A stretch of 64,000 nucleotides of DNA. Origin: Trichodelitschia bisporula. Taxonomy: Eukaryota. Location of the stretch: the NCBI GenBank assembly GCA_010356995.1, contig ML996694.1:309224-373223 (forward strand), written 5' to 3'. This document shows positions 1-64,000 of the stretch, piece after piece; position 1 is the first letter of the stretch; every line of letters starts with the position of its first letter. Below the pieces are notes generated by a model, which worked only from the letters and a program-made list of their open reading frames with translations, had not been told where the DNA came from and did not search any database. A program made the position numbers and the translations under genes.

Positions 1-515
1 CGTTACCGCAGGCCCAGATGGAGCCGCCACCGGCACCTTGGCCGAACAGCGCAATATGGTGCAGCCACGCGTTGGAGTCGATGTTGGCTTCCGTCTTATC
101 GGGGTACCGGATCGTGGCCTGCATGGCCGTCACGAAGCACCCAGCCTTCGGGCAAGGGCCCTTAGCGAGCTTGACCGTCGACAGCATGCGAGAGCTGCTG
201 ACGCTGAAGGTGCCGTAGGCGATGGCCGAGCGGGTGGCGCCATCCTTGGGCCTGGTTGCTGTGTTAGCTGATGCTCCCCCCCAAAAAAACTCCGTACGGG
301 AACACTCACTGGGTGGTCTCGAAGCGCGGCAGAATACGCACACCGTTGGCATTCGAGTTAGTGGTGGGCTTCTCGGCGTCGATGGCCTCGGCGGCCTCAG
401 CGGCGGCGTTGTAGGTGTACTCCTCGACAACCTCACCGACAGCCTGCTCGGCGACCGGGACGGCGTGGGCAGGCAGAGCCGCAAGGAGCGCAGAAAAGAG
501 CGGAACGAACTTCAT
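1..515 (-). CDS. Secreted hypothetical protein (WLHH...GN motif), 3' end runs off the window; intron 252-309
   Basis: ATG at 515 with signal peptide MKFVPLFSALLAALPAHA. Intron GTGAGT..GCTAAC..CAG. Spliced frame stays open to base 1: ...QPKDGATRSAIAYGTF...GPCPKAGCFVTAMQATIRYPDKTEANIDSNAWLHHIALFGQGAGGGSIWACGN. Confidence 0.8.
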
Positions 516-3500
516 GGTGTGCTCGCGGCTACTGTATTGTCGAATGAATGTGAGGGTGGTGGTGAAGAGCAAATCCAGGTACGGCGGGCGCGTCCTCAAG
601 TACTTAACGGCCTGAGAGTGGGCGGGGAAGGGCCTACCGAGATTGATAGCACGATGTCGGCCGTCTCGTGGATCATCTTCGCTAGATTGCAACCGGAGCG
701 AGGGCGTGCTAACAAGATTCGAAGCGCTCGATATTGCTCCCCGTGAGGGTGATGATGGCTGCTTCTAGCGAGAAGTGTATAGTAAACTTCATTTACCCGT
801 TGCACCTCGGGGCCACGGGGGGTCGAAAAAGCCCCGCCCAATGGCAGCATCAGCGCCTCGGAGCTTTGGGATATAGATTGCGAAACGTGACCTAAACGAA
901 ACGTTAGCCAATGAACAGGCGATCAAAATTTAAAGTATGGAGGATAATGCTTGCGCGATGCGGTGGGCCTCAGCGTCCCCTATAGTCTCGTGGTCTGGTC
1001 TATAGCGTCCGGCACACGATAAGAATCGCTTTGGAATACGGCGGGGAGATGCTTGATGCGTCGAGCCCGTCGCCAAGGGCCGATTTGGATATTGACAGAA
1101 GAATCTTTCGGGTTGCCGGTTTGGGAACTGTCCGCAAAGCAGATAGAATAGTGTAGAAGGACGAAGAGATCGGACGCCATCGATGCAATATGCTGGGCTA
1201 TTCACAAAGTAGCCATCCGCATAGCCGCCGTTAGTAGAGTGTTGGCAAGGACATGCGAGTGTCGTTGCCCCGACAATGTCACCGCTTGTCATCTTAGAAC
1301 CGTCATTTGACCCACCTGCGGAGCTATCCCAGAATCAATCGATCGTATTCTGCATGCCCTTGCGACCCCAGGATTTGCGAATCTTCCTGGGGCGCAGATC
1401 TGAACACGCAGAGTTACATGGGGAGGTCGGAATGACGAAGGATGCCGTAGGACAGCCAAGTGGCAAATCCGCCTGGGCAGTCGATAAGAGATTCTTCTAG
1501 ATCTTGTCGAATAGTCGAGTTCGCGGCCTCGATGCTGATCTTCACTCGTTGTCGCCCCTTCTGCAGGTACAGATCTCACATCGGCGTCGTGCAGCGGCTG
1601 CAACTGTGGCAATCGCTAGTGACTGATGCGGATCTTCGCTTTTGCTCCGTTCCGAATAGGTCAAATCGAGCGCCAAGAATCATGAGGGGCAAACTGTCTG
1701 GGGGACAATTAGCCCACCGCGTGGGTCTGGGGTGCAGCAAAGCCGTCACCGCGTCACCTCCTTGATTGAGGAATCAAAGCGCCACTCACATGGGCCCTAG
1801 GGCGTCTCAGGCTTGGGGCTCGGCAGGCGTGAAGCTTAGAGAGAGGCGGAAGCTTATCGTTCTGCTACCAGTAGCGAGCCGCAAAGCGTGGCGCCAAGGT
1901 ACTCCACGCGGGGCTCGGCTACAGTTGTGTCTTGGGATAATTAAGAGATCCAAGAACCCGCTGTCTAAGCGCCATCGGGAAGGAGAGTGGAGGGAGAAAT
2001 TCCGCCAATTTCTGCTGACGACTGGAACGAACTAAGGTAAGTAGGAGGGGGCGGTGTTCTAGCATCGCGCGCGCCGACTGGATTCTCCTCAAGCACACTC
2101 CGATCTGCCCAATCTTTTGCGATGTGCGGGGATACCGTCGGCCGCCGGACGGCAATCCGCCCCAAAAGCAGGACAAGTTCCAAGTCGGCTGAATGCCGGT
2201 CATATGAACGGTGTGGGGATAAGCATGGACGACCGATCGCAGATCCGGAACGTAATCGTCATGCCGAATTGACGCCTAATGCGGAGGCGTGGGGAGATTC
2301 TGAATCGGCATCGCGCTGGACGCTCGTCATGCCTCAGAAGCCCTGATCTTCGCCTCACACCTTCCAAATCCTGACCCTTTCCCCTTCTGGCTCTACAATA
2401 AGCTAGTGGGACCACAAGACTGAAACAACGTCATGGTAGCCTTGGATGCGTGTTAGCCGGGAATCTTAACTCACAACAAGCTCCGGCAGCATTGCTTTTC
2501 CAGCCCACTAACGGCTTCGAGACAGCCGGAGTGCACACGTCGTGTTCGCGAAGTACTCATGTGAGTCTTCAAGAATTGACAAATGAAGTGTCTACCCGAG
2601 CGCGCTCCGACCAAGACGAAGAAACGCAGGGGGGAGGTCACGATTATTACGATCGGAGTGCCATTACAGCGGTCTTCAACTTCATCTGCATGCATCGTCA
2701 AGATCGTGATGAGGTTTCGGACAGCGCCAGTATGGAATTCGCAAAGCCCTTTCAATCCCTTCGCTCTTCCGGCAGGTGATAGGTGCTGAAATATTAACCC
2801 CACTTCGTAGTCGAGGGCATCGGGTCGCTTCCGCCATATCGCCATCACTTATGAAAGTTTCGGCTATAGTTTCACCTCTTCAGTAGACGTAAGCAGTGGA
2901 TTTCAGTATTGAGAATCGAATGGGGGAGACGACACATTGCTTGACGTAGACAAGCGCTGAAGCCTAGGATATAACCGTGAGATGCGGCCAAAATGTACTT
3001 TTAGCACCCATTTGACGTCGAGCTGGCCGTATCTTCACTTCTAAACGTGAGAAAGAGCACTCTTTGAAAGGCCATCATTTAAGTCTGAGGGCAGTTCTAA
3101 ACCATGAAGTGGGACGAAATAGAGATGCATTGAAGTCCCGTGAATCGTGCCAGAAAGCCGCGGGAAGCGTTCGGATCATTGATTCTCCGGGAGCATGCAC
3201 CGCCAAACAGCGTGGCGAATGCGCACTCGAACTATACGCGTACTTGGACAACCATAGTGGGCATCTCGAGTTCGCCCGAGCTGACTTTCCGCAGGCCTAG
3301 AAAGGATGTTGAGGGCGAGTTATGCAAAAGCTTATCAAGGCAAGAAGAACGCGAGGGACTTATTGTAAGAAGCATGGAATAGAGGCATGAAACGGAGTTG
3401 GCTGCAAGGCCTGGCTGCTCCAGTGGGCTCTCATAAGGGAGGAACTCTTGCTCGAAGGCTTCAACCTTGACATTGAAGGTTTGCGTACAACCGTCCTCCA

Positions 3501-3556
3501 TCATCGGTCGTACACGATGCAACAACCGATTTGTAAACCGATTCGGTATTCCCAAT

Positions 3557-4336
3557 TCAGTCGCTCTCCTCCCCGTTCCCCTCGTCCCCGTCCTCATCAT
3601 CTTCCTCCTCAGTGTCCTCCTCCTCATCGCTATCCTCCTCCTCCTCATCAACGCTCAGCCGATACATCCTATCCCCCCACACCTTCATCCTAATCGCAGT
3701 CCACCAGTTGACCCAGTTAGTCAACCACATTCTCCAAATCGTCTTCCTCCACACCTCCCTCGCCCACCACTCCACCATCCCCCCCCTCTCCCCATCAAGC
3801 CGCTCCCCATTAAAAGCATATCTCATCCCCCTCCGCGCCTTCCTCCTCCTCTCCACCATCGCCACCCGCAGCGCATCTTCCCGCATAATCTGCGCATCCA
3901 TGCGGTCCCTCAAACCGATAGCCGCAGGCAGAAACGCAACTCTCGCCTCCCTCCTCTTACTCATGATACCCAGCATCAGCTGCAACCCCTCCGTATACAG
4001 CCCATGCCCGCCCCGGTTCCACTCAACTCCACTCGCGACCTCAGGGTGCGACCCCGGACCCAGACCCCCCGTGATCACGCCTTCGACGGCAGCGGCGGTG
4101 CGCGCGCCGAGCATCGCCTCGAAGGGGTATTCGGAAAGTGCGGGGAGGATGAGCATTATGTCTGTGGGCGGCGGGAGGGCGTTTTGGTCGTTGAGTTCAG
4201 GGGGGTTGGGTGTGTTTTCGTCGATTTGGTGCGGAGGGGGCTGGCTGGGGGGAGGAGGGGGTGCGCCGGGAGGGAGTGGGATGATCATGAGGATGTCTAC
4301 CTCGCCTGTGACGGTCCGCTGGACTGTGCAGTCCAT
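3557..4336 (-). CDS. Hypothetical protein (259 aa), Pro-rich N-terminus, acidic C-terminal tail
   Basis: Intronless ATG-to-stop ORF with a TATATA element ~95 bp upstream (4431-4436). No recognisable domain. Confidence 0.5.
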   Translation of the reverse strand: MDCTVQRTVTGEVDILMIIPLPPGAPPPPPSQPPPHQIDENTPNPPELNDQNALPPPTDIMLILPALSEYPFEAMLGARTAAAVEGVITGGLGPGSHPEVASGVEWNRGGHGLYTEGLQLMLGIMSKRREARVAFLPAAIGLRDRMDAQIMREDALRVAMVERRRKARRGMRYAFNGERLDGERGGMVEWWAREVWRKTIWRMWLTNWVNWWTAIRMKVWGDRMYRLSVDEEEEDSDEEEDTEEEDDEDGDEGNGEESD

Positions 4337-4448
4337 GGTTGAAGTTGTTGTGTTGTGTTGGTTTGTGGTGGTTGTTTTGTGGAAGTGTTGTGTGGGCGCT
4401 CATGTCGAATGCGCGAAAACGGAGGCCAAATATATAGTGGGCTAGCTG

Positions 4449-4534
4449 TGAATGCCGAGAGTTTGAATGATGCCGAGATGTGAATGATGTCGAGAAATGA
4501 ATGATAAGAAGTGGTGTGGTTGAGGATGCCGAGA
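4449..4534. repeat. Short degenerate tandem repeat (TGAATGATGCCGAGA-like, ~17-nt period, 4-5 copies)
   Basis: tgaatgccgaga / tgaatgatgccgaga / tgaatgatgtcgaga / tgaatgataaga / ggatgccgaga read directly. Confidence 0.7.
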
Positions 4535-5652
4535 AGTGAGAGTTGCAGTCGGAATGGAAAAGATCTGGCGAGGTTTGTTATAATGGCCGATTCACGAGTG
4601 CGAGAGTGACGGTTCGTTGCCTATGGTAACCAACTTCACTTTTCCAAGACGATGATACCGCCACGACTGCTCCTTGGCCCCACAGCCATCAGCTTTACAG
4701 GAACTCGCCCCGTCTCCGAAGTCTCTCCGCTTCCCCACAGCACTCGGGCCTCAATCGCTCCTTCCCCATATCCCATCACCAAGACCAATTCCATAAGCCA
4801 GATCCTAGCGCACCAGAACAAGATCCCAGCACAACACTCGCTTCATCCACCCTGACCCGCGACCCTTCTCCTTGACACAAATCACCACAATCACGCCGGA
4901 TTCCTCAAACGGGGCGGCGCTTTACCGTACCGCTCATGTGCAGCTGTGCCCCTCTCTCCTACAGCACATGCCATTTCAACTGCGAATTTCGGTGTATCAA
5001 GGTGAAAATGTCCTGCACTACTTGACCTTCTAGCCCACTCCGGCGTCGTCGTCCCCACACGCCACGCCCGCGGCCCGTGCCGAGCTGCGCCGCCCTGGAA
5101 CGCCATGCCATTGGCTCCCAGGTCCGACTACCCGATCGCGCCGCTTGGGTATGGGATCGGGGTTCCAGATCAACGACAAATTTCGAAGGTCGCGTTTCGC
5201 ATCACGCATGTTATGAGGTTATCCCATTCGCCAAAGGAGAGCAGAGAAATGGAGGTGCCTCTTTCACGCAGGGACGCTAACTTTACAACACACATCTTAT
5301 CAAGATAGAGGAGAGAACCGTTCCCATTCGACTAAACGCACTACCGAAAGCACCGCACAAAGCTTCCCTCTGCCTCGCATGTAATGCCGCTACGACACAT
5401 AGCAACAAAGCAGGAGCAGAACAACCGTCCACGGGATTGCCGCAATGCATACCGCCTTGGGGGTTTCGCCATCAACACAACGCAAAGAAAAGGAAAAGGA
5501 GTGAGGATTTTCCACCCAAAACACGAATGCTCAAGCCTCATGAGATCGTCCACCATGAATACCGAAAGAACGGCAAAACTCCAAACGCCATTGCTGCACA
5601 CATCAACAGTACACCATCCGCGGAAAGCGCGCGCCCTGTCCGGTCACCTCGC

Positions 5653-7963
5653 TCACTTTCCAAATCCAATCTTCCCAAGGCCCTTGCTCGGCTTCTCGAT
5701 ATTCGCCGTTTCAAGTTTGCGTCCCGAAGAAGGCGTCGGCAGCATGTTGCTCAGGCGCAGGTTGCCGTGCTTGAGTTTCGAGTGCTTGCGTAGCTTCTTG
5801 CGCGCCACCATGACGGGTACCGAGCTCTTGGTCACGAGATAATTGGAAAACGACCCAAGCAGCACGCCCTTGAGAGCTGAGCGGCCGCGGGAGCCGAGGA
5901 TCACGAGCGTCGGTTCGAGATAGTCGATCTGCAGGCATCATTGTTAGTGAGGAGACCAGAACATCGGAAAAAGCACCACTCACCACTTCCGTAATCATGT
6001 GCTTCGGGCTCTTGCAATGGAACACTTCCACTACAATCCGCACTTGCAATTTCGTCCGCTTTAACAGCTTGACGCAGCGGTCGCTGATCTCTTGAGTAGC
6101 AAAGTAGCGCTCCCGCTCGGATTTATCCATATTCTTAGTATCGGTGACAACGCTCGTAGTCGACGCCGCTGCGCCCGGATTCTCCATGACACCCTCGCCG
6201 CTGTTACGCGCCGACCACGCATCTGCCGCGCTCGCAGCACTGATAGTAGGCGCCGTACCGACCGTCGTGGCCGTAGCCACAGTCGGCGCCTCGCTACCGG
6301 CAGTGCTCGCAGCGGAACTCGCCACACCTTGAATTCCTGGCACTGTCAGTCCTTGCTCATTGCTCAACGTACGAACCACGGCCGCAGCGTCGCGCATCAC
6401 ACTGGCGCCATCTCCGATAGCGATGCTGCCACCTGCGCCGTCTGTACCCATACCCGACTCTTCATCAACCGCATACACCGCAAGAAGCGTGTCACCATCT
6501 CTCAACACCGTGCCAATCGTCCACTCCAAAGCGTACGCTGCCTCTTCGCTCAGATCCGTCGCGACAAGATACATGCGCTGGCGCCGCAGGCCCCGCTCCG
6601 CCTCGAGCTGGTACTTGCGGTAGTCGCCGCGGATGACCTGGCGGATGCACCGATGCGCGCCAGGAGAGCTGTGAATTGGGCTGAGAGTAAGGGCGAGACG
6701 TGCCGCTGACTCAATATCGGAGCGCTTGTCCTCGTCGTCCGAGTCCATTGGTGTCGATATGCCGCTCTCACCGCCAGCATCAAACGACGTGTGAGGATGG
6801 ATCGAACCATGGCGCGAGTTGCGCATCGAGTTAAGACTCGTAGGAGACAGGCGCTCTCCGCTCGGGTCCGTGACTGTGACCGTGGGGTCTGGATCCAGCA
6901 GCGACCGCACCTTGTAGCTGGACGACACCGACTTGCGTTCCTCCTCCGCCGCTGCGAGGAGCGATTTCGGAGTCTTTCCTTCCATCGAAGTTGCGGTGTC
7001 GGAATCCTTGCGCGTGCGCCCGCGTCCGCGGCGCCAGTCGTCGTCGGTCAAGGATTCGTCGTCTTCGTCTTCAGAGCTTTCCAGGGCGTCTTCGTCGTGG
7101 AAGTCTGTGGTCAAGCGTTCGCTGCCGTCCGGTGCCAGCTCTGTGCCACGCGAGGGGTTGGCACCCTTCTTTGTCGGCAGGTCGGCCAGACGGCCACCCG
7201 ATTTAAGCAGGGCCGCATCGGACAGACGACGGTACGCACTGGCCATGTCGATTACCTGCCCAGTGCCTGAGACGTAGACGCCGGGACTCGTTTTGAGATT
7301 AACCGAGTTCGTATTGAGCCTGCTTGCAGCCGTCGCCGGGGACGCGGACCGACCCAAGCCTGCCGGAGAGCCGGACTTGTTCTGGGATAAAGACCGGCGG
7401 CTCCACGCGGAGTTGGTGCGCCCGATCGGCTCACCAAAGATGCTACCCATGGCGCTCTTGCCAGGCTTCTTCCACCCCTCGCCCTGGGTGACACGCTTCG
7501 GGAGGGCGTTGCGTTCGTTTGATGGCAGCATCTCGAACTGGTAGGCCTCCTCGGGGTTGAGCTTCGAGCCAGGACGAGCCGGCGGCGGCGAAGCTGAGGC
7601 GCGGAGGCCCGTGTGGCTAGGCCCCATGTGGCTAGGCGTAGGAGGCGGCGATGTAGTATGAAGCATGCTGCGTGGAGGCGGTGGCGGCGAAGTGGGGTCG
7701 AGCATACTGCGCACAGGCTGGGTCACACCTGCAGCGGCGGTGCCGGCGATTGAGGCATGGCGAGCAGTAGCAGACGGGGGAGGTCCGATGTCGAGCATGC
7801 TGCGGACCGGCGACTGAGCCATGCCGGCGGGGCTGGCAGCTCGACCGGCTCCAATCCTCTGCTGTAGAGAGGAGCTCGACGGAGGAGTGCGGCCTTCGAG
7901 CAGGGCCATGACGTCGCGCATCTCCTCGTCGAGCGCCGCCTCCAGCGACATGTTTTTAGACAT
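5653..7963 (-). CDS. Universal stress protein (Usp) domain protein; intron 5929-5983
   Basis: Usp motifs YLVATDLSEEAAYALEWTIGTVLRDGDTL and, after splicing, IDYLEPTLVILGSRGRSALKGVLLGSFSNYLVTKSSVPVMVARK. Long Ser/Pro-rich N-terminus. ATG at 7963. Confidence 0.9.
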
Positions 7964-9329
7964 TGTGGGAGAATGGTTTGCGTGAACAAAATGTTGTCGA
8001 AGAAACGGTAGCTTGTATGGCGGATGGGCCGCAGCTGTGGGGAAAGCTGATGCTGCAGGTAAGGTGTTCTGGGGTTGGGGAATCGATTTGCTGGGGGAAA
8101 GCAAGGTGTCAGAGCTCCAGGTGAATGGTAAGAGGTGGCCTGGGTGTTTGATTTGGCGGAGTTATGGGGTCTTGTGGGGTTGCGTGGAGAAAGGCAAAAC
8201 TTGGCGGGGTGGAACGAGGCGAGCTGCTGGCTAAGAGCCGATGCTAGTAGGTTGTAGCTAAGTAAGCCTTCCCATCCATGGACTTTTAGCTTGTGATTCT
8301 GTAGGCACTATTCTCGCTGTTTTACCGACTGCATGTGGTGGCAATTAGACTCCATTGTTCGGGTACAAGATCAATGGATGGATGATGGAGGACAGTACCA
8401 GTGAATTGCAGTTGCGTGTTAGCCCTCGTCTTGGAAGACGATGTCACCGGTAACAAGCGTGCGCAACATGGAGAAGCTGAGACGGAGGCGGGGAAAGTGT
8501 GGGCGTTGAGGTGTTCGGTGCGCGAGATCAACACAACAGACGAGAGAGCTGAAAGTAATCGAGCTGAGCTGAAGCTTTTGGGGGTGGAAGTCGAAATAGC
8601 CTAAAGGACAGCAACAATCGACGAGATGGTGAAGTGGAAGGGGTGGATGGAGAGGTGGTTGCGGTGTTGAGAAGGGGGATGTGCTGAAGAGGGAGGTGGT
8701 GAGGGGAAGAGCTGATTTCAAACAAGACGTCAGGCAGCTCTTTGGAGGTGGGACGGAGGCGAGAGAAGAACGGGGAAGGAAGAGATGAGAGAGGTCGATG
8801 ATGAGAGAGAGAGCTGCACCTTCACGGGCCGTGAGGGGTCAAGACTTCCTTGCAATTGGCTTAGCGTGCAGGAAGTCGGGGAAGACCAAAAGCAAGACCA
8901 AATGCTCAGTCATGCCTCATCCCAACTGCAACTAAGAGAGAGTCTACAGCAGTTGTTCGTCATTATCATCAACTTCCTCTACCTAATCTTACATCCGTAA
9001 GGACCCATGGTGCCATTTGATTCCTCGACCACTGACAAGAACTAGTGTATCACGAATACCGTACTAATACTTCTCTTCCCCGCCTCGTGACAAACTAGAT
9101 GGAACCATTCTCATCTCGCCGTCTCGGCATTTCTCCGCAGCTGCGTGGCAACCGCAAACCCAAACCGCCGGTGCCAACTAAACTTACGGTACTTACTGCC
9201 GGTACGGATGTACAGTACACTATTCTCCCGGGAAGCCATCTTTGCCGCTAACCTTATGCGAGTAATTCAGTTCAGCTTCCCTACGCTATCATCGTGGTAT
9301 CAAGCTCCCAACAGCCAAGCTGCTCTTGC

Positions 9330-12300
9330 TCACGCACCTCCCAGCGCCGCGCAATACGCAAGATACCATGTCCGCGACGCCCCGCCATCCAGCCACCCGG
9401 CATCGAACCCAGGCTGATCAAAGAAAGAAAATGCCGCCTTCGCATCAACAGCTGCAAGATTGGCATATAGAATTCCCCTCCATCCGCCTTCGACGCAGTC
9501 CGCTCTGCGATTGCTGAAATATGCCTCCCATTCTTCGCGTACTGTAGGTCACGACACCCGTCAGCCATCTACCCCCGCATGAGGCATTTGAGCCAAAAAC
9601 ACTCACCAAAAGTGGCACTCCTTATCATAGCCGAAGGTGTGCTCAGAGGAATCATGTGGATACCTTGGATGTATTCGGGGTTCATGCCGAAGTACGTCGC
9701 GTGGTCGACCTTGTTCTCGAACAGGATGCCCGTCACCTTGTTACCGACAATCTGGCGCGGCTGCACCGTGTTCGAGTCCTCCATGAGAAAGTACGTCGGG
9801 AAGGTGCGTGCCTGCACTGCGAGCATCAGGTTGCCCCGCGCCTCCATGTTGCGGTCGCCGCTGATCGCTCCCCACATCTTGAGAGCGTAGGAGGCGAAGA
9901 CGTCCTCGCTCGTACTCTCCTGGTCCTTGCCGTCGGCACTCTCAAAGATGCCTTTTGCCTGCCCTTGTCAGCTGGGACACCAGAGCCTGATAGAGCAAGT
10001 CGCTTACCCAACTATGTCCGTGGAACCAGTCGAAGGAACGAGAGAATGGAAACTGGGCATCGGCGACTGGATTCGCAAAGTCGCGTACCAACATATTGAC
10101 CCAGTTGCGGTTCCGCGCGTCCTGGAGCCATTGCGGGTCGAAATGGCCGATGACAGCTGCCGTGTATACGCTGCTTGCGTTAGATTTGCTCGACCCTTCT
10201 TTACTCTACAACTCACAAGTAACCGTAGTGCTAACCTCAACAGTCAGTTACTCTTCCCTTCAGATGATGCGCCTGCTCACAAAATGATGGTCATTATACC
10301 TAACAAAATTAGCAAGGATATCGGAGAAGCAGCAACTCCATACCATGTATTTCCAAAATCCGTGCCACAGTCTCCACCACATCCAGCACTGGACACCACG
10401 CCCTTCCATGTTGTATCGCTGTCTCGTCAGCAACCAATTCCTTCAGCTGGACCTACTCACTAAACCAACGGATGCGGCTGCTTATTCTCCACAAACACCG
10501 CAAAAGCCCTCTTTAACTTCTCCAGCACCTTAGCCGCTAGCCCCATCTCTCCGGCCATTTCACCGACCGCATACGCCATCATAGCAACTACGCCCATTAG
10601 CCCAGCCCACACCATATTCCTACCTCAATCATCACTTACACTTCCCCAGCCCCTTCCCACTGAAATACATACTATCAAGGCAGCACTGCGGGTGCACCTC
10701 CTGCTCCACCTCGCTCCTCGCCGCCCGGATAACCGCCTCTCTCCCCGCCCCCGCCAGCCTCAAAACCCCCGCCGGCCCAAACCCCATACTCACAGGCAAG
10801 CCCTCTTCCATCCCCCACCGATCCCCAACCACCCCCGTCGCAACCCCCTTCGTCGTAGTCTGCAGCTTTAAGCTCGTCACGCCCCGCGCCGCCGCCCCAT
10901 CAAACGACGCCACGTGATGCGGTAAAGCGAACATGAGAAGTGGCCGGTCTAGCCCGCCCTTGGTCCAGGAGAAGGAATACGTCCCCTGAGCACCGTTGGC
11001 AGTGCCGCTGACGATCCGCGAGGTGGCATATGCGCCTGCGCTGCTGTCGTATGCGTCTTCGGGGCAGCTGGCGGGGAGCTTGGCGACTTGGATGGTGCCG
11101 GTGAAGCTGGCGGGTCCACGGATTGTGGTGTTGCTATCTTTGTGCAAGGGGATGGGCCCTGGGTGTGAGGGGTGCGTGATGTACAGAAGCCATGTTTTGC
11201 CTTTTTGGGTTAGTAAATTGGACACTGGGGATAGAGGGCCGTTGCATACCGTCCTCGAGTATCAAGCGGTATTTACTCGTTGTGCCCCCGTTTATGGTGC
11301 CTGCGGGTTGCATGTCGCGAAAGAAGACGGAGGACTGGATCAGCGGCGTGCACTCGCTGTACAGCGCTGTTACGAAACCCATCCCTTGGACCTGCGCAGT
11401 GTTAGCCCGCTCCCCCCTCCTCTCTATCTCAGTCTCACTAGCGGCATCCTCATCACCGCCCTCTTCCCCTCCCCCGGCGCAAAACAAACATCCACACTCC
11501 CCGCCTCCAACCCCTCCAACCCCATCACCGTCTCAGGTCCCAATTCCGCCCCCGAAAGGCACACACTCTGAATCCCAATCGGATTAATATAATACTGACT
11601 CTCGCCCTTCCCGCCCTGCCCCGGCGGCCCATACGCCCTGACCTCCGGCTCGGTGTGTGCAACCGCCATGCCCCATGAGCTTGCGTTCCCGGACCCCTTG
11701 GCCCAGGAGAGAGAGTAGGGATGGGTCCATGCGGAGCATGATTGGGATCCGAGATGCAAATTCGTATAAAACGCGTTGGTGGGGATGGGGACTGGGTGGG
11801 AGAGGTGGGAGGGNNNNNNNNNNNNNNNNNNNNNNNNNNNNNNNNNNNNNNNNNNNNNNNNNNNNNNNNNNNNNNNNNNNNNNNNNNNNNNNNNNNNNGG
11901 TTAGTACGGGGGGAGGAGAAGGAGGGTTTGTTGCCTGGGAGGGGTGGCTTGTTGCCTGGGAGGGGTGGAGGTGGGGTGGGTTTGTTGCCTGGGAGTGGTG
12001 GCGGGGAGGAGGGGGATGGATGCTGGTTGTCCGGGTACTGTTGCGCGGGATACTGTTGTGGAGGATACTGCTGCGGGCGATATTGGTTCGCGGGATATTG
12101 GCTCGGGGGATACTGGTTCGGGGGATACTGGTTCGCAGGATATTGTTGCGGAGGATAGTGCGGCGGAGGATACTGTTGCGGGGGATACTGTTGCGGGGGA
12201 TACTGTTGCGGGGGATGCTGTTGATACTGTTGCGCGGGATACTGTTGATACTGCTGTGCGGGATACTGTTGATACTGTTGTGCCGGGTACTGTTGATACT

Positions 12301-12382
12301 GTTGCGCAGGCTGAGGCGGAGGAGGCTGTTGATGCCCAGCGGGCTGGTCGGGGTGGAGAAGGGAGTGAAGAACCTTGCGCAT
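9330..12382 (-). CDS. GH81 endo-1,3-beta-glucanase (Acf2/Eng2-like, no signal peptide), multi-exon, spans an assembly gap
   Basis: IPTNAFY..WTHPYSL, LLMFALPHH, MYFSGKGL, catalytic DGKDQESTSED, KVTGILFENKVDHATYFG..EYIQGIHMIP, and terminal GGWRGILYANLA..LDGGASRTWYLAY. Stop at 9330. Confidence 0.92.
11814..11898. other. Assembly gap (85 N)
   Basis: Run of N inside the GH81 gene. The reading frame across it cannot be verified. Confidence 1.
11921..12310 (-). repeat. Coding tandem repeats in the GH81 N-terminus: (QQYQ)QYPAQ / QYPPQ / QYPPN units and 3x PPLPGNKP
   Basis: Repeated gatactgttgcg / gatactggttcg (15- and 24-nt units) and gttgcctggga x3 in the DNA. Confidence 0.9.
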
Positions 12383-12802
12383 GATTGCTGCTGTCCAGGG
12401 GATGCTGCGCGGGCTGCTAAGGTTAAAGTTGGCGGACGAAGGAGCTGCGGTCCAAGATATCGTGAGCACTTAGCCGCGAGGAGCAACGTCGGTCCACCCT
12501 GTCTCGCTCGGCTACGAGTATTCGTCAATTGGGTTATCCGCTAAGGATACCAAGAGTGCGGGTTAATCGGAGGTGGGAGATCGCCTACTACGTAGGGTAA
12601 GGTTGAAGCTCAGGCGGGTTTGGCCTCGGGACGTGCCATGGTTTTGATGGATGCGACAGGGGATGACGTCGTGTGATGTGGGGGAGAAATTGGCCAATGG
12701 CGAGGCAGCAGCTTCATTTATCATGCGCGAGGCTGCACACATTCTATTCTACCTCATCCGCCCAGATAATCCCCACTGCTCCAGCGACATACCATACAAC
12801 CC

Positions 12803-15646
12803 CTAAACCAGCGGCTTCTCCATCGGCGTAATAACCGCCCCCGGCTTAACCAGCACCCTCGGCTTCGTATTCGCTTGGAACGTCTCCTTAACATTCCAAT
12901 CCGGCCCAATCGGCATCCTTATACTCCGCTCATACTCCGCGCGATTGGTAAAGGGGAATGGCAACGTCGACGCGAGGTATCCCGAGTTCTTCTTGACGCG
13001 CTTGTGGCTGATGATTACGTTCTTGAGCTTCGCATCCTTGCGATTCTCCCGCGCGATCCCCTTCTCCGTCCGCACAACCCGCCCCTTGTGCTTTGCCTTC
13101 TCGCGCCGGGACACGCCCTCGCCGACCCAGTTGCCCCAGCCCGGGAGCGTGTCGTCGATTACTTTGTCACCTTCGTCGGCGATGGCGGCTTCTTTCTCGG
13201 CTTCGAAGTCGGCTTCTACGTCGTCGCCGGCGAAGGCACGACGGATGATTTCGCGCTGACTGAGCACGGACTCGGCATCTGAGTTGCCGCCTGCCTCGTC
13301 TTCGTCCTGGTAGTTGACTGTGACCCAGCCGTCGGCGTCGGGGGCGGAGTGTACTTCGCCGGGGAGGAGCTCCGGCTCGGCAGCCTTGCCGGCCTTGACG
13401 GCCGGACCCTTGGCCTTTTGGTTCTTCTTCGGCGCATCCGGCTTCTTCGCCTGCTCGGGCTTCGCAATAACCTCAGCCTTCTTCCCCTTCCCCTTCTTAA
13501 ACGCCTTACCCACCGCGCTCGGCGCGGGATTCGAAGGCGCAACCTCAATCATAGCCGGGAGGTCATCCATCTCAACATCCGACGACCCCTCCGGCTCCTC
13601 GAACTCGTTGCGCGTGGGCTTGACAGCAAGCGGCATCTTAAGCTCGGCCCTAGGACCAAAAATCTTACGCCCAATTGTCTCATCCTCCTCCACCTCCTCG
13701 CTCTCCTCGCCCGCCAACTCGCGCCGCATCCGCTCAACCGCCTCATCATTCTGCGTCTTACGCGCCGCGTCCGCGCGTTTCATGAAATCTAGAGCCCCAA
13801 GACGTGAATACGCCCCATCGTCTTTCGACCCACTGACACGCTCGAGCTGGCGCTGCAAGCTCGCATCCTGATCCGCATCGCTGTCCTCGCCCGACTCCTC
13901 ATCCTCATCACTCGTAACCCCCTCACTCCCCTCCCGCACCTCCTTGCCCTCGATCCTCCGGCGCAACTCCTCATTTTTCCTTGCCATCTCCGTGACACCC
14001 GACCGCGCATCCTCATCCCACACCGAGCGGCCGCTCTTCTTCATCGCCTTCGCCCACTTGCTGTCGCGGTGCTTAGCGCCCATACGCTCCTCCGCACGGC
14101 GACGATCGGCCGTAATCCTATCCTCCTCATCCAACTCGCTGTCACCACCGTCAGCAGCAAACGCATCCCGGTCCATGGCCGCAAGTTTCTCGCGCTCCTT
14201 GCGGTGCACACGGCGGAAAGCCTTACTCTTGATCTTTTTGATGCGGCGGGCGCGGACCTCCTCGCGAAAAAGCAACTCGCGCTGCTTGCGCAGCTCCGCA
14301 CGACGCGCCTGGACTTCCTCCAGCGGCATTTTGTTGGTCTTGAGTTCTTCGAATTCGCGGATCATGTCTTCCTCCTTGTTGGCCGTGCTCTTGGCCAGTC
14401 CGCTTTCCTCGAGGATGCTTTGGATTGTGTTTTCCAGACTCGTGAGCGGAGCGGTGGTGGATGTCGGAAGAAGGTGCTTTGAGCCGCGGGGCTGCGCGAC
14501 TTCGGGATCGACGAGCGGGAAGGTGAGGTGGTCGGCCTTGCGGTTGTGCTTGACGGTATCGACCCATCGCTCGAGCGTCTCCTTAGCCTTCTCATTGGCG
14601 ACAGCGCGGTCGATTTTGTCCTTCTGACGCTTGGGCAGGCTGGGCTCGAGCTTCGGGTCCTTCTTTAGCGGCTTGTGGAGCGTACCGACTTGCTTCGAGA
14701 CGGCCTTGACCTGCGGGTCGGCGGCGGTGGAAACGAAGTCGCGAATGTCGAACTTGTCCTCGCTGACGAGGCCGAAGGCCGACGGCGCGCGTCCTTCGTG
14801 GGTATCGACGCCGCGGAACTTTTGCTTTGCGGATTTGTTGTCTGGGTGGAGGGTTTCGACCAGGCTGTGAAGGCGGGCGAGGTCATCTTCGTCATCAGGC
14901 CCGGCGGCGTCAGACATGGACTCGTCTGATTCCTCATCGCTGGTTTCGTCGTCCGCGTCATCATCTTCGGATTCGGAAGACGCATCGTGCTTTTTTTTGG
15001 AACCATTGCTCTTCTTCCCCTCGTCTTCGCTGTCCTCGTAGGTGTCAAGCATTGTAGCCAGGTCGACAGCATCCTCGCCCAAGCTCTCTTCGTCAGACTC
15101 CTCCTCATCAGCCTCCTCATTAAGATCAAGCTCCTCATCCCCCTTCACCTCAACCTCCTTAACCTTCTTCTTCTTCTTCACCGCCTTCCCCTGACTCTCA
15201 CTCCCCCGAAACGTCCACCCCTCAAACTTCTCCTCATCACTCTCCCCAAACGCCTCATCCGAATCAATATCACTGTCCCCCTCACTATCCACCTGCCCCA
15301 TCGTCCACGTATTCCCCTCACTATCACTCCCCTCATCCACATCCAACTCATCAAACCGTCCCTTCTTCGGTCGTGTCCTAACCTCCTCTTCCTCATCCTC
15401 ATCCTCGTCTTCATCATCACTCCCCCCTCGTCTCCGCTTCCTCATCGACCCAGACGGGCCCCCCTCCGCCTGCCCAAGCCGATTCCGCCGTACCTTAGGC
15501 TTGTCCAGTCCCTGCGCACTAGCAATAGCAAACGCATCAAGCGCCCGCTTCTGAATGCGCGCCCGCTTGCGGCCCGTGGGCTTCGATTTGGCGGTGGCGG
15601 CGGGCTTCGCAGAAGGCAGCGAGCTGCGCGCAATACGAGGCGCCAT
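12803..15646 (-). CDS. UTP14: U3 snoRNA-associated protein Utp14 (SSU processome)
   Basis: 947-aa intronless ORF with KARRIKKIKSK-type motif (RARRIKKIKSKAFRRV), RAEERM, AFAGDDVEADF..EK, TLPGWGNW, LPFPF..YERSIRMPIGPDWN. Confidence 0.95.
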   Translation of the reverse strand: MAPRIARSSLPSAKPAATAKSKPTGRKRARIQKRALDAFAIASAQGLDKPKVRRNRLGQAEGGPSGSMRKRRRGGSDDEDEDEDEEEEVRTRPKKGRFDELDVDEGSDSEGNTWTMGQVDSEGDSDIDSDEAFGESDEEKFEGWTFRGSESQGKAVKKKKKVKEVEVKGDEELDLNEEADEEESDEESLGEDAVDLATMLDTYEDSEDEGKKSNGSKKKHDASSESEDDDADDETSDEESDESMSDAAGPDDEDDLARLHSLVETLHPDNKSAKQKFRGVDTHEGRAPSAFGLVSEDKFDIRDFVSTAADPQVKAVSKQVGTLHKPLKKDPKLEPSLPKRQKDKIDRAVANEKAKETLERWVDTVKHNRKADHLTFPLVDPEVAQPRGSKHLLPTSTTAPLTSLENTIQSILEESGLAKSTANKEEDMIREFEELKTNKMPLEEVQARRAELRKQRELLFREEVRARRIKKIKSKAFRRVHRKEREKLAAMDRDAFAADGGDSELDEEDRITADRRRAEERMGAKHRDSKWAKAMKKSGRSVWDEDARSGVTEMARKNEELRRRIEGKEVREGSEGVTSDEDEESGEDSDADQDASLQRQLERVSGSKDDGAYSRLGALDFMKRADAARKTQNDEAVERMRRELAGEESEEVEEDETIGRKIFGPRAELKMPLAVKPTRNEFEEPEGSSDVEMDDLPAMIEVAPSNPAPSAVGKAFKKGKGKKAEVIAKPEQAKKPDAPKKNQKAKGPAVKAGKAAEPELLPGEVHSAPDADGWVTVNYQDEDEAGGNSDAESVLSQREIIRRAFAGDDVEADFEAEKEAAIADEGDKVIDDTLPGWGNWVGEGVSRREKAKHKGRVVRTEKGIARENRKDAKLKNVIISHKRVKKNSGYLASTLPFPFTNRAEYERSIRMPIGPDWNVKETFQANTKPRVLVKPGAVITPMEKPLV

Positions 15647-15992
15647 ATTTGCGTGGTCTCACGAGTCGAAGTCCGAAATGCGTAAACTTCCGAATTGAGA
15701 TAGCGAAGTGTGTGAATCTGCGTCCGGTGCGTTGTTGTAAAGTCGCTTTGCTGCGTCGTAGTGCAGCAGGTGTTGCAGCTTTCCTCGACCCTCAAATCCG
15801 CCCACAATTTTTCCCACCCGCGCGCCAAGATTTCACCTTTTCCCGTCCGTGCGCACCTCCGACCGCAAGCCGCAACACCGCAGCTCAACACCACACCAAA
15901 GCGCATCACCGATTCCAATCCCACCTCCCATTCTTCCCTCCTTCAACCGAATACCTTACACCTCATATTCTTGCACTGCATCTCCCTCCGCA
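15647..15992. promoter_or_regulatory. Putative bidirectional promoter UTP14/MRPL27
   Basis: Only 346 bp between divergent start codons. Confidence 0.5.
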
Positions 15993-16402
15993 ATGCAGCC
16001 CACAGCCCCCCTCCTCCGCTCCATCCGGCGGCTCCAACTCACCACCAAACAAGCCGGCAAAGACTACTACAAAGGCACGGGCAGCGGATCCATGGGGCGG
16101 CACACGAAGCGCGGCGGGTACGTGGTTGAGTACCGCAAGGTGCGGTCGTATGTGTGTCCGGCGGGGCTTGACAAATTCGAGGTATGGGTTCCCGAGCGAG
16201 GAACTGGGAAATGGAGAGAGGGAGAGATAGCTAACGGGGCGCGCAGTTGACGCCCTTCGTCGCGAAGCAGATCAAGACGGAGAAGTTTACGCTGCCGCTG
16301 GATGAGGAGGGGAATCCGGATCAGAGGATTCAGGAGGAGGGCGGGCCGAAGAGTGGGACGTTGTTTTTGAGGAGGTGGAAGGAGGTGAATGGGCAGTATT
16401 AG
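15993..16402 (+). CDS. MRPL27: Mitochondrial large-subunit ribosomal protein L27 (mL41); intron 16182-16246
   Basis: LTTKQAGKDYYKGTGSGSMGRHTKRGGY..KVRSYVCP, then the spliced exon LTPFV... Intron GTATGG..CTAAC..CAG. Confidence 0.92.
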
Positions 16403-16958
16403 GTGGGGATAGGGGGGATGAGATTATGGTCATGAATGGAAGAAGCTTTCGCGCTGTGGGATATGGACTGTACATTGTGGCGTCGGGATTGGGATATCTC
16501 TATGCCCATTTGATTGCTCGAGGGTGTACAACACGAAATAGCAACTTGGGGGCGCAATCTGGACATCAGACGTCTCACTCGCATAGCGTGCATTGATGAT
16601 CCGAAGCCTTCAGTTCCATTATCGAGCCTAGACGGCATATCACGACCATTCCGTCTACATCCAGTAACAGCGAAAACCCAACCCCATGCCGCGTCTGAAC
16701 AATTTGATAACAGACATCGTCAACCCCAGAGATCCAAACCCACCAGCAAAAGCAACCATGCAGTGAAGACATCCATTTGACTACCGCGCACCGAATTACA
16801 AATGAACAGAAACACCACCATGCCCCCCTAACTCCCTTGCTGTGCACACAAACGCCATGTCAAGATCAATTAGAACCCTGCCGCACGTGCCCATGTCCAC
16901 CCATGAAATCCATACCATCCGAGTTGAAACGCACCACAAAGAACCATGCACTGTCTCG

Positions 16959-17302
16959 CTAGTCCAAGGAATTGCCAGACCGCCGTGCCTTCATCTTCTT
17001 GAACACACAAGGGGAAGCTCCCGTAGGGGGAGGGGCGTATTCCTCAGCGGGGTCCTCCGGCCGATAACGAGCGAAGATCTGCTCCGAGGGCAGAGGCCGA
17101 GCATCGGAGTCATCCGTGGGAGGGGAGCAAGCTACGTAAATTGTTAGTATCTGTCATTTAAGAGCACCCTGACTCAACATACCACGACGACGCTTCTCCA
17201 CGTAACCCTCATCGCCAAACGGATCATCGACTCGAGCACGCTTCAGGGAGTACGTGTAAAATGGACCGGGGTAGGTGACGTGCAATGGGGGAGAGGAAGA
17301 CA
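16959..17302 (-). CDS. Putative alternative 3' coding exons of MLP1 (17183-17302 and 16959-17131)
   Basis: Canonical intron 17132-17182 (GTATGT..TACTAAC..TAG). Acceptor TACTGAC..TAG at 17303. Open frame in phase with the AG|GTGAGG donor at 17432. Confidence 0.6.
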
Positions 17303-17406
17303 CTATTTTCAGTCAGTAATCGTGTCATAAAAGACAGTAGATAAAGCACACCCCAAAACGGTAAAGCAAGAGCCATAGAAGGCAGTAACGAAAAGGTGCC
17401 CGGCAC

Positions 17407-20400
17407 CTATTGTGTCTCTCCATCTCCCTCACCTCTAGCGCGCTTCTCCGCGCTGCCTCCATCCTCGCCCTCACCATCCTCGCGCGCACGCTTGGGAACA
17501 AACTGGCGAGCCCCCGGGTTCATGTTGTTGGCAGCTGGCCCACGCGGGCTGCTAGGAGCACCGGCACCACGACCGCCCGGAACCTGAGTCTGGAGAGGTA
17601 CGGCACCACCACGGCCACCTCTACCACCGCGGCCACGAGGACCCTGCGGAAGGTTGGACCCACGGCCCCCGCCTCCAGCTCCACCCTGCTGATGGGCTTG
17701 CTGCTGGGCGTGGCTCATCTGTTGCTGCACACCAGCTCCACCCTGGGCACCACCGCGACGGCCGCCCATGCCACCAGGACGAGGAATACCTGAGGAAGGT
17801 GCGTTCTGCGCCGCGAGGTTGCGCAGGGCAGCTGGACCGGTGCCAGCCTGAGGCGGACGAATTTGCGACGGCTGCCCGAAAGCAGCCTGCTGTGGCTGGG
17901 AAGGCTGCCCGAAGGCAGGCTGCTGCTGACTAGGCTGGCCAAAGGCCGCCGGCTGTTGACTAGGTTGACCAAAGGCCGCCGGCTTTTGACTAGGCTGACC
18001 AAAGGCCGCTGGCTGCTGACTAGGCTGGCTAGGTTGCCCGAAAGTCGACTGCTGCTGACCGGCCTGAGGTTGAGCCGCCTGCGGGGCGTTATTCGTATTG
18101 CCGAAAGGAGTAGCTTGAGCCGATGCCGGGCCCGTCGGAGGAGCCTGAGCGGGCTGAGCGGGCTGCTGAGGCTGGGCAGGCTGCTGGGGAGCGGCGTCCG
18201 GCCGCATAGCACGAGGCGCCCCGGATTGAAGCGTCTTAGTTTTCGCGGTCTCCCAGACTTCGCCGACGGGAGCCTGGGGATTGGCCTTCGCAACGTGTTC
18301 AACGTAGTCGAGTTTAGACGTAGCAGCCTTGACCTTGTTTTCTGCCATCTGCAGTTTCACGGAGTGGCGCTTAGACTCCATCTGGACCGCATTAGCTTTC
18401 GCTGTTTCTGCTGCCTTCGCTGCTTCTGCAAGCTTGTCGGCCATGGCCTTTTCTTGCTCCTCGCGGATCTTGGCTTCCAAAGATTCTTTCTCCTGGGACA
18501 ACTTTGCTTGGACATTGCGCGTGAGAAGATTTTTGACAACGGGATGTGTGGCGATGAGCTCTTTAAGCTCTTCAGGGCCGGGCGTCCACTTGGTGGGAGG
18601 CGCCGTGCCTTCGGTACTCACTTGCTGCTCCAGATTCCGATTCTCAGCATTCTGCTGGAAGGTGGCCTTCAGCTGCTCAATCTCCGCTGCATGCTCCTCT
18701 TTGAGCTTCTCCATAGCTGCTTCATGCTCTTGCATAATCTGCTTCCGAATTTCTTCTTTGCCATCGTTAAGCTTAGAAGAGAGCTGCTTGCGCATCACGT
18801 CGGCGCGCTTCTGGAAGGTTTCTTCGGCGGCCCGAACCCGCTTGTCGTGTTCGGCATCGAGCGATTCCCGGATGGACTTGATCTTCTCCTCAAGCTGTTC
18901 GGCGATGGACAAGTCTTCAGGATTCTCCGATGCAGAAATACCAGCGGTCGCACGAAGTACCTCGAGTTGCTCATGGGTGGTCTTAAGCTCAGCCACCACC
19001 TGTTGAACATCGGGGTTGGAAAAGGGATCCGCAGATTCCAGCTTGCCGATCTGGTTCCTCAGAGTATCCTGACCAACGTTAGTAACACAAGAGGTCTCAT
19101 TACCATATGTCCTTACCATTTGCTCCTCAAGCTCCCGAATGCGACCCTGGAGAGCCTCTTTCTCAGCGACGAGAGCCTTAGTACGCTCGATTTCTTCTTC
19201 CAGACGGCCCGTAGTAGCCGCAAGCTGATTGCGAAGCCCCACAAGCTCCATAAGCTCCTCTGCGTTGGCCGGAGCGGCATGGTCATCGATCTGACCTTCC
19301 TCGGCAGCATTGACAGTTTCCTGGGCACGAGTAAGGGCCTCGTCGCGAGCAGCCTTTGTCTGCTCCAATTCCTCCTTGACAGCTTCAAGTTCCTGGATGA
19401 GTTGAGCCTTCTCCTTGGAAGCAGCCTCGATCTGCCCATTCTTGTCACGAATGATACCATTCTGTTCGCGGGCCTTGGCCTTTGACTGGTCAATAAGCTT
19501 CGCCCGACGAGTTTCCCACTCAACCTTGCGTTCCTCCCAAACGCGGGCAATCTCTTCCTGAGCATTGGTGATCTGTTGAGGAATGCCATCAACCTGCCCC
19601 TGCAGTTGAACCTTCTCGGCAACCAAGCCATCACGCTCGGTCTCAAGTTCAGAGATGCGGGTCTCGAGATTCTCGAGTTCGGCAACACGGTTCTTGAGAG
19701 CTTCAAGTTCAGCAGGATCCACGCGGTCGTACTTCTGCATGATGTCCTGCGTCCGCTTCTGCCAGCGATCACGATCCTCCTGGATGAGGCGGAGTTCGTT
19801 CTCCTTCGCAGGGAGCTCGTTTTCGAACTGAAGAATACGAGCATGAAGCGGCTCCATCTGTTGCTGGATAACCTCGAGTTCTTGAATCTTAGCCCCAAGC
19901 TGGGCCTTCACTTGAATGGTCTCGCTACGAAGCGCAGCGTTGCTCTCGCGGAACACGTTGAGCTCGTTGAGAGTCTGCACAAGCTTGGTCTGGTTGAGTG
20001 CGTTCTGTTCCCGATCCATCTGAAGTTGGTGCTCCTGGCTCAGCTTCTCACGAACATGGTCGAGCTGAGACTGGGTGCTCTCGAGTTGAGTCTGGAGACG
20101 CTTGTTCTCCTTGACCGCCAGATCATATTGCGCATCGACGATATCCTTCTCTTGACGAAGGAAGCGGATGATCTCCTGAACATTCTCGGGAGCAGTGTCG
20201 GTGTTCGTAGTGGCATCACCTTCGGTAGTGCGATTCTTACGAAGTGCTCCAATCTGTTGGCTGACGTCCTCGAGTTGTTGATGCAGACGACGGTTTTGGA
20301 CAAGAGCCTCTTCGCGACGAAGTTTCAAGTCCGCAATCTCCTGTTCATAGCGGCCCTTGGTTTCCTCCCAGTTCGCTTCGCTCTGGGCCAAGGTGGACTT

Positions 20401-23400
20401 CGCATACTCGGCTTCGGCCTTGAAATTCGCAACTTCGGACTTGAGGTCGTTGAACTCGCCACGAATCTTCTGAACGGTCTTGGAAGCTTCCGCATGCTTG
20501 ACAAGCTCGTTCTCATAGCTCTCCTGAGCCTGACGCGTGATTTCAGCCTGTGCCTTGAGGTCCTCTTGGTGGAGCTTGGAAGTTTCCTCAAGACGCTGAA
20601 CATTGTCCTGCAGACGGGCAACCTCAGTGTCAAGCGCCTGTTTCTGCTGGTTGAACTTGACACTCGACTCCTCGTACTTCGTGCGGATTTCAGACAGTTC
20701 CGCATTGGAAGTGGTGAGCTCGGTGGAGATTTCTTCAACCCGCTTCTGAAGGTCTTGGATCTTAGCGTCCTTTTCGGACGCCGCGCGATCCATCTCCTCT
20801 TGGAGTTGAGTCTGGGTCTCGGTGAAGTTTTGCAACTCGTCCTCAGCAGCCTGGCTGATTTCTTTGTACTGTTCGACGTCCCCGAGCGCTTGGTTGAGCT
20901 CGACCTGCTTAATTTCGAGATCACGCTTGAGATCAGCGATCTCTACGAGCAGCTCCTGCTCCCGGTTTTCGTTGCTCTGTTGGGTACCAGAAGTCAGGCG
21001 AGGCTGGAGAGCCTGGGCCTTCTCTTCAGCATTGCGAAGCTGAATCTTGATTTCGTCCACGTTCGACTGCAACTGGTCACGCTGAGCCTTAGCGGTGGCA
21101 AGCTCTTCACGAGCGCTGCTGAGGCTCCGAAGCAGATCCTGAATCTGCTGTTGATTCTGTTCTTGCTGATACTGGTAGCGCATGGCTGACTTCTTGTTGT
21201 CGTCGGCTTCTTGCTCAAGTTTCTCTTCAGTGCGCTGGAGTTCAGCCTCCAGAGAATCAATGCGCGTCTGCAACCGCTTGCGAGTTTCGGCTTCATCATG
21301 CTCACGCTCGTTCTGGAGGCGCTGAAGATCGGCGATCATCTTGTTCTGACGACCCTGATCCTCACGAAGCTGAGTGTTGTCCTGGGTGAGGCGAGCCTCG
21401 ATGCTCTGCCAGAGATCGCGCGCAGCCTTAAGATTGGCGGATTCGTGACGCAAACTATCCACGAGGGCCTTAGCATCGATGAGTTCCTCGGCAACTTGTT
21501 GAGTCCGAAGATCCTGCTTGGCCGCGAGTTCGGAGAGAGACTGAGAACGCTTCTGAAGCTCGGCATTCTCAGCCTTGAGAGCGTTGTAGTTCGATTGAAG
21601 CAGCTCGTAGCGCTCCATAGACAGAGTTATGTGGCTGCTGATGCGAGCGTGCTCAGCCTGCAGCTCGGCCTTCTCCTTTGCAAGGCGGTCGACTTGCTGC
21701 TTCAGAGTAGCCTGGTCGGTGACAGCTTCCTCACGGAAAGCCTCGAAGTGCGATTTGACCTCCTTCAGGAGCTTCACCTGTTCGGCCAACCCGGCAGCGT
21801 CAAGAGTAGACTCGGTGCTCTGACCGCGCTTGCGGGCAGGAGACTGCGCCAGCATAGCATTCAGGTCTTCACCATCAGCCAGCTTGCGCTCGGCGAGAAC
21901 GCGCTTGAAGATTTCACGCTCGCGGATGTAGGAGTCGAGGCGAATTTGAAGAGATTTGATGGCGTCGGTTTGTTGCGCGTACTTCTCCCGAATTTCCTCA
22001 AGGTCGTGGCGGTCCTGTTCGATCTGGGCCTCGCGAGCCTTCGCCGACTCGCCTTCCTTCTCGTCACAGAGTTCGCGCGTAAAGTGGAGGAGCTTTTCGT
22101 TTTGCGTCATCAGCTCATTGACGTTGTGGAAGATCACAAGATGCTCGTTGATAAACTGCGCAACTTCCGGCAAGTCCTCCTGGTCGCCGCGGAGCTCTTC
22201 GCGAGCAAGCTTATCCAGGTAAACACGCTCGTTGTCGTCGAGAGCCCGAATGCCCCGCTCGCGAGACTCAAGTTCGACCATCAGCACCTTGGATTGCGCA
22301 CTGAAGTCGCGAATCTGTTCACGGAGGATGTTGGCTTCCTTGCGGAAACCTTCGCCCATACCTTGGAATTTGCGGGCATTCTTCTTCGCCTCATCGCGCT
22401 CCTTGTGCGCTGTTTCGATGACAGCAACAAGCTCTTGGACCTCAGCCTTAAGGCGGTCGTTGTCCATGCGCAGTTCATCAAACTCAGGCTGGCGGTTTTC
22501 AAGGTCACTGAGCATCTCATCGATAGTGGCAGTAAGGCGGTCGTTGCGACGACGCTCGATCTCGAGTTCTGCCCTCAGCTTAGAATGTTCACTGACCATG
22601 CGAGTGACACTCTGGGATTTCATTTGCGATCCACCAGGGGAAGAGAAAATGCCAGGAGAGCCCAGACGGGAGGGAGTGCCATAGGCCGTGAATCCGTTCA
22701 CTTCGCGACGCGGGGTGCCAGGGCGAGGAGTGCCAGCCTTCAGGGTGGTAATTTGGTTGTCCAGAGCCTCGATTTGGGTTTCCAGCTCCACGATCTGCTG
22801 GTTGGCAGTGACGCGCTCCTTGCGCTCATCTTCGATCTCGGCTTGAAGGCGGCCAATCTCATCGGCGGCGTCATCCTTCATCTGCTCGTAGGTCGCTTCA
22901 AGTTCGCGCACACGGGCCTGGGCGTCATCTGCCTTCTGCTTCTGCATGTCGAGAAGTCTACGGGCGCTGTCCAGCTCCGCTTGGAAGGATTCGGCGCGGC
23001 GGGCACTGTCTTCCTCCATGGTTTGAATCTTTGCAAAGGCGTCTTCAGCCTTGCGAGAAAGCTCGCTGACCTGGATGCGCAGAGCGCCTTCCGTGCGCTG
23101 GAGAGTTTCGACTAAGCGGGAAGATTCCTCCTGATCGCGCAAAAGTGCAGAGATCTTCGCACTCTTTTCCTTGCGGAACTTGCTAAACTCTTCATTCCGA
23201 CGCTTGAGCTCATCCGAGGTCCACTCGTTGCTCTTCTTGAGAAGTTCTATTTCCTGTTGGAGATTCTGTTCCCGGAACTTCGTGCTCATGGCAGCCGCCT
23301 CCGCTGACTGAAGCTTATCTTCCAGCTGTGAAACTTCGCGACGAAGGGCTTGGATCTTCTGCTGCTGATTGTGAAGTTCTTCCGTGAGCTTGTCGTGGAC

Positions 23401-23888
23401 TGTGGCCTTCGATTCGAGCAATGCAGTGGTGTCGCGATTCGTCTCCTCCAACTGAGAGATACGCGCATGGAGCTGCTGAACCTCGGTGGAGCTGCTGTTC
23501 GAGGCGATCTTCAGCGACTGAAGCTCTGCATCGAGAGTAAGGCGCGCGTTGTCTATCATGGAATCAGCTTGAAATCTTGCCATCAGGAACAGGTGAACAA
23601 ACCTTGCTCAGCGATCTTGTTGCGCAGTTCTTCGACGTCTTTGGTGGATTTCTCCAGGGAGGCCTTCAGCTTCTTTTCGCGATTCTGTCCAGTGCGTACA
23701 AAAGCGTCGAGTTCAATCTCTGAGCGGAGCTTGTTTTGCTCGATCTGCTCGCACTGCCGCAACTTCTCGATGATTTTTGGGAGAAGCTCGAGGATCGCAT
23801 CCTTCGTAGGAGCATCGATGAGGGTAGTGACAAATGTCTGAGGGACTTCGAACGCCGCGGCGACGTAGCCGATGTCGAGAGTCGCCAT
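17407..23888 (-). CDS. MLP1: Nuclear basket coiled-coil nucleoporin Mlp1/TPR; introns 23553-23602 and 19069-19116
   Basis: >2100-aa coiled coil with AQESYENELVKHAE (TPR/MLP1 motif), IRFLRQEKDIVD, ELNVFRESNAALR and DRWQKRTQDIMQKYDRVDP. Low-complexity C-terminus with a KRAR..KRAR NLS. Confidence 0.92.
17863..18042 (-). repeat. Six coding FGQPSQ tandem repeats (~30 nt) in the MLP1 tail
   Basis: FGQPSQPSQQPAAFGQPSQKPAAFGQPSQQPAAFGQPSQQQPAFGQPSQPQQAAFGQPSQ. Confidence 0.9.
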
Positions 23889-25247
23889 TGCGGCGGAACG
23901 TGGAATTGTGAGATAGGAAAGTGGGTTCGTGGTAGCGGAACGTGGGATCGTGAGATGTGATCGAGAATGTATGATTGACGCAAGTCAAAGGAATGGGAGA
24001 AACAGAGAATTATCCAGTGGCCCGGATGGCGCACGCCTCGATAAACAACAAGTTGGCTTCCAGTAAGGGAGTGTGGTTGTTGTTGAACGCAGAGGGTGCA
24101 GTGAAAGGGTGTGGTGTAAAGAAGATGGAGGTGCTGCACCCGTGTAGGTGAACTTGACGCGACAGGTCACTGGTCCGTGCGCACCAGGAAACCCACGCCA
24201 AGACTTCACTTTAGAACGCCAAGACTTCGACAAGAGCGAGCCTCAAACGGTCCGTGTCAACGTCACATTTATGTCCGATGTAAAAGTTCGTGTCTCTCGC
24301 ACACCAGTGGTTTGCACAACATTTGGGTGGGCAATAGATTCTATCGCAACAGGCTTCGGATGCTACCAATGGTTGATATGGCCGATTTCAGGCAACAGCC
24401 GCACAAAGAATTCTATCCCTTTGTCACTTCCAGATGGTTCCGCCGCATCATTCATACTCAACGAAACATCCCACATCACAGCACATCAGACAGGATTATT
24501 TTAGAATGTGTTTATGACTGGTTTAAGGCACTAACCCGTAGACTTCGACAGGCAACCGCGCCGCCCTCGCCCGTTAACACCCCCACCAACAAGCTCCACA
24601 CCAACCCAGCTACCTGTCTAAACCAAACCTCAACTCTCAGAACCCACATCAACGCCAGCCTATGCCGATGCCGATGCGAGCCCGATACAAGCTCGGCCGT
24701 TATCATGGTGTATCGTATGGCTGACGATGTCGACCCATGGACATCAGGCCAGTTCATGCCTTATCGCTACCCGAAAGTGAAGGGAAATCATGATGTAGTG
24801 ATCCTGGCGAGGACCACGGGCCCACATGACGTATAGTCATTACGCTGAGAAGACAACTGGAAGAATAGCACAAAAACATCATCAGAAGGCTTCAAAATCA
24901 TGCTCGCAATGTCCAAAAAAACAAAAACTGGCTCATGAGGTGGTATCTCTCCTAATCATTCAAAAAGGGAAAAGCAAAAGGTTTGACAAATGCTTTTGTC
25001 GTAGCGCCGTAAACGTCATTTCGTAAAAACTCGTGGACCAGTTCGAGGAAGCGAAACGAAGGAATGTGGTGAACGGTCGGTGTCTAGTTGTCGAGTCTTA
25101 CATGTGGTGTTCGTCAGAGGAGCCGTCTCGAGTCTAGGCATCGCTCATACTCGTGACACAGGTCATCGTGGCTTCGTTAACATGCTGAAGCTGACAAAGG
25201 AAATGGTATAATGCAGTGTAACGACGGAAGCAAACGCGTCGAATCGC

Positions 25248-27809
25248 CTAGCTGTTCGCCCGGATGACGAGCTTGCTCAGGAACTTGTTCGAGAGGCAGT
25301 CAAAGTCTTCGCGGTCATATTTGGCATCATTGCGGCCCCGGAGGTACGTTTCTACGCGAGTTAGAAGACACACTCAACCAGTATGGGCTTAGGGGTAAAA
25401 CTAACCGTATTTCTCCACGTGGCCGCGGATTTCTGTCATGGCGTCGCAGACGGCCAGGTTGTTGTTCAGCACATGCGAGTGCTTGCGCGTGTCCCACTCG
25501 AGGAAGCTCGGCAGCTTGGTTGAGATGGCACTGAACAGGCCGACGATGACGCCGACTGGAACCGACTCCATATCGTGGCAGAAGTTCTTGACCGCCCCCT
25601 CATCGGGCACGCGGTAATGGCAGTCGAACTGCATGAGCTCCCACACGCAGAGAATCAGAGCGGCGGTCATGAAGATGGTCGGCCAGTTCTTCAGCTTATC
25701 GCCGCTGTAGACAGACGAGTAGAGCGCCGATAGCTCCTCCAGGATGTCCTTCATCAACTCGCGCCACATGTCGGCCATGGCTTTCTTGATCTGGAAGTTG
25801 ATCATAACCGGCGCACAGCTCTTGCCATAATACCTGCTCTGTGGGTCGACGATCAAACTCTCCCTTCGCTGCTGCTCAGGCAGACCTTCGATCAGTGTAA
25901 TGTGGAGAGTCAGCGCATACGCCACCACAAGCTTGAGGCCCTTCCGGATAACCGGGAGCTGCGTGCGGACGTAGTAGCGGTACGTCGTCTTAAGCAGCTC
26001 GGTGACGAACTTGGTGCCGTCGAAATACTCGTCTACGAACTTCTCAAAGCCTTGGTCGATGTGCATGTCGAGGTAGTTGGAAATCATGGGAGCTGAAATG
26101 GTGTCAAGATTCGCGGCGAGCTTTGCGGTGTTGACCTCGAAGGTCTTCGTTTGTGAGTTGCTGGGGCCCAGCTGCTCCATCCAGTCGACACCAAAGCACT
26201 TTTCGTCCACAACATACACCTCGTGCGCCTTAATCGGCATGAAATAGCCGTATCCGTGGGTGATGTAGAAGCGGTGCTCATACTGCGAGAAACCCTTGAT
26301 GTTGGCAATGGAGACGCTGCAGTTAACGTGGCGTTCATAGTCGGCATTCCAACCCTTCAGGAAAGACGCGATATCCTTGATATCCATGCGTGTGCACGGA
26401 ACCTGCCAGAGGCGTGCATGCGCTGGCTGACATCCACCGCAGGGATCGCCTTTATCGCACACCTTCTTCAGGAACTTGCACCGCAAGCAGGCACGCAGTT
26501 TGCGGATCTCGTGGGCCTGTTGCCGTTGCTCAGGGCGCAGGGGGCCGCGCCTCCGTCCGACCTTCTTCTCCGCCTTTTCTTTGCCGCTGCTGGCCGAAGC
26601 AGGCGCCTTCTTCTTCACGATCGTCTTGGGCGTCGTTACGCCAATCGGGCTAATCGGGCTGTTGCGCCGCCTAGCCTTGGGAGAGCCCGCGCTTGATGCA
26701 CTGGGTGATGTGGATGATGATGAAGATGGACTGGCGGCAATGGCCTGTGGGGTTCGGATGATGACGGCGGAACTGGCGTCGCGGGAAGCGGCAGAGTGGG
26801 CTGGACTGTACTGCTCATTTTCAGGCGATGGGAGAATAGGCAATGCCTGCGTCAGCGTCGGCAATTGGGACTGCTCGCTCTGAGATTCCGGCTCGGGCGA
26901 CACGGGAAACATGATCTCCTCAAAGCTGCTGACCGAGCGGGCCGAGTGCGGCGGAATGTCGGACGACTGCGAGTCCGTCCGGTGATGGAGGATCTGAGGG
27001 CTCACCATCGACAGTGATACCGAAAGGTCTGAGAAGCCATCCATGGAATGGCGAGGACTGTGCTCCACCTTGTTGCTGCCGTCCAAGAGCGCCCAGCTGT
27101 TGTCACTCTGGTTTGACAAAGACCGTGAAAGATACATCTCCTGCGGTGAGCTGTTGGCCATGCTCGGGTTGATGTACTCATTGCTCGATAAGCTCTCGCT
27201 CATGTTGTTGAAGCTATTCTGGAGGTAGGGTCCAAAGTCATTATAGTGGAAGGCCATGCCTGCGATGGCCTCGGACGGCGGGCCAGAGAAGGACGAGACG
27301 AGGTACGAAGTATCGAGGCCGTTGTTTTGGAGAGGCTCCTGAGTCGTCGGGATATACTCATCGATGGGAGACGTATTGAGCGGCATACCATACGTGCCGG
27401 TGAAGAGGGAATCCATAGCGCCTGCCTCCTGACCATAAGATTGCAACGGGAACTGGAGATCCGACGTGGTAAGCAGAGCGGTGGAAACGTCGAGGCCTTG
27501 ACTGAAGGGGAAGTTGGCAGTCTGAAGGGGACCGGTGGACATCAGGTTGGCAGCGGCGGCCATGGACGTCCGTATATCGAGGGTAGCCGTGGTAGGAAGG
27601 CCGTGAGGCAACGGAACGGTCATGGATGCATTCTGCTGACGACTCGATGATGACTCGGCTTGAGCGAGGCCTGCGTTCCGAGACATGTTTTCGGCGTCCA
27701 TGGACAGCTGCCAGGTCGCGTTGCTTGTGTAGTAGAAGTCTTGCGGAGCGGAGTTGTCAAAAGAGTCAACGCCTAGCACCTGGTCGGGTGGGAAGTCGAT
27801 ATGCTCCAT
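25248..27809 (-). CDS. Zn(II)2Cys6 (C6 zinc cluster) transcription factor; intron 25352-25405
   Basis: CLRCKFLKKVCDKGDPCGGCQPAHARLWQVPC preceded by basic RRRGPLRPEQR. Ser-rich N-terminal half. Last exon ends ..NKFLSKLVIRANS*. Confidence 0.88.
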
Positions 27810-28126
27810 GGTGGAGGGTGGGAGCGCGAACGGCAAAAGTCGGCCAAAGTTGGTTGGTGGATCAGCTGAAAGAGGCAGTGCTTGCTGATGCGAACAGGTT
27901 TGGAAAGGTGAGAGTTTCGGTAATGGCGGGGAGTGTGAGCGAACGCTCAGAGCACCGACGGGATTCAGCGCTGGGTATCACACCGACTTCGAGGAGGAGA
28001 GAAGGGGAGAGGTGAGGGGGAGGAGGCGGTGGTCGAGAGGCGGTGGTGGCCTTGGGGGGGTTTAGGGCGGGAAGGCGGGAATGTAAGTGTGGGAGGGATG
28101 GGGTTGATGGGGGGAAGTTTGGCGGG

Positions 28127-28141
28127 NNNNNNNNNNNNNNN
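28127..28141. other. Assembly gap (15 N)
   Basis: Run of N in a G-rich tract. Confidence 1.
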
Positions 28142-31100
28142 GTGGAAAGTGTTGGTGGGCGGTGGCTCTGTAGGAGGGGAGGGATGGGATTAGGTTTTGC
28201 CGAGCGGAGGGAGGGCTGGCGGGGTGGGGTGGGGAGGGGGGAGGGATATTTCGAGGCTAAAGTGCGGGACAAAATCTGGGCCAGCTTTGTATCATAGTAC
28301 GGGTACGGGATGAAGAAACTAAGGGACTAAAAAGGAAAGTGAGATTGAAAGTACGAAGTTAGGTTGGTAAGGGATTGGGAATAGAGAATTGTAGATGATG
28401 AATGAGGGGCGAGGGGATTGATTAGGTAGAGTGATTGTGTGAGCAAAAAACTCTTGGGAATTGCTGTATGACGGCTTTTGCAAATTCACCGCCCGAGGGA
28501 GGGATGGAGAGACCGAAAACGCATCAATTTGCATCCGTACTTGGGCTAGTTCGACGAGATGGGATAGGAGAGAGGAGAGAGAGAGAGGACGGATGCATGC
28601 CCGGTTAGAGGGAGGCGGGGATTGGGAATGCCATGAAGGCTGACAAGTGCAGTGTGGATTGAGCGTACGGTACTGTAGAGAGTGGAGTTGAGGGTTGGGG
28701 TGAGGGTGAGAGGGCTCGGTGTGGGCTTGGCTTTGGTGGCCTGGTGGGCTGGATTGGGCTGGGCTGTGCTGTGCTGTGTGTGGGCGGTGATCCTGTGGGG
28801 ATTTTGAGGGGGCGAAGGGCATGGCAGAGAGAGAAACGTGAGAGAGAAAATGCCGACAGCAGACAAGACGAGACGAGACTTGCTCGCACAGCCAACGACA
28901 ACGTGAGAGTCGAGGAACGAGGGTTGGAGATCTGGCGGTGAAGAAGTTACAAGGGTCATCCTCCAATCATGCAGAAGGCGTGGTGCTCGGCCACAGAGCT
29001 GGAGCGATTGGACGGGTTGGCCCGCTGGGCGCTGGGGAGCTGGGCGCGGGTCGACCTTTGCTTGTGCTGGACCCTTGTCCCCTTGTGGCAAGGGTCAGAG
29101 CTTCCTTTACCATTTACGGACCTTTCGTCATCGGTGGATGGGGAGCTCAATTTGACGTGCTGAACAGCCCCGCACTATCGCCTCTTGTCCGACGTGCCCC
29201 CGGTCTGTTTACTGCAACATAGCAACTTATGGGGACAACAATCAATCAATCAGCCCTCGGCTAAAGACACTCGACTTTGCCAAAACATCACGTCTTACGG
29301 TACATGATAAGTCCGCACGCTAGCTTCTGTGGGCTCCACCTGCAAAACAGACAGCTGGTGGGGTGGCGGGTTGTCTCCGGAGCCGCTCTTAGCGCTGAAC
29401 GGACCCCTCCCCCCGCCCTCGCATTTCCAACTGTCAAAAGAGGCCACGCTGCTCAAGTATCTATGTCTGTACGGATGTATGTGCACGAGTAGTCGACGAC
29501 GCGAACCAGCTCCCTAAGCGCCGAACCGAAATGTGTACAAGGTACCACAGGCGTCCCATGGACACGAACGCACATCATTCAATGGGCAGTACAGTAGCTC
29601 AGTACACCCGCTTGAGCTTGTCCAACCACACAACCCCAGAGGACACGACGCCCGCACTCCTCAAGTTTCCGCGGCCATGCAGTAGCCGACGCATGCCAGC
29701 GGGCCTTGCAGCACGCTTCATCTCCCGTCTTTGCATCGGCGAGCGCTGCAACTCTCCTCACGCCATGCCCAATTACGCCCCGTCGTCGCTGCGCAATTTG
29801 AGATCTGCTCTTCCGCTTCCTGGTCCGCTGCCGCAATTTGAAGATCTGCTCCCCATGTTGCTCTTGACCGCCCAACAACGTCTCGCTCGTCTATAGTGCA
29901 CCTGCCCGCCGCTCTATCGCAACAATGCAGAGCAAGTCCCGGTCCCACGCGGCATGGTATGGCTGCGGAAAGCACCCCTTCCACGGGCAGGTGGTGGTCG
30001 CGGGACGGTAAACGACGCGGGTACCGTTGCGCTGCCTCGGGCTTTTTTCCTTATTGCCCACCTTCTGGTACACTTGGTGACGGGTGTCTTACAAACCTGC
30101 AATTTGCCTCCCTCACGCGGTGCGCGCAGGAGGCGTACCCGCTCGGGAGGTGACATGCAACGCACTTCTGCCCGTGGCCTCGTGCGACCCGAGCCGGCGC
30201 CGCGCTTCGCCCGTCGTCGCAAATCGTATATCGCAAACACGCTCCACGACACGCTTTTCCTTGCGTCCTAGCCACACTCTTCGATCCCGAGAACCTACGG
30301 TGCGGGTACATCCGTACACAGTTCCATTCCTCTCATGGTTCTCACGTGTCCCCCACGCCCAGCTCCGCGCTGCCCATCCGCTCTCCGCTGCACCGCACAC
30401 CGGCCCCCTCCGTCGAGTACCCGTCTTGGCCGCTTGACGTGCGTCCCCAGGGGGTGAGCATGCACCTGCCCGAAAGTACTTACGCCTTTGTCTCGCCAAC
30501 GGTCTCGCCCCTCCATTAAGTGCCGTGCCCTTCCTAATCAGCAAGTCGCACGCAACTCTCCCTCCCGGGCCCTTTCCGCGCTCTGCGAGCGGACCCGGAA
30601 GAGCGCAATTTGTCCACACGCGCGCGCGGGCTGCAGAATCTGCGTCTGGGCTGGTCGAGCATTCCAGGGCCGCTGGGTGTCTCCTCGTGATGCGCATGCT
30701 TTAAACACCGATCCGCGCGGAGGGCCTGTCCTTGCTTCGACGTGCCCCGCGGCGGAGAGCATTACGCGTGGCTGGATATCGGTGAGGAAGGCACTGTAGG
30801 GCGGCTGCTGCCTAAGGCATCTACGTATCTTTTCCTCACAGGATTCGAGCCTCGGGGCTCGCCGGGCGATACTGGATGGAGAGTGGCTGAAGGCAGATAC
30901 GGAGAAGCTTGGCTTGAGGTATGCTGACGGACGGCTGAAAAATGGCCTGCCTTGTTTCCTGGGGTTGATGTAGGATGTCTATCACCGAGATTTGCCCGTC
31001 CAGTGAAAGGTGTCGCCTTGCGAAGTCTGCATCTTGGTGAATGCACGACGCTGTTGTGCTGAGCGGCGAACGGACGGGGATTTCTCGCGGGGATTGCGTA

Positions 31101-33619
31101 CTGAGATCTACGGCGCTGGGCGGAGGTGAGGTGCAGGGTACTGGACGGACAAGGAAGTGACGAGGGAGCGGTGGCACGACGACATGCGAGGAGATGGATT
31201 GTGCTTATGGTTCATACGTTCCTGACTTCGATGTGGTGCTGAAAATAGGTGTTTTACGGTACCGCCGATGAGGGCGGGCGAGGCTGAAGAGGAATGCGGT
31301 GGTTTTCTGGGTGAACTGGTCGACGACGTTTGCATTGTTTGTGGGTGTCACGTCAGTGGTTCTTCGATCCTCTGTCGGCCTTCCAGTCATGTTTGCGGGG
31401 GCTAACTGGCTGGTAGAGCTGTAGTTTGACTCCACTAAGCATGTTGAGAAGCTTCAGGCAATCGAACAGTACTCCGTATGGAGTGCAACGACTCCTTATC
31501 CAAACTTTGTGTGACTCGAGCTCTTCCGGTAACTCATGCTTGCCGATATCTCGCGATCAACGGCACTTTGCAATAGCTTCCTGAACTTGTCCGAAACTCA
31601 TTACAGTTCTCGAGGATCATTTTCCATTCAGGGCGGCAATCCCGTTGGAATTGATACATAAAAGTATTCAGTCTCCTTATATCAATCGGACCCATTGGCC
31701 CGTCTCATGACGCACCAACTATCCTCAAATCCGTTTAAATCTTCATGGTTGCGTTATCTCGGTACCGAACTATCAGATTGACTTCATCGTTGGCATCCGT
31801 CTTCCCGATACCAGTAAAAAGTGCTGATCTTTCGAATCTAGCCGTAGAGCCGATGCATGAAGCAGAGAACCGTAGTTCATTCAGTGACCATCACGTCGGA
31901 GACATCTGCAGTCTTCTCAACCTAAGAGCGTCTGTGGTACAGTCTCCACCAAGAAATGCACATCAAGCGTGAGAGATACGCCAAGGGAAGGACTTCGAAT
32001 GCTCCCGACGTCAGCCTTATGAAAGGGATCTACGGCTTTTGCCTTCGCGATTGTTCGGCCCGACTCATGCTTTGAATTGGCTCGCCATCCATTCGACATG
32101 CACGTCCATGTGGCACTTCTCCATCCAACCCGCTATAATCAGTCCGAACGCGATACCCACCCTCTCATGCGACTCCAGGCAGCTCTCGCGTCCCATATCC
32201 AGCAAGGCAAGCGGCCCCAGTCCGGCTTCACGTCGGATAGACTTCCGCCCTATCCACAGCCATCACCACACAAGGCAAGAGATCCTAGCAGGTCTACCGA
32301 AGGCAACAGTCCTTCACGAATGTCCGATTCTGTGCCATCCAACGGAATACTGTGGTACTTCTCGCGAACACCACCCGCCCCAAACCCGCGCCACGTGTCC
32401 GCTCTCCACGCCCCGTAGACGCGCCCGCCATGCAGCAGTGCGAATCTTCTCGTTTCATCTCTCCTTCGCCAAATAGTCCTCCAACTCGCCCTCCGCGTCG
32501 TCCCGAAATACTGACGTTCGGAAGACTGGATGTACCAGGGCGGCCCCGGAAGCGGATGCGGCGTCGCCAACGGACCAATGACGGGGCGGACTTCGCGATA
32601 GGATGCTTCCTATTGGTTGAGCAGCGAAGGCGCGGCGTGTTCATGCAAAGCGGCTGCGAGGTGCGATGTGTTGTTCATGCCTTTGCGTGGGTCTTGTGCG
32701 ATGGGGGAGTATTTGGGGAGGGACTGGTTTGTGAGGAGGCTGGGAGGGATGGGCGGAGGTGGATTGGTTGGGATGGCGTCCTGCGGCAAGTGTGAGTGGT
32801 TCTGAGGATTTAAAACTTGGGGTGTGATGCTGTTCATTCCGAGGGAGAGGGATGGCGCGGGCGCATAGAGCTATCAATGTCGGATCAGATATCAGGTAAG
32901 TGGTCTGGAGATCCGGAGTGCTGTCATCATGGGACAGTGTTTGGGGGTTTGCGTCCCGAAGTAAGGGCTCCATTACCCATCAGACTCGCATGGACCGTGA
33001 AGCTGTACGACAGTAAAGGTCAAGCACTTGTTAGTTCTAGTCTTGGAGACTTTCCGATCCCTGGTTGGTAATATCAGTTCTGAAATAGTTTTGACTGCCA
33101 AACCCGAGGCCCAAAAGCCGTGAACAGAAGCTCCTTGAGTGGGGATGTTTCTGAGGTCGATGTCACATGTGACAGTGGTCGAGTGGAGCCGCTACGGATG
33201 CTTAACCCAACCTCTTGCTCTCTGGCAAAGATCAGATCTCGTTACCCCAAAGCCGTCTCATGTATTCGGGATACACATATGAGAACTGCATGAAGTTGGC
33301 TTTCATTCCAGATCCAGTTTTGGCCCACGCTCGCTAAGCTAAATACATCCAAGAATCGACCATCAAGTTCCGAATACATACACATGCTTCGTCGCAGGGT
33401 CGTGAAGCGATCCCACCAGTCGCACAGCATTCCGATCCCATAGGGCTGAAGAAAGATAACACCAACGCCAAATGCGGGTATCCTCCCCAACGTCACCTTC
33501 ATGCCAACCCAAGCCGCTAATCCCAAAAACGCCATAAGCCAACATCAACCGCCTGGAAACCCCAAAACCAAAAAGAAAGCCGGCTCGGGTATCGCCCCAA
33601 CTCCCAATAAAACGAAGAC

Positions 33620-34984
33620 CTAGTTCCAATCAGAATCATGCCTCACTCTCCACTGATCCTCAATCTGTAGGCCCCCGCTCCGCAACGAACATCCCTTCCG
33701 CCCCCACTTCTCCGCCATCACCTCCCGCCCAAACTTAATCGTCATCTGCAGCGCGGTCTCGAAGCCCTCCGGGTCGCGGTAGTATGGTTCGCCCTTCCCG
33801 CCGAACTGCTGCGCCTGCCATGTGTTCCGCCCCCGCGCGTTGCTGTTCTTCTCCCGCTGGAGCACGTCCAGCCGCTTCGCCAGCAGATGGAAAGCCTGGC
33901 TCGCGAGCGCATCCTCCTCGCCCCACGTCTGCACCGTCTTCTTCGCCGGCGCGGGCTGGACATGCAACGTGCCATTGCCAGATCCCCGCGCTTCTCCCGT
34001 CGGCTTAGCCACTGCCTTGATCGGCGCCTCGTTCCCCACCGGTTTCCGCCGGTACAGCACGAGCAAATCGTCCAGCGCAGCGCCAACATCATACACCAGC
34101 CCGACCTGCGCGTTGTCCAGCGTGTAGCCCGCCATCAGCAGCCGCTCGTGCATGTCACAGTCGGTGCCGTAGTACGGGATCTGCGTGTCCCAGCCGCCGA
34201 CGGCTTCGTACGCGGCGCGGTTGACGAGCGCGAGCCGGTCGTAGGCGTAGAGCTTGACGGCCCAGCGGTGGGAGGCGGGCCAGGTGAGTGTGTCGCGGAG
34301 GTCCTCGACGACGCGTGCGTAGAGCGGGCGGTAGGTCTTGGTATGCGGGTCGGACCAGTCTTCTTTGCTGACGGCGGCGGCGTCCATGTGGGACCAGTAG
34401 TAGTGTGTCCAGTTGCGCTGGATAGATTCGTGGATGTAGAAGTTTTGGAGTTGGGAGAAGGAGAGGTAGGTTGGGGTGGAGATGACGTTGATGCCGAAGA
34501 TGTCTGTCAGCCGTCGGTGGTCGAGGTAGAAGGGGTTTTGGAGGGTGAGCTGTCCGCGCGCGTTTGCGTTCATTGTCCCGGTGTTTTCGACGACGTAGAT
34601 GTCTGACGGTGGCCAGCCTGCCGTGATGTACGACACTACGGCCTGCTGCAGCAATGGCCAATTGCGCGTGAAGCCGATGAACAGTGGTGTCTTCTCGGGG
34701 GCATGTTGTGCGGGTGGGCGGTTGTATGAGGGAACGGGAGGGAGATCCGAGGGGGTCTTTGCAGCTGCCGCGAGCGGGAAGTTGTCCACTATCGGCGGCG
34801 GGATGCGCTGTGCAGATTTGTAGCGCGGATGTCGCGGCGCATCGTGGGCGCGTAGACCGGGAATGTAGTAGTATATCTCCTCTTGCAGCTGGTATGGGGA
34901 GGATGGAAGAAGAAGGTAGGTGACGGCGCAGAAGCTGAAGACCCCAAAGACAAGCGCACGGAAGCGCAGCTGCTTGACGAGCAT
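33620..34984 (-). CDS. Conserved-looking type II membrane protein, putative GT-A glycosyltransferase
   Basis: 454-aa ORF. N-terminal TM anchor, Pro-rich stem, PLFIGFTRNWPLLQQAVVSY..IYVVENTG, WSHMD, and VGGWDTQIPYYGTDCDMHERL (GT2-like GGxD..D.D..R). Confidence 0.75.
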   Translation of the reverse strand: MLVKQLRFRALVFGVFSFCAVTYLLLPSSPYQLQEEIYYYIPGLRAHDAPRHPRYKSAQRIPPPIVDNFPLAAAAKTPSDLPPVPSYNRPPAQHAPEKTPLFIGFTRNWPLLQQAVVSYITAGWPPSDIYVVENTGTMNANARGQLTLQNPFYLDHRRLTDIFGINVISTPTYLSFSQLQNFYIHESIQRNWTHYYWSHMDAAAVSKEDWSDPHTKTYRPLYARVVEDLRDTLTWPASHRWAVKLYAYDRLALVNRAAYEAVGGWDTQIPYYGTDCDMHERLLMAGYTLDNAQVGLVYDVGAALDDLLVLYRRKPVGNEAPIKAVAKPTGEARGSGNGTLHVQPAPAKKTVQTWGEEDALASQAFHLLAKRLDVLQREKNSNARGRNTWQAQQFGGKGEPYYRDPEGFETALQMTIKFGREVMAEKWGRKGCSLRSGGLQIEDQWRVRHDSDWN

Positions 34985-36245
34985 GTGTGCGGCGCGGAGT
35001 ATACTCTACACGGCGATGATAGGCCAAGTTGGCACACCTCGAGGCGCAAATGAAATGTGACCGATGGCAGTGAAGAGGCATAAAAGGAATGTCGTTAAGC
35101 TGATGGAGGCAGTGTTCAGGCGGCCTACCCCATGTATCCAAATACGGGAAAGGATTGGGGCCAGAGGCGATTCAGACGAAGGTGCAAGGCCAGGTTAGAT
35201 ACAAGGCTACATCTACACCCCCGCGTCAGGATTGCAGAGAAACAAGGCCATCCATGGATGCGCAGAAGACTGCCCCTCCGCTGAGAAAAAGTGTAACGAC
35301 CGTGATGGCACAAAGAGAGAAATGGTGTGGAGGAGTCGACCATCCTGCCCCAAGGCTTATAAGGGTGCCGCGACCCGCGTCCCAGATGCTTGAACATGTG
35401 CCTCCGCATCTTGGCTTTGACAGGAGGGGTCTGGTGCGGGCCGTCTAGTCAGGGGTGTTTAGGGGGGGCTGCTTTTTTTCAGGAGTCGCACGACAAAAGC
35501 CGATAGGTTCACACCAATCACGCACAGCCTGGCTCGAGGCCCGGTCACGTCGAGAGCGTCTCATCGAGATGTCGCGCAGACTAGAAGAATGGAAAGGCTG
35601 GAGTGATTTTGGTGCTGGCGAGCCTCCATCCGCATTTTTCAATAGCTGATAAGCACTGTGGGCTGAGCAATAGGGATACGGGCTTCAAGACTGACAAGAG
35701 CACTCATGAACCGGCATTTGTGCCGCATTGACATATTGCTGACCACTGTAAGCTGAGGGCAAGATGCTGGACATTAAGAGGGCTTAGCAAATGGAGGATC
35801 ACGAAGCACAAGCTTAGAGTGCCTGGCTCCCAAACACTTGACCGCATCGTTCGACATTTTTGTGCCGCACTCTGAGTATCGTAGCGCCATCGTGTGCTAG
35901 CTTAAGTATCAACTGGACCATAATCTTATCAGAACTAAGTTGCGTAGATTGCCCGTTCTCCGCGTGTGTTTGTTCGTGGCGAAGTACTTCCCGAACGCGC
36001 TAAAATGCGGAATTTCCCACGGACCGTTTGTGCCCGAACTTGACAAGGCAAGAAGGCCACAAGGCCTAAAGGCATCACTTCCCAAACCGGTGACGTCGTT
36101 GGCTTGTTCAAGCAGTAGAACCAAGACCTTGCAGTGCGCAACTTCACCTCCACAGCATCTGCATTATGTCTTGCGCCTCTAATTGCAAAGAACCTGATCA
36201 CCGCCAGGAGAATAGGAACTTACTGGTGCGCATAGGCAGCCCACG

Positions 36246-37818
36246 ATGAACAGCCGCTTGCTGTTTGCTGGCTCTCGAGCTTCTGCGAATCCAGTACGCC
36301 ATGTCACTCTACACTCTCAACGCCAGACGCGGTTCTCTCTCCAGTGTCAGGAGCTTCGCAGAGCTCAGCAGCCACCAACCAGGGCATTTCGTGCTTTCAC
36401 CAAGCTAGCCAACCACGACGAGGATGCAAAACTCTCATCCAGCTACAGCCAGCCCGCGGAAAATCTTAATCACGACGTTTCGAAGGAAGAGATATCACAC
36501 TTCGAAAAGGCCGTTGCAGAGGACAAGGAGAAGCAAATAAGGACACCATGGCATCGCGAAGGATCGGACAAACCGCCGGTTGCGCGTCAACGCAGCGCTG
36601 GAGCAATGACAAAGGGTTTGCTGACTCCATCCTAGCCCACACTAGTTTCTAACAGCTATAGGCAAGCTCCTAACGACGCCGTCGCGTATGCTCAAGCTTA
36701 TACTTCCTCTAACGACGCATGATATGAACTCGGATCGTAAAGACGTGGAGCCTTTGGCTTTGCTCGTTCACCCCCAACAGCCACTTTCGTACCTGGAGCG
36801 CTTGATTCAATCCGAGGCGCCGCTCATAAAGGACAAAGATGGCAAAGAAAAAATCCCAAACGTGTATTTCCGCGCGGAAGACTCAATGCAGGATGACGGA
36901 GCCGACGCCAAAAAGCCTGCGCCTGTCGAGGACGAAGACTCTCATCACGACGAGGACCACGATCTTGACACCGCTGACACAACAATGATTGATGGCAAGT
37001 CGGCCCGCACCGGGAAGTTGAAAAAAAAGCAGCGCACCATCGAAGACGCTCTCCGCGGCGGCCACGGGGAAGGTGGCGTTGAGTCCTACAGCGGCCTGGG
37101 TCATGATGCCCCGAATGACAAGACCGAAGACCGGCGCTTTGTACGGTGGTCATCGAGCACTGAAATCGGTGACTTTATCCGGGACGCTGCGCGAGGCCAG
37201 GAGTTTGCCGTCGAGATCGAGGGTGCGCCGCGCGACATCCGGGTTGGCGTTCCCAGCTTCGCGGACCGCACGTACTACCTGCGCATGCGGCTGCGGAAGA
37301 AGAGTCGCGAAATTGCGCACCTGGCAGACGTGAAACGCGAATGCGATGCCATTGCCGAGAAGGGAGCCAAGCGTGTCGCTATGGCCGGCGGTGTCGCGCT
37401 CGTGGTATGGTGGGGGGTTGTGTATGCGCTGACGTTCAAGACCGATCTTGGTTGGGACGTGATGGAGCCGGTGACCTACCTGGTTGGGCTGTCGACACTC
37501 ATTGGAGGTTACATCTGGTTCTTGATCCACAACCGCCAGGTGTCGTACCGCAGCGCCATGAACTTCACAATCAGCCGGCGACAATCACAGCTGTATTCTC
37601 AGCGAGGGTTCGATATGAGACATTGGGAGGACTTGGTGGAAGAGGGGAATAAGCTGCGAGCGGAGATCAAGTCCATCGCGCAGGAGTATGACGTCGACTG
37701 GAATGAGGCTGAGGATGAGCAAAGTGAGAAGGTCATGAAAGCGTTGAAGGAGGAGCGGCGGAAACGAAAGGAAGGGAAGGCAAGGGCAAAAGATGAGGAC
37801 GAAGATGAGGTCGACTGA
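36246..37818 (+). CDS. MCU: Mitochondrial calcium uniporter family protein; intron 36616-36661
   Basis: Arg-rich presequence, LVHPQQPLSYLERLIQSE, two TM helices flanking WDVMEPVTY, and a C-terminal coiled coil. Confidence 0.95.
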
Positions 37819-37942
37819 GTCGAGGTTCCTCTAGTATCGGCATAGTGTACTGGCGAACTTGGCGCTTTTTGTCGGCTTGCTGGAGTCTCAGTGCCCAGGG
37901 ACGAAAAACTGCTGACAACATGAGGTATCGTTCCCGTGGCAT

Positions 37943-39587
37943 TCATAGAGAAGAGAGGCCACCAAGCTTCATGCGAGCTACGTAAATCTCAGCGCCCATC
38001 CTTGTTTCTCGGTTCATGACTACTTTTAATCCCCAGTTCTCCCAGGTCTTTGAAGCACAATTCTCGTAGCTCCGATGATCTCGAGGGCCGATCTCCTCGG
38101 AGGAAATCTCGTCATCTAGCTCCATAAAGGGGTTTCCGTCCATATCCATTCCAAATCGTAGCTCAAATGTATAAAACTTCCCCGTTACGCTGTCAACATA
38201 CTGGAGTCTTGTCCAGCCCTGAAGCTGACCGGACTTCAGTGTGTACCCTGTAGGGAAAGTGCAAAGCGACGTTATTGGATCAAAGTGCTCCTCAGGGACC
38301 GCAGAGACGACGGAGATTTTGTGTGGCAGTAAGAGGAGTGCTCTGAAGCCATGCATCCTAAATCCTGGTATTGGCATATTGTGTAGGTGAGAGCGTCTGA
38401 ATGGGAGGCACAAGGTCATTGGTTCGGCTTCAGCTCTCGTTTCCCATGGGAGAAGGATGAGGTTCGAAAGGTTGTCGTCAGTGCCAACGGGTCTCGCCCA
38501 GACAGGCCCTTGAATTGGCGCAACTGGGATTGCAAAGGTCCGGGAATAGTCGTCCTCTTTGTGGCAGTCCGACAGTGCATACGCTTCAACAAAACGAGGG
38601 ATCCCGGGCTTGGCTGTACCCGAGACGAGCTTCGCCATCGAGCCCACAAATGCAAAACCTTCTTCAGACCGGGCGACCTTCCAAACGGGGAGGGTGAGTT
38701 GAAGGCCTATGTTGGTGATATGGAAGGGATGGTCGAGTAAAGTAGACGGGAAAGCGACAACATCTCTGGAGGCTTCAAAAACCGCGGGGGAAGTTGCCAA
38801 AAGGGTATTGACGGACCGGGGCCAGCCTTTAGACATATGGGACCATGCCAGCAAAGAAGTGTCATGATGTGAGTCTAGGATTGCTTCCTGTAGTCTGATG
38901 AACGCATCTTGGCCTTCTCCGTAGATAAGTGGCATGTAAACGTCGAAGATCCCAATCAGGCAGTAGGCAGTGTCTTCCACACGCGTCGTTTGTCTTTTCG
39001 AAGCCCAAGACATTCTTGCCGCCACACTAGCCGCTTGCAGTGGTGCTCTGTGCTGGAGAAAGCGCTGATCAATGCCCGTGACATCCGATACGAGTTCTCC
39101 GAGCTCATGCTTGCTGCCGAGGCGATTCCATGTTCGGTCATAAAAAATGACATCTTTGGGAGCCAAAAGCTCTTGTAATGTCCATCCGCGAGTAAAGTAT
39201 CGGCTCCTCAGGAACCGTTGTCGAAACGGTGGGACATCCTGCGAGGATCCTTCCGGGACGGTATTCACATCCTCAAGGAATGCATAACATATGGAAGCCA
39301 TCGCGTACCATCGAAACATAGAGTTGATGGCCTCGGAGAGCTCCGCACTGCTTGATTTGTCGATGCAACAAGTATCTATCCATACGTAGGCCAAGCCATC
39401 AAGGGTAGCTTGGGCACATGTCTGCCGGATCTTCTCATAGCCGGGGAGGTGTAGTCCTCGGCCAGCCTCCAGATCCTGGAGTGTCAATTCCCAATTTGGC
39501 AGCCAGGTGTGAAAGAATGGCATAAGGTACAGATGGATCACCCCTGAATTCTCTCAGCTCCATGGTACGAACATCGAGGAGGCGCAA
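37943..39587 (-). pseudogene. HET-domain (heterokaryon incompatibility) gene with a frameshift near 39508
   Basis: Frame A: (TTG)RLLDVRTMELREFRGDPSVPYAILSH. Frame B: HTW..GYEKI..WIDTCCIDKSSSAELSEAINSMFRWY..FTRGWTLQELLAP..RMSWASKRQTTRVEDTAYCLIGIFDVYMPLIYGEG. HET identity is secure; pseudogene status depends on the indel being real. Confidence 0.75.
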
Positions 39588-40666
39588 GTTGGGTCCCACG
39601 CGAAGTTAAAACGAGGGAGTCGAGAGTTCTCAAATTGTAGGATTGAGACGAGACGAGAGGGTCCAGAGGGAAAAGAACGTATGGCCGAAGGGGATAGGTC
39701 AGCTAGCCTTACTGAGGATGAAATGTCAGTCCGGTGTCAGTGGACATTATGCTGGGCAGTTAACCAGCTGAAAAACTGATGGCGACTTTACCATGCAAGC
39801 CGCGGAAGTGAGGGCCTAGGTGTCGCAAGGCTGAGATCGGATTCAAGAGAACTGATGGTCCGTATCTTCGTCCAAAGTTGGGTGCGGTGAAATATCCAAA
39901 ATCTTCTTCTCAAAATCCGGACAGCTTTGAGTAGTGCTGATGATAAACTTGAGAGAGAGGCCGCCCCCAACCCCACCATCCACATCTAGCCGCCGACGAA
40001 CCCGATTCAGCCTCATGCGGCGATGCAAATCTGCCTTGCAGCCCGCGTCTGACAGCACAGCATTCATCCCTGTCACAGCGGCCCGTCTGATGATCCGGAT
40101 GTATCTCCCTCAAACCGCACCTCGTTCCAGGAACGAACGTGAACGAGCGGCTCGACTATCTTCTCTCTTCCCTGTGACGATCGCCCGCCGTCGAAGCCGT
40201 GCCCCCCGATCTTGCGCACCGAAAGTTGGTGGCATCGCGCTTGGGTCTCGGCATTTTCCCGCGTGGTCGCCACCGATTCAAGTTCCGTTGAGAGACGCGG
40301 AACCTATGCTGTATCTCTTCTTGGGCTGCGAATGATGCCAGTTGAAGCTTCTACTAATCTCGAAGTCGAGGGCGGAGAGTGCCCTGAGCCGGTGATGCGT
40401 ATCACAACGCGTGCTTAGCCTAGCTCGGCGCAGCTCGACGGACTCCGTAGCGCGTTTCGCAAGTCCCGTCTCACACGTGGTGACGTTTAATCTGCAATCG
40501 TATAGGATAGATGTATGGGAAATATGATCTATTTTCCAGGCGGGAAGAAGCGAATATAGCAAATCCATAAAATGCCTTCGTACCTCTGGACGATGCCGTC
40601 TTGGTGCCCAGATATTCTTCGTCTTTCACCCTCGTGTAGTTGCAATCCGACTGCAGATTTCTCACG

Positions 40667-41691
40667 ATGCGGTACTCTTTCGCTGTCATCGCGGCTGCAG
40701 CGCCTGTTGTGCTGGCCCAAGGTGGCTGCTCCCCGCTGGAGCTCATATACGGTATGCTTGTCGCATTACAGACCCAGCAGAAAGTCCCGGCCTTTTGTTG
40801 ACGAAAGAGTTAGCGCGTGCAACAACCGAGCCTCCGCAAGTCTCTGGAGCTGGTTTCGAGGCAGCAGCGGCGCGGATTTGGTCGAAAGGCTACGGCGCTG
40901 CGGGATACTCGCTGTACACGAACGTGACAAAGCTGATTCCTGGCTCCACAGGATATCCTGTGAACTATCCGGTTTATACATCGTCTCTCTCCATGTATAA
41001 GCGCTGACGACGACAGGCCAGTATGGATCTGAACAACGGTGGATGTGTTGGTGCCAAGGACTGTGAGCAGCCCCTGCCTTTTGTACGAGACATAGAAGCT
41101 GACAGCTAGCAGTGGTTAGACGTCTCGAGGAGCGCAGCAAGGCCTGCCCAAACCAAGTATATGCCCTCGGAGGCCACTCCCAAGGTGGTGCCGTAGTCAC
41201 GGCCGCCGTTCCGCTCATCCCCAAAGAGTTGATTCCACGCATTGTGGCCGTGACCATGTTCGGCAGTCCCCCGTGTAAGGATATTCCGAGCGTCGGGGAC
41301 CGGTGCAAGTCGTTTTGTAATAAGGGCGACAATGTAAGGACCCTCCTTCTCGGCGCAATCTCCAAACTGACATCTCCAGATCTGCGATTCGGGCGCTGGC
41401 GGTAATGGCGGACCGCGCGTGAAGTGCAGCGGCGGCGCTGGCGCTGGTGGGTTTGGCAAGGGAGCGAAGGGTGGAAAAGGACTTGTCAATATCGAGCCAT
41501 TTATGCGGGCCCCCGTCAACGATGTGTGGACCGATGCGTTGCTGCAGCAGCAGTGCGGTGAGGAGGAGAAAGGTCACCCGGTGAAGGGTATGGCTCACAT
41601 GGCTTACAACGCGGATGGATACTACATCCGGGCGGCTGGGTGCTACATTGCGAAAAAGTATAAGGAGCGTGCTGGCGGAGCCGCTGCCTAG
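40667..41691 (+). CDS. Secreted CE5 cutinase-family esterase (atypical); introns 40752-40813, 40972-41016, 41063-41112, 41334-41379
   Basis: Signal peptide MRYSFAVIAAAAPVVLA, LIYARATTEP, CPNQVYALGGHSQGG nucleophile elbow, AVTMFGSP, CNKGDNIC and AHMAY. Confidence 0.88.
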
Positions 41692-42149
41692 GGGGATCGT
41701 GGTTTGGGACCTGTATATATCGTAAGCCAGAATTCATTTCACTTGACTGCCTTCTTCTTACCGTCTGTGGGCACTCATGCAATTACACCAGTGCATCCCT
41801 TCCTGACCGGCATTCCTGTACTAATGGCTCTCCGGTACCTACGATTTTGATGTGAAGCATGTAGGAATGGTAGCTCGATCTGTCAAAGTGGCATGGATTT
41901 CAGCGTCGCATGGGCCCTTCGGCAATGTGGCGCCTTACGATACTCCCAACGTCATTTCAGGCACTCAGCCTCACGTCTCTACCCTTCTGGGACCTAACAA
42001 CCTCGTACAAACGCAACGTGCCCCCTTGGCATCATTGTCGAGCGGGCCGCTAACCTCACCCTTCCCAAACTTCACCTTCATCCACCTCCGTTTCCCCACC
42101 CCCCCCTCCCCCTACATCTTCTCCATGGAAATACCACCAACCATCTAGC

Positions 42150-42825
42150 ATGAACCGCCCAAGCCCGTTTCGCCCTCCTCTAATGGACCACTTCCCTCCC
42201 ACCGAGGACGTCGAGATCGGACCGGCAGTCCCTCCCCCCCGCCCTTCCCCCGAGTTCCCGAGCCGGACCTCAGGCGTGCTCGTCCGGCGCCACTGCGACA
42301 ACTGCAAGGCGCTTCTCCCAATTGACCCATTTGGGTACTACGACAAGGAGTCCAAGATAGCGCCGCCGCTGGTGGTCTCGTGCCCGGAGTGCAACGGCAT
42401 TCCCCCGCACATCCGTCTCAAGCACAAGCAAGCGACGCTTGCTGAGGTGCGCAGTCCATATTCAACCTGAGTGTTCGTTAGCTGACTGCTTGCAGTCGGG
42501 AAAGAATGTCGATCCGGCGGCTAAGATCGAGGAGCTCAAGCGAGCGAATAGGGGTGTGCCGCTGAAGATGTCCGTCATGGTCTCCTACCAGCCGAAGGAA
42601 CTGTGTGAGAAGGAATTCGACAGCATCAAGTGCCCCTTCTCGCTTGAGCGCGCTCTGGAGCTGAAGGAGGACGACGGCAAGCTGACACAAGAGATGTTGG
42701 ACCAAGTGGCTCGGGGATTTGCCAAGAATAAGATGCCTGCTTCTGAGGATGAGATGTCTCTCGATGGAGAAGAGGAAGATGAGGACTTCGATGTCGACAA
42801 CGTGCTTGATCTTGCCGTAGGTTGA
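42150..42825 (+). CDS. Hypothetical ~208-aa protein with CxxC..CxxC (zinc ribbon-like) and acidic tail; intron 42447-42495
   Basis: CDNC..CPEC. Intron GTGCGC..GCTGAC..CAG joins two ORFs in frame. Confidence 0.7.
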
Positions 42826-43525
42826 CAAACATGGTTGATCCTCTCGTATGTATCTCATGACACCAAACTGCAACAATGACTGTCGCGCCTTGGTCACGGA
42901 GAAGCTGTATTGAGAATATGTTCTTCGGGCTCAAATGCTGACGGCTGCGGTATAGCTCACTAGGTCTGACATTCCGGAACGGCTCGGTCAGCTTCTTCGC
43001 TACTCGCCATAGTTCGCCCTACGTACGCCCATGATGTTTGTTTCCTGCATGTCTCCCTTCAATCATGATGGATGATGGACAGGTAGTGGCCAGAGCTGTG
43101 CTCAGAAAGTTAGGAACGTGATAGACATTGCGGCTGTACGTTAGAGCTCTCTGTAATCCATTCGGTTAAACCAACTGGGATACTTACGCAATCCCTTATC
43201 GTGCACTGTCTGGAGTCTGCAGTATCCCGCACTTGCTACTTTGATGAAATATTTCTCAAACTCTCAGTCATTGGATGTGGTGGATAAAAGAGGCTAAGGA
43301 TCAGCCCGGATTGCTCTACACTTGTTCATGGAGGGATATGGCTCCTACGGGACTCCGACACTGGGGCTTTGCAAAGCAGCTGCCAGGCACCTTTGACAAG
43401 AAAGACAAGTCCATTATTCTGCACTAGTCACATGCGCATTGAACGTACTTGATGTTTTTTGGATGTCAATGTCTACTAGTTCTAGGGCACCCGTGTTTCA
43501 CACTACGCACCTACGAACCCGGCTC

Positions 43526-46500
43526 TTAGATAAAATCAACGTACTGCCCGAACTCTTCAACCAGCCAGTTGTCAATACCTTCAAGCTCGGCGCTTTTTTT
43601 ATTTTCTTCGACTGAGGCCCGCGGAGCGGGAGCTTCCAAAGATGTTACGCCATCGTCCCTATTGATGCTATGAAGAGCATCATCAGGTCCACGCTTCAGA
43701 ATCTTCGCCAAACCGCTAGAGTCCGCACCGTCTGCGCCGTCCAGTATTCCCAACTTCCGCTTCACGCTGCCAACTGTCTTACTATCCGCTGGACTAGCAC
43801 TACTTGCTGCGATGAAAGGTCCCCTATGCGGTTTGCGCTCAGGGATAGCTGGTGCTGGCTCGCGGATTACTGGCCGTGACGGCTTGGCATCATAAAAGCA
43901 GTCGTCTTGAAAGGTCATCTCTTGGGAAGGAGAACCGGAGGTTTGTGTCTCCGGGGGGACGAACAACGGGCCGGAGGAGGCTCGGGGTGGCAAAGAAGGA
44001 ACCGACGAGTCAACCAGGTCAAGGAGCTCGTCATCCAAAAGATAGCTGTCGTCAAACTCAAAGCTGGAGTCGCCATTTGGAAGAGATTGATCATGCGTAC
44101 GGGTTGGCGGGGTATTTTCAGTCTGCTTTCGGTCCTCCGCGACCAATACATGGCCCCGAAGCCCAGAGGAATCACATAACCCTTCAGGATCGCCTGAGGT
44201 AGCTTCAGGTGGCTTCCTTCGACGAAATGCAGACCATTCATCATCAACGGAACAACGCTCCTGCTTCCCAGGGCGGTGCTTCTCTACATGTTTTGCAGTT
44301 GCATGGCGATGAAGCACCTCGAGAGCCTTCCGCCCCTTAGACAATGGTTGAGTTGGAAGAGATTGCGGAATATTCCACTCCTGCGTAAGGTCGATTTCGT
44401 CTACTGGTTGGATAGACCCCAGATTGGCCTTTGAAGACGGTTTCAACTGCGATTGCTTTGCGGATTGCACATGCGAAGACCATTCGTCGGCCTCACTATA
44501 AGTTTCGGCGGGTTCAACTTCAGCAACTGGCTTCTTCGGAGGTCGCGAGGGTCTCGGCGGCCGGTCAAGCCCTTCTCTGCAGCATGGCCCATGCTTGCAA
44601 GCAGTTTTGTCCTTGCACGTATGGGAGCACGCGTATTTACCATTCGGAAGTTGCAATGGCTTCCGAGGCTCTAGAGGTAGGCGGGGAGGGCATTGCTTCT
44701 CCTCACGGTAGCTGTCAATGTGCCGAAACCCGCTGCTTTCGACCTGTGCTGCAGCCTGGAGTAGCTCAGAGTCGGAGACATCATCATCTCCAAACTCTTC
44801 CGATGCACGGCGTCGGGCAGAAATGTTGACGTCCGGCGAAGGGATGCATCCGCTCGATGCATGTGTTTCGTGCTCAATGGAGGACGAGGCTCCCGCATTT
44901 ACTGACTCCAGGGCAGCCTTGCTGGGCCACGCTATTGAGGGGATTGTGGGCTTGATTCTGGCTGTACGTAGAGTCCCAGCTAATAGCGTTAGCAGCCATG
45001 CATATACTGCCCTTCAGACATACCGATGTCATCACACATGACGTAGCACACAATGAACTGGGCTTCACTAGTTAGCTTGACCGGTACTTTGGCACTCGTT
45101 CCGTTCCCAATAGCTTTGGCGCTGGAGAAGGCGAATGGTTAGTCCCTAAAAGCGACTTCCGAGCAATTAACTTACCTCATTCGTGATAGGTGCAGAAGGT
45201 TCCCATCAGAGGTCTCAATCAAGCAAACTAGATAAACAACCTTCCTTTGGAAAATCAAAGGCACGCTCTCGTTCAGAAAGCCGATGTCAGCCCTGACAGA
45301 GACTGTGACACCTTGTCCAGCCTTGAAAGTCTGCTTGGACGTTAGTCGCAGGAGATGAGTTTCGTGGACAACAAACCGGCTTTCCCAAAACTTGAAGAGA
45401 CACTCTGGGCTTGGGAAACGACCTCATGCTGTCAAGAATTTTCATGCCAAACGGCGCTCCTTTCTTAAGAATCGCTTCGATTCTGAGAGCGTCCGTCCCC
45501 TCCAAATCATCCAGAGTAAAAATGCCGGCTTGAGCAAGTTTGTGAACACTCGCAATGCCAATCTTTTCAATTTGGCGGAGCTGCTGAGGCGAATCGTCCC
45601 AGCAGCGAGCACCGAGGCTTCGACACAGCATCAAGGCATTTCGAAGCGCCACGGAATCCTTGGTGAGCGAGAGGAAGTCGATGATGCATCGAATAAGGCG
45701 ATGGACATGCTGGAAAATAAAGCTGGTATCCATACTAAACTGATGCTTGATTCTGGCCGATTCTGCGGTAGTGGGGAGTTCAATCCCGCCCAATTGCGCT
45801 TGAATGACCAAGGAGACCTTGTGAGCTGGGAGGTCCAGATTTCCTGAGAACGGGAACTTGATGTAAATGGAATCGTTCAACTCTTTGTAACATGTCCTTT
45901 CACCGGCGCGCATCCGCAAGTCGTTGAACTCTGCGGCTTGTGCTAATGCCGACAACTAAGACTCAGTCAAAACTGATCAATAAGTGGCGCGTTCGGACTT
46001 ACTATCTCAGACAGCTTTGCTTGAAATGGAAGGGTCCGAAAGGTTAGGGCCGTCTCGAATTTCACGGAGTACCGACCCATCGCCCGACCGAATTCGCTTA
46101 CCGTCCATCTGGTCGCCCCTCGCACAAAATCATACTCACGCAACGACTGGACAGCACGCTGGCAGATCAACTCAAGGCTTTCATCAGGAGCAAGACAGTT
46201 TGAAGCTCCCTTAAGGCGATAATGCCGCGGGTTCGCGCGAAGGCGTACTTGAAGAAAGGTGCCAGCAAGCCACTTCTTTGCCGATGCAAGGTCCGTGATA
46301 GTCCCAAGACCAATCTCAGCATTCTGAAAGCATATTAGTAGAGCCACTGCCACACAGAGAAAGACAGCTACCAGGTGCTCAATAAGATTCAAGTGCAAGC
46401 TTGTGGTGTCAGTCAGGAACAGCGGAGCCGCGAAAAGAGGCTCGCTCACCAACTCTCAAGGATCTCTTCTCCAGTCACCATCTTCTCGTATTGCTTGACC

Positions 46501-48574
46501 TTGTCTTGACGGGTTATTATTACCGCAACAGCACTGGTGTCGTATTGTGGTCGTCCAGCTCGACCCAGCATTTGCATAATTTCCAAGTCTGGGTATTCCT
46601 CAATGACACTGAAGGAAGTGTATCTTACCGTATTCTTGATGATTACCAAGTGGCAAGGGAGGTTCACGCCCATGGCCAGAGTTGAGGTGCAGCAGATCAC
46701 GTTCACAGACCCATTCCGGAAGCCATCCTCGATGCTCCTCCTGTCATCGGGATGGACACCGGCATGATGGAAAGCGACGGCCGATGAGAGCGTGACTTTA
46801 TGTGTGAGCTTCGGTAAACTCGTGAACAGATCGAACTCACCCCGAAGATCGGCATTGGTCGTCATAATTTGTCCGCGCGGTGGCAACCAACACTGTGCCT
46901 CAGGTGGCTTTGAGAGCCACCACTCGGCCAAAACCTTCGCAGTTCTCTCGGTTGACTTCCGATGCATACAAAATATCATGATCGGCTTCTTTTGCGAAAA
47001 CTTCTCGATGATGCTCGGCAGCCTGTGTGCATTAGCATGGAGGAAGGGTGTCGCAAAAAGGGCAGTTCGGCCTCATACTTTGAATCAAGCAGTTTGTCGA
47101 ACCCGAAATCATTCAAGTTTGACGGGAATCCACATATGTTCCTTTGCAGAATCACGGGTCGGTATTCCTCTCCGAAGCGTTCCATTTGCGCAGGCAGGCC
47201 GACGTTAGCGAAATTTCGTCCAAGCCATACCGCAATGTCGTTGGAGTTGGGAACAGTGGCTGATAAGGCTATAAACCGAACGTCTGATCCGATGGACTTC
47301 ATCCGGGCGACAACTGCTTCGAGGGTCGCCCCGCGCTCTTCCTTCACAATGTGCACTTCGTCAATGAGGAACAGCTTCACCATGCCCATAAGCTTCGCAT
47401 GGTCTTGCCACTTGCGGGTTATGTTGTCCCATTTTTCAGGAGTGGTGATAATGATAGATGCATTGCCGACCTGGCGGAGCTCCGACTGCTCAGTGTCACC
47501 GGTGAGCTCAGCGCATCCCAAGCCCAGGGGAGAGAATTTCTTCGACCAGTCCCGGAACCTTTCCGAGCAGAGGGACTTGGTCGGAGCCTGATAGACAACC
47601 TTGTATTCATCTCCGGACTTCGACTGAATGAGTCGGCAAATGGCCAGTTCGAAGATCACAGTCTTGCCGCTGCCCGTGGGTGACGAGAGAACGAAATTGT
47701 CATCAGTCTTCAGAACGGCTTCAAAGCACTTTGATTGTACAGCGTTGAAGTTCGGAAACGGAAAAATCTGTTGAAGACGATCCGGCAGTGACCGGACAGA
47801 TACTAAGCGAGGGCCTTGTATGATTTTCGAAGGAGGTTTAAAGGCGCTTTGTGTGAGGTCGGCAGAAGAAGAGTTTGGCGCTTCAAAGTCAGGCGTAAGA
47901 TCTACTGTTTGCTGCGCTTGAGCATATTTACTTGGAACTTGCTGCTGGAAGGAGGCATGTGCATTCCCGTGATGTCGCCGTTGGCTTCCGATGGGGCTTG
48001 GACTCGATGGGAAAATCGGAGGAGAACTGCGAAAGGATGACGGGTATGCGGTAGAAATACCTTCTAACGTAAGCGACGCCTACCGAATACCCAACTAGAG
48101 CTTACGGAGACGGGGGTTCTGTCGGCGCGAGTACTCCAAATCTAATGTGTAAGCCTCAGGGTCAGTGCATCCGCTGAGAATGGCTAACCGTCGTCATCGA
48201 CTTCAGTTCTACGTTGGATAGTCCTCGCCTCCTGTGGGTCGACCCCATGAACTGGCTCTCTCAGATGAGAAGCGATAAATGTGTCCAAGTGGGAGGAAGC
48301 CAGAGGTTGCTCGCCGTAAGGCCCTGTCCCAGTTAGTGATTTTTTGGTCACAGCGGCCATTAAACTTACCATGCCCATAAGCATCCCGTGCCGACACGAA
48401 GGGTAGAGCGTGGTGAGTCGCCCTGTTCTGGATGCATTCGGGATGGGGGGTCGCTGGCGGTCTGAAGTCGTGTCCAGATTCACTTGATCGGGGCCACAGT
48501 CCTCGCTCAGTCGTGCTTACTGATAAAGTACCGCGAGCCTGGTTTAGCGCGTTAGCGAAGGCATCCTCGTCCAT
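43526..48574 (-). CDS. MER3: Meiotic DExH-box DNA helicase Mer3/HFM1, multi-exon (5' exons approximate)
   Basis: FNAVQSKCF..SPTGSGKT, APTKSLCSE, DEVH, ALSAT, CTSTLAMGVNLP, QMLGRAGRPQYD, a Sec63-like region, and C-terminal LPNGKYACSHTCKDKTACKH..CC. Confidence 0.92.
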
Positions 48575-49106
48575 GGCGCTTGCATATGCGATGGTAACTG
48601 TCGAAAGGCAGGTTCAGACTTAGTAGGTCCACCCCATGGTTGAGTAGGGATCTTAGAGCGCTCGAATGCCATGCTGCAAAGCGCATTGCACACGTCACGG
48701 CGATGCTAGATTCGGGAGGCACGACAGACCCCTGGTCCGAAAAGCGGAAAGAGCGAGTAGGATACGGATTTCGACCCCATCTCATGACCAAATGGTTTCG
48801 GAAATTCGATTTGAAGTAAGCTAATCTGTCAGCTCGCATTCCTTGAAAGCTATTAGATACTTTGATGGGAGCAGGTCTCGTCTTCACTGCTTCCGCAATC
48901 TACGTCCAACGCCGTCCGGTGCTTCAACTCCGAAAATCATGACCTTGATGGTACAATACGCACTCTCATATCATGCCACGCCAGCATGATGAGCAAGATA
49001 CCTGCATGGCGGAGCCTGTTCATACCTCAGGCTCACACATAACCCAACACAACCCCGAGAACGCCATGGCCACATTTGAAGCCATATTGCACCGATCCAT
49101 TAATCG

Positions 49107-50445
49107 CTATTCAATCACCCGCTTCTCTGAAAACGCGGGGCTGCGCAGGTCCTCGTAAAACTTGCGGTCCTCATCCATACTCGGTTGCCGGTACTCCGAG
49201 GGCGGCTCATGTTGCATCGTTGGCCTGCGATCAGGGCTGCTGTACAAGTACGTGGCATAAAGAACAATGAGCATTCCCAGAAGGAACTAATCCAAGTCAG
49301 TACCTGTTGTATTGGGACATCGGATAACGTCCTCGATCCAGGCAACTTACATTCATCGTGATTTCGAAATTGAACAGCCAAACGCTCGCGATGAAACTGA
49401 TGACGATACTGATGCTGGTGGCGAAGTTCTTCGCAATGTTGTCGGCGTAATTAACCACCAGTGCTACCAACAGCCCGCCTACGGCCTGGAAAGAAATGGC
49501 CGTCCAGACAACCGAATTGTAGCCCGTAAAGAAGCCATCCTTGGCGATGTTCGCGCCATCCTTGAAGATGACACCAAAGAAGAGAGCTGGGAAGAGCGAG
49601 TAAAACGAGAGTTGCACATTGCGCACCCAAAGTGTAACCTTGGTACTGTCTTTGAGAACCTTTTCAAAGTAGACACCGGCAAGGCCAGAAATCATGCAAG
49701 CGACCCCGACGGCCATGAGACCGACGTAACGGTTCATATCTGGGTGATGGCTAGCGGAAGGCGCCCGTGCGGTGTGCTTCGTCGTCTCAGTGTGCCCACT
49801 CCCGGTGGGTAGTTGTACCACAGCCACACCAGCCATGAGTAGCACCAGCGACACCCATTTCTTCGCGGACAGGCTCCGCTTGAGCATAGTGACGCTGAAG
49901 AGTGCAGTTGTGAGGATCTTCAGTTGATACGTGACTTGAAAAGTAGCTGCATCGAGGTTGCTGACCGCAACGTACTGCAGAGAGTTCTGGAAGGTATATA
50001 GAGCTGCTGGGATGGCGAGCTTCCAGCTGTCGCTCGAAAAGACTTGTGAGAGGAGCGACCTGGTGAGGTCCGATGTGGTTGTGCCGGGGGTGGCATGGCG
50101 CACTGCGTCCAAGTAGGCCACCACTAAGGCAATGCTCAATTTGATGACCTCATTCATGAAGACGGCGGTGGATGTAAGGTAGCGGTGCCCGTCGACGAGC
50201 GGCATGATGCGCGAGTAGTGCATGACCTAAATGGGACGGCCGTCAGAGTTTGCTTTGCTGTATAGCAATAGCAGATGCCAACAGCCGCTACGTACCAGTA
50301 TGAGCGCCGCATTTTGAACTGAAAGCTTCGCCAAACGTCAGAGTGTTCCATCTTATGCAGTTTGCGCGCTGCTCACCGTGGCCAGCGACAAGTAACTCAG
50401 CGGGATGCCCCCGAGCGTCGCGGATCGACGAGAGTCTGAGGACAT
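49107..50445 (-). CDS. Nucleotide-sugar (UDP-galactose-type, SLC35A family) transporter, 3 introns
   Basis: LSVQNAALILVMHYSR, STAVFMNEVIKL, IPAALYTFQNSLQYVAVSNLDAATFQVTYQLKILTTA, AGVYFEKVLK, YADNIAKNFATS. Confidence 0.92.
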
Positions 50446-53400
50446 GACTTAGGGGGGGGATGGAGTAAGATGGTGGTGAATAGCGATGGTTGTCTACCGT
50501 CAACAAGGAGACAGGGGAGTCTGAAGCGGGGGAACGACAAGGCAACGCCGTGAGTTGAGGATAAAGAAGCTATGTTAGGGGACAACACGATGCTTCAACG
50601 AGGAACCATTAGGAGGTAACATGCGGCTGTGAATGTTGGCGGGCTGGAGTTACGTCGCGTTGGTGCGGACAGGGTAGATGAGGAGGCGTTCCCCTCGCCG
50701 CGCGAGGTGAACACCTGAGAAGCGCAAGCCCCAAAAAAAGCCAACGAGTTGGAGAAGCGCCCAGTAATGGACAAGAGCCACTAGGACTCGATCGGCGCTA
50801 TGGCGCTTCCTAACCCCTCTACCCCTGCGTAAATCGGGCTGATTCCAGTGTGCCCAGCGGCCCAGAATCCCGCATTCCAGGAATATCTCTTCGGCTCGTC
50901 GACTCGGAGTCGCGCACGAGTGCACACTCCTCTCCCAACCCGGTCACGTTTAGTCAAGACAAAAGGGTGGCTTTGGCCGGCTGACTTCCGTATCATCTCG
51001 ACTCCTTAACCTTCATCTCCCGTAGTTTATGCGTTCCTACCGCTAACTCGCAATCCTGCGCCTGGAATATCTCTCGGGAGGTCAAAATTTCCCGGACTCC
51101 CTGTGTAACCCGCGTGCGACCAGCTTTCTCCCTTTGTCGTGTTTCGTTCGTCGTGCACCCTCAAGCAAACAGAAGCAAACGAATGCGCAAGTACTCCAAT
51201 GTGGCCTGCGAACGAAGGCACGTTTCCTTGTGCATGAAGCGACACTATCCTTCCGCTCTTCACATTGGACTTCTGTTCTACCTGCCGACACGGTACCATG
51301 TCCTGCTGTTCTCAATGCCCCATTTCACGCTGACATTCTCGCCGTTAACTCATCACAGACATTGTGACCGACGTCGCCACCTCGAGGATTATTATTGATC
51401 ACTACTCCGTATTCCTTCTTAGAAAGGGGATGCGGCGCCCTTGCAGGCTGGCTGAGTATTTTGTTCTAGAAAAGGGGATGACGAGGTTCAGCTTTTTGCC
51501 TCAGGCATCACTTGCACCGTGGCCAAGGCATTTGGGTCGCCGTCGGTCAAAGTCCGCCCTCAACATCTTGCATCGAACTTCGACGTCGCCTGACAATAAC
51601 ATTTGCAGTTCTACCGTCTATCTTTGGAGCTCTATGCCCAACCACAGCGATTGAATCGCGGCGGCTAACCAAAGGCTCCAAGAAACGAGGACTTTCTTCC
51701 CAGCTTCGAGGTCCCGCCTGGCCCTGTTTCCAAAGTTGAGCATCCTCGAACTGAACGAACCGGTTTACAACTCAAGTTGGAACTTATGTGCTTGCTCGCG
51801 CTTTTCCGATGCTCTCTTTATGCCTTCTGCTGCAACGCAAGAGACGTTGATGACCGGAGTCAACCGACTTTGCATCTGTATCTTCCAAGTCACGGCCGTT
51901 CTCGGGTCCTTCTGGAAGTCAAGCATTCGGCTACGCCGGCCCCGGAGATTCGGAACGAAACTCGGAGATATGGCGGAAGCTGGCGTTCCTAATAGGAATG
52001 AAAGCATACCGGGTCCTCTTTGCCGTATGGCAGGTTGATACACTAACAGTCAGGATGGCGTCCGTGACTGCAACAACAATACCACCGAAATTAAGCCTCC
52101 CCTAATCTCGCAAGCTGCATCTTGAGATCCAGATGACGTCCGAAGCTCCGTCGCAGATCACCCGGTCCTTTTTAGGCCCCAGCCTTCGATGGATATTTAG
52201 CAAGCGCCAACCCGCGCGCATGTCCGCTTTTGATGCCAGGGCTTAACGGTGTGAGAAATGTCCGGGATTTAGCTAGTGCCGATGGCCATCCGTTCCGTGG
52301 AGCAGGTAGCTTCTTCGCTGCATAGCGCGACGCTTTTATTGTTCGTTTTCGGTAGACTCTCGGAACAGCCGGCGCACGATCAATCATATCAACGGAAGTT
52401 CCTTTTGCCTTCCAAGATGGAAAATTCCCGGTTCGAAGTCACCATGGAGCACACGTGAACCTCATTGGTAGAGGGCCATCATTACCCGTCGCTCAACTCC
52501 CCAGCACGGACAGTATCTAGACGGCGGCCGGATATAGTGGTTTGCTGCCATGCATTGGTACCCACCAACGTCACCGGAGACTAGCGCCTATGGTTGAGCC
52601 ATGGCATCTGGTCTGTTACCCCGTGTATTCTAGTCCCGCATTTCTCTCCCTGCGCAGATCTTATTCTGACTTCTATCCGTATGGTCTGAGGCTGACTAGT
52701 CATTAAGAGATTCACCGTCATAACCTTTGGTACACTCAGTCCTGAAGCAACGAATGTATATCCTGAGACTTTGTCCAGCTTGCGCAGCCACGAGTTAGAG
52801 GAGCCTTATGAGTGAGAAAGTGCAAACAGTCAATCAGTTTGTCAAGAGTACAAGACACCGAACTACGACACAGTCGCCGCTTCAACCCCTTTCTTGTCCT
52901 ACCCGCCGAGCCACCATGATCATGTTACCCAATCAGACGGCTCGAAACGTTCCGAGAGCCGCTTCCGTTAAGGGTACAGCTTGCGGGATGTTGAGTTCCC
53001 GGGGAATAGAAGCTCTGACGGGGAAGGGCACAAAACTTCCTCTGCGCCCTTGATGTCGCCTTTCGGTCAGCTAACAGGTTCCGAGTTTCCTTCTTTGGAA
53101 GGCGGTGCAGCATTCAGTCTTCGATTTCCGAGGAGAATCAAATGCGCTGCTGATCGACCAGCCGAATTTGTAGTTCACCATATCATGTACGCGGAGTGGG
53201 TTGGGGTGTGACCCCACAGAAAGCTCAGTGTCCATGATCTTCTGGCCTGGGCATTGTCCCAGTCCTTCGCATGGCACCTTTCCATTTCCGATACGGCGAC
53301 AACGGCGTTCAGCACTGACCGGCTGAAGTGGTAATGGACCCGAGATCACTAAGATCCAGCTGGTATCACTTGCCCCGGTCTTAACGCGCAGGAACTCTCA

Positions 53401-54734
53401 ATTCTGACGGGAATATATTGACCTCGACAGGGCGGCCCAACGGCGCCAACGAATTGGCATGCTCCTACAACGACATCCCGGTCTCCAGGCCCTTAATAGT
53501 TCACACACAGGTCCCAACCTTCCGGAACTTCATTGGCTTATGGCCCAGAACCCGCCGTTATACGACTAGTCACTTGCACTGCTTACAATCGCCTCGTCCG
53601 CCTGGCCGCAGCGGCGTACTCGAAAACTCAATTGGCCACGTGATCTCTCTTTATAGGGTCACCTGGTACCTCCTGGTTTAGCCCTTCATCAATCTGGACG
53701 CACCCCCCGGGCCCAGCATCCAACAGCATAGCGGAAACCAATAGGTGGTTGGAATCGAAAGAACCGATGGCCGACCGACAACTCTCGAAAATTCCGGTGC
53801 GCTCTCGAGATCGCACATGAAAGCTGCACTTCCCGCCCTGGCCCGTCACCCCCGTTGCTCAACTTGATCTGAACAATCAGCCCCACCTGCGATTGATGGG
53901 CCTGCGTTCTTTTTGCCGCATTCGCCGGGTCAAGGGGAGTCAGATCATGCCATTCACGATTACCATTATTCAGCAGGGCAGACCCGTGCGGCTGGATTTG
54001 CTCTTGAATACCCACGTACCCAGCTTCCTGAGAATGCTTTGCTGGCCGTGGACAACCAAAGTGATGTTGCTCGGACGGTCAATGGACTACTTTGTTGCAG
54101 TCGCTCTACCCTTCCCGCCAGGGCGAGGCGCATTGCTCTCCTTACAAGATTGGCGGCCCGTGCTTGTCTCCGTCCGTGCTGGCCGATGTAGCTCCTCCGC
54201 ACGGTGGCGCTAAACCATGCTTCGTTATGCAAATCATAGGACACCTGCCACTTACATGAGACCACTGTAAGGCATACTCCACAGCTTCATCGTTCGGATA
54301 TATTGCTGCTGGTTCGGCTATCGTGCAATGCCCACGTTTTCCATCCCCCGGAACCCTGCCATCCCCATGAAGAGGCTCGGAAGGATATCCTCAATAGAAA
54401 GATCTCGCGTATTCGAGGCTCCCTCCCGCCTTCTACGCCTGTATCAACAACCTTGCAGAAGTTCGAAAGGGAAATGCGGGCGATTTGCCAGAATTATGGC
54501 CGCATGGATCTCAACAGTGGCGTTCTGATTTCAAAGGCGCGCAGTCGATATTCCCCACTCCCGCCAACCCACGGGAGTATATATGCCATGGCCCTCCAGC
54601 CCTGTGGTGCCCTTCGTTCATCGTCCATCATACTCAGGGAACGGCCGCGGAAAACGGTTACTTAACTTCAGTCTCTCATTCCAGTTTCCATTCACGCCTC
54701 TCGTTGAACGAACACCGGCGCCCCCTCTTCCACA

Positions 54735-55646
54735 ATGAAGTTTTCAGTCGTCGCCCTCACCGCCCTCGTGGCCACCGTTTCCGCCGCGCCGGCCGCGGAG
54801 CTGCTGGAGAAGCGCCAGCAGACCGCCAACGATCTCATCAGCGGACAATGTAAGAAGGTCACCTTGGTCTTCGCGCGCGCATCCACGGAGCCGGGCAACA
54901 TGGTGCGTAGTTACATCTCGCGCTTCTCGCATTGCGCAAGCTAATTATCACCCAGGGCATGTCTATGGGTCCAGCCGTGTGTTCTGGCCTGAAGCAGAAG
55001 TTCGGCGCCGGCAACGTCGCCTGCCAGGGCGTGGGTGGTGCCTACAGCGCCGGGCTTATGGATAATGTCACCCCGGCGGGAACAACAGCGGGCGCCATCG
55101 CCGAAGCGACCAAGATGTTCACCACCGCGGCCTCGAAGTGCCCGCAGACGACCATCGTGGCCGGCGGCTACAGGTACGCCCTCCTCCCTCCCGTCCCACG
55201 CAAAACTAACCCCCCGCAGCCAAGGCACGGCCGTGATGATGAATGCGATATCCAAGCTGCCCGAGGACGTGAAGAACCGCGTGGTGGGCGTGGTTCTCTT
55301 CGGGTATACCAAAAACGGGCAGCAGAAGAGCGGCATCCCCAACTACCCCAAGGACCGCGTTTCCGTCTACTGCTCGGCCAGCGACGGCGTTTGCGGCGGC
55401 CAGCTCATGGTTACGGCTGGGCACTTCTCGTACATGGGCGACGGCAGCGGACCCAAGGCTACGGCCTTCCTGACGGCGAAGATCAACGCTGGTCCCGGTG
55501 GCGGTGGGTCTGCGCCCAGCTCTGGGTCGGACTCGGGCGAGAGCGCTCCTGAGGCGCCGGCTGCTCCTGCGGGCAAGGGAGCGAAGGGCAAGGGCATGAA
55601 GGGGGGCAAGGGCGCGAAGGGTGGCAGCAAGATGCGTTTGGCTTGA
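54735..55646 (+). CDS. Secreted cutinase (CE5) with Gly/Lys-rich C-terminal tail; introns 54903-54955, 55174-55219
   Basis: Signal peptide plus KR pro-site, [12 protein letters not shown], spliced [33 protein letters not shown]. Confidence 0.95.
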
Positions 55647-57394
55647 GCTCCGTTTAGATAGATTCATTCGCGAGGTGTAGTTTGCCACTTTGTTGTACAT
55701 ATTAACAAGCATTCAAGGTGTCTGAATACAAGAGTTTCAGCCTAGTGCGTGGCCAGTGGTGGTCATTTTGCCTTGCCCGGAGTCCGATGGTTGTTGGCCG
55801 TATACGTAAACTGGGGAGCGGGACGCCAGCCAATGGTTGCTTTTGGGGCCCGACTTCTTGCAGTTTTCTGGACATGGGTATCGTTTAGCCCCATCTATAC
55901 GTCATACAGGAAGTATGTGATAGAGGATTATGCCTACAAAGAATAGCCAGATTTGAGATTAATGACCGGCCAAGCCCGGATCCCCTAACTGTGCAATGTC
56001 AAAGTTCCTCGACCACCACCATTTTCCAAAAACTCACAGGTCAGTTTGAAACTTTGAAAACCATGGCTTGGGGGTGGCTGGTGTTCCTCGGGACGCTGGC
56101 GAGTGGATTCCGGAAGAGAAATTTCGAATTTTGGTGAGGTCTTACTGTGCTGAGACCCAGGAACGCGGAGAGTCGACACCTTACAAGGCTCGATGGAAAC
56201 CGGAGACCTCAGTTCCACTGAGCTTCGAGGAGGCCCTGATTGAGTAGGAGTTGGAAGCGGCTGCAGCTTCTCCGAACATAACACGGGACCATATCGAGGG
56301 TCTCAGAGCTCGGGTTCGGCGTCCTGCTAACTTGCACGATGTAAGCGGTCTGGGAACAGGATTCTCATGCTGAGGACAAGACTATGATAGAGAAAGCCTT
56401 CGAATGCAAATAAAGCCGGCAGACCTCTTGTAGGTGAAGAAATGACTGTGAGATGTACTGCATTGATTCGACACCGAACGCATCACGATAGGCTGTCTGC
56501 GGCTGCATCGCGACTCAATAGGGTTGAATCCCTTTCCAATCCAGTAGACATATCCTAGAGATTTTAGAGAGGCGCAGCAAGACATCCCATTCCCAACTGG
56601 CTCCAATGACCGGGGAACCAATCCGATAAGCGGAAAATACTCATCCCCGATCCGATCAGTGCCAGTACAGACGCTCAGAAACTGTGCAGATTGTTAAAGT
56701 CCGGAAAACTTGGCCAGTGAGGCGGTCTAGTATAGCGGGAAGTACTGTATCGACGCCAGGGCTCCTTGCTGTGGGGAAGGGCGAAAGGCTGAGCATACTC
56801 CTGACCTTCCCCATGGGGCACATATTCTCCGAAAGGGCCATCAAACGGCATATGCCAGCCGCGTGGGGCGTGCATGACCTTTGCCCCATACGTCGTCCCC
56901 CATCAACTTCAAACAATCTCCCCACCGCAAACACATAGCCCTAACTCCAGCCCAGCTTGTTGGTCAAAACGCAACACGCTTTATTTTTGCTTAATGTGCG
57001 CTTGTTTGCCCGATTGCCTTTGCGGAGGAGCCAAGAAGGGCCTGGGGCCAGTCTTATCCAGCCAAAGAAGAACAAGCATTTTTCGAAGTTACAAAACACT
57101 AAGATCTTTAGTTCCCGACGGCGGTACCGTCACGGCTGTAGCAGCCCCGTCTTGGGGACAAGCAATGATAGCCATGAAAGTGTGGGGAAATGCGAACAGC
57201 CAAGAGGCGATTGCCTATTAGACCCAGATAAACTCGCTCCATGGCTCGCGGACTAGCCAGACTAGATGTGGTTGACAGTCGCATAAGATGTTCAAGAGCC
57301 CGAGTATAGTTTCCACTTCCGGTTGCGGTTCTCCCCTTTCTTCAAGTTCCTTCGATATCAAACAGCATCGTCGAGGTCCGGCCCCTGGTTCGAG

Positions 57395-58349
57395 ATGGGT
57401 ATCATAACTCCAATTTGGTTCCTTGCCTGGCTGGCACTGTCACCGTCCGCCCAAGCTGCCGTAATAAACGTCGGTACCCAGTTCGACAACTTCTCCGAAG
57501 ACTTCAACCTCGCTCCTTCAAGAGTGATTAGAAACGTCGACGCCACCAGAGCACTGCTGGCGGAAAATGGAACGACCCTCCATATCGTATTCCCGAAGCC
57601 GGCCGGCAATGTCAACCTGTCGGCAGTAAAGCACATTGCTGCAGGGGGCCACTTCGATGGCGGGATGAAGCTTTATGATCGAAGCCGTATGTCCATAGCC
57701 GCAGGCTTCGACTTCATTCTCACTTTATACAGCCAGCACGTGCAAGCAGCAAAAGGAGGGCGGTGACAAGGACGCGATTTTCCTTCTTGAGAATGGTGCC
57801 ACTTTGTCGAATATTCTGATTGGACCGAACAACGGGGAGGGAGTCCACTGCCTGGGAACGTGCACACTGAGGAACGTTTGGTGGATGGATGTCTGTGAGG
57901 ATGCGGCAACTTTCAAGCAGAAGTCCGGGGTGTCGACCGTTACGGGAGGCGGAGCCCGGAAGGCCTCCGACAAAGTATTTCAACACAACGGCGGAGGGAC
58001 GCTGAAGATCCACAACTTCTATGCACAAGATATCGGCAAACTGTATAGAAGCTGCGGGAACTGCAAGCAGCAGTCGAAGAGAAGCGTGGACATCGAGAAC
58101 GTGGTCGTGCACAAGGGCAAAGTCGGAGTGGGAATCAATGGAAATCTGGGAGGTAAGCTTTCAACATTGTATAGCGAATGGAGTAACTAATCCAGTGTCA
58201 TAGATCATGCCATGATTAAGAATAGCTGCTTCAAAGGATCGGACATCTGTTGGTTGTTTAAAGGTGTCACTAGCGGGGAGCCGAGTAGGACAGCAAAGGC
58301 ACCAGATGGTAAGGTCTGCCAGACGCAAGCTATGAAGGAGTCATGTTAG
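57395..58349 (+). CDS. Secreted pectate lyase, PL3 family; introns 57687-57732, 58153-58203
   Basis: Signal peptide, FDGGMKLYDR, EGGDKDAIFLLENGATLSN, EGVHC..NVWWMDVCEDA, DKVFQHNG, GKLYRSCGNC. Confidence 0.95.
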
Positions 58350-59626
58350 TTTTGAGCGAATGAATAATAATGACCATCGAAGTGAACATGATCTTTGCAG
58401 GAGTGTTGAAAATCGAGCGTCTAGTTCTAGATGTAGAAATCACACCCCTTCGAGGAGAGGCATCCTACGGATGTAGATGTGCCACAACCAAATCAGGTAC
58501 ACAATGTTGAAAAGCAGAAATCGTCGTCTTGAGAAGAGGGTACGATACCACCTACCCATAAGACGCTGGCTGTTTGCACCAATGTCAACTTGCCATAAGA
58601 AGTGCCACTGAAGTCAACTGGGAATTGGAGGGGCTTTCCGGGCCGAAAGGCACATGAAAGGTTCAAATTAAATATAGAGGCAACCCAGATCAGCATCTGG
58701 GATGGCATGAGGCTCCGTCGTAAAGTGCACTGGCCAAAAGTAACGCCCGCGATGGAGGGAAGCTGGGAGGAAAGTCCGGGGTTTGATGTGCGAGAGGCTA
58801 TTATTCGCTGAGACAGGTTTGAATGGCAAACTTTAATCAGCTGCTGGGGAATGCATGGAGTGGACGCATGGCAAATCAGCTGCTGACCAGTACCATATGC
58901 AACGTTACGTAAAGCACGGAGTGTGATGGGACAGGTCTTGAAGCTTTCCCCCCAAAGCAGCATCTCGATCGTATCCAGTGACAAGCGTCACTCTCTGGAA
59001 GAGGAAGGCTGACGGGAACGACGGATGGAGGAGTGGCGATGAGGATGACTGTACAATGGGCGAAAACGGATATTCGGATACTGAACGAAGAGCCTAAGGG
59101 CAAAGTGAAGACAGTAAAGGAGGGAAAATGACCGTAAGACGGTAAAGACTGCACAGAGTTGAAGCAGTTTTCCTTAGTTCAATCGTAGCATCGTCATCGT
59201 CACGGACGGGCGGGGCGGCTCGAGACTGAAAGTGCGGGAGAAAAACAAAAGGCGCATCAGAAATCACGTGACAATGCTCGCTGCCCCGCGTTATCATGAT
59301 ACCGACATGCGCATACATCATCATGCACCTGCTCTCTCCCCTTCGCCCTCACTCGTCTGCGCCCCCTCCCCCAAGACCCAAGGAAATGCTCCCAATCCAC
59401 TGGGCGCCGATTCCTTGAACTATTTCTCGTCTAGCTTCCTCTGCTTCCCTTTCGCCTCCCTCCCCAGACCATCCTCCTCCACGCCTCCTACCCTCACGCA
59501 CACGAACTAGCCTCCCATCTCCTACATCCTTTCTACTGCCTCCGCCCCGTAAGCAACCTGGATGGGCAGGCTTCGTTCTCCACATAACTTCTAACCACGT
59601 CCATTGTTGCCCCTCACTCCCACACG

Positions 59627-62600
59627 ATGTTGCGCACAACTTTACGCCAATGCAGCTCGCGCTTGACTGCGCGGAGCCCCATTGCTCGCTCAACCTTTGC
59701 GACAGTCACCCGGACAGCTCGGTCCACGGCCCTTTCATCGCAACTGAGACCACTGGCCCTGATGACACACTCTAGACAGTACGCTTCCGCCGCTGGTGAA
59801 GACCAGGGCGCGGGCGGCGTCGGCGTTGTAAGTCTCATGGCAGGATATTGGGAGAGGTTCAATTGATCTCTATGCTAATCACATTTTCGAACAGGACCCC
59901 AATGATGCCTTCCTCCAGGGTAATACCGCCAACTACGTTGATGAGATGTACCTACAATGGAAGCACGATCCCTCCAGCGTCCATGTATCCTGGCAAGTGT
60001 ACTTCCGGAACATCGAACAAGGAGACATGCCTGTCTCGCAAGCCTTCCAACCCCCGCCGACCATTTTGCCGCGCCCGCATGGCGGCCTTCCCCACTTCGA
60101 ACCAGGACTGGGCATGAACGTGGGACAAGGCTCCGATGTCATGAACCACTTGAAGGTGCAGCTTCTTGTTCGCGCATACCAGGCTCGCGGTCATCACAAG
60201 GCCAAGATTGACCCCTTGGGCATCCGCTCGCAAGCCAAAGACTTTGGGTACAGCCGGCCTCGCGAACTGGAATTGTCTCATTATCAGTTCACGGAGAAGG
60301 ACTTGGATCAGGAATTTGCCCTTGGCCCCGGTATCCTGCCGCGCTTCAAGACGGCAACGCGCGAGAAAATGACGCTTAGGGAGATTATCGACGCCTGCGA
60401 ACGCATCTACTGCGGCTCCTATGGTGTCGAGTACATCCATATTCCCGACCGTGAGCAGTGCGATTGGCTCCGTGAGCGAATTGAGGTCCCCCAGCCGTAC
60501 CAGTACTCGGTCGACGACAAGCGGCGCATCTTGGATCGCCTCATTTGGGGTACCAGCTTCGAGGCCTTTTTGGCTACCAAGTATCCGAACGACAAGCGGT
60601 TTGGTCTCGAGGGCGGCGAGGCCTTGATTCCCGGCATGAAGGCTCTTATCGACCGGAGTGTGGATTACGGTATCAAGGATATCGTCATCGGTATGCCTCA
60701 TCGTGGCCGCCTGAACGTTCTCAGCAATGTTGTCCGGAAGCCGAACGAGTCCATTTTCAGCGAGTTCTCTGGTACTGCCGATCCGAATGACGAGGGTTCC
60801 GGTGATGTCAAGTACCATCTTGGCATGAACTTTGAACGCCCAACGCCATCCGGCAAGCGCGTGCAGCTCTCATTAGTCGCTAATCCGTCACATCTGGAAG
60901 CCGAAGACCCCGTCGTGCTCGGGAAGACCAGGGCTATCCTGCACTACAACAATGACGAGGAGGAGGCTCGCACCGCCATGGGCATCTTGCTCCACGGTGA
61001 TGCCGCCTTTGCCGCTCAGGGCATTGTTTACGAGACCATGGGTTTCCTCAACCTGCCGCAGTACCGCACTGGTGGTACGATCCACATCGTCGTTAACAAT
61101 CAGATTGGCTTCACCACCGATCCCCGCTTTGCTCGTTCCACCCCTTACTGCTCCGATATCGCCAAGGTTATCGATGCTCCTGTGTTCCACGTGAACGGTG
61201 ATGATGTGGAGGCCGTTAACTTCATCAGCCACCTTGCTGCTGACTGGCGCGCCAAGTTCAAGAAGGATGTTGTCATCGACATGGTCTGCTATCGGAAACA
61301 GGGTCACAACGAGACTGATCAGCCCTTCTTCACTCAGCCCGTGATGTACAAGCGCATCGCGGAGCAGAAGTCGACCCTTGACAAGTATGTGCAGAAGCTT
61401 CAGGAAGACGGAACATTCACCAAAGAGGACATTGATGAGCACAAGAAGTGGGTGTGGGGTATGCTTGAGGACAGCTTTGCTAGGAGCAAAGACTACCAGC
61501 CGACGTCCAAGGAATGGCTTACATCCGCGTGGAACGGCTTCAAGTCGCCCAAGGAGCTTGCTACTGAGGTCCTCCCGCATCTGCCTACTGCAGTGGAAGC
61601 CGACACGCTGAAGCACATCGCCCAGGAGATTGGTGATGCTCCTGAAGACTTTACTGTTCACCGTAATCTCAAGCGTATCCTTAGCGGTCGCGCGAAGACT
61701 GTGCTCGAAGGCGAGAACATCGACATGTCAACGGCCGAGGCGCTTGCTTTCGGGTCGCTGTGCATGGAGGGTCATCATGTGCGTGTCTCCGGTCAGGACG
61801 TCGAGCGTGGCACGTTCTCCCAGCGCCACGCCGTGTTGCACGACCAGTCGACGGAAGCGACCTACACCCCGCTGCAGCACCTTAGCAAGAACCAGGGCTC
61901 GTTTGTCATCAGCAATTCGTCGCTGAGTGAGTACGGAGTGCTCGGTTTCGAGTACGGTTATTCTCTCTCGTCGCCCAATGCTCTCGTCATGTGGGAAGCT
62001 CAGTTTGGCGACTTTGCCAATAACGCTCAGTGCATCATCGACCAGTTCATCGCCTCTGGTGAAGTCAAGTGGCTCCAGCGTACTGGCCTGGTGATGTCGC
62101 TGCCCCATGGTTACGACGGTCAGGGACCGGAACACTCATCTGGCCGCATGGAGCGCTTCCTGCAGCTCTGTAACGAGGACCCGCGTATCTTCCCTTCACC
62201 TGAGAAGCTTGACCGCCAGCACCAGGACTGCAACATGCAGATTGTCTACTGCACGAAGCCGAGCAACCTCTTCCACATCCTGCGTCGGCAAATGAACCGC
62301 CAGTTCCGCAAGCGTAAGTCTTGCCCTCCGTCTAGGCTATAGCTTGACACTGACCCTCCACAGCCTTGATCCTCTTCTTCAGCAAATCGCTGCTGCGTCA
62401 CCCCATCGCCCGCTCCTCGCTTGACGAGTTCACCGGCGATTCGCATTTCCGGTGGATTGTTACAGACCCTGCTCACGATTCGGGTGAAATTGCGCCGAAG
62501 GATGAGATCAAGCGCGTCATCCTGTGTACCGGACAGGTGTACGCTGCGCTCGTCAAGCACCGCGAGGACATTGGCGACAAGACGACGGCCATCACGCGTC

Positions 62601-62905
62601 TCGAGCAGCTGCACCCCTTCCCCTGGGCGCAGCTCAAGGGCAATCTCGACGGCTATCCCAACGCCGAGGCCATCGTGTGGGCTCAGGAGGAGCCGCTCAA
62701 CGCCGGCGCCTGGAGCTTCACCCAGCCGCGTATTGAGACCCTGCTCAACGAGACGGAGTATCACAACCGCCGGCACGTGTTGTACGCAGGACGCAACCCG
62801 AGCGCTAGCGTGGCGACGGGCCTGAAGCACATCCACAAGTCGGAGGAGAAGGAGTTGTTGGAGGCGGCCTTCCAGGTACGGCAGGAGAAGCTTAAGGGCG
62901 AGTGA
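59627..62905 (+). CDS. KGD1: 2-oxoglutarate dehydrogenase E1 component, mitochondrial; introns 59828-59894, 62314-62363
   Basis: Presequence, [36 protein letters not shown] (TPP binding), [23 protein letters not shown]. Confidence 0.98.
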
Positions 62906-63619
62906 GTTCAGAGTTCAGTGCAGCGGCTGGGAGTCGAGATACATAGACATTGCATGTGCTCATGAGGGCTGAGCGGTAATGAATGCTGTGAACGGTTGAG
63001 GCGGGTTGTGCGTTTGACGAGGCATGACGCGTGCCGAGAGCTGTAGGATTGATGAATCCGGGGGCAATAAGGGTTGGGTAGGGGCGGTGCAGACAACAAT
63101 ACATTTTTCTTGAACATTATTAGGGCTGGCAAGGAATTGTCTTTTCGGCTGGCTTGTGGCGAACCGATGCGGTCAAGCAAGCGCAGGCTTTATTCTCTCG
63201 TCCAATCGACCGTTTTACTGTACTTGTTCCATGTATTCTATAGCTGTGTCCTTTAGTTGCTTCTTCTCGTTGTCCGTCTCCGAGTACATAGAAACACTTT
63301 TCGATGCTTAGATCTTGTTACGCTGCGCGAGACTACTTGGGATTGAGCTGTGAATAAAGATCTACCGCATATGTCGCGAAGCTGCTTTTATTGAGGAAAG
63401 TTGCTTACTAACCGCGAGAAGCACAAAATGGCTGCATTCAACAGCCACCCAAAAGCGTAGGGTAAGGAGCTCCCAAAGAACCAGCAGCTCAACAGAAAGA
63501 AAACGGTAGGAGTTACATCCATGAAGCCGAACCGGATCTGGTCCCGAGTTTCCCGGTCAAAGAAAATATCAAGACGGCCCGGATAGCCCAGCCGAAGCCG
63601 ATCACGGCGCACTCGCGCT

Positions 63620-64000
63620 TCAACGCCGTCCCGGCCTCTTCGGCTTCGAAAACCCCGTCTTCGTCTCCTCCTTAACCGCAAACTCCTCCTCAATAGCGCC
63701 AGCAGTAATCTCGCTCGGATCCGACGCCTCGATCTAGTCCGGTTAGCCATCGGCCCGTCCTTACATGCCGAACTTACCTTCTTCGCCAGGTCCCCTCCCG
63801 CACTCTTAGCCAGCGCCTCCGCGCTCCTCCTCGAGCTGGCATACAGCATCTTGTCCTTAATCCGTGCCTGAGTAGGGCACGTATAAATGAACACAGGCTT
63901 CAGCTCCCCAGCCCCACCGTACCCATACACTGCGTACCGCGGCTCATCGGCAGATAAATACCGCGCCACATCCCCGGGCTGCACGCCCTCGCGCACCGGC
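63620..64000 (-). CDS. TWF1: Twinfilin (ADF-H actin-binding protein), 3' portion; intron 63734-63777
   Basis: EPRYAVY..VFIYTCP..IKDKMLYASSR, then spliced IEASDPSEI..GFSKPKRPGRR* (twinfilin tail). Confidence 0.88.

Follow-up and report, generated by a model that had tools for sequence, protein, structure and literature searches.

The stretch 3' of the MLP1 stop codon is transcribed from the minus strand, and its RNA has two short canonical introns spliced out. Spliced together, its exons carry a frame of 105 codons that, from its codon usage, looks coding. We give about even credence to the reading that these exons form a lineage-specific small gene whose product carries an NLS-like motif and whose transcript overlaps the 3' end of MLP1. 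A preliminary description of this DNA had attached most of the same sequence to MLP1 as an alternative C-terminus. The downstream exons are indeed spliced, with the boundaries predicted for them, but they do not look like a new MLP1 tail, as in the RNA contigs splicing begins only after the stop. This is mainly an annotation result: a spliced, coding-like ORF of this size, placed 30 nt past MLP1, would escape both ORF tracks and homology-based gene callers.

MLP1 and the spliced region behind its stop codon

By its domain content, the upstream gene is a member of the TPR/MLP1/MLP2 nuclear-basket family (TPR_MLP1_2 and Nucleoprotein-TPR domains). All three Pfam matches lie above their gathering thresholds (PF07926: E = 2.2e-33, 115.5 bits, cut-off 36; PF25785: 72.1 bits, cut-off 27; PF25481: 55.5 bits, cut-off 27), and 276 homologues were found at E <= 1e-30 with identities of 35-51%. 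The gene lies on the minus strand of the window, by which we mean the whole stretch of 64,000 nucleotides analysed. Its RNA contig has a 5' end near 24101, the reading frame runs from the ATG at 23888 to the TAG at 17409-17407, and the contigs place its introns at 23553-23602 and 19069-19116. The translation ends in ...EKRARGEGDGETQ, with the stop following eight residues after EKRAR. This is the usual architecture of the family: among homologues of at least 1900 aa, the C-terminus lies no more than 20 residues from the last basic cluster in 68 of 70, so MLP1 needs no further exons. A separate search with the C-terminal region of MLP1 was swamped by FG and low-complexity matches to Nup159-like proteins and was set aside.

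The RNA evidence consists of contigs from two runs (X1 and X2) of one sample in one study, with one contig from each run. Neither run has an RNA label on its record, and both behave as cDNA when their contigs are placed on the window. Such contigs drop rare variants and give no junction ratios, transcript ends or rare isoforms. In the contigs of both runs, the minus-strand introns 17303-17351 and 17132-17182 (both GT..AG) are removed, leaving the joints 17302/17352 and 17131/17183, which lie 55 and 175 nt past the MLP1 stop. The intron ending at 17303 is 49 nt long and starts at a donor GT at 17351 (GGG/GTGTGC). Upstream of it, the contig piece 17352-19067 is unbroken and spans both the MLP1 stop and the candidate donor at 17432. 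The canonical stop is thereby retained in the assembled mRNA, with donor 17351 downstream of it; since both introns are 3' of the stop, this mRNA encodes the normal MLP1 C-terminus.

These contigs bear directly on the preliminary description, which had reported spliced exons behind MLP1 that the ORF track missed. Such exons are real. All the minus-strand features that it listed lie where it placed them (the MLP1 stop, AG/GTGAGG in phase 1 at 17432-17431, TACTGAC..TAG at 17303, an exon of 120 nt, an intron of 51 nt and the terminal TAG), and the frames and phases match. The parts for skipping the stop are plausible as well: a GTGAGG donor in phase 1, a TACTGAC branch site, a TAG acceptor and a preserved frame. 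The RNA contigs use its acceptor at 17303 and both ends of its second intron (donor 17182, acceptor 17132), but not its donor 17432, in place of which they have 17351. Hence, junction 17183/17131 is present in the contigs of both runs, whereas junction 17433/17302 is absent from both, with the reservation that they come from one sample and drop rare variants. The proposal that intron retention switches between the normal end and exons joined through the stop-skipping donor 17432 is not supported by this comparison, as acceptor 17303 pairs with 17351 and the canonical MLP1 end is encoded. It was a well-reasoned splice prediction, with three of four sites right, yet for the wrong isoform.

One contig spans the minus-strand introns and the plus-strand intron of the convergent mL41 gene, all of them spliced out. 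Because it also joins this convergent gene, its continuity is no proof of one molecule. In gene-dense fungi, fused transcripts of neighbouring genes are common in assemblies. The features of the region are collected in the table.

Table. Features at and downstream of the 3' end of MLP1, in window positions
Feature	Positions	Strand	Basis
Convergent neighbour MRP-L27 (mL41), mitochondrial ribosomal protein, 114 aa, intron 16182-16246	15993..16402	+	RNA contig; Pfam PF09809, 2.7e-13
Meeting or overlap zone of two 3' ends, one from the minus-strand transcript, the other from convergent mL41 (plus strand)	16403..16958	.	RNA contig continuous across
Exon 3, coding part, stop TAG 16961-16959	16959..17131	-	Sequence and RNA contig
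Intron, 51 nt, GTATGT...TACTAAC...TAG, removed in RNA	17132..17182	-	Joint 17131/17183
Exon 2, 120 nt, with second basic module KRAR-12 aa-EKRRR at 17243-17184	17183..17302	-	Sequence and RNA contig
Intron, 49 nt, GTGTGC...TACTGAC...TAG, removed in RNA	17303..17351	-	Joint 17302/17352, one contig per run
Downstream ORF exon 1: ATG 17376 and 8 codons (MALALPFW), one base before the donor	17352..17376	-	RNA contig, spliced ORF
Spacer from MLP1 stop to next ATG, 30 nt, in frame, no stop; starts with a small GC hairpin, then a T run	17377..17406	-	Fold not unusual, z -0.24
MLP1/TPR nuclear-basket gene as transcribed, product 2127 aa	17407..24101	-	RNA contig pieces and joints, spliced ORF, Pfam, homologues
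Candidate donor GT of the preliminary description (AG/GTGAGG, phase 1), unused in RNA contigs	17431..17432	-	Sequence; contig unbroken over 17352-19067
MLP1 C-terminal bipartite basic module: KRAR, 12-aa spacer, EKRAR	17434..17493	-	Translation; conserved KRxR...GKRxR at matching place in homologues

Coding signal of the downstream frame and searches for its homologues

The first ATG past the MLP1 stop, at 17376, is in frame with MLP1 and opens an ORF of 105 codons that runs through three exons to the TAG at 16961-16959; splicing keeps the frame from ATG to stop across all of them. Residues 9-105 of this ORF are the 97-residue tail of the preliminary description. An open frame alone is not rare here, with 3.45% of dinucleotide shuffles remaining open, but the codon usage of this one lies well above chance. 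The frame has a codon log-odds of 0.136 per codon, a value reached by none of 1035 stop-free dinucleotide shuffles (mean -0.137, sd 0.077). The genes of the window also contain 102 open runs, off-frame or antisense and 80 codons or longer, of which one attains this value. Within 131 true coding windows, the score stands at the 27th percentile. The frame is also the best of the six, and the one translated in the preliminary description is accordingly the coding-like one. Base composition follows the exon borders: GC content is 0.57-0.62 in the downstream exons vs 0.35-0.37 in the introns, and the C content, 0.35 up to the ORF stop at 16959, is down to 0.15 directly beyond it, as at a border between coding sequence and UTR. 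By these measures, the downstream frame looks coding.

Homologues were sought for the exons of this frame. The large protein libraries were queried with exon 3 (56 aa), while exon 2 and the whole ORF were compared with the loci of 54 relatives and with the window. Exon 3 gave 27 candidates, none at E <= 10, in a word-indexed library of proteins of 99-2000 aa, a range that leaves a fused MLP1 (> 2000 aa) outside; a set of 1.84 billion representatives yielded no match at E <= 0.001. The 499 pattern matches to exon 3 in metagenome contigs contained no relative by tblastn. The ORF product had no Pfam family match and no usable Atlas match. In the 54 MLP1 loci, tblastn searches with the complete ORF as query, and with its exons one by one, returned nothing convincing. 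These loci are all at most 53% identical, the best identity in MLP1 being about 50%, and too distant to judge conservation. The best match, with an E-value of 0.15 in one locus (L006), lies upstream of MLP1, has no basic clusters and was rejected as chance. From these searches, we infer that the product is an orphan and lineage-specific.

The second basic module

The preliminary description had stressed that the basic segment in exon 2 closely echoes the native end of MLP1. The likeness itself is there: aligned without gaps, the two modules agree in 11 of 20 residues at the protein level and in 40 of 63 bases at the DNA level, and both have a 12-residue spacer. It has little statistical weight: the score against the last 120 aa of MLP1 was reached by 14 of 2000 residue shuffles and tblastn against the 64-kb window, which is also the extent covered in looking for further copies within the genome, gave E-values of about 1 to 4. 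A local alignment of the DNA lacked significance, its score being matched by 113 of 500 shuffles. Scored with a profile of the homologues' C-termini, the downstream module obtained 1.4 bits, a value equalled by 61 of 2000 shuffles; this profile has little power and gives the window's own MLP1 end -0.7. Taken as sequence comparisons, these results suggest an echo that is real yet statistically weak. In 17 relatives' loci, the 900 nt that follow the MLP1 stop contain no second bipartite motif in sense or antisense frames, so the motif here is not a common chance feature. On this footing, an origin of the second module by duplication is conjectural.

Readings of the locus and comparison with known systems

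As a small gene, the exons 17376-17352, 17302-17183 and 17131-16959 would constitute a separate protein-coding unit of 105 codons starting at ATG 17376, read from a transcript whose 5' end would overlap the 3' end of MLP1. The ATG is only 30 nt past the MLP1 stop, which counts against this reading: a transcript of its own could begin only within the coding sequence of MLP1, or else its leader would be very short. The product would be proline/serine-rich and belong to no known family; it is probably disordered, judging from its composition, and probably nuclear, given the bipartite-NLS-like motif KRAR-12 aa-EKRRR. Since the motif locally resembles the terminal module of MLP1, the gene may have been born from sequence beside the MLP1 3' end or copied from it. 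Also counting against a separate gene are the lack of a homologue, Pfam family or usable Atlas match in the searches above and two further observations. The ATG at 17376 stands in a poor context (CTTCTATGG, with a pyrimidine, T, at -3), whereas the MLP1 and mL41 starts both read CCGCAATG, and this spliced region also yields ORFs of 60-80 codons by chance. Should the ORF be translated, it would be a small lineage-specific gene whose product has an NLS-like motif, in frame beside a gene whose terminal motif it resembles, and a tidy case for the origin of new genes from 3' flanks.

The exons could instead be a non-coding, spliced 3'UTR of MLP1, in which the mRNA would extend at least 450 nt past the stop, lose two 3'UTR introns and contain a 105-codon frame open by chance. 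We consider this unlikely. The contig does continue without a break out of the MLP1 coding sequence and across the two junctions, but a contig that joins the convergent gene too is no proof of a single molecule. Two introns in one fungal 3'UTR are unusual and rare, which favours a separate gene. That the ORF is an orphan in the searches made, that its start context is poor and that ORFs of 60-100 codons often arise by chance close by would all suit an untranslated stretch; against this, its codon usage beats both the stop-free shuffles and the open non-coding frames, and the composition changes sharply exactly at the ORF stop. Under the 3'UTR reading, the junctions 55 and 175 nt past the stop would make the mRNA a target of EJC-dependent nonsense-mediated decay, a possible means of tuning MLP1 levels. 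Such decay would call for a spliced intron more than about 50 nt downstream of the stop and on the same mRNA, a linkage that contigs cannot provide. A precedent for NMD/EJC control through 3'UTR introns is reported for Neurospora (Zhang and Sachs 2015, as cited in PMC7746235). If the introns do belong to the MLP1 3'UTR, MLP1 becomes a candidate for NMD-coupled dosage control.

Improbable, in our view, is a minor fusion isoform of MLP1, made through donor 17432 and acceptor 17303 or by readthrough of the TAG at 17409-17407 on mRNA spliced at 17351. MLP1 would in this way acquire an optional extension, of 97 residues through donor 17432 or about 116 by readthrough, in which SP sites accompany a second bipartite basic module. 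Perhaps these exons would be translated on their own as well, from ATG 17376, in which case one locus would encode a free small nuclear protein besides a long basket isoform. In the MLP1 frame, donors 17432 and 17351 both have phase 1, and a single TAG separates MLP1 from the coding-like downstream frame, but an in-frame relation arises by chance in one of three cases. As a donor, GTGAGG fits the usual fungal consensus no less well than the used GTGTGC, and among the donors that RNA confirms in this stretch are GTAAGG and GTATGG; yet junction 17433/17302 is missing from both runs' contigs, in which 17303 is paired with 17351. The poor context of an independent start and the equal length and spacing of the two basic modules, each followed by G/GT, would fit an extension, while the statistical weakness of their echo, the canonical end of 68/70 homologues and the absence of a second downstream module from all 17 relatives' loci speak against one. 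Alternative splicing and readthrough do serve fungi to attach targeting signals at the C-terminus, but the stop context here, CAA TAG GTG, is not the leaky UGA CUA described for fungi (PMC4207609, as far as its available text goes). The RNA after the stop has no unusual structure either (z -0.24). Only this reading would alter the view of nuclear-basket biology, and the available RNA does not show the fusion. In the partly accessible literature on Mlp1, alternative splicing and NLS in fungi, a limited search found no such isoform, which is no proof of absence.

A separate spliced non-coding RNA, starting just after MLP1 on the same strand and yielding no protein, is very improbable: it would account for a region that is transcribed and spliced, for the lack of any homologue found and for a proline/serine-rich would-be product with no family or Atlas look-alike, but not for the codon score, an ATG-initiated frame that survives both splices or the composition shift at the ORF stop.

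Cryptic C-terminal targeting signals in fungi are reportedly also treated by Freitag et al. 2012. The available part of Stiebler et al. 2014 (PMC4207609) describes signals of this kind, which arise by alternative splicing or stop readthrough and give peroxisomal isoforms of glycolytic enzymes. The preliminary description in effect proposed an arrangement of this kind for MLP1. As in these systems, the stretch downstream of MLP1 is in frame with the gene and carries a targeting-like motif, here NLS-like. It differs in that the required junction is unseen in the RNA contigs, in that the stop is TAG followed by G and not UGA CUA, in that MLP1 has such a signal anyway, of which this one would be a duplicate, and in that no conservation was found among distant relatives.

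A second comparison concerns 3'UTR introns. Zhang and Sachs 2015 (Genetics) are said to have found that spliced 3'UTR introns trigger EJC-dependent NMD in filamentous fungi. PMC7746235 cites that work on the control of mRNA stability in Neurospora through 3'UTR introns by NMD and EJC factors. Two introns are likewise removed 3' of the stop here, with junctions at 55 and 175 nt, if they are on MLP1 mRNA; unlike in that system, the exons between and after the introns look coding. With the terminal module of the TPR/Mlp1 family (KRxR...KRxR), the module of the downstream ORF shares length and spacing, its NLS role being read from the motif only, but it fails to score as a member (1.4 bits with the low-power profile).

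The small gene that we favour has its nearest counterparts among the orphan small genes and overlapping tandem units of compact fungal genomes, and bicistronic transcripts have been reported in fungi (PMC10352335 and PMC11677970, in the parts available). It departs from the orphan genes in being in frame with the upstream gene and echoing the MLP1 terminal motif, and its 30-nt spacing is extreme. Like them, however, it would be a short, intron-containing ORF without homologues, tens of bases from its neighbour, and, as in overlapping tandem units, the assembled transcript joins it to the genes on either side.

Splicing and coding signal past the MLP1 stop

Exactly 30 nt past the stop codon of MLP1, a TPR/MLP1-family nuclear-basket gene, and in the same frame, the ATG at 17376 opens what is a spliced, coding-like orphan ORF, in which two splices yield 105 codons (see table). 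The RNA contigs used here derive from two runs of one sample in one study, neither on record as RNA; placed on 14500-24500, the contigs of both runs behave as cDNA. In each run, a single contig of ~7.9 kb reaches from 15913 to 24101 but lacks five short segments whose ends are canonical.

Features of the MLP1 locus and its neighbours
Feature	Position	Strand	Basis and remarks
Exon 1, downstream ORF	17376-17352	minus	RNA contigs and frame
Exon 2, downstream ORF	17302-17183	minus	RNA contigs and frame
Exon 3, downstream ORF	17131-16959	minus	RNA contigs and frame
Intron	23553-23602	minus	RNA contigs
Intron	19069-19116	minus	RNA contigs
Intron	17303-17351	minus	RNA contigs; 49 nt, donor GGG|GTGTGC
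Intron	17132-17182	minus	RNA contigs; 51 nt, GTATGT...TACTAAC...TAG
Intron	16182-16246	plus	RNA contigs; belongs to mL41 gene
MRP-L27/mL41 mitochondrial ribosomal protein gene, 114 aa	15993-16402	plus	Pfam PF09809, 2.7e-13
Utp14 gene	ORF 12806-15646	minus	Pfam PF04615, 5.9e-196

The preliminary description had proposed that MLP1 skips its stop by splicing from a donor at 17432 to an acceptor at 17303, gaining a 97-aa tail. All sequence features behind this proposal are in place with agreeing phases: the phase-1 donor AG|GTGAGG (GT 17432-17431), TACTGAC...TAG ending at 17303 and followed by a 120-nt exon, the 51-nt intron, and a last exon closing with TAG 16961-16959. The RNA contigs likewise remove the 51-nt intron and use the acceptor at 17303; however, in both runs this acceptor is paired with the GT at 17351 instead of 17432, and the 17433/17302 junction is absent from the contig of each of the two runs of this sample. 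No break occurs in the piece 17352-19067, and the assembled RNA thus retains the MLP1 stop codon. While the exons and splice sites mostly stood, the stop-skipping, NLS-duplicating isoform was therefore not seen in the available RNA. Residues 9-105 of the downstream ORF are the proposed tail; given its own ATG, the in-frame donor and a single intervening TAG, one frame could be translated by three routes, namely initiation at ATG 17376, splicing from 17432 or readthrough. The context of this ATG is poor, with T at -3, compared with CCGCAATG at MLP1 and mL41 (n = 2).

That the frame is open says little by itself, because 3.45% of dinucleotide shuffles stay open and the vicinity holds chance ORFs of 60-100 codons. 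Codon usage makes a much stronger case for coding. A score trained on nine of the window's other long ORFs gave the downstream frame 0.136 log2-odds per codon, a value attained by none of 1035 stop-free shuffles (mean -0.137, sd 0.077) and, among 102 off-frame or antisense stretches that stay open for at least 80 codons, by one; set against 131 real coding windows, it ranks at the 27th percentile. The frame ranks best of six, GC is 0.57-0.62 in the exons versus 0.35-0.37 in the introns, and C content is 0.35 up to the ORF stop and 0.15 directly past it. Taken together, these signals argue well, if not conclusively, for translation of the frame in one form or another.

MLP1 and its neighbours

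The long minus-strand ORF 17407-23583 is one open frame ending in KRAREDGEGEDGGSAEKRARGEGDGETQ and TAG 17409-17407, and its Pfam matches (PF07926, 2.2e-33; PF25785; PF25481) place it in the TPR/MLP1 family. Spliced according to the contigs, MLP1 encodes 2127 aa from ATG 23888, in an upstream exon, to the same stop, with a leader of ~213 nt from the contig start near 24101. The ATG at 23583 heading the long ORF falls within a 50-nt intron. The 48-nt intron (GTAAGG...TACTAAC...CAG) inside the coding region is revealed by the RNA contigs only; as it is in frame and stop-free, the long ORF runs through it with 16 false residues. In the MLP1 C-terminal region, AAFGQPSQ-type repeats at about 17800-18010 (minus strand; in the unspliced ORF, residues about 1860-1900) matched FG-repeat parts of Nup159-like nucleoporins, not MLP1 homologues. 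A 13-nt palindrome (17395-17407, minus strand; two complementary 6-nt arms around one base, then TTTT) begins at the final base of the stop codon.

The mL41 gene is convergent with MLP1. Since introns of both strands occur on one contig, the contig has merged overlapping transcripts, whose 3' ends must overlap or abut within 16403-16958, and it is no proof of one molecule for all its content. Local gene order differs in the relatives' loci L006 and L004, where mL41 sits upstream of MLP1 and shares its strand. Between the 5' ends of the Utp14 and mL41 transcripts, ~150 nt (15762-15912) lack RNA cover and are probably a short bidirectional promoter; both flanking contig ends carry sequencing-adapter letters.

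Family ends and the second basic module

The closest MLP1 homologues in the protein library (among those named, Sarea, Pleopsidium, Cryomyces and Xylographa) are only 35-51% identical, which places the window in an isolated Pezizomycotina lineage. Among the 120 matches listed, 70 homologues have at least 1900 aa; in 68 of these, as in the window's MLP1, the last basic cluster lies within 20 residues of the C-terminus, and the two exceptions (P0014, P0029) finish in unrelated run-on sequence. Loci of relatives offering 500 nt or more past the MLP1 stop numbered 17; none had another bipartite basic motif in the 900 nt after that stop, whichever sense or antisense frame was read. The family thus normally ends at the canonical stop, and the second module is peculiar to this lineage. 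Past the MLP1 stop, the relative's locus L042 (from 16413 onward) has 261 codons of open frame and the near-identical L044 and L045 have 72, probably by chance or through a neighbouring gene.

The preliminary description had also seen an echo of the MLP1 end in exon 2. The resemblance is real: KRAR, a 12-residue spacer, EKR-x-R and G|GT are common to both, with 11/20 residues and 40/63 bases identical without gaps. Its significance is marginal, as 14/2000 residue shuffles reached the match score against the last 120 aa, tblastn against the window gave E of about 1-4, and 113/500 shuffles aligned as well at the DNA level. A profile of homologue C-termini was without power, the window's own MLP1 end scoring below 0. 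Local duplication may have produced the second module; a shared function alone can likewise make two NLS-type motifs look alike.

The suggested check for the tail in relatives gave no homologue: tblastn of the whole ORF and each exon against 54 relatives' MLP1 loci, all of them distant at 53% identity or less, gave chance-level matches only. Large-library searches covered exon 3 alone (56 aa). It had no match among proteins of 99-2000 aa, a range that leaves out a fused form (>2000 aa), none at E<=0.001 among 1.84 billion representatives, no relative in metagenome contigs, no Pfam match and no usable Atlas match.

Readings of the downstream frame

We regard it as about an even call that the ORF is a separate small gene. 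This would account for the two introns, the ATG and the frame kept through splicing, as well as for the codon signal and the break in composition, at the cost of a transcript start inside or just past the MLP1 coding end. It is rather unlikely that the introns belong to a non-coding MLP1 3'UTR. Such a UTR accounts for contig continuity and orphan status, but leaves the codon signal and the composition break at the ORF stop unexplained, and places junctions 55 and 175 nt past the MLP1 stop; Zhang and Sachs reportedly found in 2015 that junctions past the stop trigger EJC-dependent NMD in Neurospora.

A minor MLP1 fusion isoform, whether through donor 17432 or readthrough, is improbable. The spliced form is favoured by a frame that agrees with MLP1 (1 in 3 by chance), by a donor equal to the RNA-confirmed GTAAGG and GTATGG here and by the poor context of ATG 17376; against it, 17303 is paired with another donor and the junction is missing in both contigs. 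A separate non-coding RNA is more doubtful still, and what probability remains falls to something else. The ORF is of modest importance, unless a fusion comes to light through junction reads or peptides. As for readthrough, the RNA past the MLP1 stop folds in an ordinary way (z -0.24), and whereas the fungal cases in PMC4207609 use UGA CUA, MLP1 has TAG followed by GTG, not a known leaky context.
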